The position numbers and the translations under genes are program-made. A stretch of 64,000 bases of DNA, from the NCBI GenBank assembly GCA_026770705.1, contig JANJGN010000015.1, positions 95,728,001 through 95,792,000 on the forward strand. Reading direction: 5' to 3'. The notes under the pieces were generated by a model. The model was not told where the DNA came from and made no database searches. It saw nothing but the letters and a program-made list of their open reading frames with translations. Below are positions 1 to 64,000 of this stretch, one piece after another (positions within the stretch are counted from its first letter, which is position 1; each line of letters starts with the position of its first letter). Source of the DNA: Isurus oxyrinchus. Lineage: Eukaryota.

Positions 1-612
1 GAGCTTTATGTATAGAGGCATAGAGTACAAAAGCAAGGGACTTAGTGAACCTTTAAAACTTTTTAGTTAGGCCTCAACTGGAGTATCGTGTCCAATTCTG
101 AGCAACGCACTTTAGGAAGAATGTGAAAGCATTGGAGAGGGTACAGAAGATTACGAGAATTGTACCAAGAATAAGACACTTCAGTTACATTGATAAATTT
201 GTGAAGCTGGGGCTGTTCTTAGCAAAGAGATGATTGAGAGGAAATTTGATAGAGATGTTCAAAATCATGAGAGGTCTTGAGCAAACAGTTGGGGAGAAAC
301 TGTGCCCTTTGGCAGACAGGTCAAAAACCAGAGGACACCGATTTAAGGTGATTGACCAAAGAACCAGAGGTGATGTAAGGAAAAACTTTTTAAACACTGC
401 AAATGGTTAGAATCTGGAATGCATTGCCTGAGAGAATGGTGGAGGCACATTCAATCATGGCTTTCAAAAGGGAATTGGGTAAATATTAGAAAAGAAAGTT
501 TTGCAGGGCTATGGGAAAAGGCCGAGAAGTGGGACTAATGCTGTCACAGAGAACTGGCACAAGATAATGGATTGAATGGCCTCCTCCTCTGGTGTAACCA
601 TTCTATGATTTC
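1..612 (+). mobile_element. CR1-clade LINE, 3' fragment (RT C-terminus and 3' UTR), decayed
   Basis: Degenerate CR1 ORF2 C-terminal motifs (RGIEYKS, LVRPQLEYRVQF, LERVQ); ends in a TTCTATGA-type tail; runs off the window start. Confidence 0.85.
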
Positions 613-629
613 ACATGATTCCAGTTTCT

Positions 630-2960
630 CCCCAATTATTTGCTCTCAAGACCCCTCAGGATTTTGAACATCTCTATCAAATTGCCTCTCAATCATCTCT
701 TTGCTACGAACAGTCCCAGCCTCACAAATTTATCAATGTAACTGAACTGTCTCATTCACGGTAAAATTCTTGTAACCTTCTGTACCCTCTCCAATGCTTT
801 CACATTCTTCCTAAAGTGTGTTGCTCAGAATTGGATGCAATACTCGAGTTGAGGCCTAACTAAAAAGTTTTTAAGGTTCACCATAAGTTCCTTACTTTTG
901 TACTCTATGCCTCTATTTATAAAGCTCAGGATCCAGCATACATTATTAACTCAATCTGCCCTGCCAGCTTCAACAATTTGTGCAAATACCTCAGGTTCCT
1001 CTGCTATTGCACCCCCTTTAGAATTGTATGCTTTATTTTACCTTTCCTTGTTCTTCCTACCATAATGTATTACCTTGTTGAATATACTTAAAGCTAAGAT
1101 TTTGGTATTTCAGGAAATCATGGGATACGGACAGTGGAAGTGAAAGTGGAGTTGAAGCTGAAGATCAGCTATGATCATAACGAACAGCAGAGCAGCCTTG
1201 ACCAGCCTTATCGTCTACTCTCCTCCTATGTTCTTCCTTCATACTTCTCTTCATTAAATTTAATCTGCCATGTGTCGACCCATTCCAGCAGCCTGTCTAT
1301 GTCCTCTTAAAGTCTATCACCATCCTCCTCGCAGTTTTGTGTCATTGGCTAATTTTGAAATTGTGTCCTGCACACTCAAGTCGAGATCATCAATAAAAAT
1401 CAAGAAAAACAATGGTCCTTATACCAACCCCTGTAGAACCTCACTATATACCTTCCTCCAGTCCAAAATCAACCATTCACTATTTACCGTTTCTTGTCAC
1501 TCAGCCAACCTTGTACTCATGCTGCCAATTTCCCTCTTATTCCATGGACTTCAACTGATACGAAGTACCCATTTAGTACCTTAGCCCTACCCCCGCCTTC
1601 ACATGCAAATCCTCTTTATGGTCCCTAATCAGTCCTATTCCTCCTTTATCATCCTTTTACTATTTATGGCTATAGGAGTCTTCTGGGTTCTTTTTTACCC
1701 GAGGACTGTGGAAGCTCAGTCATTGAGTGTGTTTAAAGTAGAGATTGACAGATTTTGGAATACCAAATAAGTAAAGGGACATGGGGCTAGTGTGGGAAAA
1801 AGGCATTGAAGTGGATGATCAGACTTGATCATATTGAATGGCAGAGCAAGCTCGATGGGCTGCATGGCCTGCTCCTACATTCCTATGTTGGCTTCTAGCC
1901 TCTTCTCATACATTTGCTTCTTTTGTTTTTTTTTTCCACTTCCCTTCTGAACCTTCTATATTAAATTTGGTTCTCACTTGTATTATCAACCTGGCACCTG
2001 TCATACATGTCCCTTTTCTGCTTCATCTTACTGCCCATCTCTTTCATCATCCAAGGGGCTCTGGATTTATTTCTCCAACCTTTCCCACTCGTTGCAATGT
2101 ACCTTGACTGTCTCCAAATTGTCTGCTCTTTAAAGGCAGCCTATTGTTCAGTTACAGTTTTGTCTGTTGATTCCAATTTTCTTGAGTCAGATCCGTTCTC
2201 ACCTCACTGAAATTGGCCTGCCCCAGTTAATTTTTATTCTGGATTGCTCCTTGCTTTTTTTTCATAGCTAACCTAAACCTTACAATACTATCATCTTGGG
2301 CACTAAATGTTCCCCTCCTGACATGATCCATTTGTCCCATCTCATTCCCTAGAACGAGTTTCAGTAATGCCTCCTTTCTCATTGGACAGGAAGCATACTG
2401 ATATTAAAAAAAATCCTGAACACACTTCACAAACTCTTCCCCCTCTCTGCACTTTACAATTATACTATCCCAGCCAGTAGAGTTTTTGCACTGCTGTGCA
2501 ATTTTCTTGCAAATTTGTTTCTTTATATCTTTCCCGCTAGTTGGTGATCTAGTGAATACATCCAGTAGTGTACTGGCATTTCTTTGTTCTCTTAGCTGTA
2601 ACCAATTAGATTCTGTCCTTGACCCCTCTAAGGCATCCTCCATCTCCAGCACCTTCATTAATATTACCATCCATCCTCCTTTCTTTCCTTCCCCATCATT
2701 CCTGAACATCTTGTATTCAGGAATATTTAGTACCGAGTCCTGTCCTTTTTTTAAAAAAAACTAGGTCTCTTGTCGTCACCACAATATCGTATTCCCACAT
2801 GGCTACCTATGCCTGCAGTTCATCAAACTTCTTTACTACACTCTGTGCATTCACATACATGCACAGTATACCCAATTTAGGCCTTTAATGCATTTCTCTT
2901 ATTCTGACCACACCTAATACCTTACTATTTCTTACATTAGCACTATCTGTCTCTCCCAAT
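630..2960 (-). mobile_element. Fragmented CR1 LINE (RT and APE endonuclease remnants) interrupted by two plus-strand CR1 3' tails (~1075-1235, ~1700-1890)
   Basis: Minus strand repeats the RT C-terminal motifs seen at 1-612; ORF 2404..2709(-) resembles CR1 endonuclease (RSPTSGKDIKKQIC, EGEEFVKCVQD). Confidence 0.75.
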
Positions 2961-2969
2961 TCTTTGTGC

Positions 2970-3590
2970 AGCTAATTCCACTTTCCAGCTCTTGGCCCAT
3001 AGCTTTGTAGGCTACAGCATTTCAGGTGAATAACTAAGTATTCTTAATTACAATGAAGATTTCTGCCTCAAGAGTGAGTTCCAGACTCCCCCCATCTTCT
3101 GGGTGAAAAATTTTCACTGCAATTCCCCTCAAATCCTTCTACAAATTATTTTAAATCTATGCCCCTTAGTTATTGACTTCACTGCTAAGGGGAATAGGCC
3201 TTTCCTATCTACTCCATCTAGTCCCCTCATGATTTCATAAACTTCAATTAAATCTCCCCTCAGTTTCCTCTGTTCCAAAGGAAACAATCCCAGCCTATCC
3301 AACCTTTCTTCATAGAGACAATTCTCCATTCCCGGCAAAATCCTCATAAATATCATCTGAACCCTCTCTGGAGTGACCACATCCTTCCTGTAGTGCAATG
3401 GCCAGAACTAGAACAGTACACTAGCTGTGCTCTAACTAGTGTTTTATACAGTTCTAGCTTCCTTGCTTTTATATTCTTCACCTCAAATAAAGGAAAAGTA
3501 ACCCACGTGCCTTCTTAATCACTTCTAACTATCCTGCTATCTACAGAGTCCTGTGGACATGCACTCCAAGGTCCCTCTGTTTCTCTACAG
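2970..3590 (-). mobile_element. CR1 LINE 3' fragment
   Basis: ORF 3129..3398(-): YEERLDRLGLFPLEQRKLRGDLIEVYEIMRG; ORF 3541..3798(-) ends QRDLGVHVHRTL. Confidence 0.85.
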
Positions 3591-5454
3591 GAGTTGCATT
3601 TTGTGCAGGAGCAGAAAAGTCAAGGGATAAGTCTACCTGCTCTTGATCTGCTTGCCCCAAGTTATTTAATGGCTGTTGGGCCTTTAATTGGTTTGAACTG
3701 GCACATCCACCCCAGAAAGGAAGTCTTGCCTCCAAGAACTGCCAATCAAATGGCTCCCAACTATCATCCCAAGCAATGCCAATGGGAACAGTGGCCAAAG
3801 CTGGGAATGTATGCAGTACTGAAGAGGAGATGCTAAGTCAGAACATTCAGTCAAGTATATGGTCTCACTGGGGCCAGGAGGGCAAGTGCTGGCAAAGGGG
3901 GTGGAGGTGGGAAAGCGCAAGGGAGCTGGGATTCCAATTGGCATAGGGGCCTGGATTTTCATTCTTGAGGTGGGGAGGGAGAAGTTGGAAAAATTCGCAG
4001 CTAGGGAGAAAGTGCCCTCAAAGGCAGAATCTTTATTGCTGGGGGCAGCTGTGGCTGGAGTTGGGCCAGCTGATCCACAAAAAAGTGTGAGGCAGCCACA
4101 GGGGTTAGGTATGGAGGCAGGGTGTTTAAAAAGCCCATCTCAGTGCCATGGGATTTTGTCCTAGCTAAAATAACACAAAGGCCCTCCATCTCTTACCCTT
4201 TGTTCCCCCTTCATCCTCCAAATACCCATGCCCCATCCATGCTGCCTCATGCATCCCACCCACCCCTATGCCCCCTCATGTCCCCTATGCAAGCTCTGTC
4301 CTTCCACCCACTCCTATAGCCCTTCATTGCCCCATGCCAAGATTTGGCACTTCCATGTCCATTGATCCACTGTACACTTTCTAGAACCACTGAACCCTAT
4401 AGTGCAGTGTATAATAGTATGTATAAAAATGCTTTGAAAAAAAAGTAATTCATTGAGAACTTTCTCCGATGTTTGGAAAAAAAAAGTCTGGACTGCAAGC
4501 TAATAAAAGTGACAATCATCAAAGCCCTTTGAAATTTCAGAAACCACAAATCATAAACCATTGAAACCACAACTTGTGTAAATAAACATTGTGAAATTGA
4601 CTGCAGATTGACCCAGGGAAAAGCCTCAATGTTATTGCAATTGCGCAGCTTTTCCCTGAATTAATGCAAGTGTGGTGGAGGTGTGTGCTCTATTGAATGT
4701 CCTCTTCATTTGCTGCCCTTGAGAGGGTGGTGGTGAGCTGCCTTCTTGAATCAGTATGGTGTGTGTAGTGAAGGTATTACTACATTGATTAGGTAGGAAC
4801 TTCCAGAATTTTGATTCGGTGTTGATTAAGGAATGGTGACATGTTTCCAATCAAGATAGTGTGTGACTTTGGTCTGCTGACCAAAGTTGGTGCAAGAGGG
4901 AAAAACAACTAGCGTTACTATCTTGTCACTCCTGCTGGAAAATGTTTAGCATGATGCCATTTGGGACTAAATAGGCAGTCAACATATATTAAAAGATACA
5001 TGTGAAAAATGGCCACTTCAGGCTGCCAGAATCTGAACAAGATGCCAGTGCCTTTAGGAAGGGGAAGGTAGAAAAGGAGAGAGAGAAGAAAAACAAAAGA
5101 ATATATCAACACGTGTTCAAACTACAGATTCACAACATTCCTGGAAAACATCCTACAGCACCCTTCTTAAGAGCTGGCTCAGTTCCAAGGAATACCTTGT
5201 ACAGATTTACCATATATTAAAACTGCAGACTCCTTGGTCCCACGATTCAATCTCAAGGCAACCTGCCATTACATTGCAGCTCCAGGTTTCAATATAATGC
5301 CCTCAGATATTAATTACCTAATGAGGCAATTTTTTTAATAAACTGGAGGATAAAAGTAGTAAAGCTTCTGATTCCAGTAACTTGTTTTATTTTTTTTCTT
5401 CTCTACTTTTAAACACACTAATTTTACCACATAAATTGAAAACAACATATTTGC

Positions 5455-5835
5455 AAGATCGCCTGCCTCACCACTTTATTTTACCTAAATCTCCTCATCT
5501 CTAATTCCTTCAGCCCTACAACTCTCCAGTATTTCCATGCTCCTCTAATTTTGGCCTTTTGAGTTTTCCAGATTTCAATCGCTCCATTATTCATGGCACT
5601 GCTTTCAGCTGCCAAGGCCCTAAGCTCCAGAATTCCCTCGCTAAACCTCTCCCCCTCACCCCAACCGCTCTTCCCCCTTTAAGACCCTCGTTAGAACCTA
5701 ACTCATTGACCAAGCTCTCTTCTGTTAATCTGTGTTAATTTCTCCTTACGTGGCACGGTGTAAAATTTTGCTTTCTCACACTTCTGTGAAGTACCTTGGG
5801 ACATTTTATTACATTAAAAGTACTTAATAAACACG
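5455..5835 (+). mobile_element. L2-type LINE 3' end
   Basis: GCTTTCAGCTGCCAAGGCCCTAAGCTCCAGAATTCCCT motif, similar in reverse to copies at 15.6-16.0 kb and 22.1-22.4 kb. Confidence 0.7.
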
Positions 5836-6580
5836 AGTCGCGGTTGAGAAATTAAGTTATGGGAAAAAATAATCAATAACACAACCTAAATTCAGTAAAC
5901 CTACACCAGCAGTATAAACTATGAGCCAAAGGCTAATAAAATCTCGCCAAAAGGGAGTGAGTCAGTTTCAAACCTTTTGCTCCTATCCCTCTGTCAAATA
6001 CTGTAACTGCTCACCTGGAATTCCCAAAACTTGCACTCAAAGCACCATAATAGCTTAAACCATTTACAAGACGGGCCACCTTATAGGTTTGCAAAAGAGG
6101 TAATTTACTTGTGTGTGCGCGCGTGTGTTTTATATGTATTAAAGCAAATGGTGTTGTATACCTACTAAGATTAAACCTCTACCAACAGTACTAAAACGAA
6201 ACGGAAACACATCGTCAAATAAACCCAGCAGCTTCAATCTTCCCCCATCGACCCCCCCCCCCCCCCTCCCCCGATAGCCAACAAATCAAAATAAATCAGT
6301 GAGCATCAATAAATATGAGACTAGTTAAGGACAGATATGCATTATTCCAGAAAATCTATGGCGTTAATACATACCTTTGAGAAGGGAAGGAAACAATGTT
6401 AATCTTCGATTAAAACATTATGATTAAATACAGAAACAGTTGTCACCTCCACATTAGGTCGTAAATCAGTTAACTTAAAATACGAGCTATTCCAGAAAGG
6501 TGAACATCTCAGCAAAACGAATGTATTTCCATGCATACACTCTTTGTTCACAGATTATACACTAAAACAATCTTACTTAC

Positions 6581-6640
6581 CAATTTGAATGCGTTTTCCT
6601 CGCGCGTGATGCAGCAACGGGAACAGTCTTCAATGGACAT
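6581..6640 (-). CDS. Putative coding part of the first exon of an unidentified host gene (MSIEDCSRCCITREENAFKL)
   Basis: First minus-strand ATG downstream of the CpG island; 20 open codons end exactly at a consensus donor TTG|GTAAGT (6580-6575). Kozak context is weak, so the exon may be all 5' UTR. Confidence 0.4.
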
Positions 6641-7320
6641 AGATGGTCAAATGGTAAATAAGTAAGCGGAATTTGAAAAATGTACTGAGGTGTTTCTACT
6701 TCAGTGGATATTAAAAGTTATTAAGATTTAATTTTCGGAGGAGCTTCTGAAGAGCCCCTGGAGCTCGCGCTTCAGTGACAGTTGGAGCGGGAGGGACGGC
6801 AGCCCCGAGCGCGAGCCGGCTTTGGAGCGCGAGCCCGGGATGCGATTCCTGTTTGGATCGCGAGCCCAACAGTTCCTAACTGTCAGAATGGGAGTCGGTG
6901 ATCTCGGGCTGCTGTGTTTGCAACGCGGATCCAACAGCTCGAGCTAAAAAAAAATCCTCACAGCCCCAGCCCACGCTCCGCTTTTTGTTTTGGTTAGCGG
7001 GGCACCGGCGCGCACCAAACCTCCGCCACAAAAGGTAAACTCTCACTTCGGAGCAGCCGGGCGACCCGTCTCCACTCCACCCAGCTCTCCACGGACGGGT
7101 GCGTGCTTGACTTCTGAAGCCCGCCTTGGTTTGCAAAGAGCAGCCACCTCTCGCTGCAAGAGTGAAACACTCTGTTAACTGGTGCTCTGTGCTGACGGAC
7201 GACCCCATGCATTTCATCAGGTTGGTGCGGTCTTACTATTTATTAATCTCCAGGCAGCTCTTCCGTTTCTTACACAGTTTGGGCATGAGGTGGTGAACGA
7301 TGCTCAGGGTGCTGCTGAAG
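6595..7320. promoter_or_regulatory. CpG island, probable promoter and first exon
   Basis: Sharp CpG/GC enrichment (CGCG, GCGCG clusters) in non-repetitive sequence inside a CpG-depleted window; strong splice donor next to it. Confidence 0.75.
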
Positions 7321-8461
7321 AAACAAGCTATTGAAAATAAGAGCAATATAACACTTTCATAAATGCAAGCGAATGTATTCTGCACGCAAATCCAGATTAA
7401 TCCAGAAAGCTACAAAATGTGGAGGCAGGCGCAGGGTTTTTTCTGTTTAAAAAAACGGCGGGGAATAACTAAATAATTTAAAAACCTTTTTTCAGTCATT
7501 TTCTTACACACAACAGCTAGATGACCTGGATTTTTTTTTAATAAAGAGTTTAGCTGCTTGGCTCTTAGGAGCAAATGAGATTTCCCCCTAGGTTGATAGT
7601 TTGTGTGTTTTGGGTTTGGGTATTCCACGGTGCATTGTTCTATTCACACAACATTGGTGGGAATTATTTTTCCTTTATAAAAATAAAAGCTTCAATGGAA
7701 TGTTCTGAGGATTTTTTCCCCCAAGCAAGTCCCTTTATTCTGCTATAACAGCACTACAAAGTATTAATACAAAACTTTTCACGTTTGTTTTCGAATAAAC
7801 GAAAATAGTTTTAGCACCAATTGTCCGCAGTGGCATTAATCATTACATGATTGCACTCCCTCTGGTCACTAACGTGGTAAAATTACTTGCAATACGGTTT
7901 AACAGCGACAATGGAAATATTGCAACTGCAGAGGGCAGAATGATGTGCCCATTATGTTGTGCATTGCTGTCACTACGAACCTAAGCGAATGCCCCAAGGG
8001 CAAATACACCATTAGTAAAGAAAGTTAACCCGAGGGGAAAAAATCTCAGTACAAGGTAGTTTTGCTTCATAGGTGCTTGTATGCTTTGTTGATTTTAGCT
8101 GTAGTTAATTGTGAAGTGCGTTTACAAGACTTTATTTTAATTACCTCCTTCAAACCCGATCTCTGGCTCCTCCTTTAAGTATGCCTTAAAATTGGGATTA
8201 ATGGTTGAGTTTACAGGACATTCTTAGCTTTAACTGGCAATTTTGCAGTTTATATCGATGAAACTAATATTCTGTTTCTGGGTCGTTATGAACACAAACT
8301 TTTCAATTCAATTGTTAATCACAAAAGCAAGTTTTCTAATGCTTCATTTATGTACAATGAGTTGTAAATTCTACTTCTTGTATATGGCGATCTACTACAG
8401 CATGAAGTAAGTGAAGGATTATGGTTACTAGAGGTATGACAACATTGTGACTATGTTCCTG

Positions 8462-8560
8462 GAATAAAAACTGAGAATGCCTGAAATGCTCAAGTCAGGC
8501 AGCGTTTATAGAGAGTAAGAGCTAACGTTTCAAGTTAACGATGATCCTTCGTCAGAACTT
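8462..8560 (-). mobile_element. Decayed Penelope-type terminal repeat with hammerhead ribozyme remnant
   Basis: Minus strand reads AGTT CTGACGA AGGATCATCGTTAACTT GAAAC GTT AGCT followed by the tail shared with the 14 kb element family. Confidence 0.6.
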
Positions 8561-8562
8561 AT

Positions 8563-8925
8563 TACCGGGCTAGTTACTCAAAGCCAATGGTTAATTTCCA
8601 CCAGGACAGCTGGGGATTGAAATTCAGTTAATTAAATAAAATCTGAAACAAAAAGCTAGTACCAGTAATGGTGACATGAAACTACTGGAGAGTGCGCGAA
8701 AACCTATTTGTTCACTAATACTCGTTGGGGAAAGGAAATCTGCCGTCTTCACCAGGTCTGGCTATTATGTGTCTTCAGACCTACAGCAACATGGTTGATT
8801 GTTAACTACCCCCTGAAATGGCTTAGCGAGCCATTCAGTTGTATTCAATAAAGGGCTCACCAACAGCTTCTCATGGGCAATAAACGCATGCTGTAACCAG
8901 CGAACCTACATTCTATTAGTTTATA
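8563..8925 (+). mobile_element. SINE-like repeat with an L2-like LINE tail
   Basis: Core GGAAATCTGCCGTCTTCACCAGGTCTGGC is similar to 45440-45490; tail ATGGGCAATAAA is shared with the LINE at 45.7 kb. Confidence 0.6.
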
Positions 8926-9347
8926 ATAATTGGGATATTTCCACTGATTTGTAACAGCAAGAATAATTCAATTAACAGAGTAAAAATCTCAGATAGCAAA
9001 GAAAATTATGTGACTGTGCCCATGCACATTGTTATCCAACATCTTTCTCATTGTTCAGTTCATAGTGATTAAAGTGGAATTTAAGACCCACTACCCCTAG
9101 TTGGTCCCAACTCTGCAGCATTTAACTCGTTCCTTAAAGTTTAACCCCTTTTGCACAGCTTAACTTAACACAGAAACCTAGGGCTTAATCATCAACCCAA
9201 CATCAACATTAGTATTGAAGTTTTACAGGAATTAGGTATTCCACTATGCGCACCAGCAGAAGGAGAGAGAGGAAGCAGCAGCAATCTCCAGATGGTTCTG
9301 AGACAAATACAAAAACATCACTTGCACTATCAACAAGCTGATCTGGG

Positions 9348-12190
9348 AGCATAAGACAAATTTAGAAAATAGGAGTCCTTCAAGCCTGCTCCACCATTCA
9401 ATATGATCATAGCTGATCCTCTATCTCAATGCTGTACTCCATAGAACCATATAAAAATTACAGCACAGAATGAGGCCATTCAGCCCATCTTGTCCATGCC
9501 AGCTTGTGGATACCCAGATGCCCTTTCTAATCCCACCTTCCTGAACCCGGCCCATAGTCCTGCAGTTTACAGCACTTTAGATGCAGATCCAGGTACTTTT
9601 CAAGAGTTTAGAGTTTCTGCCTCTACCACCAACTTGGGCAGCAATTTCCAGACACACAATACCCTCTGCGTAAAAAAGTTCTTCCTCATGTCCCCCCTAC
9701 ATCTTCTGCCACTTACCTTGAATCTATGTCCCCTGGTTCTAGAATTCTCCATCAAGAGAAACAATTTTATCCTGTCCACTATCCATTCCCCTCATAATTT
9801 TGTACATCTCAATCAAGTCACCTCCCAGCCTTCTTTGTTCTAAGGAAAATAACCCCAACCTATCCAATTTCTCCGCATAGCTACACTTTTCTAACCCTAG
9901 CAACATTCTTGTAAACCTCCTCTGCACTCTCTCCAGAGCTATTATGTCCTTACTGCTCTCTCCCCCCATACCCCTTGTCACCTTTAGAGTCCAGAAATAT
10001 ATTTCTTTCTCAAATATAGTCAGTGACTTGGCCTCTACCTTCTGTGGTAGAGAATTCCATAGATTTGCCACCCTCTGAGTGAAGAAGTTTCTCCTCATCT
10101 CAATCCTAAATGGGCTACCCCTTAACCTGAGACTGTGACCCCTTGTTCTATAACCCCCAGTCAGAGGAAACATCATCCCTGCATCCAGTCTGTCCAACCA
10201 TGTCAGAATTTTATACATTTCGGGGAGATCCCCTCTCATTCTTCTAAACTCCAGTGAATACAGGCCTAGTTGACCCAATCTTTCCTCATATGACAATCCT
10301 GCCATCCCAGGAATCAGCCTGGGGAATCTTCGCTGCACTCCCTCCATGGCAAGTATATCCTTTCTTAGGTAAGGAGACCAAAACTGCACTCAATACTCCA
10401 GGTGTGGTCTCACCAAGGCTCTGTATAACTGCAGTAAGACATCCTTGCTCCTGTATTCAAGCTCTCTCACAATGAAGGCTTGTCTTTTTAAGTGCTTGCT
10501 GCACCTGCATGGTTGCTTGCTTTCAGTGATCAGTGTACAAGGGCACCTGGATCCCTTTGTACATCAATATTTCCCAATCTATTATCATTTAAATAATACT
10601 CTGCCATTCTGTTTTTCCTACCAAAGTGGATAACCTCACACTTATCCAGGTTATACTGCATCTGCCATGTATTTTCCCACTCACTCAACCTGTCTAAATC
10701 AACTTGAAGCCACTTAACACCTTCCTCACCACTTACATTCCATCAAGTTTCATTTGGACAAACTGAGTGAGTGGGCAAATGCATGGCAGATGCAGTATAA
10801 TGTGGATAAATGCAAGGTTATCTATTTTGATAGCAAAAACAGGAAGGCAGATTATCTAAATGGCTTTAAATTGAGAGAGGGGAATGTGCAACAAAACCTG
10901 GGTATCCTTGTACACCAGTCGCTGAAGGTAGGCATGCAGGTGCAGCAGGCGGTAAAGAAGGCAAATGGTATGTTGGCCTTCATAGCCAGAGGTTTCAAGT
11001 ACAGGAACAGGGATGTCTTGCTGCAATTGTACAGGGCCTTGGTGAGACCACACCTGGAATATTGTGTGGAGTTTTGGTCTCCTTATCTGAGGAAGGATGT
11101 ACTTGCTATAGAGGGAGTGCAACAAAGGTTTCCCCGACTGATTCCTGGGATGGCGGGACTGACATATGAGGAGAGATTGAGTCAATTAGGATTATATTTC
11201 CTGGAGTTCAGAAGAATGAGTGGGGATCTCATAGAAACCTATAAAATTCTAACAGGACTAGATAGGGTAGATGCGGGAAGGATGTTTCTAATGGTGGGGG
11301 AGTCCAGAACCAGGGGTCACAGTCTGAGGATATGGGGTAGACCATTTAGGACTGAGATGAGGAGAAATTTCTTCACCCAGAGTGTGGTGAGCCTGTGGAA
11401 TTCATTACCACAGAAAGTAGTTGAGACTAAAACATTGTATGCTTTCAAGAAGGAGTTAGATATAGCTCTTGGGGCAAAAGGGATCAGAGGATATGGGGAG
11501 AAAGCAGGAGCAGGCTATTGAGTTGGATGATCAGCAATGATCATAATGAATGGCAGAGCAGGCTCGGAGGGCTGAATGTCCTGCTCCTAGTTTCTATGTT
11601 TTGATGTCATCAACAAACTTGGAAATGTTACATTTGGTTCCCTCATTCAAGTCATTGATATATATTGGGAATAGCTGGGCCCAAGCACTGATCCCTGAAG
11701 TACCCCACCAGTTACTGCCTGTGATTCCAAAAGAGACCCATTTATGCCTACTCTCCGTTTCCTGTCTGCTGACCAATTCTCAATCCATGTCAATGTATTA
11801 ACGTCCCCCACCACCCAATCCCATCCCATCCATGTGCTTTAATTTTACACACTAACCTCTTATGTGGGACTTTATCAAAAGCTTTCTGAAAATCCAAGTA
11901 CACCACATCGGCTGGTTCTCCCTTATCTATTCTTTTAGTTACATCCTCAAAAAAGTCCAGTCGATTTGTCAAACATGATATCCCTTTCATAAACCCATGT
12001 TGACTTTGTCTAATCCGATTGAAATTTTCTAAGTGTCCTGTTATCATATCTTTTATAATAGACTCTAGCATTTTCCGTACTACTGATGATAGGCTAACCG
12101 GTCTGTAATTCGTTGTTTTCTTGCTCCCCTTTTTTAAAAATAGTGGGGTTATATTTGCCACCCTACAATCTGCCGGGATTGTTCCAGAAG
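9348..12190 (-). mobile_element. CR1 LINE (RT region) with nested CR1 insertions at ~9440-9950(-) and 10752-11600(+)
   Basis: ORF 9739..10389(-) is a fusion of two CR1 C-termini; ORF 11790..12161(-) has NYRPVSLSSVV and VYLDFQKAFDKVPH; FVDDIK at ~11600. Confidence 0.9.
10752..11600 (+). mobile_element. 5'-truncated CR1 insertion with an uninterrupted 255-codon ORF2 C-terminus (10754..11521)
   Basis: LSEWANAWQMQYNVDKCKV, ALVRPHLEYCVEFWSPY, RRNFFTQSVVSLWNSLP, then CR1 3' UTR and TTTCTATG tail; splits the minus-strand host CR1. Confidence 0.92.
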
Positions 12191-13414
12191 TCTACAAAGC
12201 AAACTGGGAAATAGTATTGTCATATTCTTAAGCGATCCCATGGCCAATCAAGAAAAAAAAATCTGTAGAAATCGTGACATGTTTGGAAATCTTGTAAGAA
12301 AATGAAGGGTCGGTGTTATAAGCAGATAGTCAGGATTCAGTGAGGCATATCAGACGACCTCAGTCCACTTTAACTTCTGTCTGCAGGCCATAAAAAAAAA
12401 TCAAGAAATATTTACAGATTAACTCACAGAGCAAAGCCGAATGTGGAGAATGCTGTGTTTAAGTACCGTCCTGCAGTTCAGGCCGTAAAGATCCTGAAGC
12501 TTTGCACATGCATTTAAACTGGCACCACTCCATAGAATAATCAGGAGAGCAGTAGCAGCACAAGGTACGAAGCCATATGCAGAGCCCATAACACCATTTA
12601 ATGACTAAAGTCAGTGAGGCTCAATACTACACAGCATAAAATAGATGCCCACTGGCCCAGTTGCTCAGCGTTCCTGATCATTAACATTTTAATTATGCAC
12701 GCATGCATTGTCAGTTTGATTGGACCAACTGTTTTGGTAGTGCTCCTCGAGCAGAAGGGAATACTTTAAAAACTGATGCTTATTTTGCTGCGTTGAGGGA
12801 CTAATGCAATTTTATTGGTTCAAAATAACAAGAGAGCATTCCTGGTCGTCATCGAGTTAGATCATTTCGGCAGGGCACTTAAAAATTGATGTTAGAATCT
12901 TTGGGCTGGGGAGCTGAAGCGGCTTCCTGATTGCTGTTAAGTGAGTACGAGATTGTTCTCAGCCTTTTAAAGATGGCAGCCTGCTAACATGAGATATAAA
13001 CTGCTCTCCATCCGAAGTTATTGCTCTTGGGTGGAGTTAGAAATAGAAAAACTGAAATTTGGTTGAGCGAATGTTGCTGAATAAAAATGTAAAGGGAATT
13101 ATTTTCAAGTTTTGTTTTTAAAAATACTTGAGCAGGACTCAGCACGGATTGAACGATCAGAGTATATCTAAAGTTAAACATTGGATATAGGGCACTGAAA
13201 CAGGCCATTCTGCTCAACCACGCCATACCGACGTTTATGTTCTACTCCAGCCTCCTATCCTTGTGCCCAGCTGGACTTTCCATCCCCAAGCAACTATCAA
13301 ATCCAATATTTTAAACAGCACGATTCAATCACACTCCACCTTTTAAACTCAAAGGCATACAAGCCAATTCTATGCAAACTTGTTTCATAATTTACTTTTA
13401 ACCCCGGGATCATT

Positions 13415-13478
13415 TGGGTGAAATAAAAATAAAATAGTGCGGATGCTGGGTGAAATAAAAATAAAATAGTGCGGATGC
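13415..13478. repeat. Perfect 32-bp tandem duplication
   Basis: TGGGTGAAATAAAAATAAAATAGTGCGGATGC twice, at the end of a decayed Penelope-type repeat (~13425-13590) inside a CR1 fragment. Confidence 0.9.
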
Positions 13479-14034
13479 TGGACACCTGAAATAAAAAAAA
13501 CAGTAAGTGCGGGGGAATAAACTCAACAGGGCATTATCTGTGGAGAGAGGAACCGAGTTAATGTTTCGAATCCAATATGGTTCTTTGAATCTGTACTACA
13601 CCTCCTCCAAGACTAATATATCCTCCTTGACTCTCCAAATGGGCTCTGACCAAGAGTCTTTATAACAGCAGCATCGCTTCCATCCCTTTGTATTCTGTCG
13701 AGGGTACCCAATCCCCTGGATGGGCGATTGATCTTCTCGAGAGCTGCAGACGGTGACTCGAGAGAAATGGACCCTGTTGGTGCAGTTTGAGTCTGTGCAA
13801 TATCCCAGCTAAAGCATTTTTCTCTTGAAACAGGTGAAGAATAATTGACGGCTAGCCAGTCAGCCAGTAGCAATAAGAGTATGAAGGAAGGATTGAACTT
13901 CACAGCAGCTTGTGGTATGTGGAACATGTTGGTTGAGGAATCAACTGAAGGTCAAAAAGCGGATAATTTTTAAAATAAGAGACTGCTGCCTGAGTGGCAC
14001 AGCGGGTTGCCAAGACCAGGTTAATGTAATGAAA

Positions 14035-14316
14035 AAACAAAAACAGAATTACCTGGAAAAACTCAGCAGGTCTGGCAGCATCGGCGGAGAAGAAAAGAGT
14101 TGACGTTTCGAGTCTTCATGACCCTTCGACAGAACTTGATTTCGAGTCCAGGAAAGAGACAAGTCTCCTGGACTCGAAATCAAGTTCTGTCGAAGGGTCA
14201 TGAAGACTCGAAACGTCAACTCTTTTCTTCTCCGCCGATGCTGCCAGACCTGCTGAGTTTTTCCAGGTAATTCTGTTTTTGTTTTGGATTTCCAGCATCC
14301 GCAGTTTCCTTTGTTT
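14035..14316. mobile_element. Fold-back Penelope-type non-autonomous element with two opposed hammerhead ribozymes
   Basis: 120-bp inverted arms (14034-14153 and 14166-14285); 14-bp TSD TTAATGTAATGAAA at 14021-14034 and 14317-14330. Confidence 0.85.
14183..14221 (+). ncRNA. Minimal type I hammerhead ribozyme motif with variant core (mirror copy on minus strand at 14098-14136)
   Basis: Stem I AGUU/AACU; core CUGUCGA(A); stem II GGGUC/GACUC; GAAAC-GUC with a loopless palindromic stem III; predicted cleavage after C14217. Confidence 0.7.
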
Positions 14317-14607
14317 TTAATGTAATGAAAGTTTCGAACTGTGGCTGGGAGCATCCTCCATGAAAGTGTTTCGTATGAATTCAACCCATCACTTAGTGTC
14401 CGCAAGGTGATAGCATAGCTAGCCGTAATTATATTTACCGTTTGGAAATCGCTTTCGGAGATGCTATATTGATGACCTGTGTGAAACATGAAAAAGATTC
14501 ACATTGGCACATGAAAAGCATTCCTGTGAGAGTGGGCTAGAGGCACATTGAATAAACGGTGCATAGCCTCCAGTGTAAGCTACGCCCGAGCTGCGAGTAT
14601 TTAATGA

Positions 14608-14623
14608 TGGCTAAATTTAGCCA
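14608..14623. promoter_or_regulatory. 16-bp palindrome containing a MEF2 consensus site
   Basis: TGGCTAAATTTAGCCA contains CTA(A/T)4TAG and lies in unique sequence that retains CpGs. Confidence 0.35.
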
Positions 14624-15549
14624 CGACTTGGTCTTTTTAAAATAATCTATACGGAGGCACGAAATCGCCCCAGAGACACCATCAACAAAAAAAAAACCCA
14701 AATAATTTTCCCGGCCCCTTTTAAAAGGGCACAACTAACAATGGAACTTAACCATAAGAAAAAGAAAAGGAAACTAAATAACACTATTCTGGTTGTCCAC
14801 CAAACATTCCAGTGCTTTGCGATGCTCCCTGGTAGCAGAACGCCGGGACTTTATGTGGCCTCAAGTCAGATGTAAGTAAAAATGGACTGCACTTTAGGGC
14901 AAGTACCTCCCACCTCGATTTGTAGCAAAAATATATCCCAACAACATAAAAATAATGACACAACCATAGACATTCTAAGGAAGAAACAAGGGAAAGGAAT
15001 AAAGGTTAGAAAGACAAAGGAGAGTGGGGGTGGAAACATTTCAGCCTGGAAACTGTTGTGAATGGTGTTATTGTGTGAATGTTATTTTAATAGGGGTGCT
15101 AACCCATTTATTTTAAATGGTTTTAACAATGTCATTAAAATAGTGAAGAGAGAAAATTGTCACAAAGGCATGAAGCATTGGCATGATAATATCATTGTGA
15201 TTTTCCAGGGTTTATTTTTTATTACATTAAGTGAATAAGAGCAGGATTTCTAATGAAATGTTCTGGAGCAAAGAGTCAAGTATATTCATAAGGTTTTAAG
15301 AAATAGAATTTAATCCGTTGACAATGTGCTTTCTGTTACTTATCTAATAAAATAAGCATTTAGGAAACATCATGCTGGTATCACAGCAGGGACTTGTGCT
15401 ATCCTAAGATCCTTGGCAGGAAAAGGAATGATGTGAACAGCATATTTGCAAGATGTGCATTCTTTATTTTTTTTGGATCAGCAAACCTGGTGAAGGGGTA
15501 AAGTCCACAGTGTAGGCCACCACCATAATTGAAATGAATGGAATAGCAA

Positions 15550-16060
15550 TAGCACTGTAACAATATAAAACATCTTAAGGTGTACAGGAGCATAATTAGA
15601 AAAAAATAGAAACAGAGCAAAAACGACAGCTGGGCAGGTTGCCAAACAATTGGTCAAAAAGGTAGGTTTTAAAGAGTGTGTAAAGGAGGGGAACAAGGTA
15701 GAGAGGCAAAGAGATTCAGGGAAGGAATTCCAGAACACAGGGCCGACACAGCTGAAGGCCTGGTTACCAATGGTACACCAAAGGAAGTTGAAGATGCACA
15801 AGAAACCAGAATTGGAGGAGGACAGAGTTCTCAGAGAATTGTAGGGCGGAACAAGGTTACAAAGATAAGGAGGGATAAGACCACATAGAGATTTGAACAC
15901 AAGGATGAGATTTTAAAATAGTGGTGTCGGTGAACCAGGAGCAAATATAGGTCAGAGCACACAGGAGTGGTAGGTGAATGGGACCCGATGGTAGTTACGA
16001 TATGAGTAGCAGAGTTTTCGATGGTGGCTGGAGGGTGGGAGGCTGGTCAGGTGAGCATTG
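15550..16060 (-). mobile_element. L2-type LINE 3' fragment
   Basis: ORF 15478..15900(-): PPYLCNLVPPYNSLRTLSSSNSG, IGNQAFSCVGPVFWNSFP. Confidence 0.8.
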
Positions 16061-17411
16061 AGTAAGAAAATAGAAACAGATAATGAAAAATGCAACAACA
16101 AAGGGTGTTAGAATTTTCTTCTGATTAACAGAATGCTTTTTTCTTGTGGACTTGGTCTTTAGTCTTCCAATGCCAATGTTAGACTTGGATTGCTTTTTGA
16201 TTCAGTCATCATGTTATAGATTTAAAGCTGCAACAGTTGTCACAGCCATTCGAGTACTAGTTACAGACTCAATGGTATTGATGTGCATAAAGTTCCTCTG
16301 TAAAAAAGCTGCTGAGTATTCTGTTTTTGCTCGATGTATTTATAACACTGCTCTGACTTCTGCAACTGGATTCTGGAAGTAAACATAAATCAATCTATAT
16401 CACACACTCTAACACTACAAAGATATCACAACCAATGCCCATTTTATCTGCTTGGTAGATAAAATGAAAAGGTAATCTATATTCCTTGCAAGCTTCAGTC
16501 ATGCTCTTTTAAAGGGGCACTGTTGATTTTTTTCTTTCTTTTCCCTTAACAGCTTTCTTCCCAACTCCTCACCCAGAAAAGCATTTTTGCCCCTGATCAC
16601 CATTCATTGAATCTCCTTGTAAAGTGCATGCCTGAGAAAGTTGGACAATGTTAAGATTGGATGCAGCTGTTAAGCTCCCAGGTTTAATAGTCTGTTCATG
16701 GTCACTGCCTCACAAGGGGTAGCTACTGCTCATTTGTTGTTGGGACAAAATCCTGGAACTCCCTATAAAACAGCACTATGGGAGCACCTTCACCACCACA
16801 TGGACTCCAATGGTTCAAGCAGGCAACTCACCACCCTTTTCTCAAGAGCATCTAGGGAGAAGAGATCAATGATGATGAAGCTCAGCTCCGGAGAATAAAT
16901 TTTTATATAAAGTCCTTATGCAACCGTGACTTAACACGTGTCAGCTCCTTGGGTGGGGGGAGGGGGAGAAAGGCAATCGATGAACAAGATAATTAATTAA
17001 GAATAAATTGTCGTAGGCTTTTCCATGTATGAACTTCATGTAAAAAGCTTTATGTGAAAATTAACCTTCAGAGACTTCAAAACACTTCATTATTCAAAAC
17101 TGAATTGTGAAGGCTTTAGTTTTCTAGTGCCATATGTAAAATTTAAATTGGCTTCTGTACTAGTAAACATGATTTTCCAGTTGAAAGCCAGAAATAACTT
17201 CTTGCATAGTATCTTTGGTAAATGTATTTTGATAACCACAGAAATGATATATTTTAATTCCATGTAAGTGATTGGGTTTTAAGTGAATAAAATGTCAGGC
17301 TGTACAACAGTTTCTAGAATTTATCCTGTCTTCCACTACAGATGTGCAGTTCTCTTGGCATTTAATAATTCTTAGAGATATATCACAATCCCATGCACAC
17401 AGTTTCCTGGA

Positions 17412-19110
17412 TACGAACATACAAGTTAGGAGCAGAAGCAGGCCATTCGGCCCCTCAAGCCTGCTCCACCATTCAATAAGATAATAGCTAATCTAATTGT
17501 GGCCTCAGCGCCACTATCCTACCTATCTCTAAAACCATTTGATTCTTTTTTTGTCATAAATGTAGAAAATACGAGCAGGAGTTGGTCATTTGGCCCTTGG
17601 AGCCTGCTCCACCATTCAATATGATCATGGCTAATCCTCTATCTCAACATCATACTCCTGCACTCTCCCCATACCCCTTGATGCCTTTAGAGTCCAGAAA
17701 TCTATCTACTTCCTTCATAAATATATTCAGTGACTTGGCCTCCACAACTTTCTATGGTAGGGAGTTTCGCAGGTTCACCATTCTGAGTGAAGAAGTTTCT
17801 CATCATCTCAGTCCTAATTGGTCTACCCCATATCCTGACTCTGTGGCCCCTTGTTCTAGACCCCCCAGCCAGAGGAAATATCATCCCTGCATGCAATCTA
17901 TCCATCCCTGTCAGAAACATATATGTTTCAATGAGATCTCCTCTCATTCTTCTAAACTCTAGTGAATACAGGCCTAGTTGGCACAATCTCTCCTCATATG
18001 ATAATCCTACCATCCCAGGAATCAGTCTGGTGAACCTTGGCTGCACTTCCTCCATGGCAAGTATATACTTTATTAGAAAAAAATACTCCTGATGTGGTCT
18101 CACCAAGGCCCTGTACAGCTGCAGTAAGATATCCTTGCTCCTGTACTCAAGAACTCTTTCAATGAAGGTCAAGAATCTATCTACCTCTGCCTTAAAAATA
18201 TTCAATGACACTGCCTATACCACTCCCTGGGAAGAGAATTCTACAGAGTCACGACCCTCTGAAAGAAAACATTCCTCCTCATCTCCATCTTAAATGGGAG
18301 ACCCCTTATTTTAAAACTGCCTTCCCCAGTTCTGATCTCTCCCACAAGGAGAACCATCCTTTCAGCATCCACTCTGTCAAACCCCCTCAGCATCTTATTT
18401 GTTTCAATAATTCATGTCCTCTCCTTCAAACTCCAATGGATACAAGCCCAACCTGTCCAACTTTTCATCATAAGATAGTCCTTTCATCCCAGGAATCAGT
18501 CGAGTGAACCTTCTCTGAACTGCTTCTAATGCAATTCTTAAATAAGGAGACCAAAACTGTACATAGTATTCCAGATGTGGTCTCACCAAAGCCTTGTACA
18601 TCTGTACTAAACATCCCTGCTTTTATTTCCATTTCCCTTGAAATAAAGGCCAACATTCCATTTGCCTTCCTAATCATTGCTGTACCTGCATATTACCTAA
18701 TGTTTCTGCAGAGATCACTCTGTACCTCAGAGTTCCGCACTCTCTCTCCATTTAGACAAAATGCCACTTTTCTATTCTTCCCACCAAAGTGGACAAGTTC
18801 ACATTTTCCCACATTATATTCCATTTGCCAAACTTTTGCCCTCTCACTTAACCTACCTTTTAAGTCCTCTTTCCTACCAACTTTGTGTCATCAGCAAATT
18901 TAGCAACTATACATTCAGCCTCTTCATCCAAGTCATTGAAATAGATTGTAAATAGTTGAGGCCCCAGCATTGATCTCTGTGGCACTTCACTCATTACATC
19001 TTGCCAACTCGAAAATGACCCAGTTTATGTCTATTCTCTGTTTCCTGTTAGCTAACCAATCCTCTATCCAAGCTAATATGTTACCCCGTACACGATGAAC
19101 TTTTACTTGT
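17412..19110 (-). mobile_element. CR1 LINE with a second CR1 (~17556-18170) nested in its 3' end
   Basis: ORFs 17702..18211(-) and 18404..18601(-) both carry ALVRPH-EY and RL-LGLY-LE motifs; KFADDTK at ~18890. Confidence 0.88.
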
Positions 19111-19819
19111 AAAGTTCCTTTGGATTAGACAGGCTGCTGAGCTGTCTCATGAATGCACAGAGCTGTTTCCTTGATCTACGTGTAAGCATTGTGTTGCCAT
19201 TTTTGCATCAAGATGAAAGCAGCGTGTAAGGACAGGCTAGGCATGTAATCCTGAAGCTGCCATGCCTTTGTGTGTCTCTGTGTCTGTGCCAGTGTGTCTC
19301 TGTGTCATAAAGCATAATTGCCTCATAATGAAATGGTCTGAAGAAAACTAGGTCTTCATCTTAGAAGCCAATATCCACCAGCTATGTAGAAAGAGCAGTA
19401 GTAGATCACAATGTGTGAGATTAGGGCAAAGCAATCTCAATTAGAATGAAGTTGAACTTCTATATATTTCTTAAAAAATGTACAAATTAATTAGTTATTT
19501 TTCTTTGATTATTGGTTATAGGTCCAGCATGTAGTTTCAAAATGAATGGTCAAGGTTAACGGCAAAGCGATTTGTGCTGATAGAAATCTGATCTGATTTC
19601 CCTGATGTTACAGGCTGTCAGTGTAATAGTTTGCAATACATAGACTTGGCGTCACAATTGGTCTATAACAACATCACTAATGTCTCATGATTTCAGAAGA
19701 GTAACCTGGCCCATCTATTTGCATTAAATAAAAGTACCAGCTCATTGTATTAAGTGGCTTTTAGATAGTGAAGGGTATTTAATACAAAAATTTGGTGAAT
19801 GTTATTCAGGGGAATAACA

Positions 19820-20200
19820 ATAAATACCTGTATTTATGTCACATCCTATTACATCAAACCATGCAGACCATCTGACACATAAATCCCTTAAAGTTTAGGG
19901 ACTGTTATTATAGATCAACCAAAGCAGCCATTATTTCCCCAACAAGATCTTACAAACAGCAATATAGTGACCTTATAACAAATTGTATTATGTTGGCTGT
20001 GGGAAGAATGTTCACTAAGACATTTTGACCAATTAACTTTCCCTGCATAGTGCCGTGGGATCTTTAATTTACAGCTGAACTATCGAATAGGGCTTTAAGT
20101 TAATATCGCAATCAAAGGACAGTACCTCCAACAATGTAGTCCACTCTCAGTATCACATTAGAATATCAGTTGAATACAGGAATTGAAGAATTAAATGAAC
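19820..20200 (-). mobile_element. Decayed Deu-domain-like SINE
   Basis: GTGCCGTGGGATCTTTAAT...TTTAATATCGCAATCAAAGGACAGTACCTCCAACAATG is the reverse of the core at 45513-45632. Confidence 0.6.
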
Positions 20201-20784
20201 TTAAAAACTACTTAGCCAAAAACAGCAGTGGTATTAGCTGGCATATAAGGAGTTAATGCAATTTCTTTTTTAATCATTTATGGGATTGGGCATCGCTGGC
20301 TAGGCCAACATTTATTGCCCATCACTAATTGCCCTTGAGAAGGTGGCGGTGAGTTGCCTCCTTGAACTGCTGCAGTCCCTGTGGTGTAGCTACATCTACA
20401 GTGCTGCTAGGGAGGGAGTTCCAGGATTTTGACCCAGAGACGGTGAAGAAACGGCGATATAATTCCAAGTCAGGATGGTGAGTGGCTTGGAGGGGAATTT
20501 CCAGGATGCGGTGTCAATTTAAGGAGAAATCCCAGAGTGTCTACTGGCTGCACCTTGAATTGATATTTAGAGCAGAAACAAGGCTCCTGATCATTGGGGG
20601 AGTCAGTGATCATGGAGGTGGGTCAGTGATCATTGGAGAGGAGTTTGATCACTGGCAGGTTTACAGGCAGGGGGAAGCACTCCAATTTTTCCTGGCCCAC
20701 AAGCAGTGCTGAAAAAGCACATGCATCTTCCATGCAGCAGTCCTCACCTTCCTTTAGCTGTGAAAAGCCCCACTTGCTTAACAT

Positions 20785-21308
20785 TATTATGTCCCCTTAT
20801 TTGAAAAATGATACAGTTGCATTAGAAGCAGTTCAGAGAAAGTTCACTTGACTCATTCCTGGAAAGAGGGGCATATCTTATGAAGAAAGATTGAACAGAT
20901 TGGGCCTTTACCCATTGAAGTTTTGAAGGATGGGAGGTTTTGAAATATGTAAGATCTTGAGGGGATTTGATAGGATAGACACTGGAAGGATGTTTCCACT
21001 GTTCTGTGGGAGAGACTAGAACTAGAGGACATGGTTTAAGAATGAGGCCTACCTTTTAAGACGGAGATGAAGAGAATTTTTTTCTCTCAAAGGGTCATTA
21101 ATATGTGGAATTATCTTCCCCAGAAAGCACTGGAAGCAGGGTCATTGAATTTGTTCAAGGCAGAATTAGACAGATTTTTGATAGAAAAGGGAATCAAGCA
21201 TTATAGGAATCAGGCAATAAAGTGAAGTTGAGACCACAACCAGATCAGCCATAAGCTTATTGAATGATGGAGCAGGCTTGAAGGTCTCCTAAATCCTACG
21301 TTCCTATT
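20785..21308 (+). mobile_element. CR1 LINE 3' fragment
   Basis: SPYLKNDTVALEAVQRKFT, YEERLNRLGLYPL, then CR1 3' UTR. Confidence 0.85.
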
Positions 21309-22064
21309 AAAATATGAGGCACATAGCCTCATTAAAATATTTAAATAAATAACACACCTCCTGAAGTGGGTTGTTGCTCCCTTTCCTTCTCAGTTAAAAT
21401 CAGAAATGGATGAAGTTGTGGCATCTTGGGTTGGATTTTTTAGGTTTTAACTACCCAGCCAACACAAACTCATTCACTTTTGGCCGTTAAAAATGAGTGT
21501 GTGATGCAATTTTAATATCTGCTTTCCTCTTGGAGGGCTTGCAAATAGGACTTTTAAAACATAGATTGCTCTTTCCAAACAATTTCGTGGTGCTTTCATA
21601 AGCAGAGCTTCTTGTACACAAAACATGCTAACTTTATTTTCTCATGAAGATAAAATATTTTAAGTTTAGTAAATACTAAATTTTGCATAGCCCTGTACTG
21701 CTCAATCACCTGGTCAGCATTGTCACCACATAGATCATAATCACAACTAAACCAGTCATATAAATGCTGTAGTTACTAGAGCAAGTTAGAGACATTATTT
21801 TGAGATGTATGGCTCCCCTTTTGACTTCCCAAATCTCCTCTACCAACTACAAGACACAATTCAGGAATATGATAGACTAATTTTCACTTGTCTGGATGGA
21901 GGCAATAACAACAACACTCAAGCTCAACACCATCCAGGACAAAGAATTCTACTTGGCTGCCAGCCTGTCCGACAGCTTAAAGGTACACTTCTTCCACCAG
22001 CGCACACAGTGGCTTGTAAGATCTACAAGAAGGATTGCAGGAACTCACCAATGCTTCTTTGGCA

Positions 22065-23280
22065 TCAGCAACAACTTGTATTTATATTTAGCGCAATGAA
22101 TATCCCAAGCTATTTTTCATGAGCATTACCAAACAAAATGAAAAAAAAAAAGCTTTGTGAAGGAGGTAGGTTTTAAGGAGCATCTTAAAAGGAGAGAAAG
22201 CAAGGTAGAGGGGTTTAGGGAGGAAATTCCAGAGCTTAGAGCCCAGGCAGCTGAAGGCATGGCCATCTGTGGTGGAGTAATTAAGTTTAAGACCACAGGA
22301 ATCTTCGAGGATTATGAGGCTGGAGGAGATTTCAGAGATAGCAAAGGGTGAGGCCAAGGACAGATTTGAAAAAAGGATGAGAATTTTAAAATCAAGGAGT
22401 TGCTTAACCAGGAGCCAGTGTATGTCAGTGAGCGCAGTGGTGATGGGTGAATGTGCCCTGATGCGAGTTAGACACAGGCAGCAGAGATTTGGATGACCTC
22501 AAGTTTATGGAGGGTAGAAGATGAAATGCCAGGCAGGAGTGCATTGGAATAGTCGAGTTTAGAAGGAAAGATATGAATGAGAGTTTCAGCAGCAGATGAA
22601 CTAAGGCATCTTAGTGATTACATGGATATGTGGTTGAAAGCTTATCTCTGTGCCAAATATGATATCAAGATTGCAAACAGTCTGGCTCAAATGCAGACAG
22701 TTGCCAGGGAAGGGGACATAGTTAGTGGCTGGGGAGCAGAGTTTGGAGTGGGGATCAAAACCAATGACTTTAGTCTTTATAATATTTAGTTGGAGAAAGT
22801 TTCTTCTCATCCAGATGTCGGACAAGCAATCTGACAATTTGGAGACAGTGGAGGGGTTGAGAGAGGTACAATGAGGTAGAGCTGGGTGTGGTCAGCTTGC
22901 TTGTGAAAACTGTTTTCGAATGATATCACTGTAAGTAGATGAGAAATATGAGGGGGCCAAGAATAGATCCTTGGACGATGCCAGAGGTAACAATGTGGAG
23001 AGAGAATAGAAGCCATTGCAGGTGATTCTCTGGCTATATCTAATTAGATAAAAATGGAATTGGGCAAGTTCAGTCCCACCCAGCTAGATGATGGATAAGA
23101 GGCATTGGAAGAGGATGATGTGGTCAACTGTGTAAAAAGCTGCAGACAGTTTGAGAAGGATGAGAAGGGACAGATTACCTCACAGTCACATAGGATGTCA
23201 TTTGTGATTTTGATAAGAGCTATTTTGACATTGGGGCAGGGGTGGAAACCTGATTGGAGGTACTTAAATATGGAGTCCCA
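22065..23280 (-). mobile_element. L2-type LINE, RT and 3' end, decayed
   Basis: ORFs on minus: HKQADHTQLYL (YADD-like), DCLSDIWMRRNFLQLN, AFSCLGSKLWNFLP. Confidence 0.82.
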
Positions 23281-23494
23281 AACTCATGATCTCCTCCACC
23301 TAGAAGGATAAGGATAATCACCTACCATCTCAACTTCAACATATATCACTGCTGTTTCTTCATCATTGTTGGGTCACAATTCAGGAATTCCTTACCTAAC
23401 ATTTAGCATCTTCACCAGTGGCTCAACATAATCTTTTAAAGAGATGTGCAAAAAACGATGGCAACACCCACATCCCAACAAGAAATATTGAATA

Positions 23495-23815
23495 AGGAAT
23501 AACTTGAGCACTACTGAAAAAATAAGGCTGTCAAAGCTTTTCATCATGCAGTCATCAAGACAGAAGCAAGAATACCAAATTTCAAAAGTAACAACAACTT
23601 ATACTACATGAGAAAAGGGTGCTGATTGGTTGGCAAGTCAACTCCTGGTTGAGACATTGCCATGATGAATGCACGAAGGAACAGTTGTCCCCTCTTTTAA
23701 TTGAAAAAGGTGCAAGGCCTGGAATATTCTTTTTGTTTGCAGAGGACAGAGTACTGCTAGAAAGCATATGTGAGTGTAATTGTTTTCAACAATACTCAAG
23801 TTCTGTACTTCCAAG
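23495..23815 (-). mobile_element. Penelope terminal-repeat remnant with decayed hammerhead (23529-23562)
   Basis: Reverse-complement homologue of 28230-28400; minus strand reads TGTC TTGATGA CTGCATGAT GAAA AGCTTT GACA. Confidence 0.65.
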
Positions 23816-24317
23816 AAATAGCTTTACAAAAAAAAAAATTAAATCCATACATTATTTATTGGCACTTTAGAGTCAACGATATGGGACCTATACTACAAGT
23901 CAATTCAGATGGATAACGTGCAATGAAAAAGTGGCTTTCCTGTTCACAAATTTTCAGGCCTACACAAGATTTAACACACTGACTGGCCTTCTTATTTAGG
24001 AGAGCTTATGGTTACTTAAAGTTCTCAGAACACAGGGCAAAAAAAATTCCGGATTTGAGCTTTCCTCAGAATACTTTGCTAATGACATTTTTCTGCTGCA
24101 GGGTTGGCCAGCTGAGATTATAGCAATGACCCTTAGAAGTTCTATAACAAACTAGCACACCTGCCACTCTATAACCTATTTTTTAACGAATGACGTTGCA
24201 AATCTTCAAACCTGGAAGATATTTACACCATTTTGTGCTCTTTATTTTGGATTTCCAGAAGCCACAGTATTTTGATTTTGTCTTATGCTCCAATTGGCTG
24301 CCAAGTTTCCTACATTG

Positions 24318-25368
24318 TGTCATGATCCCCGTATTACTTATGGGCATTTTGAACTTTTAAGTAAGATGTGTTTTTTTTTAAAAAGGACATTCAAGCAAAA
24401 GCTGTCTGAGACTGTAAGGTAACCAATTGCTAGAAAATTCCTTTGTGGATTACTTGACCAATTAGTTCAGGAAGAACAGAATGTTGCACTTTCTGTGACA
24501 TGGCCTACTTCAGACAGAGGCACTTCAAAGGGATAGATACAATGAAAATTGAATTGTAATCTCCTGTGGTGGCAGAGATAATGGAAAATGATTACCATCT
24601 CAACTGAAACCATTTCTTGTTGAGTTATCTCCCAGACTTTGAACATGAACTGAGTTGAAGAGGAAACAGATCTGGACGAAAGACGTGTTTGTTTTTTTTT
24701 CCCTTTTAGGAATGCACAAAGAAAGGGAGTTAAAAAAGCCAAATGCAACCCTAGTTCTGTGTGCTAGTCTGGTGTTCTGTTCTAGTGTGTGTTCTGTGAA
24801 GGCCATAGGTGAAGAGCATCAAATGGGCATCCCTGCACTTGCAGGTAAAAACTCTATCTTTCTGATTGCTGGAAACAAGTCACAAGTCAGCAAAGCCACA
24901 GTTGAAAAGGAAACAATTCCTTTCAGCTAACCTGCAGAACCAAGAACCTCCAAACCAACTGCTCAACTGCCAAAGTCAGCACTACCAGTATCACCCCAAC
25001 TTAACGGCTACATGTTTCACCATCTACTCCTAATAGACAAGACAAAGGACTGATTTGTGTATCTTTTTAACTTTTATCTTTGGACTCGATTTCTCATTTC
25101 TAATCTGTGTAGTATGTGTGTTGCATTTTTGTAGTTTTTTCTCACATTTAGTAACTAATAACCTGACTCTTTCTGTGACTCAAGGCAACCTGGTTAAACT
25201 GGCTCCTTTTAAAACATCTTTTTAAAATTACTCTTGTTGTGACCAACCGAAGGGGTTGAATAAAGAAAGGGAGCCAGTTTGTTCCTCCTCACCCGGGGGC
25301 ATAACAATTTGGGGTATCTCGACTGGGATCATAAATTGAGGGACCTTGCCCGGGGCCTAATCATAATA
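24318..25368 (+). mobile_element. Solo LTR (Gypsy/Gmr1-like) inserted in a SINE tail
   Basis: Termini TGTCATGA...TCATAATA; 4-bp TSD ATTG (24314-24317, 25369-25372); the two flanks rejoin as a SINE 3' end. Confidence 0.72.
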
Positions 25369-25664
25369 ATTGCAACAACGCTACACTTCAAAAATACTTA
25401 ATTGCCTGTAAAGCACTGTGGTAGCTCCTGAGGTTGTGAATGGCACTGTATAAATACAAGTTCTTTCTATCCTAATATTGTTTAAGTCACTGCTTCTTCT
25501 GTCTAGGAATGCTCACCTCATACTGGAATGAAGAGGTGCTGTTCTTCTTTCCGACATGATTTTCATTTGTCTCTTGTAGCCTGTTCACCTTCATTACTAT
25601 GTTTCCCATCTTGTTACTAATCAAGTGTTTGCTAAAACGTGTGTTCACTCTATTTTCTCAAACT

Positions 25665-25820
25665 TGGACTTACATCTTCCAGTTCTGATGGAAGGTAATT
25701 TACCTGAAATGTTAACTCAATTTCTCAATTCACAGTTGCCGCCTGACTTGCAGAATTGTCCCTGCATTCTTTTGTTCTTCATCTCCGATTTCTAGCATCC
25801 ACACGACTTGCTTTTATTGA
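25665..25820 (+). mobile_element. Decayed Penelope-type terminal repeat with hammerhead remnant
   Basis: AGTTCTGATGGAAGGTAATTTACCTGAAATGTTAACT followed by a decayed family tail (GATTTCTAGCATCCACA). Confidence 0.55.
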
Positions 25821-26177
25821 AGTCGTTACAACATTGCTGTAACAAATCAGGCTATAATTACAAAAAAACACACTGTCTAATTAAATGTTGGCAGACTCAG
25901 CAGCCTCTAAAACACTTATAGAACTGCCCTTCCAGAGTCAGCACGTCCAGAAAGCATTTTATAATGTAATAATGTATGGCCATGATATTAAAAGAAAATT
26001 TGATTTAACAATAATTCAGAAGCCCATCTACTGCAAAGCTTTTCACAAATGCCGCAAAGCCTTTATCTTAATTAATCCTTGCTCTAAAGAATGGACAGCA
26101 GAATTGGATGCCCAGTGGACAAGAGGCACTGATTGATTTGGAAATTCAATATGGCATCCATTTTGACTCAACTTCAA

Positions 26178-26545
26178 GGTGTACAAAATTATGAGGGGAA
26201 GAGATAGAGTGGGAAGGATAAAATTGTTTCCCTTGGTGGAGAATTCTAGAACCAGGGACATAGATTCAAGATAAGTGGCAGAAGGTGTAGGGGGGATATG
26301 AGGAAGAACTTTTTTACACAGAGGGAGTGGATGTCTGGAACTCACTGCCCAAGTTGATGGTAGAGGCAGAAACTCTGAAGTCTTTTTAAAAATACCTGGA
26401 TCTGCACCTTAAGTGCTATAAGCTGCATGGCTATGGGCCGGGTGCAGGAAGGTGGGATTAGGAAGGGCACCTGGGTGTCCTCGGGCTGGCATGGACAAGA
26501 TGGGCCAAATGGCCTCCTTCTGTGTTGTAACTTTTCTATGGTTCA
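26178..26545 (+). mobile_element. CR1 LINE 3' end, same subfamily as 9440-9950
   Basis: Near reverse complement of 9445-9810. Confidence 0.85.
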
Positions 26546-26634
26546 CTCATGACCATGGTACATAATCACATATACAGATAAAATTTGGATACCTTTAATC
26601 CCAATTCCTGTTATTGCAGATTTAACAGAAATAT

Positions 26635-27545
26635 GGGGCTGAATTTTCACCATGGAGGTGGGAAGCAGGCGTCATATCCATTTTTGGGTTAGAAACATGC
26701 CACAGAAATGGGATACTGATTAAAGTTCAGATTTTCATGTGGGGAAGCCCTTATTGTCATGGAGATGAGTTTCCTTTCCACCGAGTGGGGGTGGGAATGG
26801 AGGTGGGTCAGATGAAATGTGTGACTCATTTAGACACCCCATGGCAGCCATCAGTGGGGCTGCTGGTTGTTTTTAAGGAAGAATCTGCTGATTGTGCCAA
26901 AGCCTTTCATTACACGAGAGGAAAATGAGATGTCATAGGGAAGCTAGATGTTTGACGTCCAGGGCAGGACAGACCCTCACTTCATTGATGCTGACCTGGG
27001 TTTAATGCTGGAGGCCATGAGGGAGAAGAGAAGGTCCTGTTCCCTGACGATGCAAAGAGAAAGCCACCTGGTCATGTTGTAAGGGCACCTCTCTGTTTAA
27101 CATCATTCCCATCTGCCTCCAATCCCTCCTCCCCTATCACCTGCTGCTGCTCCCCAGGCAAACTGTTTATTTCCTGAACTTCATTGTCCTCAAGGTTCAT
27201 GCTTCTCTGGAGAGCCATGTTATGAAGAGTGCAGTAGACCACCACAATGACAGAGCTCCTTGCAGGAGGTTATTGCAGGGCACCACACAACTGGTCCTGG
27301 CCCCAGAATCACTTCTTTAGAAGCCTGATAATCCACTCAGTGGTTGTCCTACTGACTAGGTGGCGTTGGAAGCATCACCGCTGTGCTTCTGTCTGGGGCT
27401 CCCGTAGATGGGTCAGTAGCCATTTCTTCAAGAGATCTGCCTAGTCTCCTTGGATCTATTCATGCACTTTAAGGGTTGAAGTGAAGATCTGAGGCAGCCT
27501 AGATTGGCAGCAGATGAAGGAGCCACGGTAGCTGTTTGATACAAT
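26635..27545. mobile_element. Internally deleted, decayed PIF/Harbinger derivative
   Basis: Starts with TIR-like GGGGCTGAATTTTC; Myb/SANT-like remnant on plus (~26960-27075); transposase-like remnant on minus (~27170-27540). Confidence 0.55.
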
Positions 27546-27555
27546 CCACCAGTCT

Positions 27556-28410
27556 TTTGGCCCTCGAAGGTGCCCAGTCTACCTCAGATTACCATAGAAG
27601 GGCAAGATATCTCAAAAATTTGAGCAACAGGTGGGGCTAGCTGTTTCATGCTGCTACTATGCAGTAGCACCACGAGTGGTATTCGCCACTAACAGAACAC
27701 TGCCTACCATACAAATGAGTAATGTGAGATATGAATTTCAGTGCTAGTGTGATGCTAGGTATGTAGGCCATACATCCCAAAGGCTGGCATATCGCATCAA
27801 ACTGCATGTCCCAGCCACTGTCCGCAACAGGCAAGGTACAGACTGTACCCAACCAGCCCGTGCTTGCAAAACTCAGAACACCTTGTCCAACATTAGATAT
27901 GATTCTGAGATTGGATAACATTTGCTAAATAATCCTCAGTGTGCTAAGATTTATGTTGGTAACCAATTTAAGATTGTCAGTCAGGCTTGTCGTGTGGCGC
28001 ATTTATATGCACTGGAAGCTGCATATATTAATATACAGGGCACTGCTCTTTGCAGTCAGAAAGAACATGTACATGCATTGTGCCTGTTTCAGCTAAACAA
28101 AATAAGTGACGGCCATTCGTTGACTCATTTCTCACGAGAATGCCTTGACCAATCAGGGTCAAACTACCTGGGTTAAATTTCAAACAATGCTTGGCAGTTG
28201 ACTGTTAGTCACTATCACTGGTGCATTTTCCATGACAATGCCTCTACCAATCAGAGTCCACTTGCCAACCAATCAGTACTCTCTTCTCATACAGTATAAA
28301 TTGTTGTTTCCCTCTATATTGTTATTCTTGTGAAGTGTCCTGATGAGTGCAAGACGAAGAGCTTTGACATGTCTCTTTTTTCAGCAATACTTATGTTCTG
28401 TACTACCAAT
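27556..28410 (+). mobile_element. Penelope-like retroelement 3' fragment: GIY-YIG endonuclease pseudogene plus terminal repeat
   Basis: One frame with stops: CPVYLRLP*KG...SNVRYEFQC*CDARYVGHTSQRLAYRIKLH...SEIG*HLLNNPQC...LEAAYI, i.e. GIY-YIG motifs; terminal repeat follows. Confidence 0.85.
28335..28370 (+). ncRNA. Minimal type I hammerhead ribozyme motif in the Penelope terminal repeat (probably inactivated)
   Basis: GUGUC-CUGAUGA-GU(GCAAG)AC-GAAG-AGCU-UU-GACAU; GAAA has become GAAG. Confidence 0.7.
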
Positions 28411-29011
28411 GACTTATGGTGTTTCATCAGTATGAAATTTATGAAAATAATTTCCCTAATTGATATCACCCTAAAGAATGCATCTTAAATTACACTGTTA
28501 TTAGATTTGGGAATAAGATTGTATATTTTGTATTTTTGATTTTGTTTTTAAAATCCAAGATAATATTGCTACTAAAATATTATGGGATTTTTTTTAGAAT
28601 GCTCGCCAGGAACATAAAACCTTGCCTCCTACAGAAAATGGTCTCCTTAATGCATTTATTGCTGCATTTATTAATGATAATCGATTTGTTAATTTTCATC
28701 AAGTTGTCCCTTAATCTGCTTTCTAATTTATACACCTCACCTGAAGACAGTAACAATTTCTAGAGCACGCTACTATGAGTTCCATTGAAGTGCAGTGTAG
28801 GCAAAAGTGGCAAACATTTTGCACACAAGGAAATCCCACAACTAGATGACTGATAACTTAATGGGGGTAATTTTCAATGTCAAAGTCAGTGGAAGTAAAA
28901 ACTAGGAGAGAAAAAAAGAAAGACGTGCGTTAAGTAATAGACCACAGGATAACCAATGCGCTTTACAGCCAATGAAGTACATTTGGAGTATATTTACTGT
29001 TGTAAGAAACA

Positions 29012-29292
29012 TTCACAGAATCACGGAATTCTTACAGCATAGAAGGAGGCCTTGCAACCCATTGTGTTTGTGCTGGCTCTTCAAATGAGCAATGCACCTA
29101 TAACCATTCCCCTGTCACCTTTTCCTAACCCTGCACACTCTTCCTTTTTGGATAGTAATTTAATTCCCTCTTGAGTGCCTTGATTGAACTCGTCTCCACC
29201 ACACTGTTAGGCAGTGCATTCCAGATCTTAACCACTCGCTGCGTGAAACAGTTTCTCCTTATGTCTCCATTGCTTATTTTGCTAATTAACTT
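29012..29292 (-). mobile_element. CR1 LINE 3' end truncated by an LTR
   Basis: ORF 29125..29376(-): RRNCFTQRVVKIWNALP. Confidence 0.8.
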
Positions 29293-30258
29293 TGTTATGA
29301 TCCATGGCCAGACCCCAAGTTGTTTGGGATCAATAGTGTTTTGTTTAAAGTAGACAAAGTTTGAGATCCAAGACACTTACTAAGTGAAGAAAACCGCAAG
29401 ATTCCACAGGTTTAGAACAAACAAAAATAAAGTTTAGAAAGATAAAACAATTTACAATATCTATCTTATACACTAACATTCAGGGTAAGTATGAGGTACA
29501 TGTGAATTAACAAGCCCACTGAGGTTGAACAGAACACATTACACAATAAATGCCAAATGTGACCAAAATTGATTCCATGGATTCCTCAACAATCCACCCA
29601 GATGTTACTCACACTGTGAGTCAATCAATCTCATTGAAATTCGATCTCTCACAAGGGTTTCAAATCTTCACCTTTGAAGATCTCGCCTTGGAATTCTCTC
29701 AAAGGTCACTCCAACTTGAATGGCTTCAACAACGGCCCACCTCACAGCTCCAATCTCACCTTCTGAAATTATGTTCCCCTGGATGTCTGAGTACACTCAA
29801 GCTTCAACTTACAAGCACAATTTCAGATCTTCGACCATTCCAAGCAGAACACCACTGCTCCAAAAGAATACCTTTGCCCCAAAGGCTTGCAGCATGCATT
29901 CACCACCCTTTAGCTGCCTTCTTGGATTTTCAGGACTTCTCTCAACCCCACTTCACTTAAAGTCTGCTAACTGCAACAATTTTCATGCTTTTTAACTTAA
30001 CTGGTCTCTTCCTGTCCCTGTCCCCTGTTTGGGAGTGATTAAAACTGACTACTAACTAAAAGCTGACTCCCCAAGAAGTGTTATTCATTGACTCTTATAC
30101 TGATCCAGTAACCTATCACAACACTTCAAGAGGTCCCCATCCTTGTTACTAGGCAGGAACAAATGTAACAAGCAGGAGAACATCCTGTACCTTAAATGTT
30201 ATTATCTATACACAGAAACTTAGCACACAAAAATGCAGAAAGGATGGATTTCATAACA
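29293..30258 (-). mobile_element. LTR (3' LTR of a minus-strand element)
   Basis: Inverted termini TGTTATGA...TCATAACA; purine-rich PPT-like AAGGGAATGG directly precedes it on the minus strand (30268-30259). Confidence 0.75.
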
Positions 30259-30546
30259 CCATTCCCTTGGAAGAAAGAAAGCTTCACTAAAATGAAGGTT
30301 TCTTTACAATGGCTTCAAAATTTCTTTACAAAAGTACTTAACATCATAAAATCCTAACAAATGACATTACATACCTTTTCGTCTTGTTGCTCAAGTACAC
30401 ACATCACATTATAAAGTTACAAAGGTTTAACCAAAAAAAAGTCAGCATATGTAACAAGTGGGAGTAGCAGGATTTAAACAGCATAGAATTACCATAACTC
30501 AGATTCTCCCTTTTCTCCTATACTCTTTCTTTGAACTCTGAATAGA

Positions 30547-30578
30547 ACTTACCTGGCAGGGGAGAGACCTTCATCGCG
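30547..30578 (+). pseudogene. U1 snRNA 5' fragment forming the head of the LINE
   Basis: ACTTACCTGGCAGGGGAGAGACCTTCATCGCG versus vertebrate U1 nt 3-34 as I recall it (ACTTACCTGGCAGGGGAGATACCATGATCACG): 22/23 in the first part, 28/32 overall. Confidence 0.8.
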
Positions 30579-30598
30579 TTTCTGCCAGGGAAAGAGCA

Positions 30599-32117
30599 AT
30601 GGCTATAACCAGTCAAACCCCTTACCATGGGGTACCTAACACCATCCGAGTCATGGTGAAGGATAACGAGCAAGGAACAGGAATGGATAGGAACTTCTTC
30701 ACGAAGAGGATCCTATTCAAGCTGTGTGGTTTTGAGGCTGCGGATATCTACTGCCTACAGGATTTCCCCAGCGCTGGTTTCTTTGATGTGACCTTCAAGC
30801 ATGTGGCAGCTTGTGTCAAACTCCTGAAGGTGTTTGAGGAAAAGAAAGACCTGCCAGAAATGAAGATCCTGACGGCGCAGCCGCTCTTTGTTCTACCGTT
30901 GCATCATGAACGGGTTGCAACGATGCATCTGTACAACCCCTACGTCCCTGTCACTGACGTGCTCACCTTCCTTACCAGGTACTTCGATAAGGTTGGGAGC
31001 TGCACTGAAGTTAAAGATAATTTGGGGATCTGGACATGTAAACACCAGGTTAAGGTAACGCTCAAGACCGACGGTAAGGGAGCTGTTTTCCACCCCCCTT
31101 CCAGATTCGCTATTGGGGGAAGCCGTGGTTACCTTGCCTACGCTGGGCAACCCAAACTTTGTCACTCATGCGGCAAGTCTGGTCATGTGGCGGCCAATTG
31201 CAGTGCTGTCCTCTGCAAGAACTGCAAAAAGGAAGGGCACCAGACAAAAGATTGTAAACAGACTAAGTGCTGCAACCTGTGTGGCGAGGCAAGTCACCTC
31301 TACAAGACCTGCCCCAAACGTTGCTGTACTTATGCACAGGCAGCTAAAGCCAACGAGGGGGAAGCAGAAGAAATGCCTCGTGTCACTCCAACCACCAAGG
31401 CCCCCAGGGAAAACATTGGGACAAAGGAGGACACAGAGAGACAAGGTGGAGGAAAAAATTGAGGCAGCAGACAGCCAATCAACAGCACTGCCCCCTGAAC
31501 CTCCCACTCCTCAGGAGAGCGAATCAACGGAGGAGGAGGAGGCAGCAGTGGGAAAGCAGCAGGGGGAGTGGCAGCTGGTGAAGAGAGCCAAAAGGAAGAA
31601 GGGGCTAAAAAGAAACCAAGCCACCTCCCAGACAAGAGTCAAGAGGCGTCTCCTATCCGACACGGATAACAAGAGCAGCAGCTCTTCGGACGAAGAAGGG
31701 CCAGGGCGGCGCCAACAGAAGAAGCGGCAAAACGCTAGGGGGTTGGAGGACGAGTCACCCAACCTCCCGAACATTGGTGACAATGAGGAGACCAGCGCAC
31801 CCCAACTTGGCCCACAACCCAAAGAGGCCAGTGCACCACAACCCCAGGAATCTGGGAGCAGTGAGGTGCTCAGCGCACCCCAGCTCCAGGAAGCCAGGAG
31901 CAGCAACGCCCCAGAGGGGGAGAGGATTGGAGAAGCTTCTCCAACAGAGGACATTTCAAACCCCGCTCTCTGCACGGACCCCCAGATGCCACCCGAGCAG
32001 AACATCTCCAATGGGGAGGTTCAGGACGCTTTCCTCAGCCCATCCCAAGTGAAGCAATTTGAGCACACCACGGGCATGAAGAAACTCTCAGAGACAACAG
32101 GTTTGGTAAGCGACTAA
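30599..32117 (+). pseudogene. Tx1-type ORF1 (ZCCHC3-like N-terminal region, three zinc knuckles, low-complexity tail), one frameshift near 31430-31460
   Basis: CHSCGKSGHVAANC, CKNCKKEGHQTKDC, CNLCGEASHLYKTC in 30599..31462; continues in frame 31113..32117 (WQLVKRAKRKK). Confidence 0.85.
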
Positions 32118-32127
32118 CTGCTTTAAA

Positions 32128-34121
32128 ATGGGTGTAAAGATTGTATCCATAAATGTGCGTAGCATTAAATCTACTACGCGATGTGTTGCGACCTTGGACT
32201 ACCTTGCCAAGTCAAAGCTGACCTGCTGTTTCTACAGGAGTGTGCGATACCGCACCTCAGCTCCTAAAGTCAATGGTCACAATGGTGGTCCCATGGGCCA
32301 TCGATCTGGTCGGGAGGAAACGACTCTCGTTCCTCTGGCCTGGGGATTCTGCTGCGGGGAGGCAGCTTCACCGTCTCTCAGGTTAAGGAGGTGGTGGGCG
32401 GGCGCCTCCTCGTAGCAGACGTAATGTATAAGAATGCTCCACTCCGTTTAATTAACGACTGCGCCCCGTCCCAAGGGGCTGAGCGGCTGGAGGTTTTTCA
32501 GCAGCTCCCACTGCTGCTGGCAACCTCCAGGCCGGTGACTTCAACTGCATCATCGATGCGGCTGGACGATCCGGCAGGGCCGACAGCAGATTGGACGCTA
32601 CATCCAGATCCCTGATGGAAACAGTAAAGGATGCCAAGCTGCACAATGTCTTCAGCAACCCTGCAGATGGAGCGCAGCGTAGATACACCTGGTCGCGGCC
32701 TGACGGGTCTGTCTGTTCCAGGATAGACTTACTGTTTGTGTCCCGCGCATTTGCAGTCAGATCCACTGACGTCAAGCCGGTGTTCTTCTCTGACCACTGC
32801 CTCCTACTGGCTGACTGCCACTTAGAGAAGGACCAGAGGGTTGGCAGGGGGACATGGAAGCTAAACATGCAACTGCTGACCCCAGAGAACATTGAGGAGC
32901 TCAAGAGGGATTACAAAGGTTGGAGAACCATGAAACCCCACTTTGAGTCACTGACACACTGGTGGGAAGCGATCAAGGGAAACATCAAGAGGTTTTTCGT
33001 CCTCAAAGGCACCCAGAAAGCTAGAAAGGAACAGAGGGAAATGTCCCGACTCCAGAAAAACATGCAGAATCTGCTCTGGCTGCGGTCGATGGGGGTCGAT
33101 ATCAAGGAGGAACTCCAAGAGGTGAAGAGCCAGCAAGCCTCGCTCTTTGCCTCAGAGGCCTCCAAGATCATCTTCCGTTCCAGAGTCTGCTCTGTAGAGC
33201 AGGATGAGACGTGCTCACGTTTCTTCTTCCAAAAGGTACACAGAGAGAGCTCTGTGATCAGCAGCCTGAAGAAAGAAGATGGCTCAGTTAAGTCATTGCA
33301 ATCTGACATCTTGAGGATTAGCAAATCCTTCTATGCCGGATTGTATGACTTAAAGCCCACAGACAGCACGGCCTCCCAGTCCTTCCTGTCCTCTATCACG
33401 GAGGTCTTAGATGACAGTACACGGGAGAGTCTGGACAAAGCGCTAACTCCTGACGAACTGACTGAGGCCCTTGAGTCCTTCGAGAAGAGTAAAACTCTCG
33501 GAAGCGACGGCTTGCCGGCGGAGTTGTATTCGGCTCTGTGGGACTGGATCGGCCCAGACCTGCTAGAAGTGTACGACAGTATGCTCCTGGCCGGCAGTAT
33601 GTCAGAATCCATGAGGAAAGGCATTATCACCCTCATCTACAAGCACAAGGGGGAAAGGGAGGAAATTAGAAATTGGCGACCCTTTTCACTGTTGAATGTG
33701 GACTATAAAATTCTGTCCAAGGTCATCGCCATTCAAGTCAAATCCGCTCTGGAGTTGGTGATTCACCCTGACCAGACCTGCACTGTGCCGGGCAGGAAGA
33801 TCTCTGACAGCCTCGTGCTGCTCAGGGATACGATTGCCTATGTACAGGACAGGGGTGTGGATACCTGCCTCATCAGCCTGGATCAGGAGAAGGCCTTTGA
33901 CAGAATATCGCACACCTATATGGTGGATGTGCTCTCCAAAATGGGGTTTGGGGAGGGAATTCGCAATTGGATCCAACTGCTCTACACTAACCTCAGTAGT
34001 GCAGTCTCAATCAATGTGTAGCAGACTAGCACTTTCCAAGGTCCAGGACTACATGCTGAGGGACACAGTTAAGCTTGGGGCAGCCGCCGCAAAGGCGCAA
34101 TGGGGAAGGGTCGCTGCCTAA
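32128..34121 (+). pseudogene. Tx1-type ORF2 (APE endonuclease, N-terminal RT, extreme C-terminus), frameshifted and deleted
   Basis: KIVSINVRS, YTW, SRIDLLFV, FSDH (APE); NWRPFSLLNVDYKILSKVI, SLDQEKAFDRISH (RT); jump at ~34017 to CSRLALSKVQDY...AQWG. Confidence 0.9.
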
Positions 34122-35287
34122 GACCTTTCTGCCACAGTGCACTGGGGGGCTGGGAACTGTAAAGAGCCCCTCAGGCTGTACAGATTAAAATGTATGTCTG
34201 TCAATGATTGAAATATTCATTGTTTTTTCTGATACATCTTGTGTTTCAGTTTGTAAAAGTTGAACCTGTTTGTATTTTTGTAATGGTGATTTAAAATGTT
34301 CGAAATGTTTTTGAAGATTTATGAATAAAGTATATTTTTGCAAAAAAAATAGAACAGCAACTATATGGTTTTTGGTCATAATCTTTTCATGGTCACCCAA
34401 AGATAATGAAGATACATTAAAGTATTCTTTAGAAACATCTTGACCAGCTTGTATTTCTATTTAGTATTATGGTTTTCAACTTTGTTGGTGTGAATGCAAA
34501 CCAGTGCTCTGGCTGTTTTCCCCTTTTCAAATATGGATGCATATCAGTCATATTATGTGACACAAATGACTTTCACCTAGGCTTCTCAACTTTAATGCAG
34601 AAGGACATGGGATTTTTCTTACTCTCCTCCTCTGTTAATGATTGAATATGCATTCAATGGGTCCTTTGCATTTGCAACGGACACCATGTAAATTTGGCAA
34701 CCAACTTCAAAATTATCTTCCTCACTCATTTCTTCCATAACAGATTTTCTCTTTTCATTGTTTTGATCAACATCAGATGAATAAACTTGCACTGAGGGGC
34801 TATTCTTCTCTTTACTCAAGTCATTTTCTAGTTTATCTTAGATATATGCTACAAACATCTGGACACATTCATATTTTCCCCATTGACGTTTCAGAAATGG
34901 AACCTTCATTTCCACTTCTTTCACAATTTTATCCAAGTAGTTTACTCTCTTTTTCCAGTTTTTTTCCAAGCTTGTGTTAATATTTTCATTCAGCTTAGCA
35001 AATACTCTAGTGAGTTTAGTTGTCTTTGTTTCAGAGTTATCTGCAAAACCCTTATACAAGATTAACAACTTCAGATAGGCCTTCAGTTCATTTTGGAATC
35101 TTTCTTCTATAGTCACTGACTGCTCCTTTCACTTCTTAGATCCTCAATCTGTTTTCCTGAATTTTCCTTATCTGCTTTTAAAGTCTGGATTAGCGCTTCC
35201 ATACTGCACATCTCAACTTTCATGGTACACTGATCAGTTTTTCCTTCAATTGCTTGTTATCAGCAATAAGCTTCTTATACCTAGTAA

Positions 35288-35895
35288 GTCACTCCAACTT
35301 GAACGGCTTCAACGACAGACCACCTCACAGGACTTCAATCTCGCTTTCCGAGATTACATTCCCCTGGATTTCCAGGTACACTCAAGCATCAATTTATAAG
35401 CACAATTTCAGAGTTTGGCCATGCCAAGCAGAACACCACTGTTCCAAAGGAATACCATTGTCCCAATGGCCAACAGCACCAAGTCACCAGCCTTCGGCTG
35501 ATTTCTTGGATCTTCAGGGCTCCCTTTGTGCCCAATTTGTTTCAAGTCTGCTCCCTGCAGCACTTTCTTGAATTCAGAGCTTATTACTCTTCTCCTTTCT
35601 TTAATTTCAGTTAAGAGACCTATTTCTGCCCTCTAGTTTTTATCCTTCAACTGGGACTGCCTTTTGGGACCTCTCCCTGTTCCCCTCCCTGGTTTGGGAC
35701 CTCTCTCTCTGTCCCACTCCTGTGTCCTGCTCCCTGGGACACCTACAAGATCATCCATTCCAGGTCATCTGACCTGCTTTTGTGAGCCATTATGTTTCTT
35801 TTCTTCTGCACAGGCATGCAAGTGGCCTCTTTGTTTCCAAGATTTCATATGCAAACAACTCCCCACTGCCCATGGCCTTTAACCCATTTCTTACA
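35288..35895 (-). mobile_element. Diverged partial copy of the 29293-30258 LTR
   Basis: 35288-35525 aligns by eye with 29705-29940 (GTCACTCCAACTTGAA, AAGCACAATTTCAGA, CCAAGCAGAACACCACTG). Confidence 0.7.
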
Positions 35896-35896
35896 C

Positions 35897-36616
35897 TCAA
35901 GCCCTAGTGCCCAGATGGAACTCTAGCATCATGCCCTTGTAGTTCTGACACCCCCACCACCTGCATTTGCACTGCTCCACCCTCACTGGCACACTACCCT
36001 GCCTCTCACCTTTGGTGCTTGGATGAAGCCAGCATTGAGCTCCCACTTGCTTGCCACCTCCTTTTATCATGAGATCCCATGGGCCCCATGTGCCATGTTT
36101 TGTGGCATCCATTGAGGAGGAGGAAGAGCAGAGGGGGAGGGAGGTCCAGCCAGAGGCAAGCAGAGATCAGCAACTTCAGGGCCAAAGGAGAGCCTACTAG
36201 GGATCGGAACACAGGAGAAGGGTGCAGGTGGCATGTAACCAGCCTCCTGACAGCAGAAGAGGCTACCCTCCAGAGAGGATCTACTGTCCAAGGCTTAACT
36301 CTATGTGCAAGTGTCAGCAAAGTAGTGTCATCAAAGTCTGCACCTCTCCAGGGATGCTGTCATTGATCTATGTATCATGATGGAAGACGAGATCAACCCC
36401 ATGGGAGGTGATGGCCACCCAGCGCCAGTGGTTCTGAAAGTCATTGTGGCACTGCACTTCTCTTCAGGAATCCATGGAGATATGAGTGAGATCTCACAGT
36501 CTGCAGCACATCGATGCATCAAGGTGGTGACCAATGGCCTGTTCAAGAGGGCTAGCAAATATGTACATTTTTGCATCCATCTGGGCAGTCAAGCTAAGAT
36601 TGCCACTTCCAGGTAA
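35897..36616 (+). mobile_element. Harbinger transposase fragment (HARBI1-like)
   Basis: ORF 36377..36616 GHPAPVVLKVIVALHF...ISQSAAHRCIKVVTNGLF parallels 61187..61645(-). Confidence 0.8.
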
Positions 36617-36619
36617 ATC

Positions 36620-37173
36620 TGCACCAAAGCAACAGTAACCCAATGACTTTAAACAGACACTAGACAAAACACATTTGACCTTACAAATTCAAAATGAGGT
36701 TCTTCTCTATTTGGTTCCTTTGCAATCACAAGTTTAGGCTTAAAGGCTGGTTAGATGTTAAATGCCTCTGACTTATGCACACAAACACCTTTCTGTTTAT
36801 ACCTAGCCTCCCCTTTGAATGTAAATTTCCCATTATATTACTAGGTTTTTTGATTTTACTTCTCCTAACAATAATCGTTTCATTCCACCAATTTTATTAG
36901 TGATATAAACACGTTGCTTGGCATCTCCAAGCTGGGTGCAAAATTTTACCCATTCTTTTGAATAGTTTATTCAATAAATGCAAATTTATACTTTACCTTT
37001 TTTTAATTTCCTTATGTTTATCTGATTAACATCTCAAATTACTATACATCAAAGCACCCTGACTAGCTGGCTTTAATCCAATTAAGACACACACATTGAC
37101 ACAGACCCTACTATAATTCCAATTTAAAAATAATTTTTAATAACATTGTAGAGATCAATATCTCTTCATGACA
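36620..37173. mobile_element. Partial LTR related to the solo LTR at 54073-54820
   Basis: Shared blocks GCAACAG-AACCCA, ACATCAAAGCACCC, AATTAAGACACAC; same terminus TTCATGACA. Confidence 0.75.
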
Positions 37174-37932
37174 GGGGGCCAGTTATTCAACCTGGCCAGA
37201 GCTTGCTTCTGTATGGCCTGCCGTCAAATATTGAACAGTAGACTGAAGACGGAATCCAAAAACTGTATAATTAAAGCAATTGAAACAGCTCAAGTCTCGG
37301 TCATGTGACAAAATGGATTTTGGTTGAGCTGTTCAGCTAACAAGTTTTCCTTGGTTAAAACCTGTCGTGTATTGAGCAGGTAACTGTGGAGCCATACACA
37401 TAACATTAGTGATGAGGAGTCACAAATACCTTGCCTTTGTCCATAGCTGGCAGGTGCAGACATCTCGTCCACTATCCTTTGTGTTGGCTTAGCTGGAATA
37501 TTTGTACAATGCAAGGAGTATTACATTCCAGGGGTTTGATGTGTTAGCCATTGTCCACTTTTAAACTGCTCAAAAACTTCCAGAGCTATCATCATATGGT
37601 CAGCAGCAACCATTTTATTAGTCCAGCCATTTGTTCATTTTAAAAGAAAAATAATAATTTTAAAAGTAGCTAGGGTGACAATATATAATATTATTTTCCC
37701 TTCATGTCTTCTGGCCATGACAGTAGCACGAACATATATAAATCTATGAGCCTTCTGTTTAGTGTGAATCTGTCTGTCGTACCCCAAAATGTCACTCTTC
37801 AGGCACCACCCTCACAGTGGCATATCTCAAATTATATAGTGCAACTGCACCTGATTAATTCAAGTATTTTTTATAAAATGCTGATGAATCACAATTGAGG
37901 ACTGCTTTTTTGCAGAAGGGAATTGCGAACAA

Positions 37933-40900
37933 GGGGCTGGATTTTATTGTGCAATAGCATTTTGCTTTGGGAGCAGATGAAAGCAAAATTTTCAGCGCTT
38001 CAGGAAGCCAGCTCTAACCCACTGACTTCTGCACTTCACTGCAATGCATTTGGCTGCATGCGAGAACACCCTCTCCCCCCATCAGGAGAAGCAGTTTACC
38101 ACTTAAGTTAATTGCTCAACACCAATATTGGTGTTGATTTTTCAGTTTAACTTTGGGTTCACAGGCTTCCTGGAATTCAGCAGTAAAAGCAAGGTGAGCA
38201 CACAGTTGCAACTGAGGGGCTGAAGCAATCTCCAGGAAATACACCTGCAAGTATTAAGGACTCACAGCTGCTTTCGTATCTGCTTGTGGGAAAGTGTTTG
38301 CTCATAGTATGTGTACTGTGAGTTTACTTTACTTTGGCAGTTTCTTCAACACATTAGAGGTGTCATCTGCACTTTGGAGATTCAGGGGTCTCATCTATCA
38401 GATCAGTATGCATGTTATTTATGTGGTGTTAGATTGGACCTCAAATGAGTACCAAGATGACTAGCAACAGAGTGTTGCCCACATAGGTCCAGGAGAGAGG
38501 AGATCAGCATAGAGGTGCAGATCACAGGAGGCCAAACCCAGCACCTAGGTCTACAGGCAGAATATAAGATTCCACAGCATGTCTGAATTCCACTGTCCCA
38601 GGATGCTCAGGCTGTCACACAAGGTGGTGGCTGATATTTTCAGCCTGTTGCAACATGATCTGGTGACTAAACTTTACCATGGTAGTCAAAGTCATCATCG
38701 TCCTCAATGTTTTTGCCTCTGGATTTATTGGAAATATTTGCAGGATCTCCCAGTCGGCAGGTCACAAATACGTAAGATAGGTGACTGACAGCTTATTTAT
38801 TAGACCTGCCAATTATGTCAACTTTTCTATCTATAATGTCAGTCAGAGTCAGTGGGAATTCAGGTTTGCGATACTGGCTGGTTTCCTACAAGGCGCTAGA
38901 CATCACCAACTGCCCACATACTTGGCAATTGCAGATAGGTTATCTAGAAGTTTTCACCATCAATATGCAACCACAAGGTCTGCCATCGGGTGTGAACATG
39001 AGTCCCAGGGACCCACTATAATACTTTTATCCTGTGGCAGTCCACACTCCTAAACATCTTTATACTGGGAGGCAGAGTTACTGGATACCCACTGACACCT
39101 ATCAGGAACTCTAGGAAGGAAATCTTCAATGAACTCCAGATGTGTCAACAAATAAGTCGTTGCATGATGAAGCTGTATTTCAGATACCTGGATAAATCTG
39201 AAAGCATCGTTTAGTGCACTCTAACCAAGGTCTCCAGAATGGCCGTGATGTGCTGCGCTGTGCAAAACATTGCCTAGTAGTGAGGTTTGGACCTTCAGGA
39301 TTAACAAGGCACAGTGCTCAGTGCCTTTTTGGAGGATTCTGAAGAGGAAGAAGGAATAGACAAGGAAGCAGAAGATGATGTGAGCAGTGCAATGCCAGAG
39401 ATATGCATGGCTGCCCTGAATGCCCTGATTATTGCAAAGTTCACTTAGGTTCTGCCATTGCACCCATCTCACAACCTTACTGAAGAGCTAGTATTGCTGT
39501 CCCCTGCCCCACCCTCCACCCCCTCCAAACTCTACCCTTACCACCATGCATGCCACTAACAGAAAGCAGGCCTTCAAGTAACCAAGTATCTCTTTCACAT
39601 CCCCATTGCTTGATGTCAATTCATCCCATTTACCAAATAAAAAGTCTGTTTCCAACCAGGAGCTAACAATGGGCAACATGGGAAAGTGATGCAAAACAAT
39701 AATTTTATGTGCATCAAATTAAGAAAAAAACAATTGACAATATAAAATCTGTAAGAGACTCATGTGTGCACTCTTGTGCAACTTCAAATCTTTACTGGGA
39801 GGGATACAGTTGACGTTTCGACTCCTTATGACGCTTCATCAGTTCTGATGAAGGGTCATACGGACTCGAAACATCAACCGTATCCCTCTCCGCAGATGCT
39901 GTCAGACCTGCTGAGTTTTTCCAGGTATTTTTGTTTTGTTCTAGATTTCCAGCATCCACAGTATTTTGCTTTTATTCAAATCTTTACTCTTCCTTTTCCT
40001 GCTGCTTCTGTGTGGTGTAACCCCTGTGGCTTCAACGGAGTCAGACTTCTCAGGTCCCTGCTCTGATTGTTGAGTTGTTCTTTGCTGACATCCTCTGGGG
40101 TTTGGAGCCTTTGAGGCCTCTGCTAAAAACTGTGCTATCTGCACCTGCGCAGGAACAGACTGTCAATGTGACACAAGGTAGCATTTTGAGTACTGACTTG
40201 GGGTGGAGCCACAGACAATGGGTGAGAAATTGAAGCCCTTTAAATGATGTTCCCACTTTCATATCCCCTTTTACCAAAAATCATCTTGTGGCTTCCACCA
40301 TCTGCTCTTGGTCACTTGTGAAGTGCAATTCATTAGGAGAAAATCCAACTCTCTCTGTAACAGGTTCCATTAAAGTGCAAGAATTGAGCAAGTGCATGGT
40401 CAGCAAGAGCCCCGTTATGGTGTAAACTTAGAGGGATTGAACTCCTTTAAGGGGTCGTCAGTAATGTCAACTAACTCCTGTTGATCGTATGAAGGGCCTG
40501 TGGGAAATACAAGACATGAATGTGTGCTGTCAAGGTGAGAATATTTGAAATTATTATGAACATGATCATATTTCAATCGTTGACATCAAGTCAACCTGAC
40601 TAAGTGTTGTATGCCATGTGGCTGGCTGATATTTAATTGTTATCACCCCATCTCAGACAGTTAGAGATGCCGAAAGTACACTGATCTCCAGTGCCACACC
40701 CTCTACGCTTGCCACATATTATATGTTTGGATGGTCACCGCAAGTTCTCTGTCTCTCCCTGCTTGTCAGTGGCATCTTCAGTAAGGAGGAAGAGAAAAGA
40801 CATATGAATTAAAATGATGAAACATTTCAACAGATGGCTGGAGATCATTGTTGAGGGTGAATATAAAGGAGAGGCATGACATAACATAAGGATGAGGGTG

Positions 40901-41500
40901 TCAGTGGTGGATAGGTAAATGGGAATGTGAAGAGTGCTCAGACTGAAAGGAATGGTAAATGGGTATGAGGAGTGGTTTGCTCCAGTTGGTTTGAGAAAGT
41001 AGAGTGAGGAGGTTAGGGTGATACACACATAAGGATGTAGGTGCCACTGTTCTCACCTTTCCTGCTCCAGTTAGGTCATGAAACTGCTTCCAGAATTGCA
41101 TCCAAGAGCATGGCACTATGCTGCTGCTGCTTTCTTCTGCCACCTCCAGACTTAGTTTCCTCAGCAAGCTTTTTCCTCCAGTTGGTAGGGAAAGGATAAC
41201 TTACTCATGGTCCTCACAGCCTTCAACATATCACATCCAGGGAAGCATCTATGAAGTGGGGCACAGCCTTTGACTCTTCTGCTTCCACTACTGACCTTCC
41301 TCCTCTCTCCTTCCCAATGCTTCAACATGCATATTTGGAGTGTGCTTTTAAATACCGGAGCTGAGATTGTACCATGTAGATCATTATCACACATGGTTAC
41401 GCTGATTGAACAGGAAACCCAGAAATAAAATGCTAATGTACTGACCATGTTAAAAACCACTGAAAGACACACTTAATGTATTCTGACCTTCCCATGCTGG
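37933..41500. mobile_element. Old, highly decayed PIF/Harbinger element
   Basis: TIR-like GGGGCTGGATTTT; transposase remnants on plus (MSEFHCPRMLRLSHKVV at 38579); Myb-like remnants on minus (CSWMQFWKQFHDLT); right end uncertain. Confidence 0.65.
39797..39974. mobile_element. Short fold-back Penelope-type element with opposed hammerheads, canonical core
   Basis: 14-bp TSD TTCAAATCTTTACT (39783-39796, 39975-39988); plus strand AGTT CTGATGA AGGGTCATACGGACTC GAAAC ATC AAC; partial inverted arm on the left. Confidence 0.82.
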
Positions 41501-42119
41501 TTAACCAGTTGTACACCCCACACTATCTGTTAACAATACCTTGGGAAGTCCATCAAACAGTTTTCACAATTGCATCATTCTTTGGATAAAATACATACCA
41601 GAAAGTAAGTTTCAGTATTAAAGCAGTGCAAAAAATCCCAAATTTAATAAAGTGAGTCTCTGGTTGAACATCACAGGGGTGAGCACAGTATAATGTAGTG
41701 ACATGAACATAACAATAAGGGAAGCTTCTGGTAGATTTATGACTTGCTAGACTAATTTTTTCAAAGTGCTTTGCTGGATCACACATTTAATGAACAATTT
41801 TAAACAATGAAATAATCATTTCTCCAAGTGCAGATTTAATCATGAACTGCAAGTTAAAAATATTATAATGACCAACTATCTGCAGGAGAACCTACAGATT
41901 AATGATAAATGTTTTTGTCTATTTAGATACTGATGTCGAAAAGCCCACAATTCAGGCATTTTTATCAACCTAAAGGCAACATAGTTTCTGCAGGCATTAG
42001 ACCACAAGACAATAATATATTCCACACAACCTCCTCACCCCAGGGATGAGACCTGCACTCATATTTAAACCATTAGTTTATGCAAACACCACAACTTGGC
42101 AATAAATTATGTACTTGAG

Positions 42120-42640
42120 CTTTGCTGCAGGACTTGAGCACATAATCTAGGTTGACATTTCAATGCACTATTGAAGGAGTGCTCCATTTTTGGAGGGGGT
42201 CAAATGAAAAACAGAGTTTGCATTTATACAAGACTTCTGATGATTGCAGGCCATCCCAAAATACTTTCCAGCCAATTAAGTACTTTTGAACTGAGTCACT
42301 AATGTAACATAGGGAAATGTGGCAGCCAATTTGCACATAGCAAGCTCCCACAAACAGCAATGTGATAATGATTAGATTAGGTTTTCGTGCAATGTTTGTT
42401 GAGAACTAATTATTGGCCAGAACACTTTAGATAGAGCCATGGGATTGTTTACTTCTCTCTGGGATGGCAGATAGGACGTTGGTTTAATGTTTCATTTGAA
42501 AATCAGCAGCTCTGACAATGCATCATTTCCTGAGCTCTGCACTGAGGTGTCAGCCTAGATTACGGGCTCAAATTTGTGGACTAAGATTTGAATCCTCAAA
42601 CTCCTGGCTCAGGGTTATGAGTGCTAACAATGAGCAAAGA
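42120..42640. mobile_element. Deu-domain-like SINE(s): short plus-strand piece and a longer minus-strand copy
   Basis: GCCATGGGAT...GGTTTAATGTTTCATTTGAAA...GCACTGAGGTGTCAGCCTAGATT is the reverse of the 45513 core; tail matches 25370-25470. Confidence 0.7.
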
Positions 42641-43464
42641 TTGTTAGCATGTTGAGCTGAACTGTGAAAACATGCCAGCAATACAATTAGATTGGTATTT
42701 CTAAAATTGGCTTGGTCTGAATGAGCTAAAGTGAAATATTGATTTGGTTACAAGTTTTATTCAGTGGTTGTGATGGAATCAACTTGACCTGATTAGTTAA
42801 GAACAGGAAACCAGAAACATCTTGGCACAACATTAGATATGTTTACATCTACTTAAAAGGACAGAAGGGATCCGCCAATTTAGTGAGCCAATATCACAAT
42901 GAGTTTACTTTCTGTAATGCATGTGATGTATTTATGGTATTGATAATAAAGGATTTCCGCAACATATGCTAATCGCAAACTACGATATGAACCTCAACAC
43001 TTCCATATGGTTTAAGTTCAATCCGTAAAAAAGAACATTTTTGGTACGATTTCCATCTATCTGTTTTTGTTTCAATCCTTCCTGTTCTGTACAGGATAGA
43101 CTGCAACTTGCCAATAATGCCTACTCACAACTTGCTTCTGGGGTATAGATGAAAGTAGAGCAGAGCAACTCTCTGTGAAATTCCCTCGCTCCCCAAAGAA
43201 AGTGCCATCAATTGGAGAACCGAGTACATGACAAGTTGGAAGCACTCCAATTACAGGTGACAGAATAAACAGGATCATTAGTCAGAAGTTACATGTGGGA
43301 AATCTGATGCCATTCAGCTACACAGATAAAGAGAAAGTCTGAAATAAAAACAGCAAGTGGAAACACTTCCCCAAGGACCTTAAAGTCACAATCCATCATG
43401 ACTGATTGGCACTTTACTTAGCCAATTCTTTACAAATCTAGTGAAAGATGCCACCAGAAACATG

Positions 43465-43800
43465 AAATGATTATGGAGTAGATAGAAACTACTTTAGCCA
43501 GTTGAGGAGTCTAGGACTAGGGGGCATTGTCTCAAAATTAGAGCCAGACCTTGCAGGAGTGAAATTAGGAAATATTTCTTCACACAAAATGTGGAAGAAG
43601 TTTGGAACTTTCTTCCACAAATGGGAAGTGATAGTAGATCAACTGTAAATTCTAAAAATAAGATTGATAGATTTTTGTTATCCAAATGTATTAAGGAACA
43701 AGGGTGAAGGCAGGTATGTGGACATAGTTGGCAGATTAGCCATGATCTCTTTGAATGGCGCAGAACAGTTCAAGGGACTAAACCTACTTCTGTCTATATG
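43465..43800 (+). mobile_element. CR1 LINE 3' end
   Basis: ESRTRGHCLKIRAR, RKYFFTQNV, then CR1-type 3' UTR. Confidence 0.8.
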
Positions 43801-43994
43801 CTGAATGACTGCTATGTATTTCTAGTACTTTCCAGGTGGGGTCAAGGAGGGGTGTTCTAATTTGTTACCCTCCCCCTTTCTAATAAATGTGATTCTTGCA
43901 AGATGACGCAGACTCATACTTTATTTGTGTAGCTTTTGTGAGCTCATGTCAGTCCAATGAGGGCCGGGCCCAGATGTTGAATTCTGACCAGCTT

Positions 43995-44505
43995 TTATTT
44001 TCTTCTTTCATGGGATGTGGGTGTCATTGGCAAGGCCAGCATTTGTTGCCTATTTCTAATTTCCCTTGAGAAGATATTGGTGAGCCGCCTTCTTGAACTT
44101 CTGCAGTCCATCTGTACACCCACAGTGCTGAGAAGGGACATTCTGATCCTGATCCCACAACAGTGAAGGAATGGCAATATCGTTCAGTGTCAGGGTGGTG
44201 TGTGGCTTGCAGGGAAACATGCTGGTGATGGTGTTCCCATGTGTCTGCTGCCCTTGTCTTTCTATGGAGTAGAAGTCGTGAATTTGTGAAAGTGTTTTCG
44301 AAGGAGCCTTGGTGAGTTGCTGCAGTGCATTTTGTATATGGTACATACTGCTGCATCAGTAGTGGAGGGACTGAATGTTTAAGTTAGTAGATGGAGTGTT
44401 GATCAAGAAGGCTGCTTTATCCTGGATGGTGTTGAGCTTCTTGAGTGTTGTTGGAGCTGCACTCATCCAGGCAAATGGAGAATATTCTGTCACACTCCTG
44501 ACTTT
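43995..44505 (-). mobile_element. L2/CR1-group LINE 3' end
   Basis: Homologous to 45715-46200 (TTCTTGAACTTCTGCAGTCC, GCTTTATCCTGGATGG); further copies near 20270, 16720, 21790, 23280 and 47990. Confidence 0.75.
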
Positions 44506-45512
44506 CAGCAGCACGACAATTCAGAGCTGAGCTAGGAGTTCCTGGATCAGTCTCCAGTCTATGCTGATTTAGATCACAGGCTAGGAGCTGGTAAGGGTCT
44601 CAGTGTCCTTGGCCTAAGGAAGAGAAAACTTTCTAAACTGTGATGATTGCAAACCAGCAACTCCAGTTGAATGTGTGTCAGTGAGGGGTGAGGTCGAGGG
44701 TGGTTAGGCTCAGCTGTGATGTGCCCTGGAGTGGGCCTGTGCCAGGGGAGCTCCCAGATTACGTAAGCAGCATGAAGGCAAGGTCAATAAAACCAGGTGA
44801 TCCTAGGGCTACGTAGGAATGGTGCACTTTAAATGCAGAACTACTCTCATCTTCCAGGACAGAGAACTCTGCATATTGAGACTCTTGGTACAGAATGAAA
44901 ATTTTCATCGCCAGTATCTTCATAGTGATCCTGAAATTGTCAGTGAGTGGCTTGATACATCAAAGAGTAGCAGCAAGAATGCATAATCTACTTTGACAAG
45001 AGCTGTCTGTTTGCATAGGGTCACTTGCATGTAATTCTAGGTATATAGATATGTTGCAAGATGTCTGAGCTATTTATTTCTGTTACATTTCTAATTCGTC
45101 CATACTGTCAGGGATAGAACTACCCCACCTACCATCTACCTCGTACTGATTGCCAGGGAACAACTGGAGACAATTATGACTTGAAGTTGTTGGATGGAAA
45201 TACCACAGCCTCGTTTATCTTCACTGCAGAGGGCAGCAGAAAAATAAAACATCACTGTGCTGTGACAATGTTTGTACATTGCAACAGCATAAGAAAAACA
45301 ATTCCTTGATGACAGAAAGGTTAAGTGAAGACGAAAAGAAATACTGCAGTTTATAACTAACAGGAAGAATTGGAAATGCACCACAGGGCTGTTTGTATTT
45401 GAGAGAGAAAAACCAGGAAGTTGTCAGATTCCCTAATGTCATTTAGGGGAGGAAACCTACCATCCGTGCACTGCCTGGCCACATGTGACACTAGTCTTCA
45501 GCACAAAAATTA

Positions 45513-45632
45513 AGGCTGACACTCCAGTACCATATTGAGAGCCTGCTGCACGGTCGGAGATGCCATCTTTATGATGAGGCATCAAACTGAGGTCCTGTCT
45601 GTCTTCTCAGGATGATGTAAAAGATCCCATGA
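45513..45632 (+). mobile_element. Deu-domain SINE core fragment
   Basis: GGCTGACACTCCAGT...GCTGCACGGTCGGAGATGCC...GATGTAAAAGATCCCATG resembles the AmnSINE1/SacSINE1 Deu domain as I recall it. Confidence 0.65.
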
Positions 45633-45714
45633 CTTCAGTGTCCACCACCAAGAGTGACTTGGTAGTACCACTACTGACCAAGTGGCCGGGTCCATAAGGA
45701 TGTAACTGCTAGAC

Positions 45715-47210
45715 TTGTGGACATTGCTGGCTAGGGCAGTATTTATTGCCCATCCCTAATTGCCCTTGCGAAGTGTGCTACCTTCTTGAACCGCTGCAGT
45801 CCATTTCTTATAAGAACATCCACAGTGTTGTTAGGAACAGTGTTGCAGTGAAGGAACGGGGTGATATGGTCCCAAGTCAGGGTGTGTGACTTGGAGGGGA
45901 ACTTGCAGATGGTGATGTTCCTTTGTATCTGCTGTCCTTGTCCTTCTAGGTGGTAGAGGTGGCTGGTTTGGAAGGTGCTGTTGAAGGAGCCTTGGTGATT
46001 TACTGCAGTGCTTCTTGTAGACAGTACACACTCTGCCACAGTGGGCAGTGGTGCAGGGAGTGAGTGCTGATGGTGTTGGTAGGGGTGCCAGTCAAATGGG
46101 TTGCTTTATCCTGGATGGCGTTGAGCTTCTTGAGTGTTGATGGAGCTGCACACGTCCAGGCAAGTAGACAGTATTCCATCACTCTCCTGGCTTGTGCCTT
46201 GTAGATGGTGGACAGACTTTGGGGAGTCAGGAGGTGAGTTACTCGCTGCAGAATTCCCACACTCTGACCTGCTCTTGTAGCCACAGTATTTATATGGCTG
46301 GGTCCAGTTTATTTTCTGATCAATGGTAACCCCCAGGATATTGATAGGGGATCTTCAGTGATGGTAATGCCATTGACTATCAAGGGGTGATGGTTTGATT
46401 CTCTCTTTTTGGAAATAGTAATTGCCTAGCACTTGTGTGACACAAATGTTACTTGCCACTAATCAGCCCAAGCCTCAATATTGCCCAGATCTTGCTGCAT
46501 ATGGACACAGGCTGCTTCATTATCTGAGGAGTCATGAATGGTGCTGAACATTGTGTAAGCATCTGCGATCATTTGCAAACTGAATCTGCGGTGGGCAATG
46601 AGGGATCCAACATGTTGGAAAAACCAACTTGAGCTCATCCTCACCAATCTACCTATCATAAATCCATCTGTTCATGTCAGTATTGGTAGGAATGACTACC
46701 ACACAGTCCTTGTAGAGACAAAGTCCCGTCTTCACATTTAGGATACCCTCCATCGTGCCATGCGGCACTACTGCCATGTAAATGGGATAGATTTCAAACA
46801 GATCTAGCAACTCAAATCTGGGCATCCATCAGGCACTGTGGGCCATCAGCAGCAGCAGCATGGTATTGAACCATGATCTGTAACTTCATAGCCCAGCATA
46901 TACCCCAGTCTACCATTACCATGAAGCCAGGGGATCTATCCTGGTTCAATGAAGAGTGCAGGAGGGCATACCAGGAGCAGCACCGGGCATACCTCAAACT
47001 AAGGTGTCTACCTGGTAAAGCTACAACATAGGACTACTTGCATGCCAAACCACAGAAGTAGCATGTGATAGAGCTAAGCGATTTCTTAACCAACGGATCA
47101 GATCTAATCTCTGAAGTCCTGCCACATCCAGTCGTAAATGGTGGTGGACAATTAAATAACTAACAGGAGAAGGAGGCTCCCCAAATATCCCCATCCTCAA
47201 TGATGGGGAT
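45715..47210 (-). mobile_element. L2/CR1-group LINE with an inverted 5' segment (46580-47210 on plus)
   Basis: Minus: MIADAYTMF, QQDLGNIEAWAD, LSTIYKAQARRVMEY. Plus: end of APE domain and linker (NQLELILTNLP, SIGRNDYHTVL, SWFNEECRRA). Confidence 0.75.
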
Positions 47211-47344
47211 AGCACTGGCCCGATCCCTTTCTTCTAACTGGGCACCAATCTCATTACTGTTTAGTTTGTTCTTTTTTTTTAGCGTACTATGTTTTCCTGG
47301 ACTCTATTGGACACCTTTTCAACTGTTTTCCTTTGTGATTCTAT

Positions 47345-47447
47345 GGCCGGAATTTTCCAGCTCTCCTGCGGCGAGCCATTGAAATCTCTGTTCACATCAG
47401 CAGGACTGGAAGATTCCACCTGCGTGAGGGGCTGGAAAATTCTGGCC
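47345..47447. mobile_element. 103-bp Harbinger/Tourist-type MITE
   Basis: TIRs GGCCGGAATTTTCCAGC and GCTGGAAAATTCTGGCC; 3-bp TSD TAT. Confidence 0.85.
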
Positions 47448-47450
47448 TAT

Positions 47451-47775
47451 CTCATTGCTTGCCAATATAGTTACCTGTTTTATTTTGCCAAGTTCTGTTC
47501 TCAGCCCCAGCAAAATCAATGTTTCTCCAATCCTTTGACTTGATCTTTGTCATGCTTATGTCCTTCTCAATTATTATCTTAAACCATATTATATTATGAT
47601 CACTATTGTCTAGATATGTGCTTACTTTTACTTCTCTAATCTGCCTTGGTTTAATCCTCTTTAATGAATCCAGTAGCAAATCCTCCCTTTGTGGTCTTTT
47701 TACATACGAGGTTAGGAAGGAGATCTGTGCACATTGTAGGAACTCCATTCCCTTATATCCTTTACCTACCGCTTT
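47451..47775 (-). mobile_element. CR1 endonuclease fragment
   Basis: ORF 47452..47748(-): EFLQCAQISFLTSYVKRPQREDLLLD, LDNSDHNIIWF. Confidence 0.75.
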
Positions 47776-48979
47776 TGGTCAATAAATTTCTATTTAATAC
47801 TATTCATTGCTTTTTAGTATTTGTCATTCTTTAGAATTTGTCACAGTTTCATATTTATCACTCATTAAGGAAGTAGTTTACCGAGCCACAGATGCTGATG
47901 AGCAAGGCCAATATATATATAGTGCTACCTTGTTATAAATGCATCATATATAATAGGCAAAATGAGTGTGCTTGCAATAAGTGATGGGCACCGTATTGCC
48001 TTTCCTTCAATACTTCTGGATCAATATCTTGGAACACGCTGCCTAACAGCATTGTGGGAGTACCTTCATCAGAAGGACTGTGCTGGTTCAAGGATGTGAG
48101 TCAGCACCATCTTTCAAGGGCAATTACAGAGGGGCAATAACCACTAGCAATGCCCTTAAACCAAGAATTATTTTTTTAAAAACAGGTTAACATTTTGGGC
48201 ATGTGACCTGTTTCAGGTATACAGTCTGTGCCGTTGAAGTTCCACGACCTCAAATGCCAATAGACCCACTGTGTTTTTCCAGCATTTTCTGTTTTTATTT
48301 TACAATATTTAAGTAACGGTGTCGAATTTCAGACTGAGAACTTACATAATCAATGTGGAAACAAATCAAAGCTGTGACATGAGGGTGCCCATTCATTTAA
48401 AAGTTAAATATTTCTAAAATTACTGCATGCGCTGTGGGAAATTTGCAGAATGACGCTCTTTCATTATTCTCAGAGTGCAGAATATATTGCACAATTATGA
48501 TTGTACAGAAATTGCATATGGATTGAGGTAATAATAAAACTGAAATGCCATGTCTGTGGTATTTAAAAAGAAGTCCGTAGAAATCCACTAAATGGATGAC
48601 TCAACAGAGGAATGATAAATGAGAGCAGGACCTCCCTGGAGATATTAATCCCAGCGGTCACGAGCTGTTCACAGCTGTTTGTGCTATAAAACATAACATT
48701 GCTGCTTGTTGTATTTTTGCCTCTGAATGTTGTAAGGTGATGGAGAGGACTGCTGACAACAATGCTCAAATGTTATCGATGTGCAGGTGGTCCAGTGTCC
48801 AAAAGACAGGGCTTTATATTTCTAATTGTGGGCACTCCGTCAAGGGTGGAACAGTCTGTGCAGGTCAGCAGTACAATTCCTGCATTGTTGGCTTTGTGGC
48901 CGGAACACAATAATAGCTACAGTGTTCAGTATGGCAGCCATTTTTATTGGTTGTGAGCAATGCTTTGCTTCCAGTGGCA

Positions 48980-49415
48980 AGGAACAGGACTACAGAGTCC
49001 TGGATATTTTGAAAGATTGAACAGGTTGGAACTCTTTTATCTAGAAAAGAAAGGGCTGAGGGATAATCCAACAGAAATCTGTAAAATTTTGAAAGGGTTT
49101 GCTAGGGCAAACATTCATAAATTGTTTCCATTTGTAGTGGAGTCCAATACTTCAGCCCATAAGTTGAAGATAGTCCCTCATAAATCCAATAAGGTAGTCA
49201 GAAGAAAATACTGGTTAGAATATGAGACTTGCCACCACGTGGAGTAGTTGAGGAAAATAGCAAAGGTGCATTTAAGGGAAGCCAGAAAAACACATGAGGG
49301 AGAAAAAAATAGATAGGGTTAGATGAAGTAAATGGGAGGAAGTGTTTGTGGTGCATAAACACTGGCATGGACCTATTTGAAGCGACTAACCTGGTTTTGT
49401 GTTGTACATTCTATT
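48980..49415 (+). mobile_element. Decayed CR1 3' fragment
   Basis: YFERLNRLELFYLEKKGLRDNPTEICKILKG. Confidence 0.75.
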
Positions 49416-51484
49416 CCTATCATCTCTTTCATATTATAATACTGCTCTCAAAGGGAGCATACAGCATAATAGGGTATTAGACAAGTTCTTTAACTGACCA
49501 TCTCTGATAACTACAGTAAATTCGGTGGGTAGCCCTGACACTGTAACGTCATGCTATAACCAAAAAATAGTAGAACATCAGTGATCACCAAAGGCTTCAC
49601 GCACAGTCAGTGTTATTCAAACTTTGGGTGAAGGTGTAAAAATGGGTGATGTTGAATTTTAACATTCAGCATAGTTGATCCAATATTGCCTGCTATACAA
49701 CAATGCCTTCAAATTTAAAGTAGCTCCTCAGTGAGTTCCCAGTCTTCAGCCTCAAAGTTTTGCCAAGTGAAAGCCTTTGTCTTCCTTGAATGGCAGAAGT
49801 CAAAATGAGAGAAGCAGTTGCCCTGGGCTGCTCTTCCATACCTCATTGCAGCTAGGTATTGGGTAGCAGAAGTTTGGATGCAGGTCTCCAGCCTATCCTG
49901 TGTTCTGGGGAAGCAAATCAGATGTAGATATAATACTGGGAGGCTAAATTAGATAGCCCTCGAAATGAATTTGGGAATTGTGATGTGCAATTAACCTGTG
50001 TCCCTTGATTGAAATACAGGCAACACACCATCTTCTTTCTGTCTATTGACGTATGCGACTAGCATTATCTGTGTTGTTCATTAACTGCACACATCGGTAT
50101 TTAACAGGAAGTATTTATCATCTATCGCCAGTTGCCTTAGTGTCAGTAGGAGTCGACCACAATGTTAGATTGAAATTGTATCTAGGTCAGACCAGGTTTG
50201 GGAGGAAGATGGGTAGCTTACTTTCTCTGAAGGACAATAACGAATCAAATGCATTTTTTGAATATAATCCAGCAGCCAGATCACAAATTATGATTTAATG
50301 GATTCAGTTTTACAACTTGTGTCATCTGGAGCAGTAATGAAGGCTTGCAATTTTGAAAAAACGTTTATGCCTGTTTTAAAAAAGGACACTGCTGATCTTT
50401 TAGATGGTTACCACAGGTCATCTGACTTTTGGAACTGCAAGTTGACCAAGCTTCTGGAAGCTCCTAAAGGGTGCAACATGCCTAGAAAACAACATTGTGG
50501 AACATTGCACCTGCTATTGACAACAAAAACTTACCACAGAACAAGAAGGATAACAAGCCCTCAAATTTTCTGACTTCAGATCTGGCAGGTAACAAAGGAG
50601 AGCTAACGAAACTAATTATTGTAAAAAAAAATATATTTTTATTTCTATTGGACTGTGGATTAAAGTTACAATGGCTGCAATTTGAAAGACATGTCCAATG
50701 GAACAGTGTGAGGAATATATACAACGTTGCTGTCCCGGAACAGAGTGTGCCATGAAACAGGATGGTGCCGAGGGGGAGTCTGGTCTAATGGGTAACTGCC
50801 TGGCAACAACGTTTTAATTGGCTCCTGACCAATTGATCAGGGTTTGTATGAGAGCAATGCAGCAGAATAGCTTCTAGCTTGAAAAGAAAAAGACCTAAAA
50901 CCTCTTGCTTCTGTGTGTGTAAGATTCCAATAATTCCACAATAATAGCTTGCTGGCTTTTTCTCCTCATATTTCTCTCTCTGAAAACCCCTGTGAAGAGG
51001 CAAAGGGGAAAATCACTGTGAGAGACATTGAAAGGCAAGTGGTCAACTAATGCACTAAATACTGAAATTGCTGCAAGACCACCTTGTGTCATCAACAAAA
51101 ACTGAAAAGAATTTGGAAGACATCAGTCAAAATCAACCCATTGAATCCTGTATTCCAAAACTGGTGTTATTGAACTGTTCTATCCCACTCTTAAAATCTA
51201 TGTTTTTGTGTGTTTTATATGTTTTGCATGTGTGTGTATAGGGATTTAAGAAGGGGTACAGTTAGGTTACAGAGTTAAAAGTTATCAGTTCATATTTCTT
51301 TCTTTTGCCACTAGCAATTTGTTCAATAAAAGCTTATTTAAGTTTAAAAACTTGGTGTCATATTCTGTTAACCTAAATTAAACAATTAGGTGGGTTAATC
51401 AAACTTTTTCACATTTGTCACGCCTTGGGGAGCAGTGGGGCTTGATATTGCAGTGCACTATTCCCAGTGAATCATGGCAACATT

Positions 51485-51504
51485 TGGGGGCTCGGGTTCG
51501 AGAT
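51485..51504 (+). other. Primer-binding site, tRNA-Pro type
   Basis: TGGGGGCTCG matches the first 10 nt of the tRNA-Pro PBS TGGGGGCTCGTCCGGGAT and begins 2 nt after the LTR terminal CA. Confidence 0.7.
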
Positions 51505-51869
51505 ATTTTGGAACAAAAGACTGTTACAATTTGGGGGTAGACTTAGTAAGTAATAAAGGTTAAAAGGAAACACCAGGTTTGTAGTAAAAAATAAGATGGC
51601 ACTGGAAACTGTTAAAGATTTCCTGCAAGTGGAATAGATGTCCCTGACGATTTTACAAGGGTCCCAAAAGCCAGGCTAATTGGATTGGCAAGTAAATTAA
51701 AAGTAGGACTTCCTGCCAAAGCTAGGAAGGCAGAGATAATTGAAGAGATGGCACAGAATTTAAAACTGGAAGGAATACCTGAAAGACCAAGTTCTCAAGG
51801 GGTTATTCATTGGAATGGGCTCAAATTCAGTTGCAACTAAAAAAAATGGAACCAGAGGTAGCAGAAAAA

Positions 51870-51985
51870 GAAAGGGCAGAGAAAGAAAAAGAAAAGGAAA
51901 GAGAAAGGGTATTCCAAAGAGAACAGGCAGAAAGGGCAGAGAAAGAAAAAGAAAAGGAAAAAGAGAGAGCATTTCAAAGGGAGTT
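51870..51985 (+). repeat. 60-bp imperfect tandem repeat encoding a Glu/Lys/Arg coiled coil in gag
   Basis: ERAEKEKEKERERVFQRE and ERAEKEKEKEKERAFQRE. Confidence 0.8.
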
Positions 51986-52709
51986 AGAAATGGCAAAATT
52001 AGAAAAGGAGGAAAGAGAAAAAGAGAGAGAATTCCAGCTTAAAATGCTGACAGTTAAAAAAGAGACACCAGTCGATGAGGCAGAGCTTATTTCCAGATCA
52101 GAACCCAATGGGGAGAAGTTTAAATTTGCACAAGCTCTTCCAAAATTTGAGAAAAGGGATGTTGAAGCATTCTTTATTTCATTTGAGAAGATAGCTAAAC
52201 AGATGATCTGGCCAAAGGAAAACTGGACATTGCCCATGCAGAGCAAATTGACAGGTAGAGCACAGGAAATTTATGCTTCATGCCAGAGGAGGCTTCCAGA
52301 GATTATGATGTGGTGAAAAAGGCCATTATGAGTGCATATGAGTTGGTCTCTGAAGCATACAGATAAAAGTTTTGAAATTTAAGGAAACAGCCTGGGAAAA
52401 ATTGCATTGAATTTGAAAGGATTAAGCAATGTAGTTTTGATGGGTGGATACAAACATTAGGAGTTGAAACTACCTATGAAATTCTCAGAGACCATTCTCT
52501 TGGAAGAATTTAAAAACTCCCTACCTTCTGTAATAAGAACTCATGTTGAAGACCGAAGGGTTGCAACTGCTATACAGGCAGCAGTAATGGCTGATAATTA
52601 TGAGCTGATCCATAAAACTAAACCTCTTTCCCATCACCTCCGTGAATTTGAAAAAGATAGAAAATGGGAGAGTGTAAGGAAGGCAAGTAGCCAGGGTAAA
52701 GAATGGATA

Positions 52710-52959
52710 ACAAAAACAAAAACAGAATTACCTGGAAAAACTCAGCAGGTCTGGCAGCATCGGCGGAGAAGAAACGAGTTGACATTTCGAGTCCTCATGA
52801 CCCTTCGACAGAACCCAGTTCTGTCGAAGGGTCATGAGGACTCGAAACGTCAACTCTTTTCTTCTCCGCCGATGCTGCCAGACCTGCTGAGTTTTTCCAG
52901 GTAATTCTGTTTTTGTTTTTGTTTTGGATTTCCAGCATCCGCAGTTTTTTTGTTTTTAT
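52710..52959. mobile_element. Fold-back Penelope-type element with two opposed hammerheads, inserted in gag
   Basis: 13-bp TSD TAAAGAATGGATA (52697-52709, 52960-52972); ~105-bp inverted arms around a 3-nt spacer at 52815-52817; plus-strand hammerhead 52817-52855. Confidence 0.87.
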
Positions 52960-54072
52960 TAAAGAATGGATAGCTGGGAATATCTTGAGAGCTCCTCCCC
53001 AGATCAGGAAGGAGGGTCTTGAGGATGGAGGTAAAACTCAAATCCTAGGTGTTTCCATTGTAATAAAGTGGGACACATTTGTTCAGAATGCTGGAAGTTG
53101 CGAACGAAGCCATGGGACTTATCGGAGTTTGCAAGAGTGAGTCCGAAAAGGGAATTCAAAAAGAAAATGCCATAGATTAAATTGTAGCTTTAACTACAAA
53201 TAAGGGTCTGGAGGTAAACATTGCTGTGAATGCAGGTGAAGTGAGTAAGGTAGATGAGAGATGTAAAGGGGTTTTGTCTAAAGGAAACATAACTCCTTTT
53301 TCATAAAATGATGCAGCTCAACCCATAACCATATTAAGGGACATAGAAGCCACTCAAACTCTTTTGCTGGAGGAGGACCTCCAGAGAGTTCAATGAAAGC
53401 TGAAGTATTGGTAAATGTGGTAAGTGGAGAGTATATCCTGGTTCCATTGTACAAAGTGCAAGTGGCGTGTGATTTGTTGTCTGGATCAGTGGTTAGTGGA
53501 GTGGTAAGAAATTGCCCATGGATGGAGTTGATTTTCTCCTGGGAAATGATTTGGCAGGAGTGAATGTTATAGTTTTACTCGTACTTGCAAAAAATCCGAG
53601 AGAGGCTAAAGAGACAGAGCAGTTACAAGAACAAGTTCCTGCTATTTTTCCATTGTATGTGGTGACTAGAGCAATGGCTAATCAAAGTCCATCACCAGAG
53701 GTCAAAGTAATACTACCAGCAGAGTAGCCAAAAATTTCTTTAAGGATGAAGATAATTCGAAGGAAGTGTTTGGCATGCCTACATTAATTGAGGCTCAGAA
53801 AGCAGTCCAGAGTTAAAAAAAATAGCACAGTCAGCTCACACTGAAGCTGAGGTGGAAGGAGTTCTGGAGTGCTATTACATTAAAAATGGAGTTCTGATAA
53901 GGAAGTGGAGACACCCTCACAGACCTACGGATGAGGAATGGATGGTTGCCCATCAGATAGTGGTACCACCCAATATCATAAGGAGATATTGCGAGTAGCA
54001 TAGGAAATTCCTATAACTGGATATGTAGAAACACGGAAAATCAAGCATTGATAAACAGGCATTTTATCTGGC

Positions 54073-54820
54073 TGTTGGTCCAGCTGAGTTATTTAAAAAA
54101 CCCAGAGAGAATCTTTAAACAACTATAATATCCTATAGTTTTAAGTGTTATGTTTGAGAAGCAACTCTAAATTCAGGAATCAGAGGTTTCTTGAGGTTCT
54201 ACATTAAACTAAATGAAACATTGCATTAATTTACATAAGATATATATATATATACATATAGCTACAAATTACTACTATCATAACTTTTAACAAATTCTCA
54301 AACTAATTTCTATTAAGGCAACAGCAACCCATAGACTTAACCAGACACCAGACAAACCCCTTTCACATTACGCATTCAAATTGAGATTCTTTTCACTTTG
54401 GTTCCTGTGGGGTCAGTTGGAGGCTTACAGCTGCCTTTGATCTTATATTGCCTCTGCCTGCACACACAAAACTGCTGAAGTTATACCTGGCGCTGCTCAT
54501 TGAATATAAATTCTCATTGTATCACCAGCATCTTTGAACTACACCTTTTAACAATAAAACCCCTTTCGTAGTACTATTTTTATTAGTAATATACCATATT
54601 GCTTGGTATCTGCTAGGTAGGTGTTAGTTTTGACCCACGTCTTGAATGCTCTATTCAAAAAATGCAAATGCATACTATCTCTCTTACATATCAAAACTAG
54701 TACACATCAAAGCACCCAGACAAGGTTTTAATATAATTAAGACACACTCAGCAAGTAAACCTTTAGTTTAAAAGAAAAATATTTTCCAATAATATTATAT
54801 ACATTAATAGCTTCATGACA
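54073..54820. mobile_element. Solo LTR inserted in the integrase zinc-binding region
   Basis: TG...CA termini; 5-bp TSD CTGGC (54068-54072, 54821-54825); host frame RHFIW|PTLHKYVVQFCK rejoins across it. Confidence 0.88.
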
Positions 54821-56150
54821 CTGGCCAACACTTCATAAGTATGTGGTGCAATTTTGTAAAATGTGTCATACATGTCAGGTAGTAGTAGGTAAACCTCAAC
54901 ATGTAATCAAACCAGCACCTTTAATACCTGTACCAGTTTTTGAAGAACCGTTCAGTCAGGTATTAGTAGATTTTGTAGGACCATTACCCAAAACGAAAGC
55001 AGTACATCAGTATATCCTTACAATCATGGCTGTGACAACCCGATTTCCAGAAGCTATTCCTTTAAGGACAATTAGAGCTAAGGCGCTAATGGAAGAGTTA
55101 GCTCAGTTTTTCATTCATCATGGCCACCAACTGAAATACAATCTGACCAAGGCTATAACTTCATGTCTAAAGTTTTCCAGGTCATAATCGGCAGCTTGGG
55201 TATCAAACAACTAAAGTTTACCACCTATCACCCACAGACACAGGGAGCTTTAGAGTGATACCATCAGACACTCAAAACCATGATTAAGACCTATTGCCAT
55301 GAATACCCAAAGGATTGGGACAAAGGATTCGATTTCTTACTATTTGCTACTAGAGATTCTCCAAATGAATCTGCTGGATTTAGTCCATTTGAATTGATCT
55401 ATGGTCATGAAATAAGAAGTCCATTAAAAGTGATTAAGGAAAAGTTCCTAAAGCATTAAGACAAATCCCCCATGTTGGATTACATGTCCATGTTTCTAGA
55501 AAGACTCACAGGAGCATCTAAAGTAGCACAAGAGCACTTAAACATTTCCCAAGTGAAAATGAAAGAGTAGGCAGACAAACATGCTACAACTAGAATGTTC
55601 CAAGCAGGAGAAAAAGTATTGGTATTGTTGCCTTTGCAAGGTGATTCCTGAAAGCGAAGTTCAGTGGCCCCTACAAGCTGGTTAGGAGAGTTAGTAAAGT
55701 GACTTATCTGATAGATACTCCTGAGCGTAGGAAGAAGAAAGAATTATGTCATATAAACACACTGAAGCAACATCATCTCAGGGAAGATGATGGGAAAGAG
55801 CAAGTATGCCAGGTCGTAGGAATAATAGAGGATGACAGAGACAGTAAGAGTAAGGTGGAGGGAGGACAGTGTACAAAGCGAACATCCTACAATTCAACTA
55901 GCCAATGTGAAAATATTGGGACAGTCAGATACTGTGTTTTCATATTTAGAGGAAGGACCACAGGAAGATCTAATAAGGTTAGTTAGGAAGTATGAAGGAA
56001 TTTGTAGGGATACACCTGGAAGAACTAAGTTAGCTAAACATGATGTGAATGTAGGAGACTCAGTGCCAATAAAACAACATCCTTATTGGCTGAACCCAGA
56101 GAAACAAGCTCAGGTAGAAACAGAGATCCAATATACAAGCTCATAAGACT

Positions 56151-56654
56151 GGGGACAGGATTTTTCCCTTGGCGGAGGTGGTTGGGAAGCCTACCGCCAC
56201 CCGTGATCGGCTCTGCACCGTGATCTCACGTGGGAGGGCCAATTAAGGCCCACCCTGCGTGGATTGCGAGTGGCAGCGCTGAGCGCTGCCTGTGTGGGAG
56301 GGGGGGAGGATGGCAAGTGCGTCTCACGCGCAGTTAGCACATGCGCAAGAAAGAGTGCTTCAATTTCCTTGAGGCAGTAAAGAAAGACAAATCCTCCATG
56401 TTGGATTACATGATTTAATAATGACAGTAAAAATTTAATAAAACATGTCACCTCATGTGACTCTGTTTTTAATTCTAAAATAAAGTTTTTATTTAATGTT
56501 TATTTGTTTTAGGAAACTTCATCCCGCTCATGGATGAGGTTTCCTAAAACACGTAAAGGTCGCTTGGCCACAAGTGTAAGATGACTTTGGGATGCATTCC
56601 CGACATCATCGTGCATCATTTTACATGCCCACACGCCGAGCATAATATGCTGCC
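56151..56654. mobile_element. Non-autonomous Harbinger derivative (MITE)
   Basis: TIR-like GGACAGGATTTTT; shares GGGCCAATT-AGGCCC-CCC with 57793 and ATCCCGC and CATCATTTTACA with 61920-62170. Confidence 0.7.
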
Positions 56655-57945
56655 TCATAAGACGTAGGAGCGCATTCTGCGACATTCAGCGCATCGAGTC
56701 TGCTCTGCCATTCAATGAGATCTTGGCTGATCTGATAATCCTCAACTCCACTTTCTTGCCTTGTCTCATAACATAATCCTTGATTCCCTAACTGATTAAA
56801 AATCTGAATATCTCAGCCTTGAATATACTTAATGAGCCATCCTCAACAACCCTGTTGTGGTAAAGAATTCCACAAGTTGACTACTCTCTGAGAGAAGAAA
56901 TTCCTCCTCATCTCAGTTTTGAATGGACGTCCCCTTAGTCTGAGATTATGCTTTCTGGTTCTAGAGTCTCCCACAAGGGGAAACAACCTCTCATCATCTA
57001 CCCCGTCAAGCCCCCTAAGAATCTTATATGCTTCATTAAGGTCGCCTCTCATTATTCTAAACTCCAATGTGTCCAGGCCCTATCTACTCAACCTCTCCTC
57101 ATTGGAAAATCTCCCTATACCCGGGATCAACCTAGTGAACCTTCTCTAGACTGCCTCCAATGGGTAAGGGGAACAAAATTATTCACAGTATTGTAGGTGT
57201 GGTCTAACTAGTGCCTTGTACAGTTTTAGCAAGACTTCCTTATTTTCATAATCCATTCCCCTTGAAATAAAGGCCAAAACTCCATTTGCCTTCCCAATTA
57301 CCTCTTGAGCTTGAATGTTAGCTTTTTGGGATTCATGCACAAGGACTCCCAAATCCCTCTGTGCTGCAGCCTTCTGCAGTCTTTCTCCATTTAAATAATA
57401 TTCAGCTCCTCTATTATTCCTGCCAAAGTGCATAACCTCTCATTTTTCCACATTATATTCCCTGCCAAGTTTTTTGCCCATTCACTTAACCTATCTATAT
57501 CCCTCTGTAAACTCCTTGTGTCATCCTCACCACTTGCCTTCCCACCTATTTTTGTGTCATCCGCAAACTTGGCGATAGTACATTCGCTTCCCTCATCTGT
57601 CATTAATACATATTGTAAATAATTGAGGCCCCAGCACTGATCCTTGTGGCACTCCACTAGTTATAGGTTGCCATGCTGAAAATGACCCCTAATCCCAACT
57701 CTCTGGCCTGAATTTTCCGGTTGGCGGGGGGGGGGGTGCAAAGCGGGAGCAGGCACTGGCAGGCATGGACCCGATTGCCATTTTATGCGAGTGGGCCAAT
57801 TGAGGCCCGCCCAGCATATTTCTCAGCTCCCAAGGATAGTGGGAGTGGGCGGGTGGCAGTGGGCGTGGACAGACTGCTGGGTCCAATGGTGACCTGGCAC
57901 CCTGTTTAAATGAAGGCCTGGCAGCCTTTTCTAGGCTGCTTACAA

Positions 57946-60182
57946 TGACAAATGCAAGGCCACAGCAGAGGGCTTCTGGTGAGCAGGCCCATCTGGAGGA
58001 TAGGCCAGCAGGACAGGCCAGGCCTGAGGGTAGGGTGGGGGTGGGGGCGGGGGGGCAGTGTGCCCCTCGTTTTTCAGACGACTGCTTTGCTGTCCTCCTC
58101 AAGGAGGTGCAGCATGGTGGGAGGTGCTGGTCCCCCAGGATGGGAGGAGGAGGCCCCCCCACATGACCAAACTTGCCTGGGAGGAGGTGGTAAGTTCCCA
58201 TGACGTGGTGCAGTGCACCTGGGTCCAGTGTTGCAAGCGCTTCAACAACTTGTTGTGCTCTGGCAGGGTGAGTACCATGTTGGCATTGGGCATTTAACCC
58301 AGCAGGTCAGCTTACCCCGCTGCTGCCACCCCCTCCCCCCCGCAAAGTCCAAGTGTCGTGACTGCATTGAATCATCGACGGCATTCGTCCTTTGCTGGGT
58401 GGGCAAGCAGATACTGCCCATGCTGAGGTCAGCCTGAGAGGGTGATGAGATGTGTTTTTACCCCACAGCATGTGTTACACTGAGTCCCACATAACTAGTG
58501 TGGGGGCAACCTGGAAGAGCTGTACCTAGGTGCAGTGTTAGAACTCCAGGACATGTCCTAGTCAGAGTGATGAGATGGTGGGAGTGGATCTTCAAAGTGG
58601 CATGACAACGAACCGTCCGCTACGTTCTGTGCTCCACATGCTTGCACCTCTTTGCTATGAAATAATATACCGTGTGGTGCCTAATGTGATGTAGGCAACA
58701 TTTGTCCAAGTAGGGGGTGAAGAGCAGGCCTAGCATCTTTCTGTGGGTGCTCGGCAGCAGTGGGGTGAGGAGGCACTGAAGCCCTGATATTTCCCACTCT
58801 GGTTGGGGTGGGCCGTGCGCGAAGAGAGTCCATGTGCAATTTGCAGTAATCAATGCTCTTCTCTCATTTTCAGGAGAAGAATACTCATAACGTGGCAGAG
58901 CATGCGAGGACTGATTGCGGCCAGGCGCAGATTGCCATTCTAAGCCATTTCGAGCAGGAGGCCTTGGATCTGGAGAGGCGCCATGCACCCAGGTCCACTG
59001 GTGTCAGTGAGGCTGGGGTGCCACAGCCAGGTATTTATGCCCAACAGTGAGGTCAGCATTGTCCTCCCAACAGCCATAGCACTGCTGAATGTTAAACAAT
59101 TTAATTTTGCAACATGGCTTGACTATTGGTTATGGAAGGATGAGTGCATAATGATCCGGGGGACAGGGATGGACTTTGTCATTGTCCCCATGCTAAGTGA
59201 TCCACTGTCCTTGTTCTTCCTTTCAGCATCATCGGAACAGGGCCGGGAGGAGGAGCAGTAGAGGCCCCCTCTCACACCTGAGGAGCCTGAAGTCTCAACA
59301 GCATCACACCATTTCTGCAAGGCAGGCACCAGCGCAGATAGTTGGGAATTTGAACAACGGCTCATGTCCCGGGACACAGTGGTGAAGGCACTTCACAGTT
59401 GCTGGAGGAGCTGGCAGAGACAGAGAGTGCCCATGGCGCCAGCAGTCGGAGGACTGCAGGGGACTAGGCACATGCTCAGTCGGTGGCTGATGATGTGCCT
59501 CAGGAGTTGTCTGCGATGCAGCAGGTGCAAGAAATGCGGCCGGGTGTGCAGGAGCATCTCGGGGAGATACATGAGGCTATGCTTGACTTGGTCTCCGTGG
59601 CGGAGGAGTCTAAATGGACGCTCGCTGAAGCAATGAGCCACAAGTCCGAGCACCATGCATCCTCCATGGAGAGAGTGGCGAATCTCATGGAGAGCCTACT
59701 TCAGGAGACCCATCAGGGCTTCCTGGGGATGCGCTCTGACCAGGAAGCCTTCACATCGACATTGACCTCAGATGATCAGTGCCTGTGTGGGAGATGGTGT
59801 TGGCGTCAGGTTTCCCAGCTCAGTGCTTATCCATCCACAGTGAGCAGGGAGGTCCAAAGATACATCACGTTGGCGCAGCAGCTGCCTGTCATCTCTGCAG
59901 GCTCCTCTCAGGGCTCTTTGGATGAGGGTGGCAGCTCCACCTCCCCCCTCTCCCAGTGACTGTATCATCCGGTGAGGCTGCGATGACTGGGGAGAGGCCA
60001 GCTGTGGAACTGGCAGCTCCCTTCCAGGGAGGGCTCACACAAGCTCCATGGGCCAGAGGATGACCACCAAGGTCATCGAGGCCAACAGGACAGCAGAGTC
60101 AGCAGGCTGTCTCAGATGCCACTTCAAGTGATAGGGCAGCACCAAGACGTAGCACCTGGAAATGAAAGCATAAGGCACCTTA
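57946..60182 (+). pseudogene. Harbinger Myb/SANT-like DNA-binding gene, three putative exons (to ~58267, 58874-59030, from 59227), disrupted
   Basis: APRFSDDCFAVLLKEV, AWEEV, CTWVQCCKRFNNL then AGG|GTGAGT; TTTTCAG|EKNTHN...PQP then GTATTT; acceptor CCTTTCAG at 59226; coiled-coil ORF 59483..59959. Confidence 0.75.
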
Positions 60183-60518
60183 GGCACACCAGGGGTTTTT
60201 CACTGATGGTTTTTTGTTGGCCCGAGATGAGGCCCTTATGATTTTATTTGATTTGTAATGCTTGTCCTTTTTTTATAATAAGCTGCTTTGTTTCACACAT
60301 TAAATTCAGATATGTCACCATGGCTGAGGGTGCCTCTTTTCTTCTGCAAGTGTATGGTTTCCAAAACTGTAATGAGTGCTTTTTTGGACATTCAGCTTTA
60401 ATAACAATGCCCTTAGTTACTGTTGCTAACCTAGCAGATTTTGCACTTAGGTGTCGAGTGTCGAGCCGACAACCCAGGCTTGTCCTGGTGGACCATCTGT
60501 GGTGTGCTAGCTAAAGGT

Positions 60519-61719
60519 TTATTGGATTAAAGCCTCTCGGGTATCCCTGCCTCCCTGGAGTATGCTCAGGTCAGCGTCTACCCCTTCAGCATTTCCCTGT
60601 GCGTGCTCATCCTCGGACTCACTGCTGGACTCATCGTGTGCAGCTGCAGCCACTGCGTCGACATCTTCATCGTCTACTGCACAAAATTGTGGAGAGCACA
60701 GCATGCAATCACTATCACCGACACAATCTGGGGTGCTGGAGTTCGCCCCCTGAATGGTCCAGGCATCGGAAGCGCATCTTGAGAAGACCAATGGTTCTCT
60801 CCCCAACAGCCCTGGTGGAGGCGTGGTTCCTGTTGTACCACTGCTTAGCTTCTGTTCTTGAGTGGCGGAGAGGCATCATGAGCCACCTTCTGAGGGGATA
60901 GCCCTTGTCACCCAGCAGCCATCCATCAAGCCGGGCTGGAGCACTGAAGAGTCCCAGCAGCTGGGAGCTTCTGAAGATGTAGGCGTCATGGGAGCTGCCT
61001 GGGTACCTTGCATAGACTTGTAAAATCAGCATCCTGTGATCACACCATCTGCATCTTCATGGGGTGGAAGCCTTTCCTGTTGATGAAGGCTCTAGGCTCA
61101 CCTGCTGGTGCCTTGATGGCCATGTGTTTGCAGTCTATTGCACCCTGGACGTGGGGAAAGCCAGCAATTGCCGCAAAGTCTCTGGCTCATTGTGTCTGGC
61201 TTTCCTGGTCCCAACGGAAGTGGATGAAGGTCAATGCATGCCTAAACAGAGCTCCTGTAACCTGCTTTACACAACTATGGACAGCTGATTGGGAGACACC
61301 GCAAAGATCACCCACCGAGCCCTGGAAGAAGCCAGAGGCATAGAAGTTGAGGGTAGCTGTGACCTTTAGAGCCACTGGCATGGGGTGTCCACCTATACAG
61401 TTAGGGGAGATCTCAGGCCCAATCATCTGACAGATATAGTTGACTATCTCCCTTGAGAGACGGAGCATCCTTCGGCACTGCACCTCAGACATATTGAGGT
61501 AGCTGCTTTGCTGCCTGTGTACCCTGGCAGCAGGATAGTGGTATCTTCTGCAGCACCTTCTGCCTTTGACTTCCTCTTGACACTGTGCCCCTTGTGACTG
61601 TGCCTGTCCTCCCAAAGGTGGCTCCCCTGGAGGCTGAATGTGCACTCTGGCCTCCTCCCCTTCCTAGCCCTCCCTTCCTCTTCAGAGGAGCTGCCTCCAC
61701 TGGACAGTTCAGCCCCCAT
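60519..61719 (-). pseudogene. Harbinger DDE transposase (HARBI1-like), frameshifted
   Basis: LKVTATLNFYASGFFQGSVGDLCGVSQS, ARYPGSSHDAYIF, WLLGDKGYPL, HASTRAVGERTIGLLKMRFRCLD. Confidence 0.92.
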
Positions 61720-63329
61720 TCCCAGGCTAACGGAAGGCTTCCTGAAAGCTGCAGGCCCGGAAAAGATTCCTTACTGCAGAGTGCTGACCTGAAGGTTAAG
61801 AGTCCAGAAAAAGCAGCTGGTATACATTCTCAAGTATTGCAAATCAGACAGGCAAGTTTGTAAAACTTTCAAAAATAAATACTTGACTATGCACATTCAC
61901 GACCCCAGTAAGCCATCTTATCCCGCCTGTGGATAAGATTAATACAAATGTGTCCTACCCGCCTGCCCATTGTGCCCGTGTGCTGTTCCGAAGATTGCAC
62001 GCACTCAGAAAAATCGGTGTTGATTAAATATTTAGGGACCTTATGTGGCCCGTTAATTAATGGCGGCAGTGTGTCGGACATCATTGCATGCCCGCCCAGC
62101 CAAATATCACGATGGCGTCTGGTGACGTTGGGCCGCTTACCTGATGTCACCTCACATCATTTTACACATGGACATACGGGGCCTGCTCCCACACGACAAC
62201 AAGAAAATTCTGTCCTCTGTCTTCTATTAGTTAGTCAACCCTCTATCCATGCTAATATACTAGCCCCAACACCATGGGCTCTTATCTTATTAAGTAGTCT
62301 TATGTGCAGTATCTTTTCGAATGCCTTTTGGAAATCCAAATATATTACATTTACTGGTTCCCCTTTATCTATCCTGCTTGTTACCTCCTCAAAGAATTCT
62401 AATAAATTTATTTGGCATGATTTCCCCTTCATTAAGCCATACTGACTCTGCTTGGTTAGATTATGTATTTCCATATGCTCTGCTATTACATCCTTTATAA
62501 TAGACTCCCACATTTTCCCAATGACAGATGTTAAGCTAACTGGCTTGTAGTTACCTGATTTTTTTGTCTCCCTCCCTTTTTGAATAAGTGTATTACATTG
62601 GCCATTCTCCAATCCTCAGGGACTTTTCCAGAATTTAAGGATTCTTGGAAGATTACTACCAGTGTATCCACTATCTCTGTAGCTACTTCCTTTAATATCC
62701 TAGGATGCAATCCATCAGGTCCAGGGGACTTATTGGCCTTTAGCACCATTAGTTTCCTTGGTACTTTTTCTCTAGTGATAGTTATTGTATTTATTTCCTC
62801 CCCGCTTTTTGCCCCTTGATTATTTAGTATTTTTGGAACGCTATTATTATCTTCTACCGTGAAGCAAAGTATTTATTCAACTCCTCTGCCATTTCCTGGT
62901 TCCCCATTATTATTTCCCCAACCTCATTATCAAAGGGGCCTATGTTCACTTTGGCCTCTCTCTTCCTTTTTATATAGTTAAAGAAGCTCTTACTGTTCAT
63001 TTTTATTTTACTTGCTAGTTTATCCACAAATTTTATTTTCTCCCTCATTATTAGTTTTTTGGTCATCTTTTGTTGGTTTTTAAAACTTTCCCAATCCTCT
63101 GACTTACCACGACATTTTACCACATTGTATATTTTTTCTTTTAAAATGATACTGTCCTGAACTTATGGTTATTTATCCCCTTCCTTGAATCCTTCTTCCT
63201 CACTGGGATATATCTTTGTTGGGAGTCATGAGCTATTTTCTTAAACATCTGCCATTCTTCATCAACTATCTCTTCTTCTGGGCTGCTTTCCCAGTGCACT
63301 CCATCCATCTCTGCCCTTATTCTATTGTA

Positions 63330-64000
63330 TTGAGTCTGGGATGAGGGTCCTGCAGTCAGCATCACAGTCTGCACTGGAATGCTGCTTTGGGAGTTCGGTG
63401 AGGAGGGAACGAGGTGGTCCTTTGAGTACCGTGAGTATGATAGGGTAAGTATTTACTACTTTTATTGCTTATAGCTTTTAAGGTCTTATTTTGTGGTTCA
63501 TTGTTTGTAAGGGCTATATTCTGTAACAACGAGGAGCAGGGGAGAAGTGCCCTTGAGTAATTGATATTATTTGATATTAAAGTATCTTCCAAAAGGTTAA
63601 ATTTAATTTAAAAGCATGAGAGCTCAAAGCTGTGGCGTGCCCCTCCTGCTGTATGTGGGAAGCTGGAAACATTTCCAGTGCCTGGGGCCGGCATGTGCTG
63701 CAGTTGCAGCTCCTGGAAGCCCGGGTTTCAGAGCTGGAGTGGCAGCTGGGGATAATTTGGAGCACCCGCGAGGCAGAGAGTATCATGGATAGCACATATA
63801 GAGAGATGGTCACACCACAGGCTAAGAGTCCACAAGCAGGAAGAGAATGGGTGACCACCAGGCAGAGCAAGAGGACTAGGCAGGCAGTGCAGGAATCTCC
63901 TGTGGCTATTCCCTTGCAAAACAGATATACTGCTTTGGATACTATTGAGGGGAATAGGGGAAAGCAGCAACAGCCAAATTCGTTGCACGGTTGGCTCTGC
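63330..64000 (+). mobile_element. CR1 5' UTR and ORF1 N-terminal region, running off the window end
   Basis: From ~63619: AVACPSCCMWE, LQLLEARVSELEWQL, WVTTRQ, PVAIPLQNRYTALDT, which resembles CR1 ORF1 upstream of the esterase domain. Confidence 0.8.

Follow-up and report, generated by a model that had tools for sequence, protein, structure and literature searches.

A 282-bp fold-back insert in Isurus oxyrinchus DNA is probably a stub of an abundant Penelope-like element carrying two hammerhead-like motifs

The stretch of Isurus oxyrinchus DNA analysed here (64,000 nucleotides in full, hereafter the window) is rich in repeats. A Pfam search was run on all 193 of the 193 window frames of at least 75 aa, a threshold by which shorter exons would be missed, and it found LINE-type RT fragments and no host-gene domain among these frames. 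Some of the larger repeats can be given provisional labels from their domains. An L1/Tx1-type element, so labelled on this basis, occupies positions 30542-34021, and has ZCCHC3-like RNA-binding domains and a zinc knuckle in ORF1 together with an AP endonuclease and an RT in a truncated ORF2. A decayed Gypsy-type LTR element, likewise labelled from its domains (SCAN and integrase), lies at 51783-56000. The GC-rich block at 58900-61700 contains a DDE_Tnp_4 transposase fragment (60.7-61 kb) that we read as Harbinger-like. There are also inverted repeats of other kinds, including one of 237 bp that is 92% complementary with its halves 363 nt apart (45-881), and a nested pair at 10035-11420 (445 bp at 80% and 107 bp at 82%) that represents opposed LINE 3' fragments.

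The subject of this report is a much more regular inverted repeat near 14 kb, whose parts are listed in Table 1 together with the related copies in the window. The insert proper spans 282 bp (14035-14316). Its two TSD halves are identical at 14 of 14 positions, and its two arms are 100% complementary with 12 nt between them. All coordinates originally given for the insert, its perfect 120-bp arms and its 14-bp TSD were reproduced. The insert is asymmetric in that the 31-bp tail following the right arm is absent from the left arm. Furthermore, homology of the left arm to the wider repeat family appears to extend approximately 5 nt into the junction, and contigs from the sequencing runs described below place an upstream loose end of the family at 14169.

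Table 1. Parts of the 14-kb insert and related copies of the repeat in the 64,000-nucleotide window.
Feature	Positions	Strand	Basis
Left TSD, 14 bp, AT-rich	14021..14034	.	Sequence identity with right TSD
Inverted arm, 120 bp, without tail; element 3' end on minus strand	14034..14153	-	Arm alignment
Minimal type I hammerhead-like motif, core CUGUCGA (A6 = U)	14098..14136	-	Descriptor match
Junction, 12 nt, holding 5-bp stem and 2-nt loop	14154..14165	.	Sequence
Direct arm, 120 bp; 5'-truncated 3' end of element	14166..14285	+	Arm alignment
Minimal type I hammerhead-like motif	14183..14221	+	Architecture compared with PMC4209133
Tail, 31 bp, right arm only	14286..14316	+	Recurrent family ends at 14284/14285 and 14307
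Right TSD	14317..14330	.	Organism B contigs begin matching exactly at 14317
Decayed single-arm relic, core CUGACGA	8440..8569	-	Profile match
Decayed single-arm relic, tail duplicated in 32-bp tandem	13415..13598	-	Profile match
Faint relic, tail only	24232..24278	+	Profile, E 0.0013
Decayed single-arm relic, other subfamily; stem II AGGUA/UACCU	25676..25816	+	Profile match
Older fold-back: 178-bp insert, 14-bp TSD, 46-bp inverted arm, 2-nt loop	39783..39988	+	Alignment
Faint 3' relic	48249..48301	+	Profile, E 0.044
Sister fold-back: 250-bp insert, 13-bp TSD, 3-nt loop, CUGUCGA in both arms	52697..52972	+	Alignment

Each arm carries a motif with the layout of a minimal type I hammerhead, so that one motif lies on either strand. 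Both strands encode stem I (AGUU/AACU), stem II (GGGUC/GACUC) and GAAACGUC, as the original prediction had described. Stem II includes one G-U pair and is preceded by an extra A. For the plus-strand motif, stem I is formed by 14183-86 and 14218-21, the core by 14187-93 and stem II by 14195-99 and 14205-09, with the extra A at 14194, GAAACGUC at 14210-17 and a predicted cut after 14217. The features expected of the minimal type are therefore present, namely stems I and II, the extra base, GAAA, NUH and a palindromic stub of helix III. The core had been written as CUG--GA. The letters on either side of the gap are as given, but the gap conceals a U at conserved position 6 (14190 in the window), and the core accordingly reads CUGUCGA, not CUGANGA, in all four arms of the 14-kb and 52.7-kb copies. 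A CUGANGA core is retained in both arms of the 39.8-kb copy and in the 8.5-kb copy. Given that U6 is common to two separate insertions, it came from the source copy.

These motifs closely resemble the metazoan PLE type I hammerheads of Cervera and De la Pena 2014 (PMC4209133), which have a stem I of 4-5 bp and an extra base before stem II, and occur as opposite-strand pairs 100-700 bp apart that are tied to truncated PLEs. Shared with that group are the 4-bp stem I, the extra base between positions 9 and 10.1, the G10.1-C11.1 pair, the palindromic ACGU in place of helix III, and the spacing of the opposite-strand pair. The focal motifs differ from the published ones in having a U at position 6, which places them outside CUGANGA, and a stem II of 5 bp. 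A search with hammerhead covariance models had been envisaged as a check, and an Rfam scan of the window gave no hammerhead match at E values up to 1; the hammerhead label is consequently based on agreement of the motif with the descriptor of the minimal type I. The scan returned seven hits, all to miRNA-precursor models, which we dismissed as generic hairpins; those near 10.7 kb arise from the nested inverted repeats at 10035-11420.

Pairing of the two stems was assessed across nine window rows that are related and partly decayed. In total, 72 of 81 cells are paired (88.9%), and controls in which the rows were slid gave 14-48%. Changes on both sides of a pair were seen at three of the five stem II pairs and at none of the four stem I pairs, in one row each among these nine non-independent rows, and the level of covariation in the nine related rows was reached by 13 of 500 shuffles. 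Thus, stem II pairing across copies fits descent from an ancestral ribozyme, albeit weakly, as the rows are related and partly decayed.

Both focal motifs are predicted, from their sequence, to be inactive passengers. Published mutants at position 6 lose most activity (PMC9901934; PMC3088659). Single mutants in the CUGA turn have low activity (PMC9901934), and a natural A6C variant cleaves at less than 0.1 per min, which is low but detectable (PMC3088659). Our literature search found no activity measurement of A6U. Monomers of the minimal PLE hammerhead are reported not to cleave, and dimers to cleave only slightly (PMC4209133). Two motifs on opposite strands would be unable to form the dimer in cis that minimal PLE hammerheads require. 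The original description of two hammerhead ribozymes is therefore unlikely to hold if it is taken to mean working catalysts.

Related copies were collected with a profile search of the window, which gave 12 hits at eight loci, of which five have a single arm. The profile was built from nine window rows that themselves account for 9 of the 12 hits, and five shuffled controls produced two hits (E 0.77 and 0.99). The TSD-flanked copies reported at 39.8 kb (14-bp TSD) and 52.7 kb (13-bp TSD) proved to be real, as did the single-arm relics at 8.5, 13.5 and 25.7 kb; two further relics, both faint, lie at 24.2 and 48.3 kb. Among 3000 random pairs of window positions, 3 showed an exact direct repeat of at least 13 bp. 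The 39.8-kb fold-back has the canonical CUGAUGA core, with GAAACAUC in its right arm and without the 5' strand of stem I in its left arm. Its 52.7-kb counterpart sits within a SCAN-bearing Gypsy-type gag fragment, which is the gag-like part of the element at 51783-56000. In the 25.7-kb relic, two pairs of stem II are altered on both sides. The tandem duplication in the tail of the 13.5-kb relic is exact over 32 bp (13415-13478).

The abundance of the family, its ends and the state of the focal site in another genome were examined by using sequencing runs that contain matching sequence. There are 24 such runs, of which four derive from organism A (likely the source sample) and 14 from a relative, organism B, which shares 62% of words. 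Contigs of four runs were aligned to the right arm, the tail and the right flank. In one of these (X1), 75,069 contigs aligned, nearly all of them on the arm, and the summed arm depth was roughly a million times that of the flank. This ratio should not be taken as a copy number. Even with overlap allowed for at 31-fold, a value of approximately 40,000 remains, and the summed depth supports only the statement that the family is very abundant. Loose ends recur in all three DNA runs at 14284/14285, which corresponds to a tail-less end, and at 14307, which corresponds to a variable tail end. On the 5' side of the motif, depth falls approximately 16-fold, with 31.7 million reduced to 2.0 million in the first bin. 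A drop of this kind is expected from 5' truncation, and subfamily divergence contributes to it. Only one opposite-strand joint appears among the 15 joints listed, and contigs break at palindromes. No difference is listed to the left of 14204 in the run contigs, where divergent 5' ends have probably been clipped.

At position 14204 itself, G accounts for 88% of depth in the organism A run and for 98%, 98% and 97% in the other three runs. The A allele of the focal copy makes up approximately 12% of depth in organism A and approximately 2% in organism B, which hints at a burst of one subfamily in organism A after the two lineages split. A DNA pattern search of viral contigs had 0 matches, and the metagenome searches yielded 0 and then 3 matches, the latter being chance matches of 21-24 nt in apparent bacterial genes that were dropped.

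The right flank of the insert is present in organism B, where it differs by 18 substitutions and one gap in 884 bp (approximately 2%). In both of the organism B runs that were aligned, the orthologous contig matches from 14317, which is the first base of the right TSD, and continues for 457 or 309 letters past this point, unmatched to the tail. Because these contigs start precisely there and carry on without matching the tail, the site is very likely empty in organism B, as judged from the right-flank contigs.

Of the origins offered in the original prediction, an extremely truncated Penelope insertion fits best, and the existence of an abundant, non-coding family derived from Penelope is supported. 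We consider it probable that the focal insert is a stub of a very abundant Penelope-like element (PLE), formed at one insertion and carrying inactive motifs. An inverted, 5'-truncated copy stands head to head with its partner in each of the three TSD-flanked copies, and truncation is variable, with inserts of 282, 250 and 178 bp accompanied by TSDs of 14, 13 and 14 bp, respectively. This arrangement matches the insertion unit of EN+ PLEs (Arkhipova et al. 2013, PMC3846280; Craig et al. 2021, PMC8557442) in its inverted 5'-truncated head-to-head copy, junction palindrome, 31-bp tail on one arm, TSD and AT-rich target. As described in these sources, Penelope insertions have adjacent inverted pLTRs with a 31-bp tail on one of them and TSDs of 8-10 bp, and their junctions are palindromic, mostly head to head and read as the outcome of self-priming (PMC3846280). 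An inverted 5'-truncated copy with a tail of 30-40 bp at one end is also reported (PMC8557442), and an inverted truncated copy with a one-end tail is given as the general PLE insertion unit (PMC8557442; PMC8969392). The focal insert differs from the EN+ PLE unit in keeping only about 150 nt of terminal repeat on each side, without an ORF, and its family differs from rotifer PLEs in TSD length (13-14 bp here versus 8-10 bp there; PMC3846280).

Membership in the Penelope group rests on structure, because two protein searches were empty and the parent ORF was not found. One search took as its query a frame of 42 aa from the 39.8-kb arm, and the other a read-through of 44 residues that lies upstream of the 25.7-kb relic and that also had 0 Pfam hits. 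Neither produced candidates, which is a weak negative in both cases. No GIY-YIG domain occurs among the 193 window frames of at least 75 aa, as expected for a stub, and the three RVT_1 hits in the window belong to LINE-type fragments at other places. A segment of approximately 130 bp (25540-25675, plus strand) immediately precedes the 25.7-kb relic on its upstream side, and the last 35 bp of this segment resemble the upstream loose end of the family. The part preceding these 35 bp bears a resemblance to what we take to be the opening portion of an ORF of a Neptune-type PLE, containing a frameshift. Should it be such an ORF start, a short permuted unit exists, in the order ORF start, linker, hammerhead and tail.

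Comparison of the three fold-backs suggests that the structure was likely made during a single insertion event. An enzyme with PLE RT and GIY-YIG endonuclease would nick AT-rich DNA with a stagger of 13-14 nt and prime cDNA synthesis at the tail end, and synthesis would then stop once it had reached, or slightly passed, the hammerhead's 5' edge. The next step is somewhat more probably a snap-back than a second priming event: the cDNA end would fold over through a loop of 2-3 nt and copy itself, thereby producing an inverted arm of identical sequence, with its end at the tail boundary. Finally, the far end would be joined to the second target end. By this route, copying by the enzyme would have covered just the final 150 bases of its RNA, likely leaving a stub whose ribozyme motif would have been inherited from the terminal repeat.

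The centres of the three fold-backs lie 0, 0 and approximately 20 nt 5' of the hammerhead edge. Those at 39.8 kb and 52.7 kb have loops of 2 and 3 nt, respectively, at the 5' edge of the motif, and the 14-kb junction is located approximately 20 nt further 5'. Since the junctions differ in all three, each fold-back likely formed at its own insertion. The arms of a copy also share bases specific to that copy. Position 14204 is A in both focal arms and G in both 52.7-kb arms, and in the 39.8-kb copy the two arms agree at 41 of 47 positions, compared with 36 of 47 between either of them and the focal arm. Snap-back is favoured because arms share copy-specific bases and the loops are short. However, only three fold-backs were compared, gene conversion could also have equalised the arms, the 52.7-kb right arm is nearer to the focal arm (101/102) than to its own left arm (100/102), and the left arm at 39.8 kb stops far short of the tail boundary.

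Two alternatives alter one step of this scheme. A dimeric PLE protein might nick both strands so that each end primes a cDNA, starting at either of two sites with or without the tail, before the ends are joined head to head. In the anole PLE, the protein does cleave and extend both strands, and its RT can start at either of two sites between which the tail lies (PMC11167929). Two of the three fold-backs have a left arm that stops at the tail boundary, and the focal left arm retains approximately 5 nt more upstream homology than the right arm. We nevertheless regard priming from both ends as less likely than snap-back, given that copy-specific bases are common to both arms, that the left arm at 39.8 kb ends at neither start site, and that a hairpin with a loop of 2-3 nt can be drawn for each of the three centres if the focal right arm later lost 4 nt. 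The other alternative concerns the template, which could have been a short, non-autonomous, retrozyme-like tandem derived from pLTRs and moved in trans. The fold-back would still be made at insertion, and this possibility is therefore nested within the scheme that we prefer; it has a reasonable though minority claim. Organism A contigs include head-to-tail joints that run from the tail end to the motif start (14307 to 14179 and to 14185), homology drops sharply 5' of the motif, and hammerhead tandems derived from pLTRs, with a mean of 363 bp, are reported from the one chondrichthyan examined in a preprint (10.64898/2026.07.22.740005). However, each of the few tail-to-start joints listed is represented by one contig with the depth of a single locus, which is what ordinary partial PLE tandems would give, and no head-to-tail tandem unit occurs at any of the eight window loci. 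Moreover, a self-processed circle is unlikely for the focal subfamily, whose motif is minimal and has a changed core. The non-LTR retrozymes of animals (Cervera and De la Pena 2020, PMC7229834; preprint 10.64898/2026.07.22.740005) are similarly short, non-coding and pLTR-related, with type I hammerheads and TSDs longer than 4 bp. Unlike the focal insert, where the motifs are head to head, minimal and changed in the core, they form head-to-tail tandems and circles, with motifs on one strand that are mostly canonical and active. The retrozyme-like origin first entertained is not supported for the fold-back itself: the focal locus has no head-to-tail unit, and the motifs are on opposite strands in all three fold-backs.

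The remaining alternatives depart further from insertion by a PLE enzyme. Calling the fold-back a mobile element with two ribozymes implied that it moves as a unit, in the manner of a MITE or of a hairpin-RNA element. This view draws on the likeness of the 14-kb and 52.7-kb copies, which are 97-99% alike over 102 nt and have the same outer end of the left arm. We find this improbable, as the centres differ in all three fold-backs, the one-sided tail makes the ends asymmetric and leaves no terminal inverted repeats, TSD length varies (13, 14 and 14), five of the eight window loci have a single arm, and the motifs are unable to dimerise in cis. A MITE or fold-back DNA transposon in the strict sense was rejected on account of the asymmetric ends, the TSDs of 13-14 bp and the differing centres. 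Finally, a palindrome with arms that are 100% identical, which none of the aligned contigs spans, might be suspected of being an assembly artefact, a suspicion to which we attach almost no weight. The TSD is exact over 14 bp, an organism A contig crosses from unique flanking sequence into the tail and covers 24 nt of it with no differences, organism B contigs begin at the TSD, and the two sister fold-backs have diverged arms.

The original prediction also held that read-through RNA would form a long hairpin that masks the ribozyme motif, and this view is supported by folding calculations. The insert RNA has a predicted folding energy of -239.8 kcal/mol (z -32), a stability equalled by 0 of 100 shuffles. 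Whichever strand is transcribed, the antisense arm precedes the sense motif, and the pairing probability predicted for stem II is 0.0 in all eight transcript prefixes, as opposed to 0.77-0.80 in a lone arm. Read-through RNA is therefore predicted to present the antisense arm first and to fold as a 120-bp hairpin. In this regard the insert resembles ADAR-edited fold-backs, of which Porath et al. 2017 (PMC5625713) describe palindromic Harbinger repeats in a frog and Penelope elements in a lizard, the latter with over 40,000 A-to-I edited sites; in each case one insertion can form a long perfect hairpin. Editing was seen for those repeats, unlike the hairpin of the focal family, which is known here from DNA and folding.

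One run (X19), guessed to be RNA, has 3,807 aligned contigs, with the repeat family among them, and shows no cover in most unique-flank bins between 14329 and 15063, which is no evidence either way. CpG decay at 14214/14215 is 0.5% and 1.2% in this run versus 7.5% and 8.9% in DNA, and A>G at 14246 is 10% versus 2-4%. The run has two A>G places, equal to the count in DNA of the same organism, although these data are contigs, in which strand is not shown and editing is poorly shown. A few expressed loci could explain both the low CpG decay and the A>G at 14246. Across 14214-14249, CpG decay in X19 is 4- to 17-fold below that in DNA of the same organism at four CpG places, the palindromic ACGU included, and the expressed copies may be young or few given this low decay.

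A more ambitious reading is that the host has adopted the insert as a regulatory hairpin, with a function as a Dicer or ADAR substrate. The perfect 120-bp stem would suit such a role, and there is precedent in the heavy editing of Penelope in the lizard and of palindromic repeats in the frog (PMC5625713). We judge this reading highly improbable, in that the insert appears absent from a relative only approximately 2% diverged and so is without conservation, and the number of A>G places in X19 does not exceed that in DNA, with the reservation that contigs are poor for scoring editing. We return, then, to the stub of a PLE as the preferred identity of the insert. If copies in introns or UTRs are many, they would add perfect hairpins to host RNA, for which lizard Penelope and frog Harbinger are again precedents (PMC5625713).

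The kind of structure described here is already in print, both as the inverted truncated PLE unit and as opposite-strand pairs of minimal hammerheads (PMC3846280, PMC8557442 and PMC4209133), and the focal locus is ordinary, being one among very many stubs. Our literature search, which covered few subscription papers, found no paper on this repeat family in cartilaginous fish. The sole lead that emerges from the focal locus is the mobile A6U subfamily. The family offers a test of the role of the hammerhead, as a subfamily with a changed core inserted at least twice in the window, and in vitro, hammerhead mutants had no effect on insertion by the anole PLE (PMC11167929). It also offers a test of how inverted ends arise, because thousands of young junctions with empty sites in a close relative are to be expected. 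We speculate, as a possibility that is more doubtful than probable, that a young Penelope subfamily lacking A6 kept inserting and that the perfect hairpins of 50-120 bp that each event can leave may be a main source of ADAR and Dicer substrates in the host. If true, this would provide natural evidence from within a genome that Penelope elements can move without cleavage by their ribozyme, and junctions would be numerous enough to separate snap-back from two-ended priming. A further observation concerns the segment of the arm at 14258-14295, where a splice-donor-like AG/GTAATT and acceptor-like pyrimidine-CAG motifs are visible by eye, and intronic copies of the arm could seed cryptic splicing through them.

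Follow-up and report, generated by a model that had tools for sequence, protein, structure and literature searches.

A Tx1-like LINE family of the shark Isurus oxyrinchus with a U1 snRNA-derived 5′ end and its probable spread from U1 snRNA genes

LINEs of the Tx1 clade with U1-derived heads are already known from crocodilians, where the Tx1-Mar families Tx1-2_Crp, Tx1-2B_Crp as well as Tx1-4_AMi were described (Kojima 2015, PMC4494074) without targeting of U1 genes. The main text of that paper contains no U1-gene insertion and calls the transcription of the U1/U2-headed SINEU elements open. An earlier note on the locus analysed here had pointed to the U1/U2 heads of crocodilian SINEs, which is correct but leaves out these U1-headed LINEs (PMC4494074). 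In the available portion of PMC4640811, U2 snRNA genes are named as the target of Keno, a member of the Tx1 clade with an APE endonuclease, and of Utopia, which has an RLE, and only these two and the DNA transposons Dada-U1 and Dada-U6 are listed as parasites of snRNA genes. No LINE targeting U1 genes was found in the literature searched, which included portions of PMC8869645, PMC4640811, PMC5786205 and PMC2912911; Repbase, Dfam or Kojima and Fujiwara 2004 may hold one.

The window, a stretch of 64,000 nt of the I. oxyrinchus genome (contig JANJGN010000015.1, positions 95,728,001 to 95,792,000), contains on its plus strand a copy, dead and with an internal deletion, of a Tx1-like LINE family whose elements measure 5.2 kb. 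As the earlier note had claimed, the copy is bounded by a target-site duplication, here of 8 bp (30541..30548 and 34348..34355), and head nt 3-4 are at the same time the last two bases of the 5′ duplication, an overlap by microhomology that is usual in the family. The first part of the head (30547..30576) corresponds to U1 nt 3-32 with 27/30 or 28/30 identities to the genome's U1 types, and the second part (30577..30595) to drifted U1 nt 39-57, following the loss of nt 33-38. The U1 match proposed in the note was reproduced with the commonest U1 gene type of the genome (23/23 over nt 3-25, 28/32 over nt 3-34) and reached 29/32 against a T26/A39 variant, to which 25 consecutive positions are identical. 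Its suspected continuation is real and comes from U1 nt 39-57, with 12/19 matches here and 18/19 in the oldest subfamily. ORF1 (30599..32117) starts with an ATG at 30599, which is head nt 55 (about 50 nt in according to the note), and encodes two ZCCHC3-type RNA-binding domains and CCHC knuckles (~506 aa where open). It is followed by an ORF2 remnant whose APE endonuclease precedes the first half of an RT (32128..34019), the joint of a 1.4-kb internal deletion that removed element nt ~3475 to 4871 (34016..34019), the ORF2 end and 3′ UTR (34020..34341, AATAAA at 34324-34329), a short A-tail (34342..34349; family mode 9-10 A) and the 3′ duplication, and no U1 remainder is present behind the A-tail, as had been stated. 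Besides the deletion at ~34017, an ORF1 frameshift near 31450 as well as a stop and frameshifts in ORF2 inactivate the copy, which in the copy tree falls into the same terminal burst as copy L088. The Rfam scan did not report the short U1 piece of the window as U1 and all regional Rfam matches were below thresholds, so the significance of the U1 match rests on its recurrence. Sequencing runs of two organisms contain the window stretch, and possible RNA runs share 22-34% of its words.

The family comprises ~1,000-1,900 candidate copies, about half of which reach the 5′ end. In the copy tree they form a ladder that terminates in a single star burst. ORF2 was broken in all 35 full-length copies and no intact master was found among them. 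Target duplications with a median length of ~17 bp were adjacent to the element in 34 of 39 copies and unresolved in 4; L095 and L106 were left out of this analysis, as no 3′ end was found for them. ORF1 proteins of the Tx1 clade have RNA-binding domains and CCHC knuckles, unlike the mammalian L1 ORF1 type, and the first and second RBD_ZCCHC3 domains and zf-CCHC were identified by Pfam in ORF1 of the shark family. In ORF2, Exo_endo_phos and RVT_1 indicate an N-terminal APE endonuclease followed by an RT, and comparison with human L1 ORF2p resulted in an E value of 3.6e-65 over residues 9-793, versus only 4e-11 for R2. The family thus shows the characters of the L1/Tx1 group, namely an ORF2 with APE and RT, two ORFs, a 3′ A-tail and target duplications (~10-20 bp expected), and it shares the U1-derived 5′ end of the U1-headed Tx1-Mar elements. 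The closest RT homologues are newt and frog proteins (50-55%); two homologues with 41-44% are named 'transposon TX1 uncharacterized 149 kDa protein', these names being homology labels only. As a weak hint, the endonuclease hairpin loop aligns gap-free to the L1 loop and is two residues shorter than that of the LTX chimera.

A search with ORF1 only was used for the analysis of the 5′ ends, and 27 of 30 loci carried the head to within nt 1-10, the remaining three being cut inside or after it. The U1 piece therefore travels with the element, as the note had held, and a situation in which other full-length copies lack the head does not apply. A one-off chimera was rejected on the basis of this constant head, and a longer upstream 5′ UTR was rejected as well, since no upstream sequence beyond the head was common to the 30 loci; the family 5′ UTR has a length of 54 nt and is wholly U1-derived. 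With a head-plus-ORF1 query, all 40 scored matches likewise started at query positions 1-11, at 97-100% identity. The oldest heads consist of U1 nt 1-57 minus nt 33-38, and head nt 1-25 are identical to host U1 in all four groups; the older heads were retrieved with a pattern in which nt 9-32 are fixed, which accounts for part of their conservation in that stretch. The deletion of nt 33-38 and subfamily-specific changes are inherited by all copies and absent from every U1 gene, and T26 is present both in the young head and in the type of U1 gene whose flank is carried by L088. In later heads, U1 nt 8-15 are predicted to become buried in a newly formed helix (z ~ -2.6), a result given little weight because the matching U1 fragment is predicted to misfold alone too. 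Among copies reaching +1, 20 of 29 (13/18 and 7/11, pooled p 3e-7) have a G at -1, where the U1 gene has C; L122, chosen by its flank, was left out of this count. Such a G is as expected from a cap, and it is usually the final base of the target duplication as well.

Joints between the element A-tail and the 3′ part of U1 were detected at 23 genomic places, 22 of them at U1 nt 37-42, with a chance expectation of 3e-5 to 3e-3. The search over U1 nt ~35-93 yielded 19 matches (18 at nt 37-41, 13 exactly at nt 40) and superseded an earlier pattern that had missed the main subfamily (3 matches, all at nt 40); four further places came from another search, and a search over nt ~88-146, which had no positive control of its own, gave none. 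All joints fit one position and a tract of 8-10 A. The element-bearing U1 loci are nearest to at least three different, diverged types of element-free U1 genes and span different subfamilies, one of them with a 3′ UTR only 77-79% alike; L088 and L144 have elements that are 93% alike and flanks that do not align. Evident duplicate loci were present as well (L140/141/144/145, L142 twice, L236 three times). In one locus (G000:C15:44702400-44708550), detected from the 3′ side only, U1 upstream DNA (304 nt, 88%) is followed by the head, a continuous full-length element, U1 nt 40-164 and the U1 3′ flank, an arrangement for which the note had proposed to search. This promoter-headed locus is 87-91% identical to the family, and its octamer is mutated, an 8-nt gap precedes +1 and the head is degenerate. 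Three exact-match pattern searches of the assembly for a young copy immediately downstream of a U1 promoter detected none; they returned two matches in unrelated DNA, no match (without a positive control) and one unrelated match, respectively. In the other in-situ copies, promoter and U1 nt 1-39 are missing (L136 from ~-200 to +39, L144/145 from ~-916 to +39), and a search of ~75% sensitivity detected no truncated copy that combines an intact 5′ part of U1 with a duplication.

Transductions of U1 sequence provide a second link to U1 genes. Two dispersed insertions contain, within a single target duplication, the head and the element followed by the U1 remainder, the 3′ box and the flank; the duplication has 21 bp in the fully read L088 and 14 bp in L211/L224. 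This indicates that the RNA of both insertions began at U1 +1 in a U1 gene; for L211 and L227 the sequence read comprises the parts on either side of the middle. The whole-unit transductions begin at U1 +1 and extend past the 3′ box as far as a poly(A) signal located downstream. L088, L226 and L228 share one flank (93-94%), and L135 and L224 another (96%). Among 39 head-selected copies the sole transduction was of this U1 type, and none of unique non-U1 DNA was found.

Contact with U1 is restricted to ~1% of copies (23 places versus ~1,900 candidates; 0 of 30 fetched 3′-end loci and 1 of 40 listed), far from the target in >20% of flanks that Kojima's rule sets for a target-specific family. Target-specific behaviour of the family is confined to its sources. 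Unlike Keno, which is characterized by a conserved U2 site, the family has its joints at U1 nt 40, as judged from the searches for U1 joints and from the sampled 3′ flanks. Dispersed targets showed no U1-like motif (6.3-7.0 of 24 matches, chance ~6) apart from an A at -1 in 19/24; the 3′ flanks of the sampled copies are mutually unrelated, and there was no regional enrichment near U1 genes (4% vs 5.5%).

The reading preferred here, to which we assign a probability of about 0.72, is that the lineage has repeatedly come to lie at nt 39/40 of U1 snRNA genes and that rare U1-embedded masters, likely using the upstream U1 promoter, seed copies across the genome with RNA starting at U1 +1. The head would have arisen once, from U1 nt 1-39 and an 18-nt target duplication of nt 40-57, a length that fits the median of ~17 bp, followed by the loss of nt 33-38. 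When a U1 gene is entered again, the end of the cDNA would pair with U1 nt 1-32, and the head would replace the 5′ part of the gene without a duplication and be refreshed from host U1. This pairing would probably count for somewhat more in homing than a strict specificity of the endonuclease (~55:45). The master RNA would probably be capped, and dispersed copies such as that in the window would be promoterless dead ends. The two readings offered in the note, a U1-targeting LINE and a fixed U1-derived leader, become parts of one picture: the head is fixed, and the recurrent nt 40 joints, the promoter-headed locus and the transduced U1 remainders back the targeting, from which we infer promoter use.

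L1-type elements usually have an internal promoter, and a fixed U1 leader with a promoter of its own in the head or ORF1 would make the dispersed copies the sources and the U1 insertions a side effect of homology. The ~99% of dispersed copies, about half of them reaching the 5′ end, and an assembly in which exact-match searches detected no young promoter-headed copy are in line with this. The reading is nevertheless unlikely, since all identified transductions stem from U1 genes and none from unique DNA in 39 copies, the 5′ UTR comprises just 54 nt of wholly U1-derived sequence, and the tree, a ladder with one star burst, looks like that of few masters. Furthermore, no internal promoter has been reported for snRNA genes (PMC4494074). 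Slightly less probable still is a single ancient U1 insertion from which later U1-joined loci derived by duplication, gene conversion and transduction without repeated targeting. One joint position with an 8-10 A tract would be accounted for, as would the plain duplicates and the dispersed targets devoid of a U1-like motif, but the loci represent three U1 flank types, more diverged than the elements, as well as different subfamilies, and conversion would require a crossover inside the 125-nt U1 remainder every time; diagnostic sites are too few there for a crossover between U1 variants to be recognized. The identity of head nt 1-25 to host U1 in four groups and the recurrent addition of U1 to the 5′ end of crocodile SINEU-2 (PMC4494074) could also suggest that each copy is a chimera formed by template switch to, or ligation with, U1 snRNA, like mammalian U6-L1. 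The junction, constant and inherited, largely refutes this reading and makes it very improbable: a variable junction to an unaltered snRNA piece was not what the family showed, its 33-38 deletion and subfamily changes are foreign to U1 genes, and the nt 40 joints and transduced 3′ boxes would be left unexplained.

Within the preferred reading of U1-embedded masters, a further step may tentatively be proposed, at somewhat less than even odds: a promoterless LINE living only via U1 genes and homing by RNA homology instead of endonuclease specificity. The head and the U1 remainder of a read-through RNA would steer the element back to nt 39/40, each re-entry would gain a U1 promoter and renew head nt 1-25, and ~99% of the offspring would be scattered as dead ends. 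If homing depends on RNA-DNA pairing, the family would be a natural case in which an APE-type LINE is steered to its insertion site by homology, and such a life cycle, if true, could explain the transcription of crocodilian SINEU and U1-headed Tx1 elements.

Among the known systems, the crocodilian Tx1-Mar families resemble the Tx1-like shark family in that they are Tx1-clade LINEs whose 5′ end derives from U1 and which terminate in poly(A); they differ in their preferred targets, Mariner-N4_AMi or LTR elements (PMC4494074); the shark family, in contrast, occurs in U1 genes at nt 40 and has a promoter-headed locus and U1 transductions. As far as the available portion of PMC4640811 goes, Keno and Utopia likewise insert in snRNA genes with an exactly defined 3′ boundary, and reptile Utopia also shares weak specificity, with few U2-flanked copies and 20-bp duplications, but their target is U2 and neither snRNA heads on dispersed copies nor use of an snRNA promoter is reported there. 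Zebrafish Dada-U1 inserts in U1 snRNA genes too, and the accessible parts of PMC8869645 and PMC4640811 describe it as a DNA transposon with 6-7-bp duplications that lacks an RNA intermediate and a U1 head. R2 of the 28S rRNA genes is transcribed via its target gene, as is probable for the shark family, and co-transcribed target sequence boosts its targeted integration; it differs by an RLE endonuclease, a Pol I co-transcript, ribozyme processing and strict specificity (as cited in PMC4494074), whereas the shark family has an APE endonuclease, a likely Pol II cap and copies of which ~99% are off-target. The snRNA-L1 chimeras, U6-L1 among them, also have snRNA sequence 5′ of a LINE within one duplication, but they are one-off events with variable LINE junctions (as described in PMC4494074), unlike the inherited, constant junction found here. 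The shark family thereby joins the parasites of snRNA genes to the unexplained transcription of U1/U2-headed elements (PMC4494074). It shows a LINE inserting into U1 genes, with a U1 head that was probably made from the 5′ end of the gene and a target duplication, and its transductions can be regarded as fossil transcripts starting at U1 +1, so that the idea of a borrowed snRNA promoter is now directly testable, crocodilians included.

The element lies at window positions 30547-34349 between 8-bp duplications, as read from the sequence, and the U1-like 5′ end claimed in the earlier note was borne out when 42 U1 genes of the same 4.98-Gb genome were scored as reference: head nt 3-25 agree at 23/23 positions, and nt 3-34 at 28/32, or 29/32 with the T26/A39 U1 variant. 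ORF1, beginning at head nt 55, encodes two RNA-binding domains of the ZCCHC3 type together with CCHC knuckles; APE endonuclease and RT domains are encoded by ORF2. In most copies the head (window 30545-30598) is in frame with ORF1 from +1, the U1 transcription start, over 18 stop-free codons. The window copy is dead (frameshifts, one stop, a 1.4-kb deletion). The nearest ORF1 homologues are all from sharks (Cetorhinus 72%, Heterodontus 50%, Chiloscyllium 43%, Pristiophorus 46%), and the probable assignment to the Tx1 clade follows from the architecture and from the names given to homologues rather than from a phylogeny that includes named references.

A query with head plus ORF1 returned 983 candidates, and all 40 scored begin at query position 1-11. 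In order to escape the bias of a head-containing query, ORF1 only was also used. Of the 30 loci fetched in this way, 27 have a head reaching U1 nt 1-10 and three are cut inside or 3′ of it, and no other upstream DNA in common was found among them. The head is thus a trait of the family, and neither headless full-length copies nor a 5′ UTR extending further upstream, which would have spoken against a U1-derived leader, emerged from these loci. Full-length copies measure ~5.2 kb; the 35 compared are 3-7% apart (nearly all 3-5%), each with a broken ORF2. Among 39 copies having a 3′ end, a duplication (median ~17 bp) adjoins 34, one has it beyond a transduction and four are without a clear one. 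The copy tree is a ladder terminating in a star burst, which includes the window copy.

Older heads (n=30, ORF1 region 85-94% identical, fetched with a pattern holding nt 9-32 fixed) form a graded series. For nt 1-25 the majority sequence is identical to host U1 in 4/4 head groups, U1 nt 33-38 are absent from all groups, and from oldest to youngest the agreement of the second part with U1 nt 39-57 falls from 18/19 through 16/19 and 13/19 to 12/19 positions. The oldest head therefore equals U1 1-57 minus six bases, which is what an element that inserted at nt 39/40 and duplicated 18 nt would be expected to have ahead of it. The contrast in changed positions (0/25 versus 9/26, p 0.002) is weakened by the fixed nt 9-32 of the search pattern.

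Copies inside U1 genes with the U1 remainder downstream, as anticipated in the earlier note, were found. At locus L088 the A-tail directly abuts U1 nt 40-164, and pattern searches for such tail-U1 joints yielded 12 and 19 places, 23 of them distinct, with the joint at U1 nt 37-42 in 22 (chance expectation 3e-5 to 3e-3). The 19-place search spanned nt ~35-93, the single outlier lying near nt 50; a separate pattern search over nt ~88-146 found no joints. Several insertions are in situ, carrying 1-9 kb of U1 3′ flank. One subfamily (L137, L138, L221; C21 near 102.47-102.49 Mb), only 77-79% alike in the 3′ UTR, likewise has joints at U1 nt 40, three of them in a 25-kb stretch. The U1 cluster units (L140:2772-3608, L144:3025-3857, L145:3036-3872) repeatedly contain an older derivative with an internal deletion, in which element nt ~51-576 are fused to 4400-4706. 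A 1.57-kb antisense copy is found from L003:1883 onward (sense of U1), ~220 nt downstream of an intact U1 gene; of the U1 genes, this is the nearest paralogue of the one from which L088 derives.

The L088 unit, read whole, comprises head, element, A-tail, U1 remainder, 3′ box, ~230 nt of flank, AATAAA and a second A-tail within one 21-bp duplication; L211/L224, read from its ends, has a like arrangement inside a 14-bp duplication. The flanks of L226 and L228 match that of L088 at 93-94% and the nearest U1 gene at 89%, L226 and L088 have a common poly(A) site, and the L135 flank equals that of L224 at 96%. Because of these shared flanks, the five daughters would stem from two U1-embedded sources. 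Three of them begin at U1 +1 with a preceding G. This G at -1 occurs in 13/18 young and 7/11 older copies (background 24%; the U1 gene has C) and usually doubles as the final base of the duplication, which we read as pairing between the target and a C derived from the cap; PMC2912911 interprets a G of this kind in SVA and L1 as a copied cap.

We favour, at a probability of about 0.72, a cycle in which Pol II, acting at the U1 promoter, would transcribe masters within U1 genes into capped RNA headed by U1 sequence. Most insertions would be near-random dead ends, and a minority would return to nt 39/40 of a U1 gene; pairing of the cDNA end with U1 1-32 would there restore the promoter link. Against targeting, U1 contact is seen in only ~1% of copies, and no enrichment of copies in U1 neighbourhoods was found. 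Nor was any resemblance of dispersed target sites to the U1 site found, and recognition of the latter via RNA-DNA pairing is for this reason slightly favoured over recognition by the endonuclease.

A single insertion multiplied by duplication or conversion is improbable: although some of the 23 places are duplicates of each other, the U1-joined loci represent several subfamilies, and their nearest U1 genes without an element belong to three different types, so that at least three placements, probably more, are independent. Repeated template switching is very improbable. Transcription from an internal promoter is unlikely, if slightly less so than a single multiplied insertion.

Evidence for a role of the U1 promoter comes from one locus (G000:C15:44702400-44708550), where 304 nt of U1 upstream DNA (88%) run directly into the head. 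The element follows uninterrupted and at full length, then U1 40-164, the 3′ box and U1 flank, and the U1 5′ part is not duplicated. Being decayed, this locus is a relic of the layout predicted for masters rather than an active one. The remaining in-situ copies examined upstream (L136, L139, L140/141/144/145) have lost promoter and U1 1-39, either by deletion on insertion or by selection against active masters.

Other sites recur among the insertions. Four of 40 fetched copies (L085, L109, L110, L122) lie no more than a few dozen bases from one spot in an abundant, apparently LINE-type repeat, and L090 and L114 have a common insertion site in another repeat, possibly reflecting a secondary target preference. 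At L084 (3′ flank) and L135:7692-7801, a copy is inserted just upstream of an older member's head, resulting in a tandem arrangement. Promoterless U1 retrocopies at L017, L019 and L020 (U1 at 1501-1664) retain the 3′ box and have their first base at nt 2-3, resembling the element's own 5′ junctions; L017 is flanked by a 14-bp repeat. They are possibly pre-U1 mobilised in trans.

No LINE inserting into U1 genes was found in the literature searched, to which Repbase/Dfam, Kojima and Fujiwara 2004 and the SINEU supplements did not belong. Keno and Utopia are known to target U2, and Dada to target U1 (PMC4640811, PMC8869645). As U1-headed Tx1 families are already described from crocodilians (PMC4494074), the bare observation of a U1 head is not new in kind. 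In that study the crocodilian families are tied to Mariner and LTR targets, and SINEU transcription was left unanswered.
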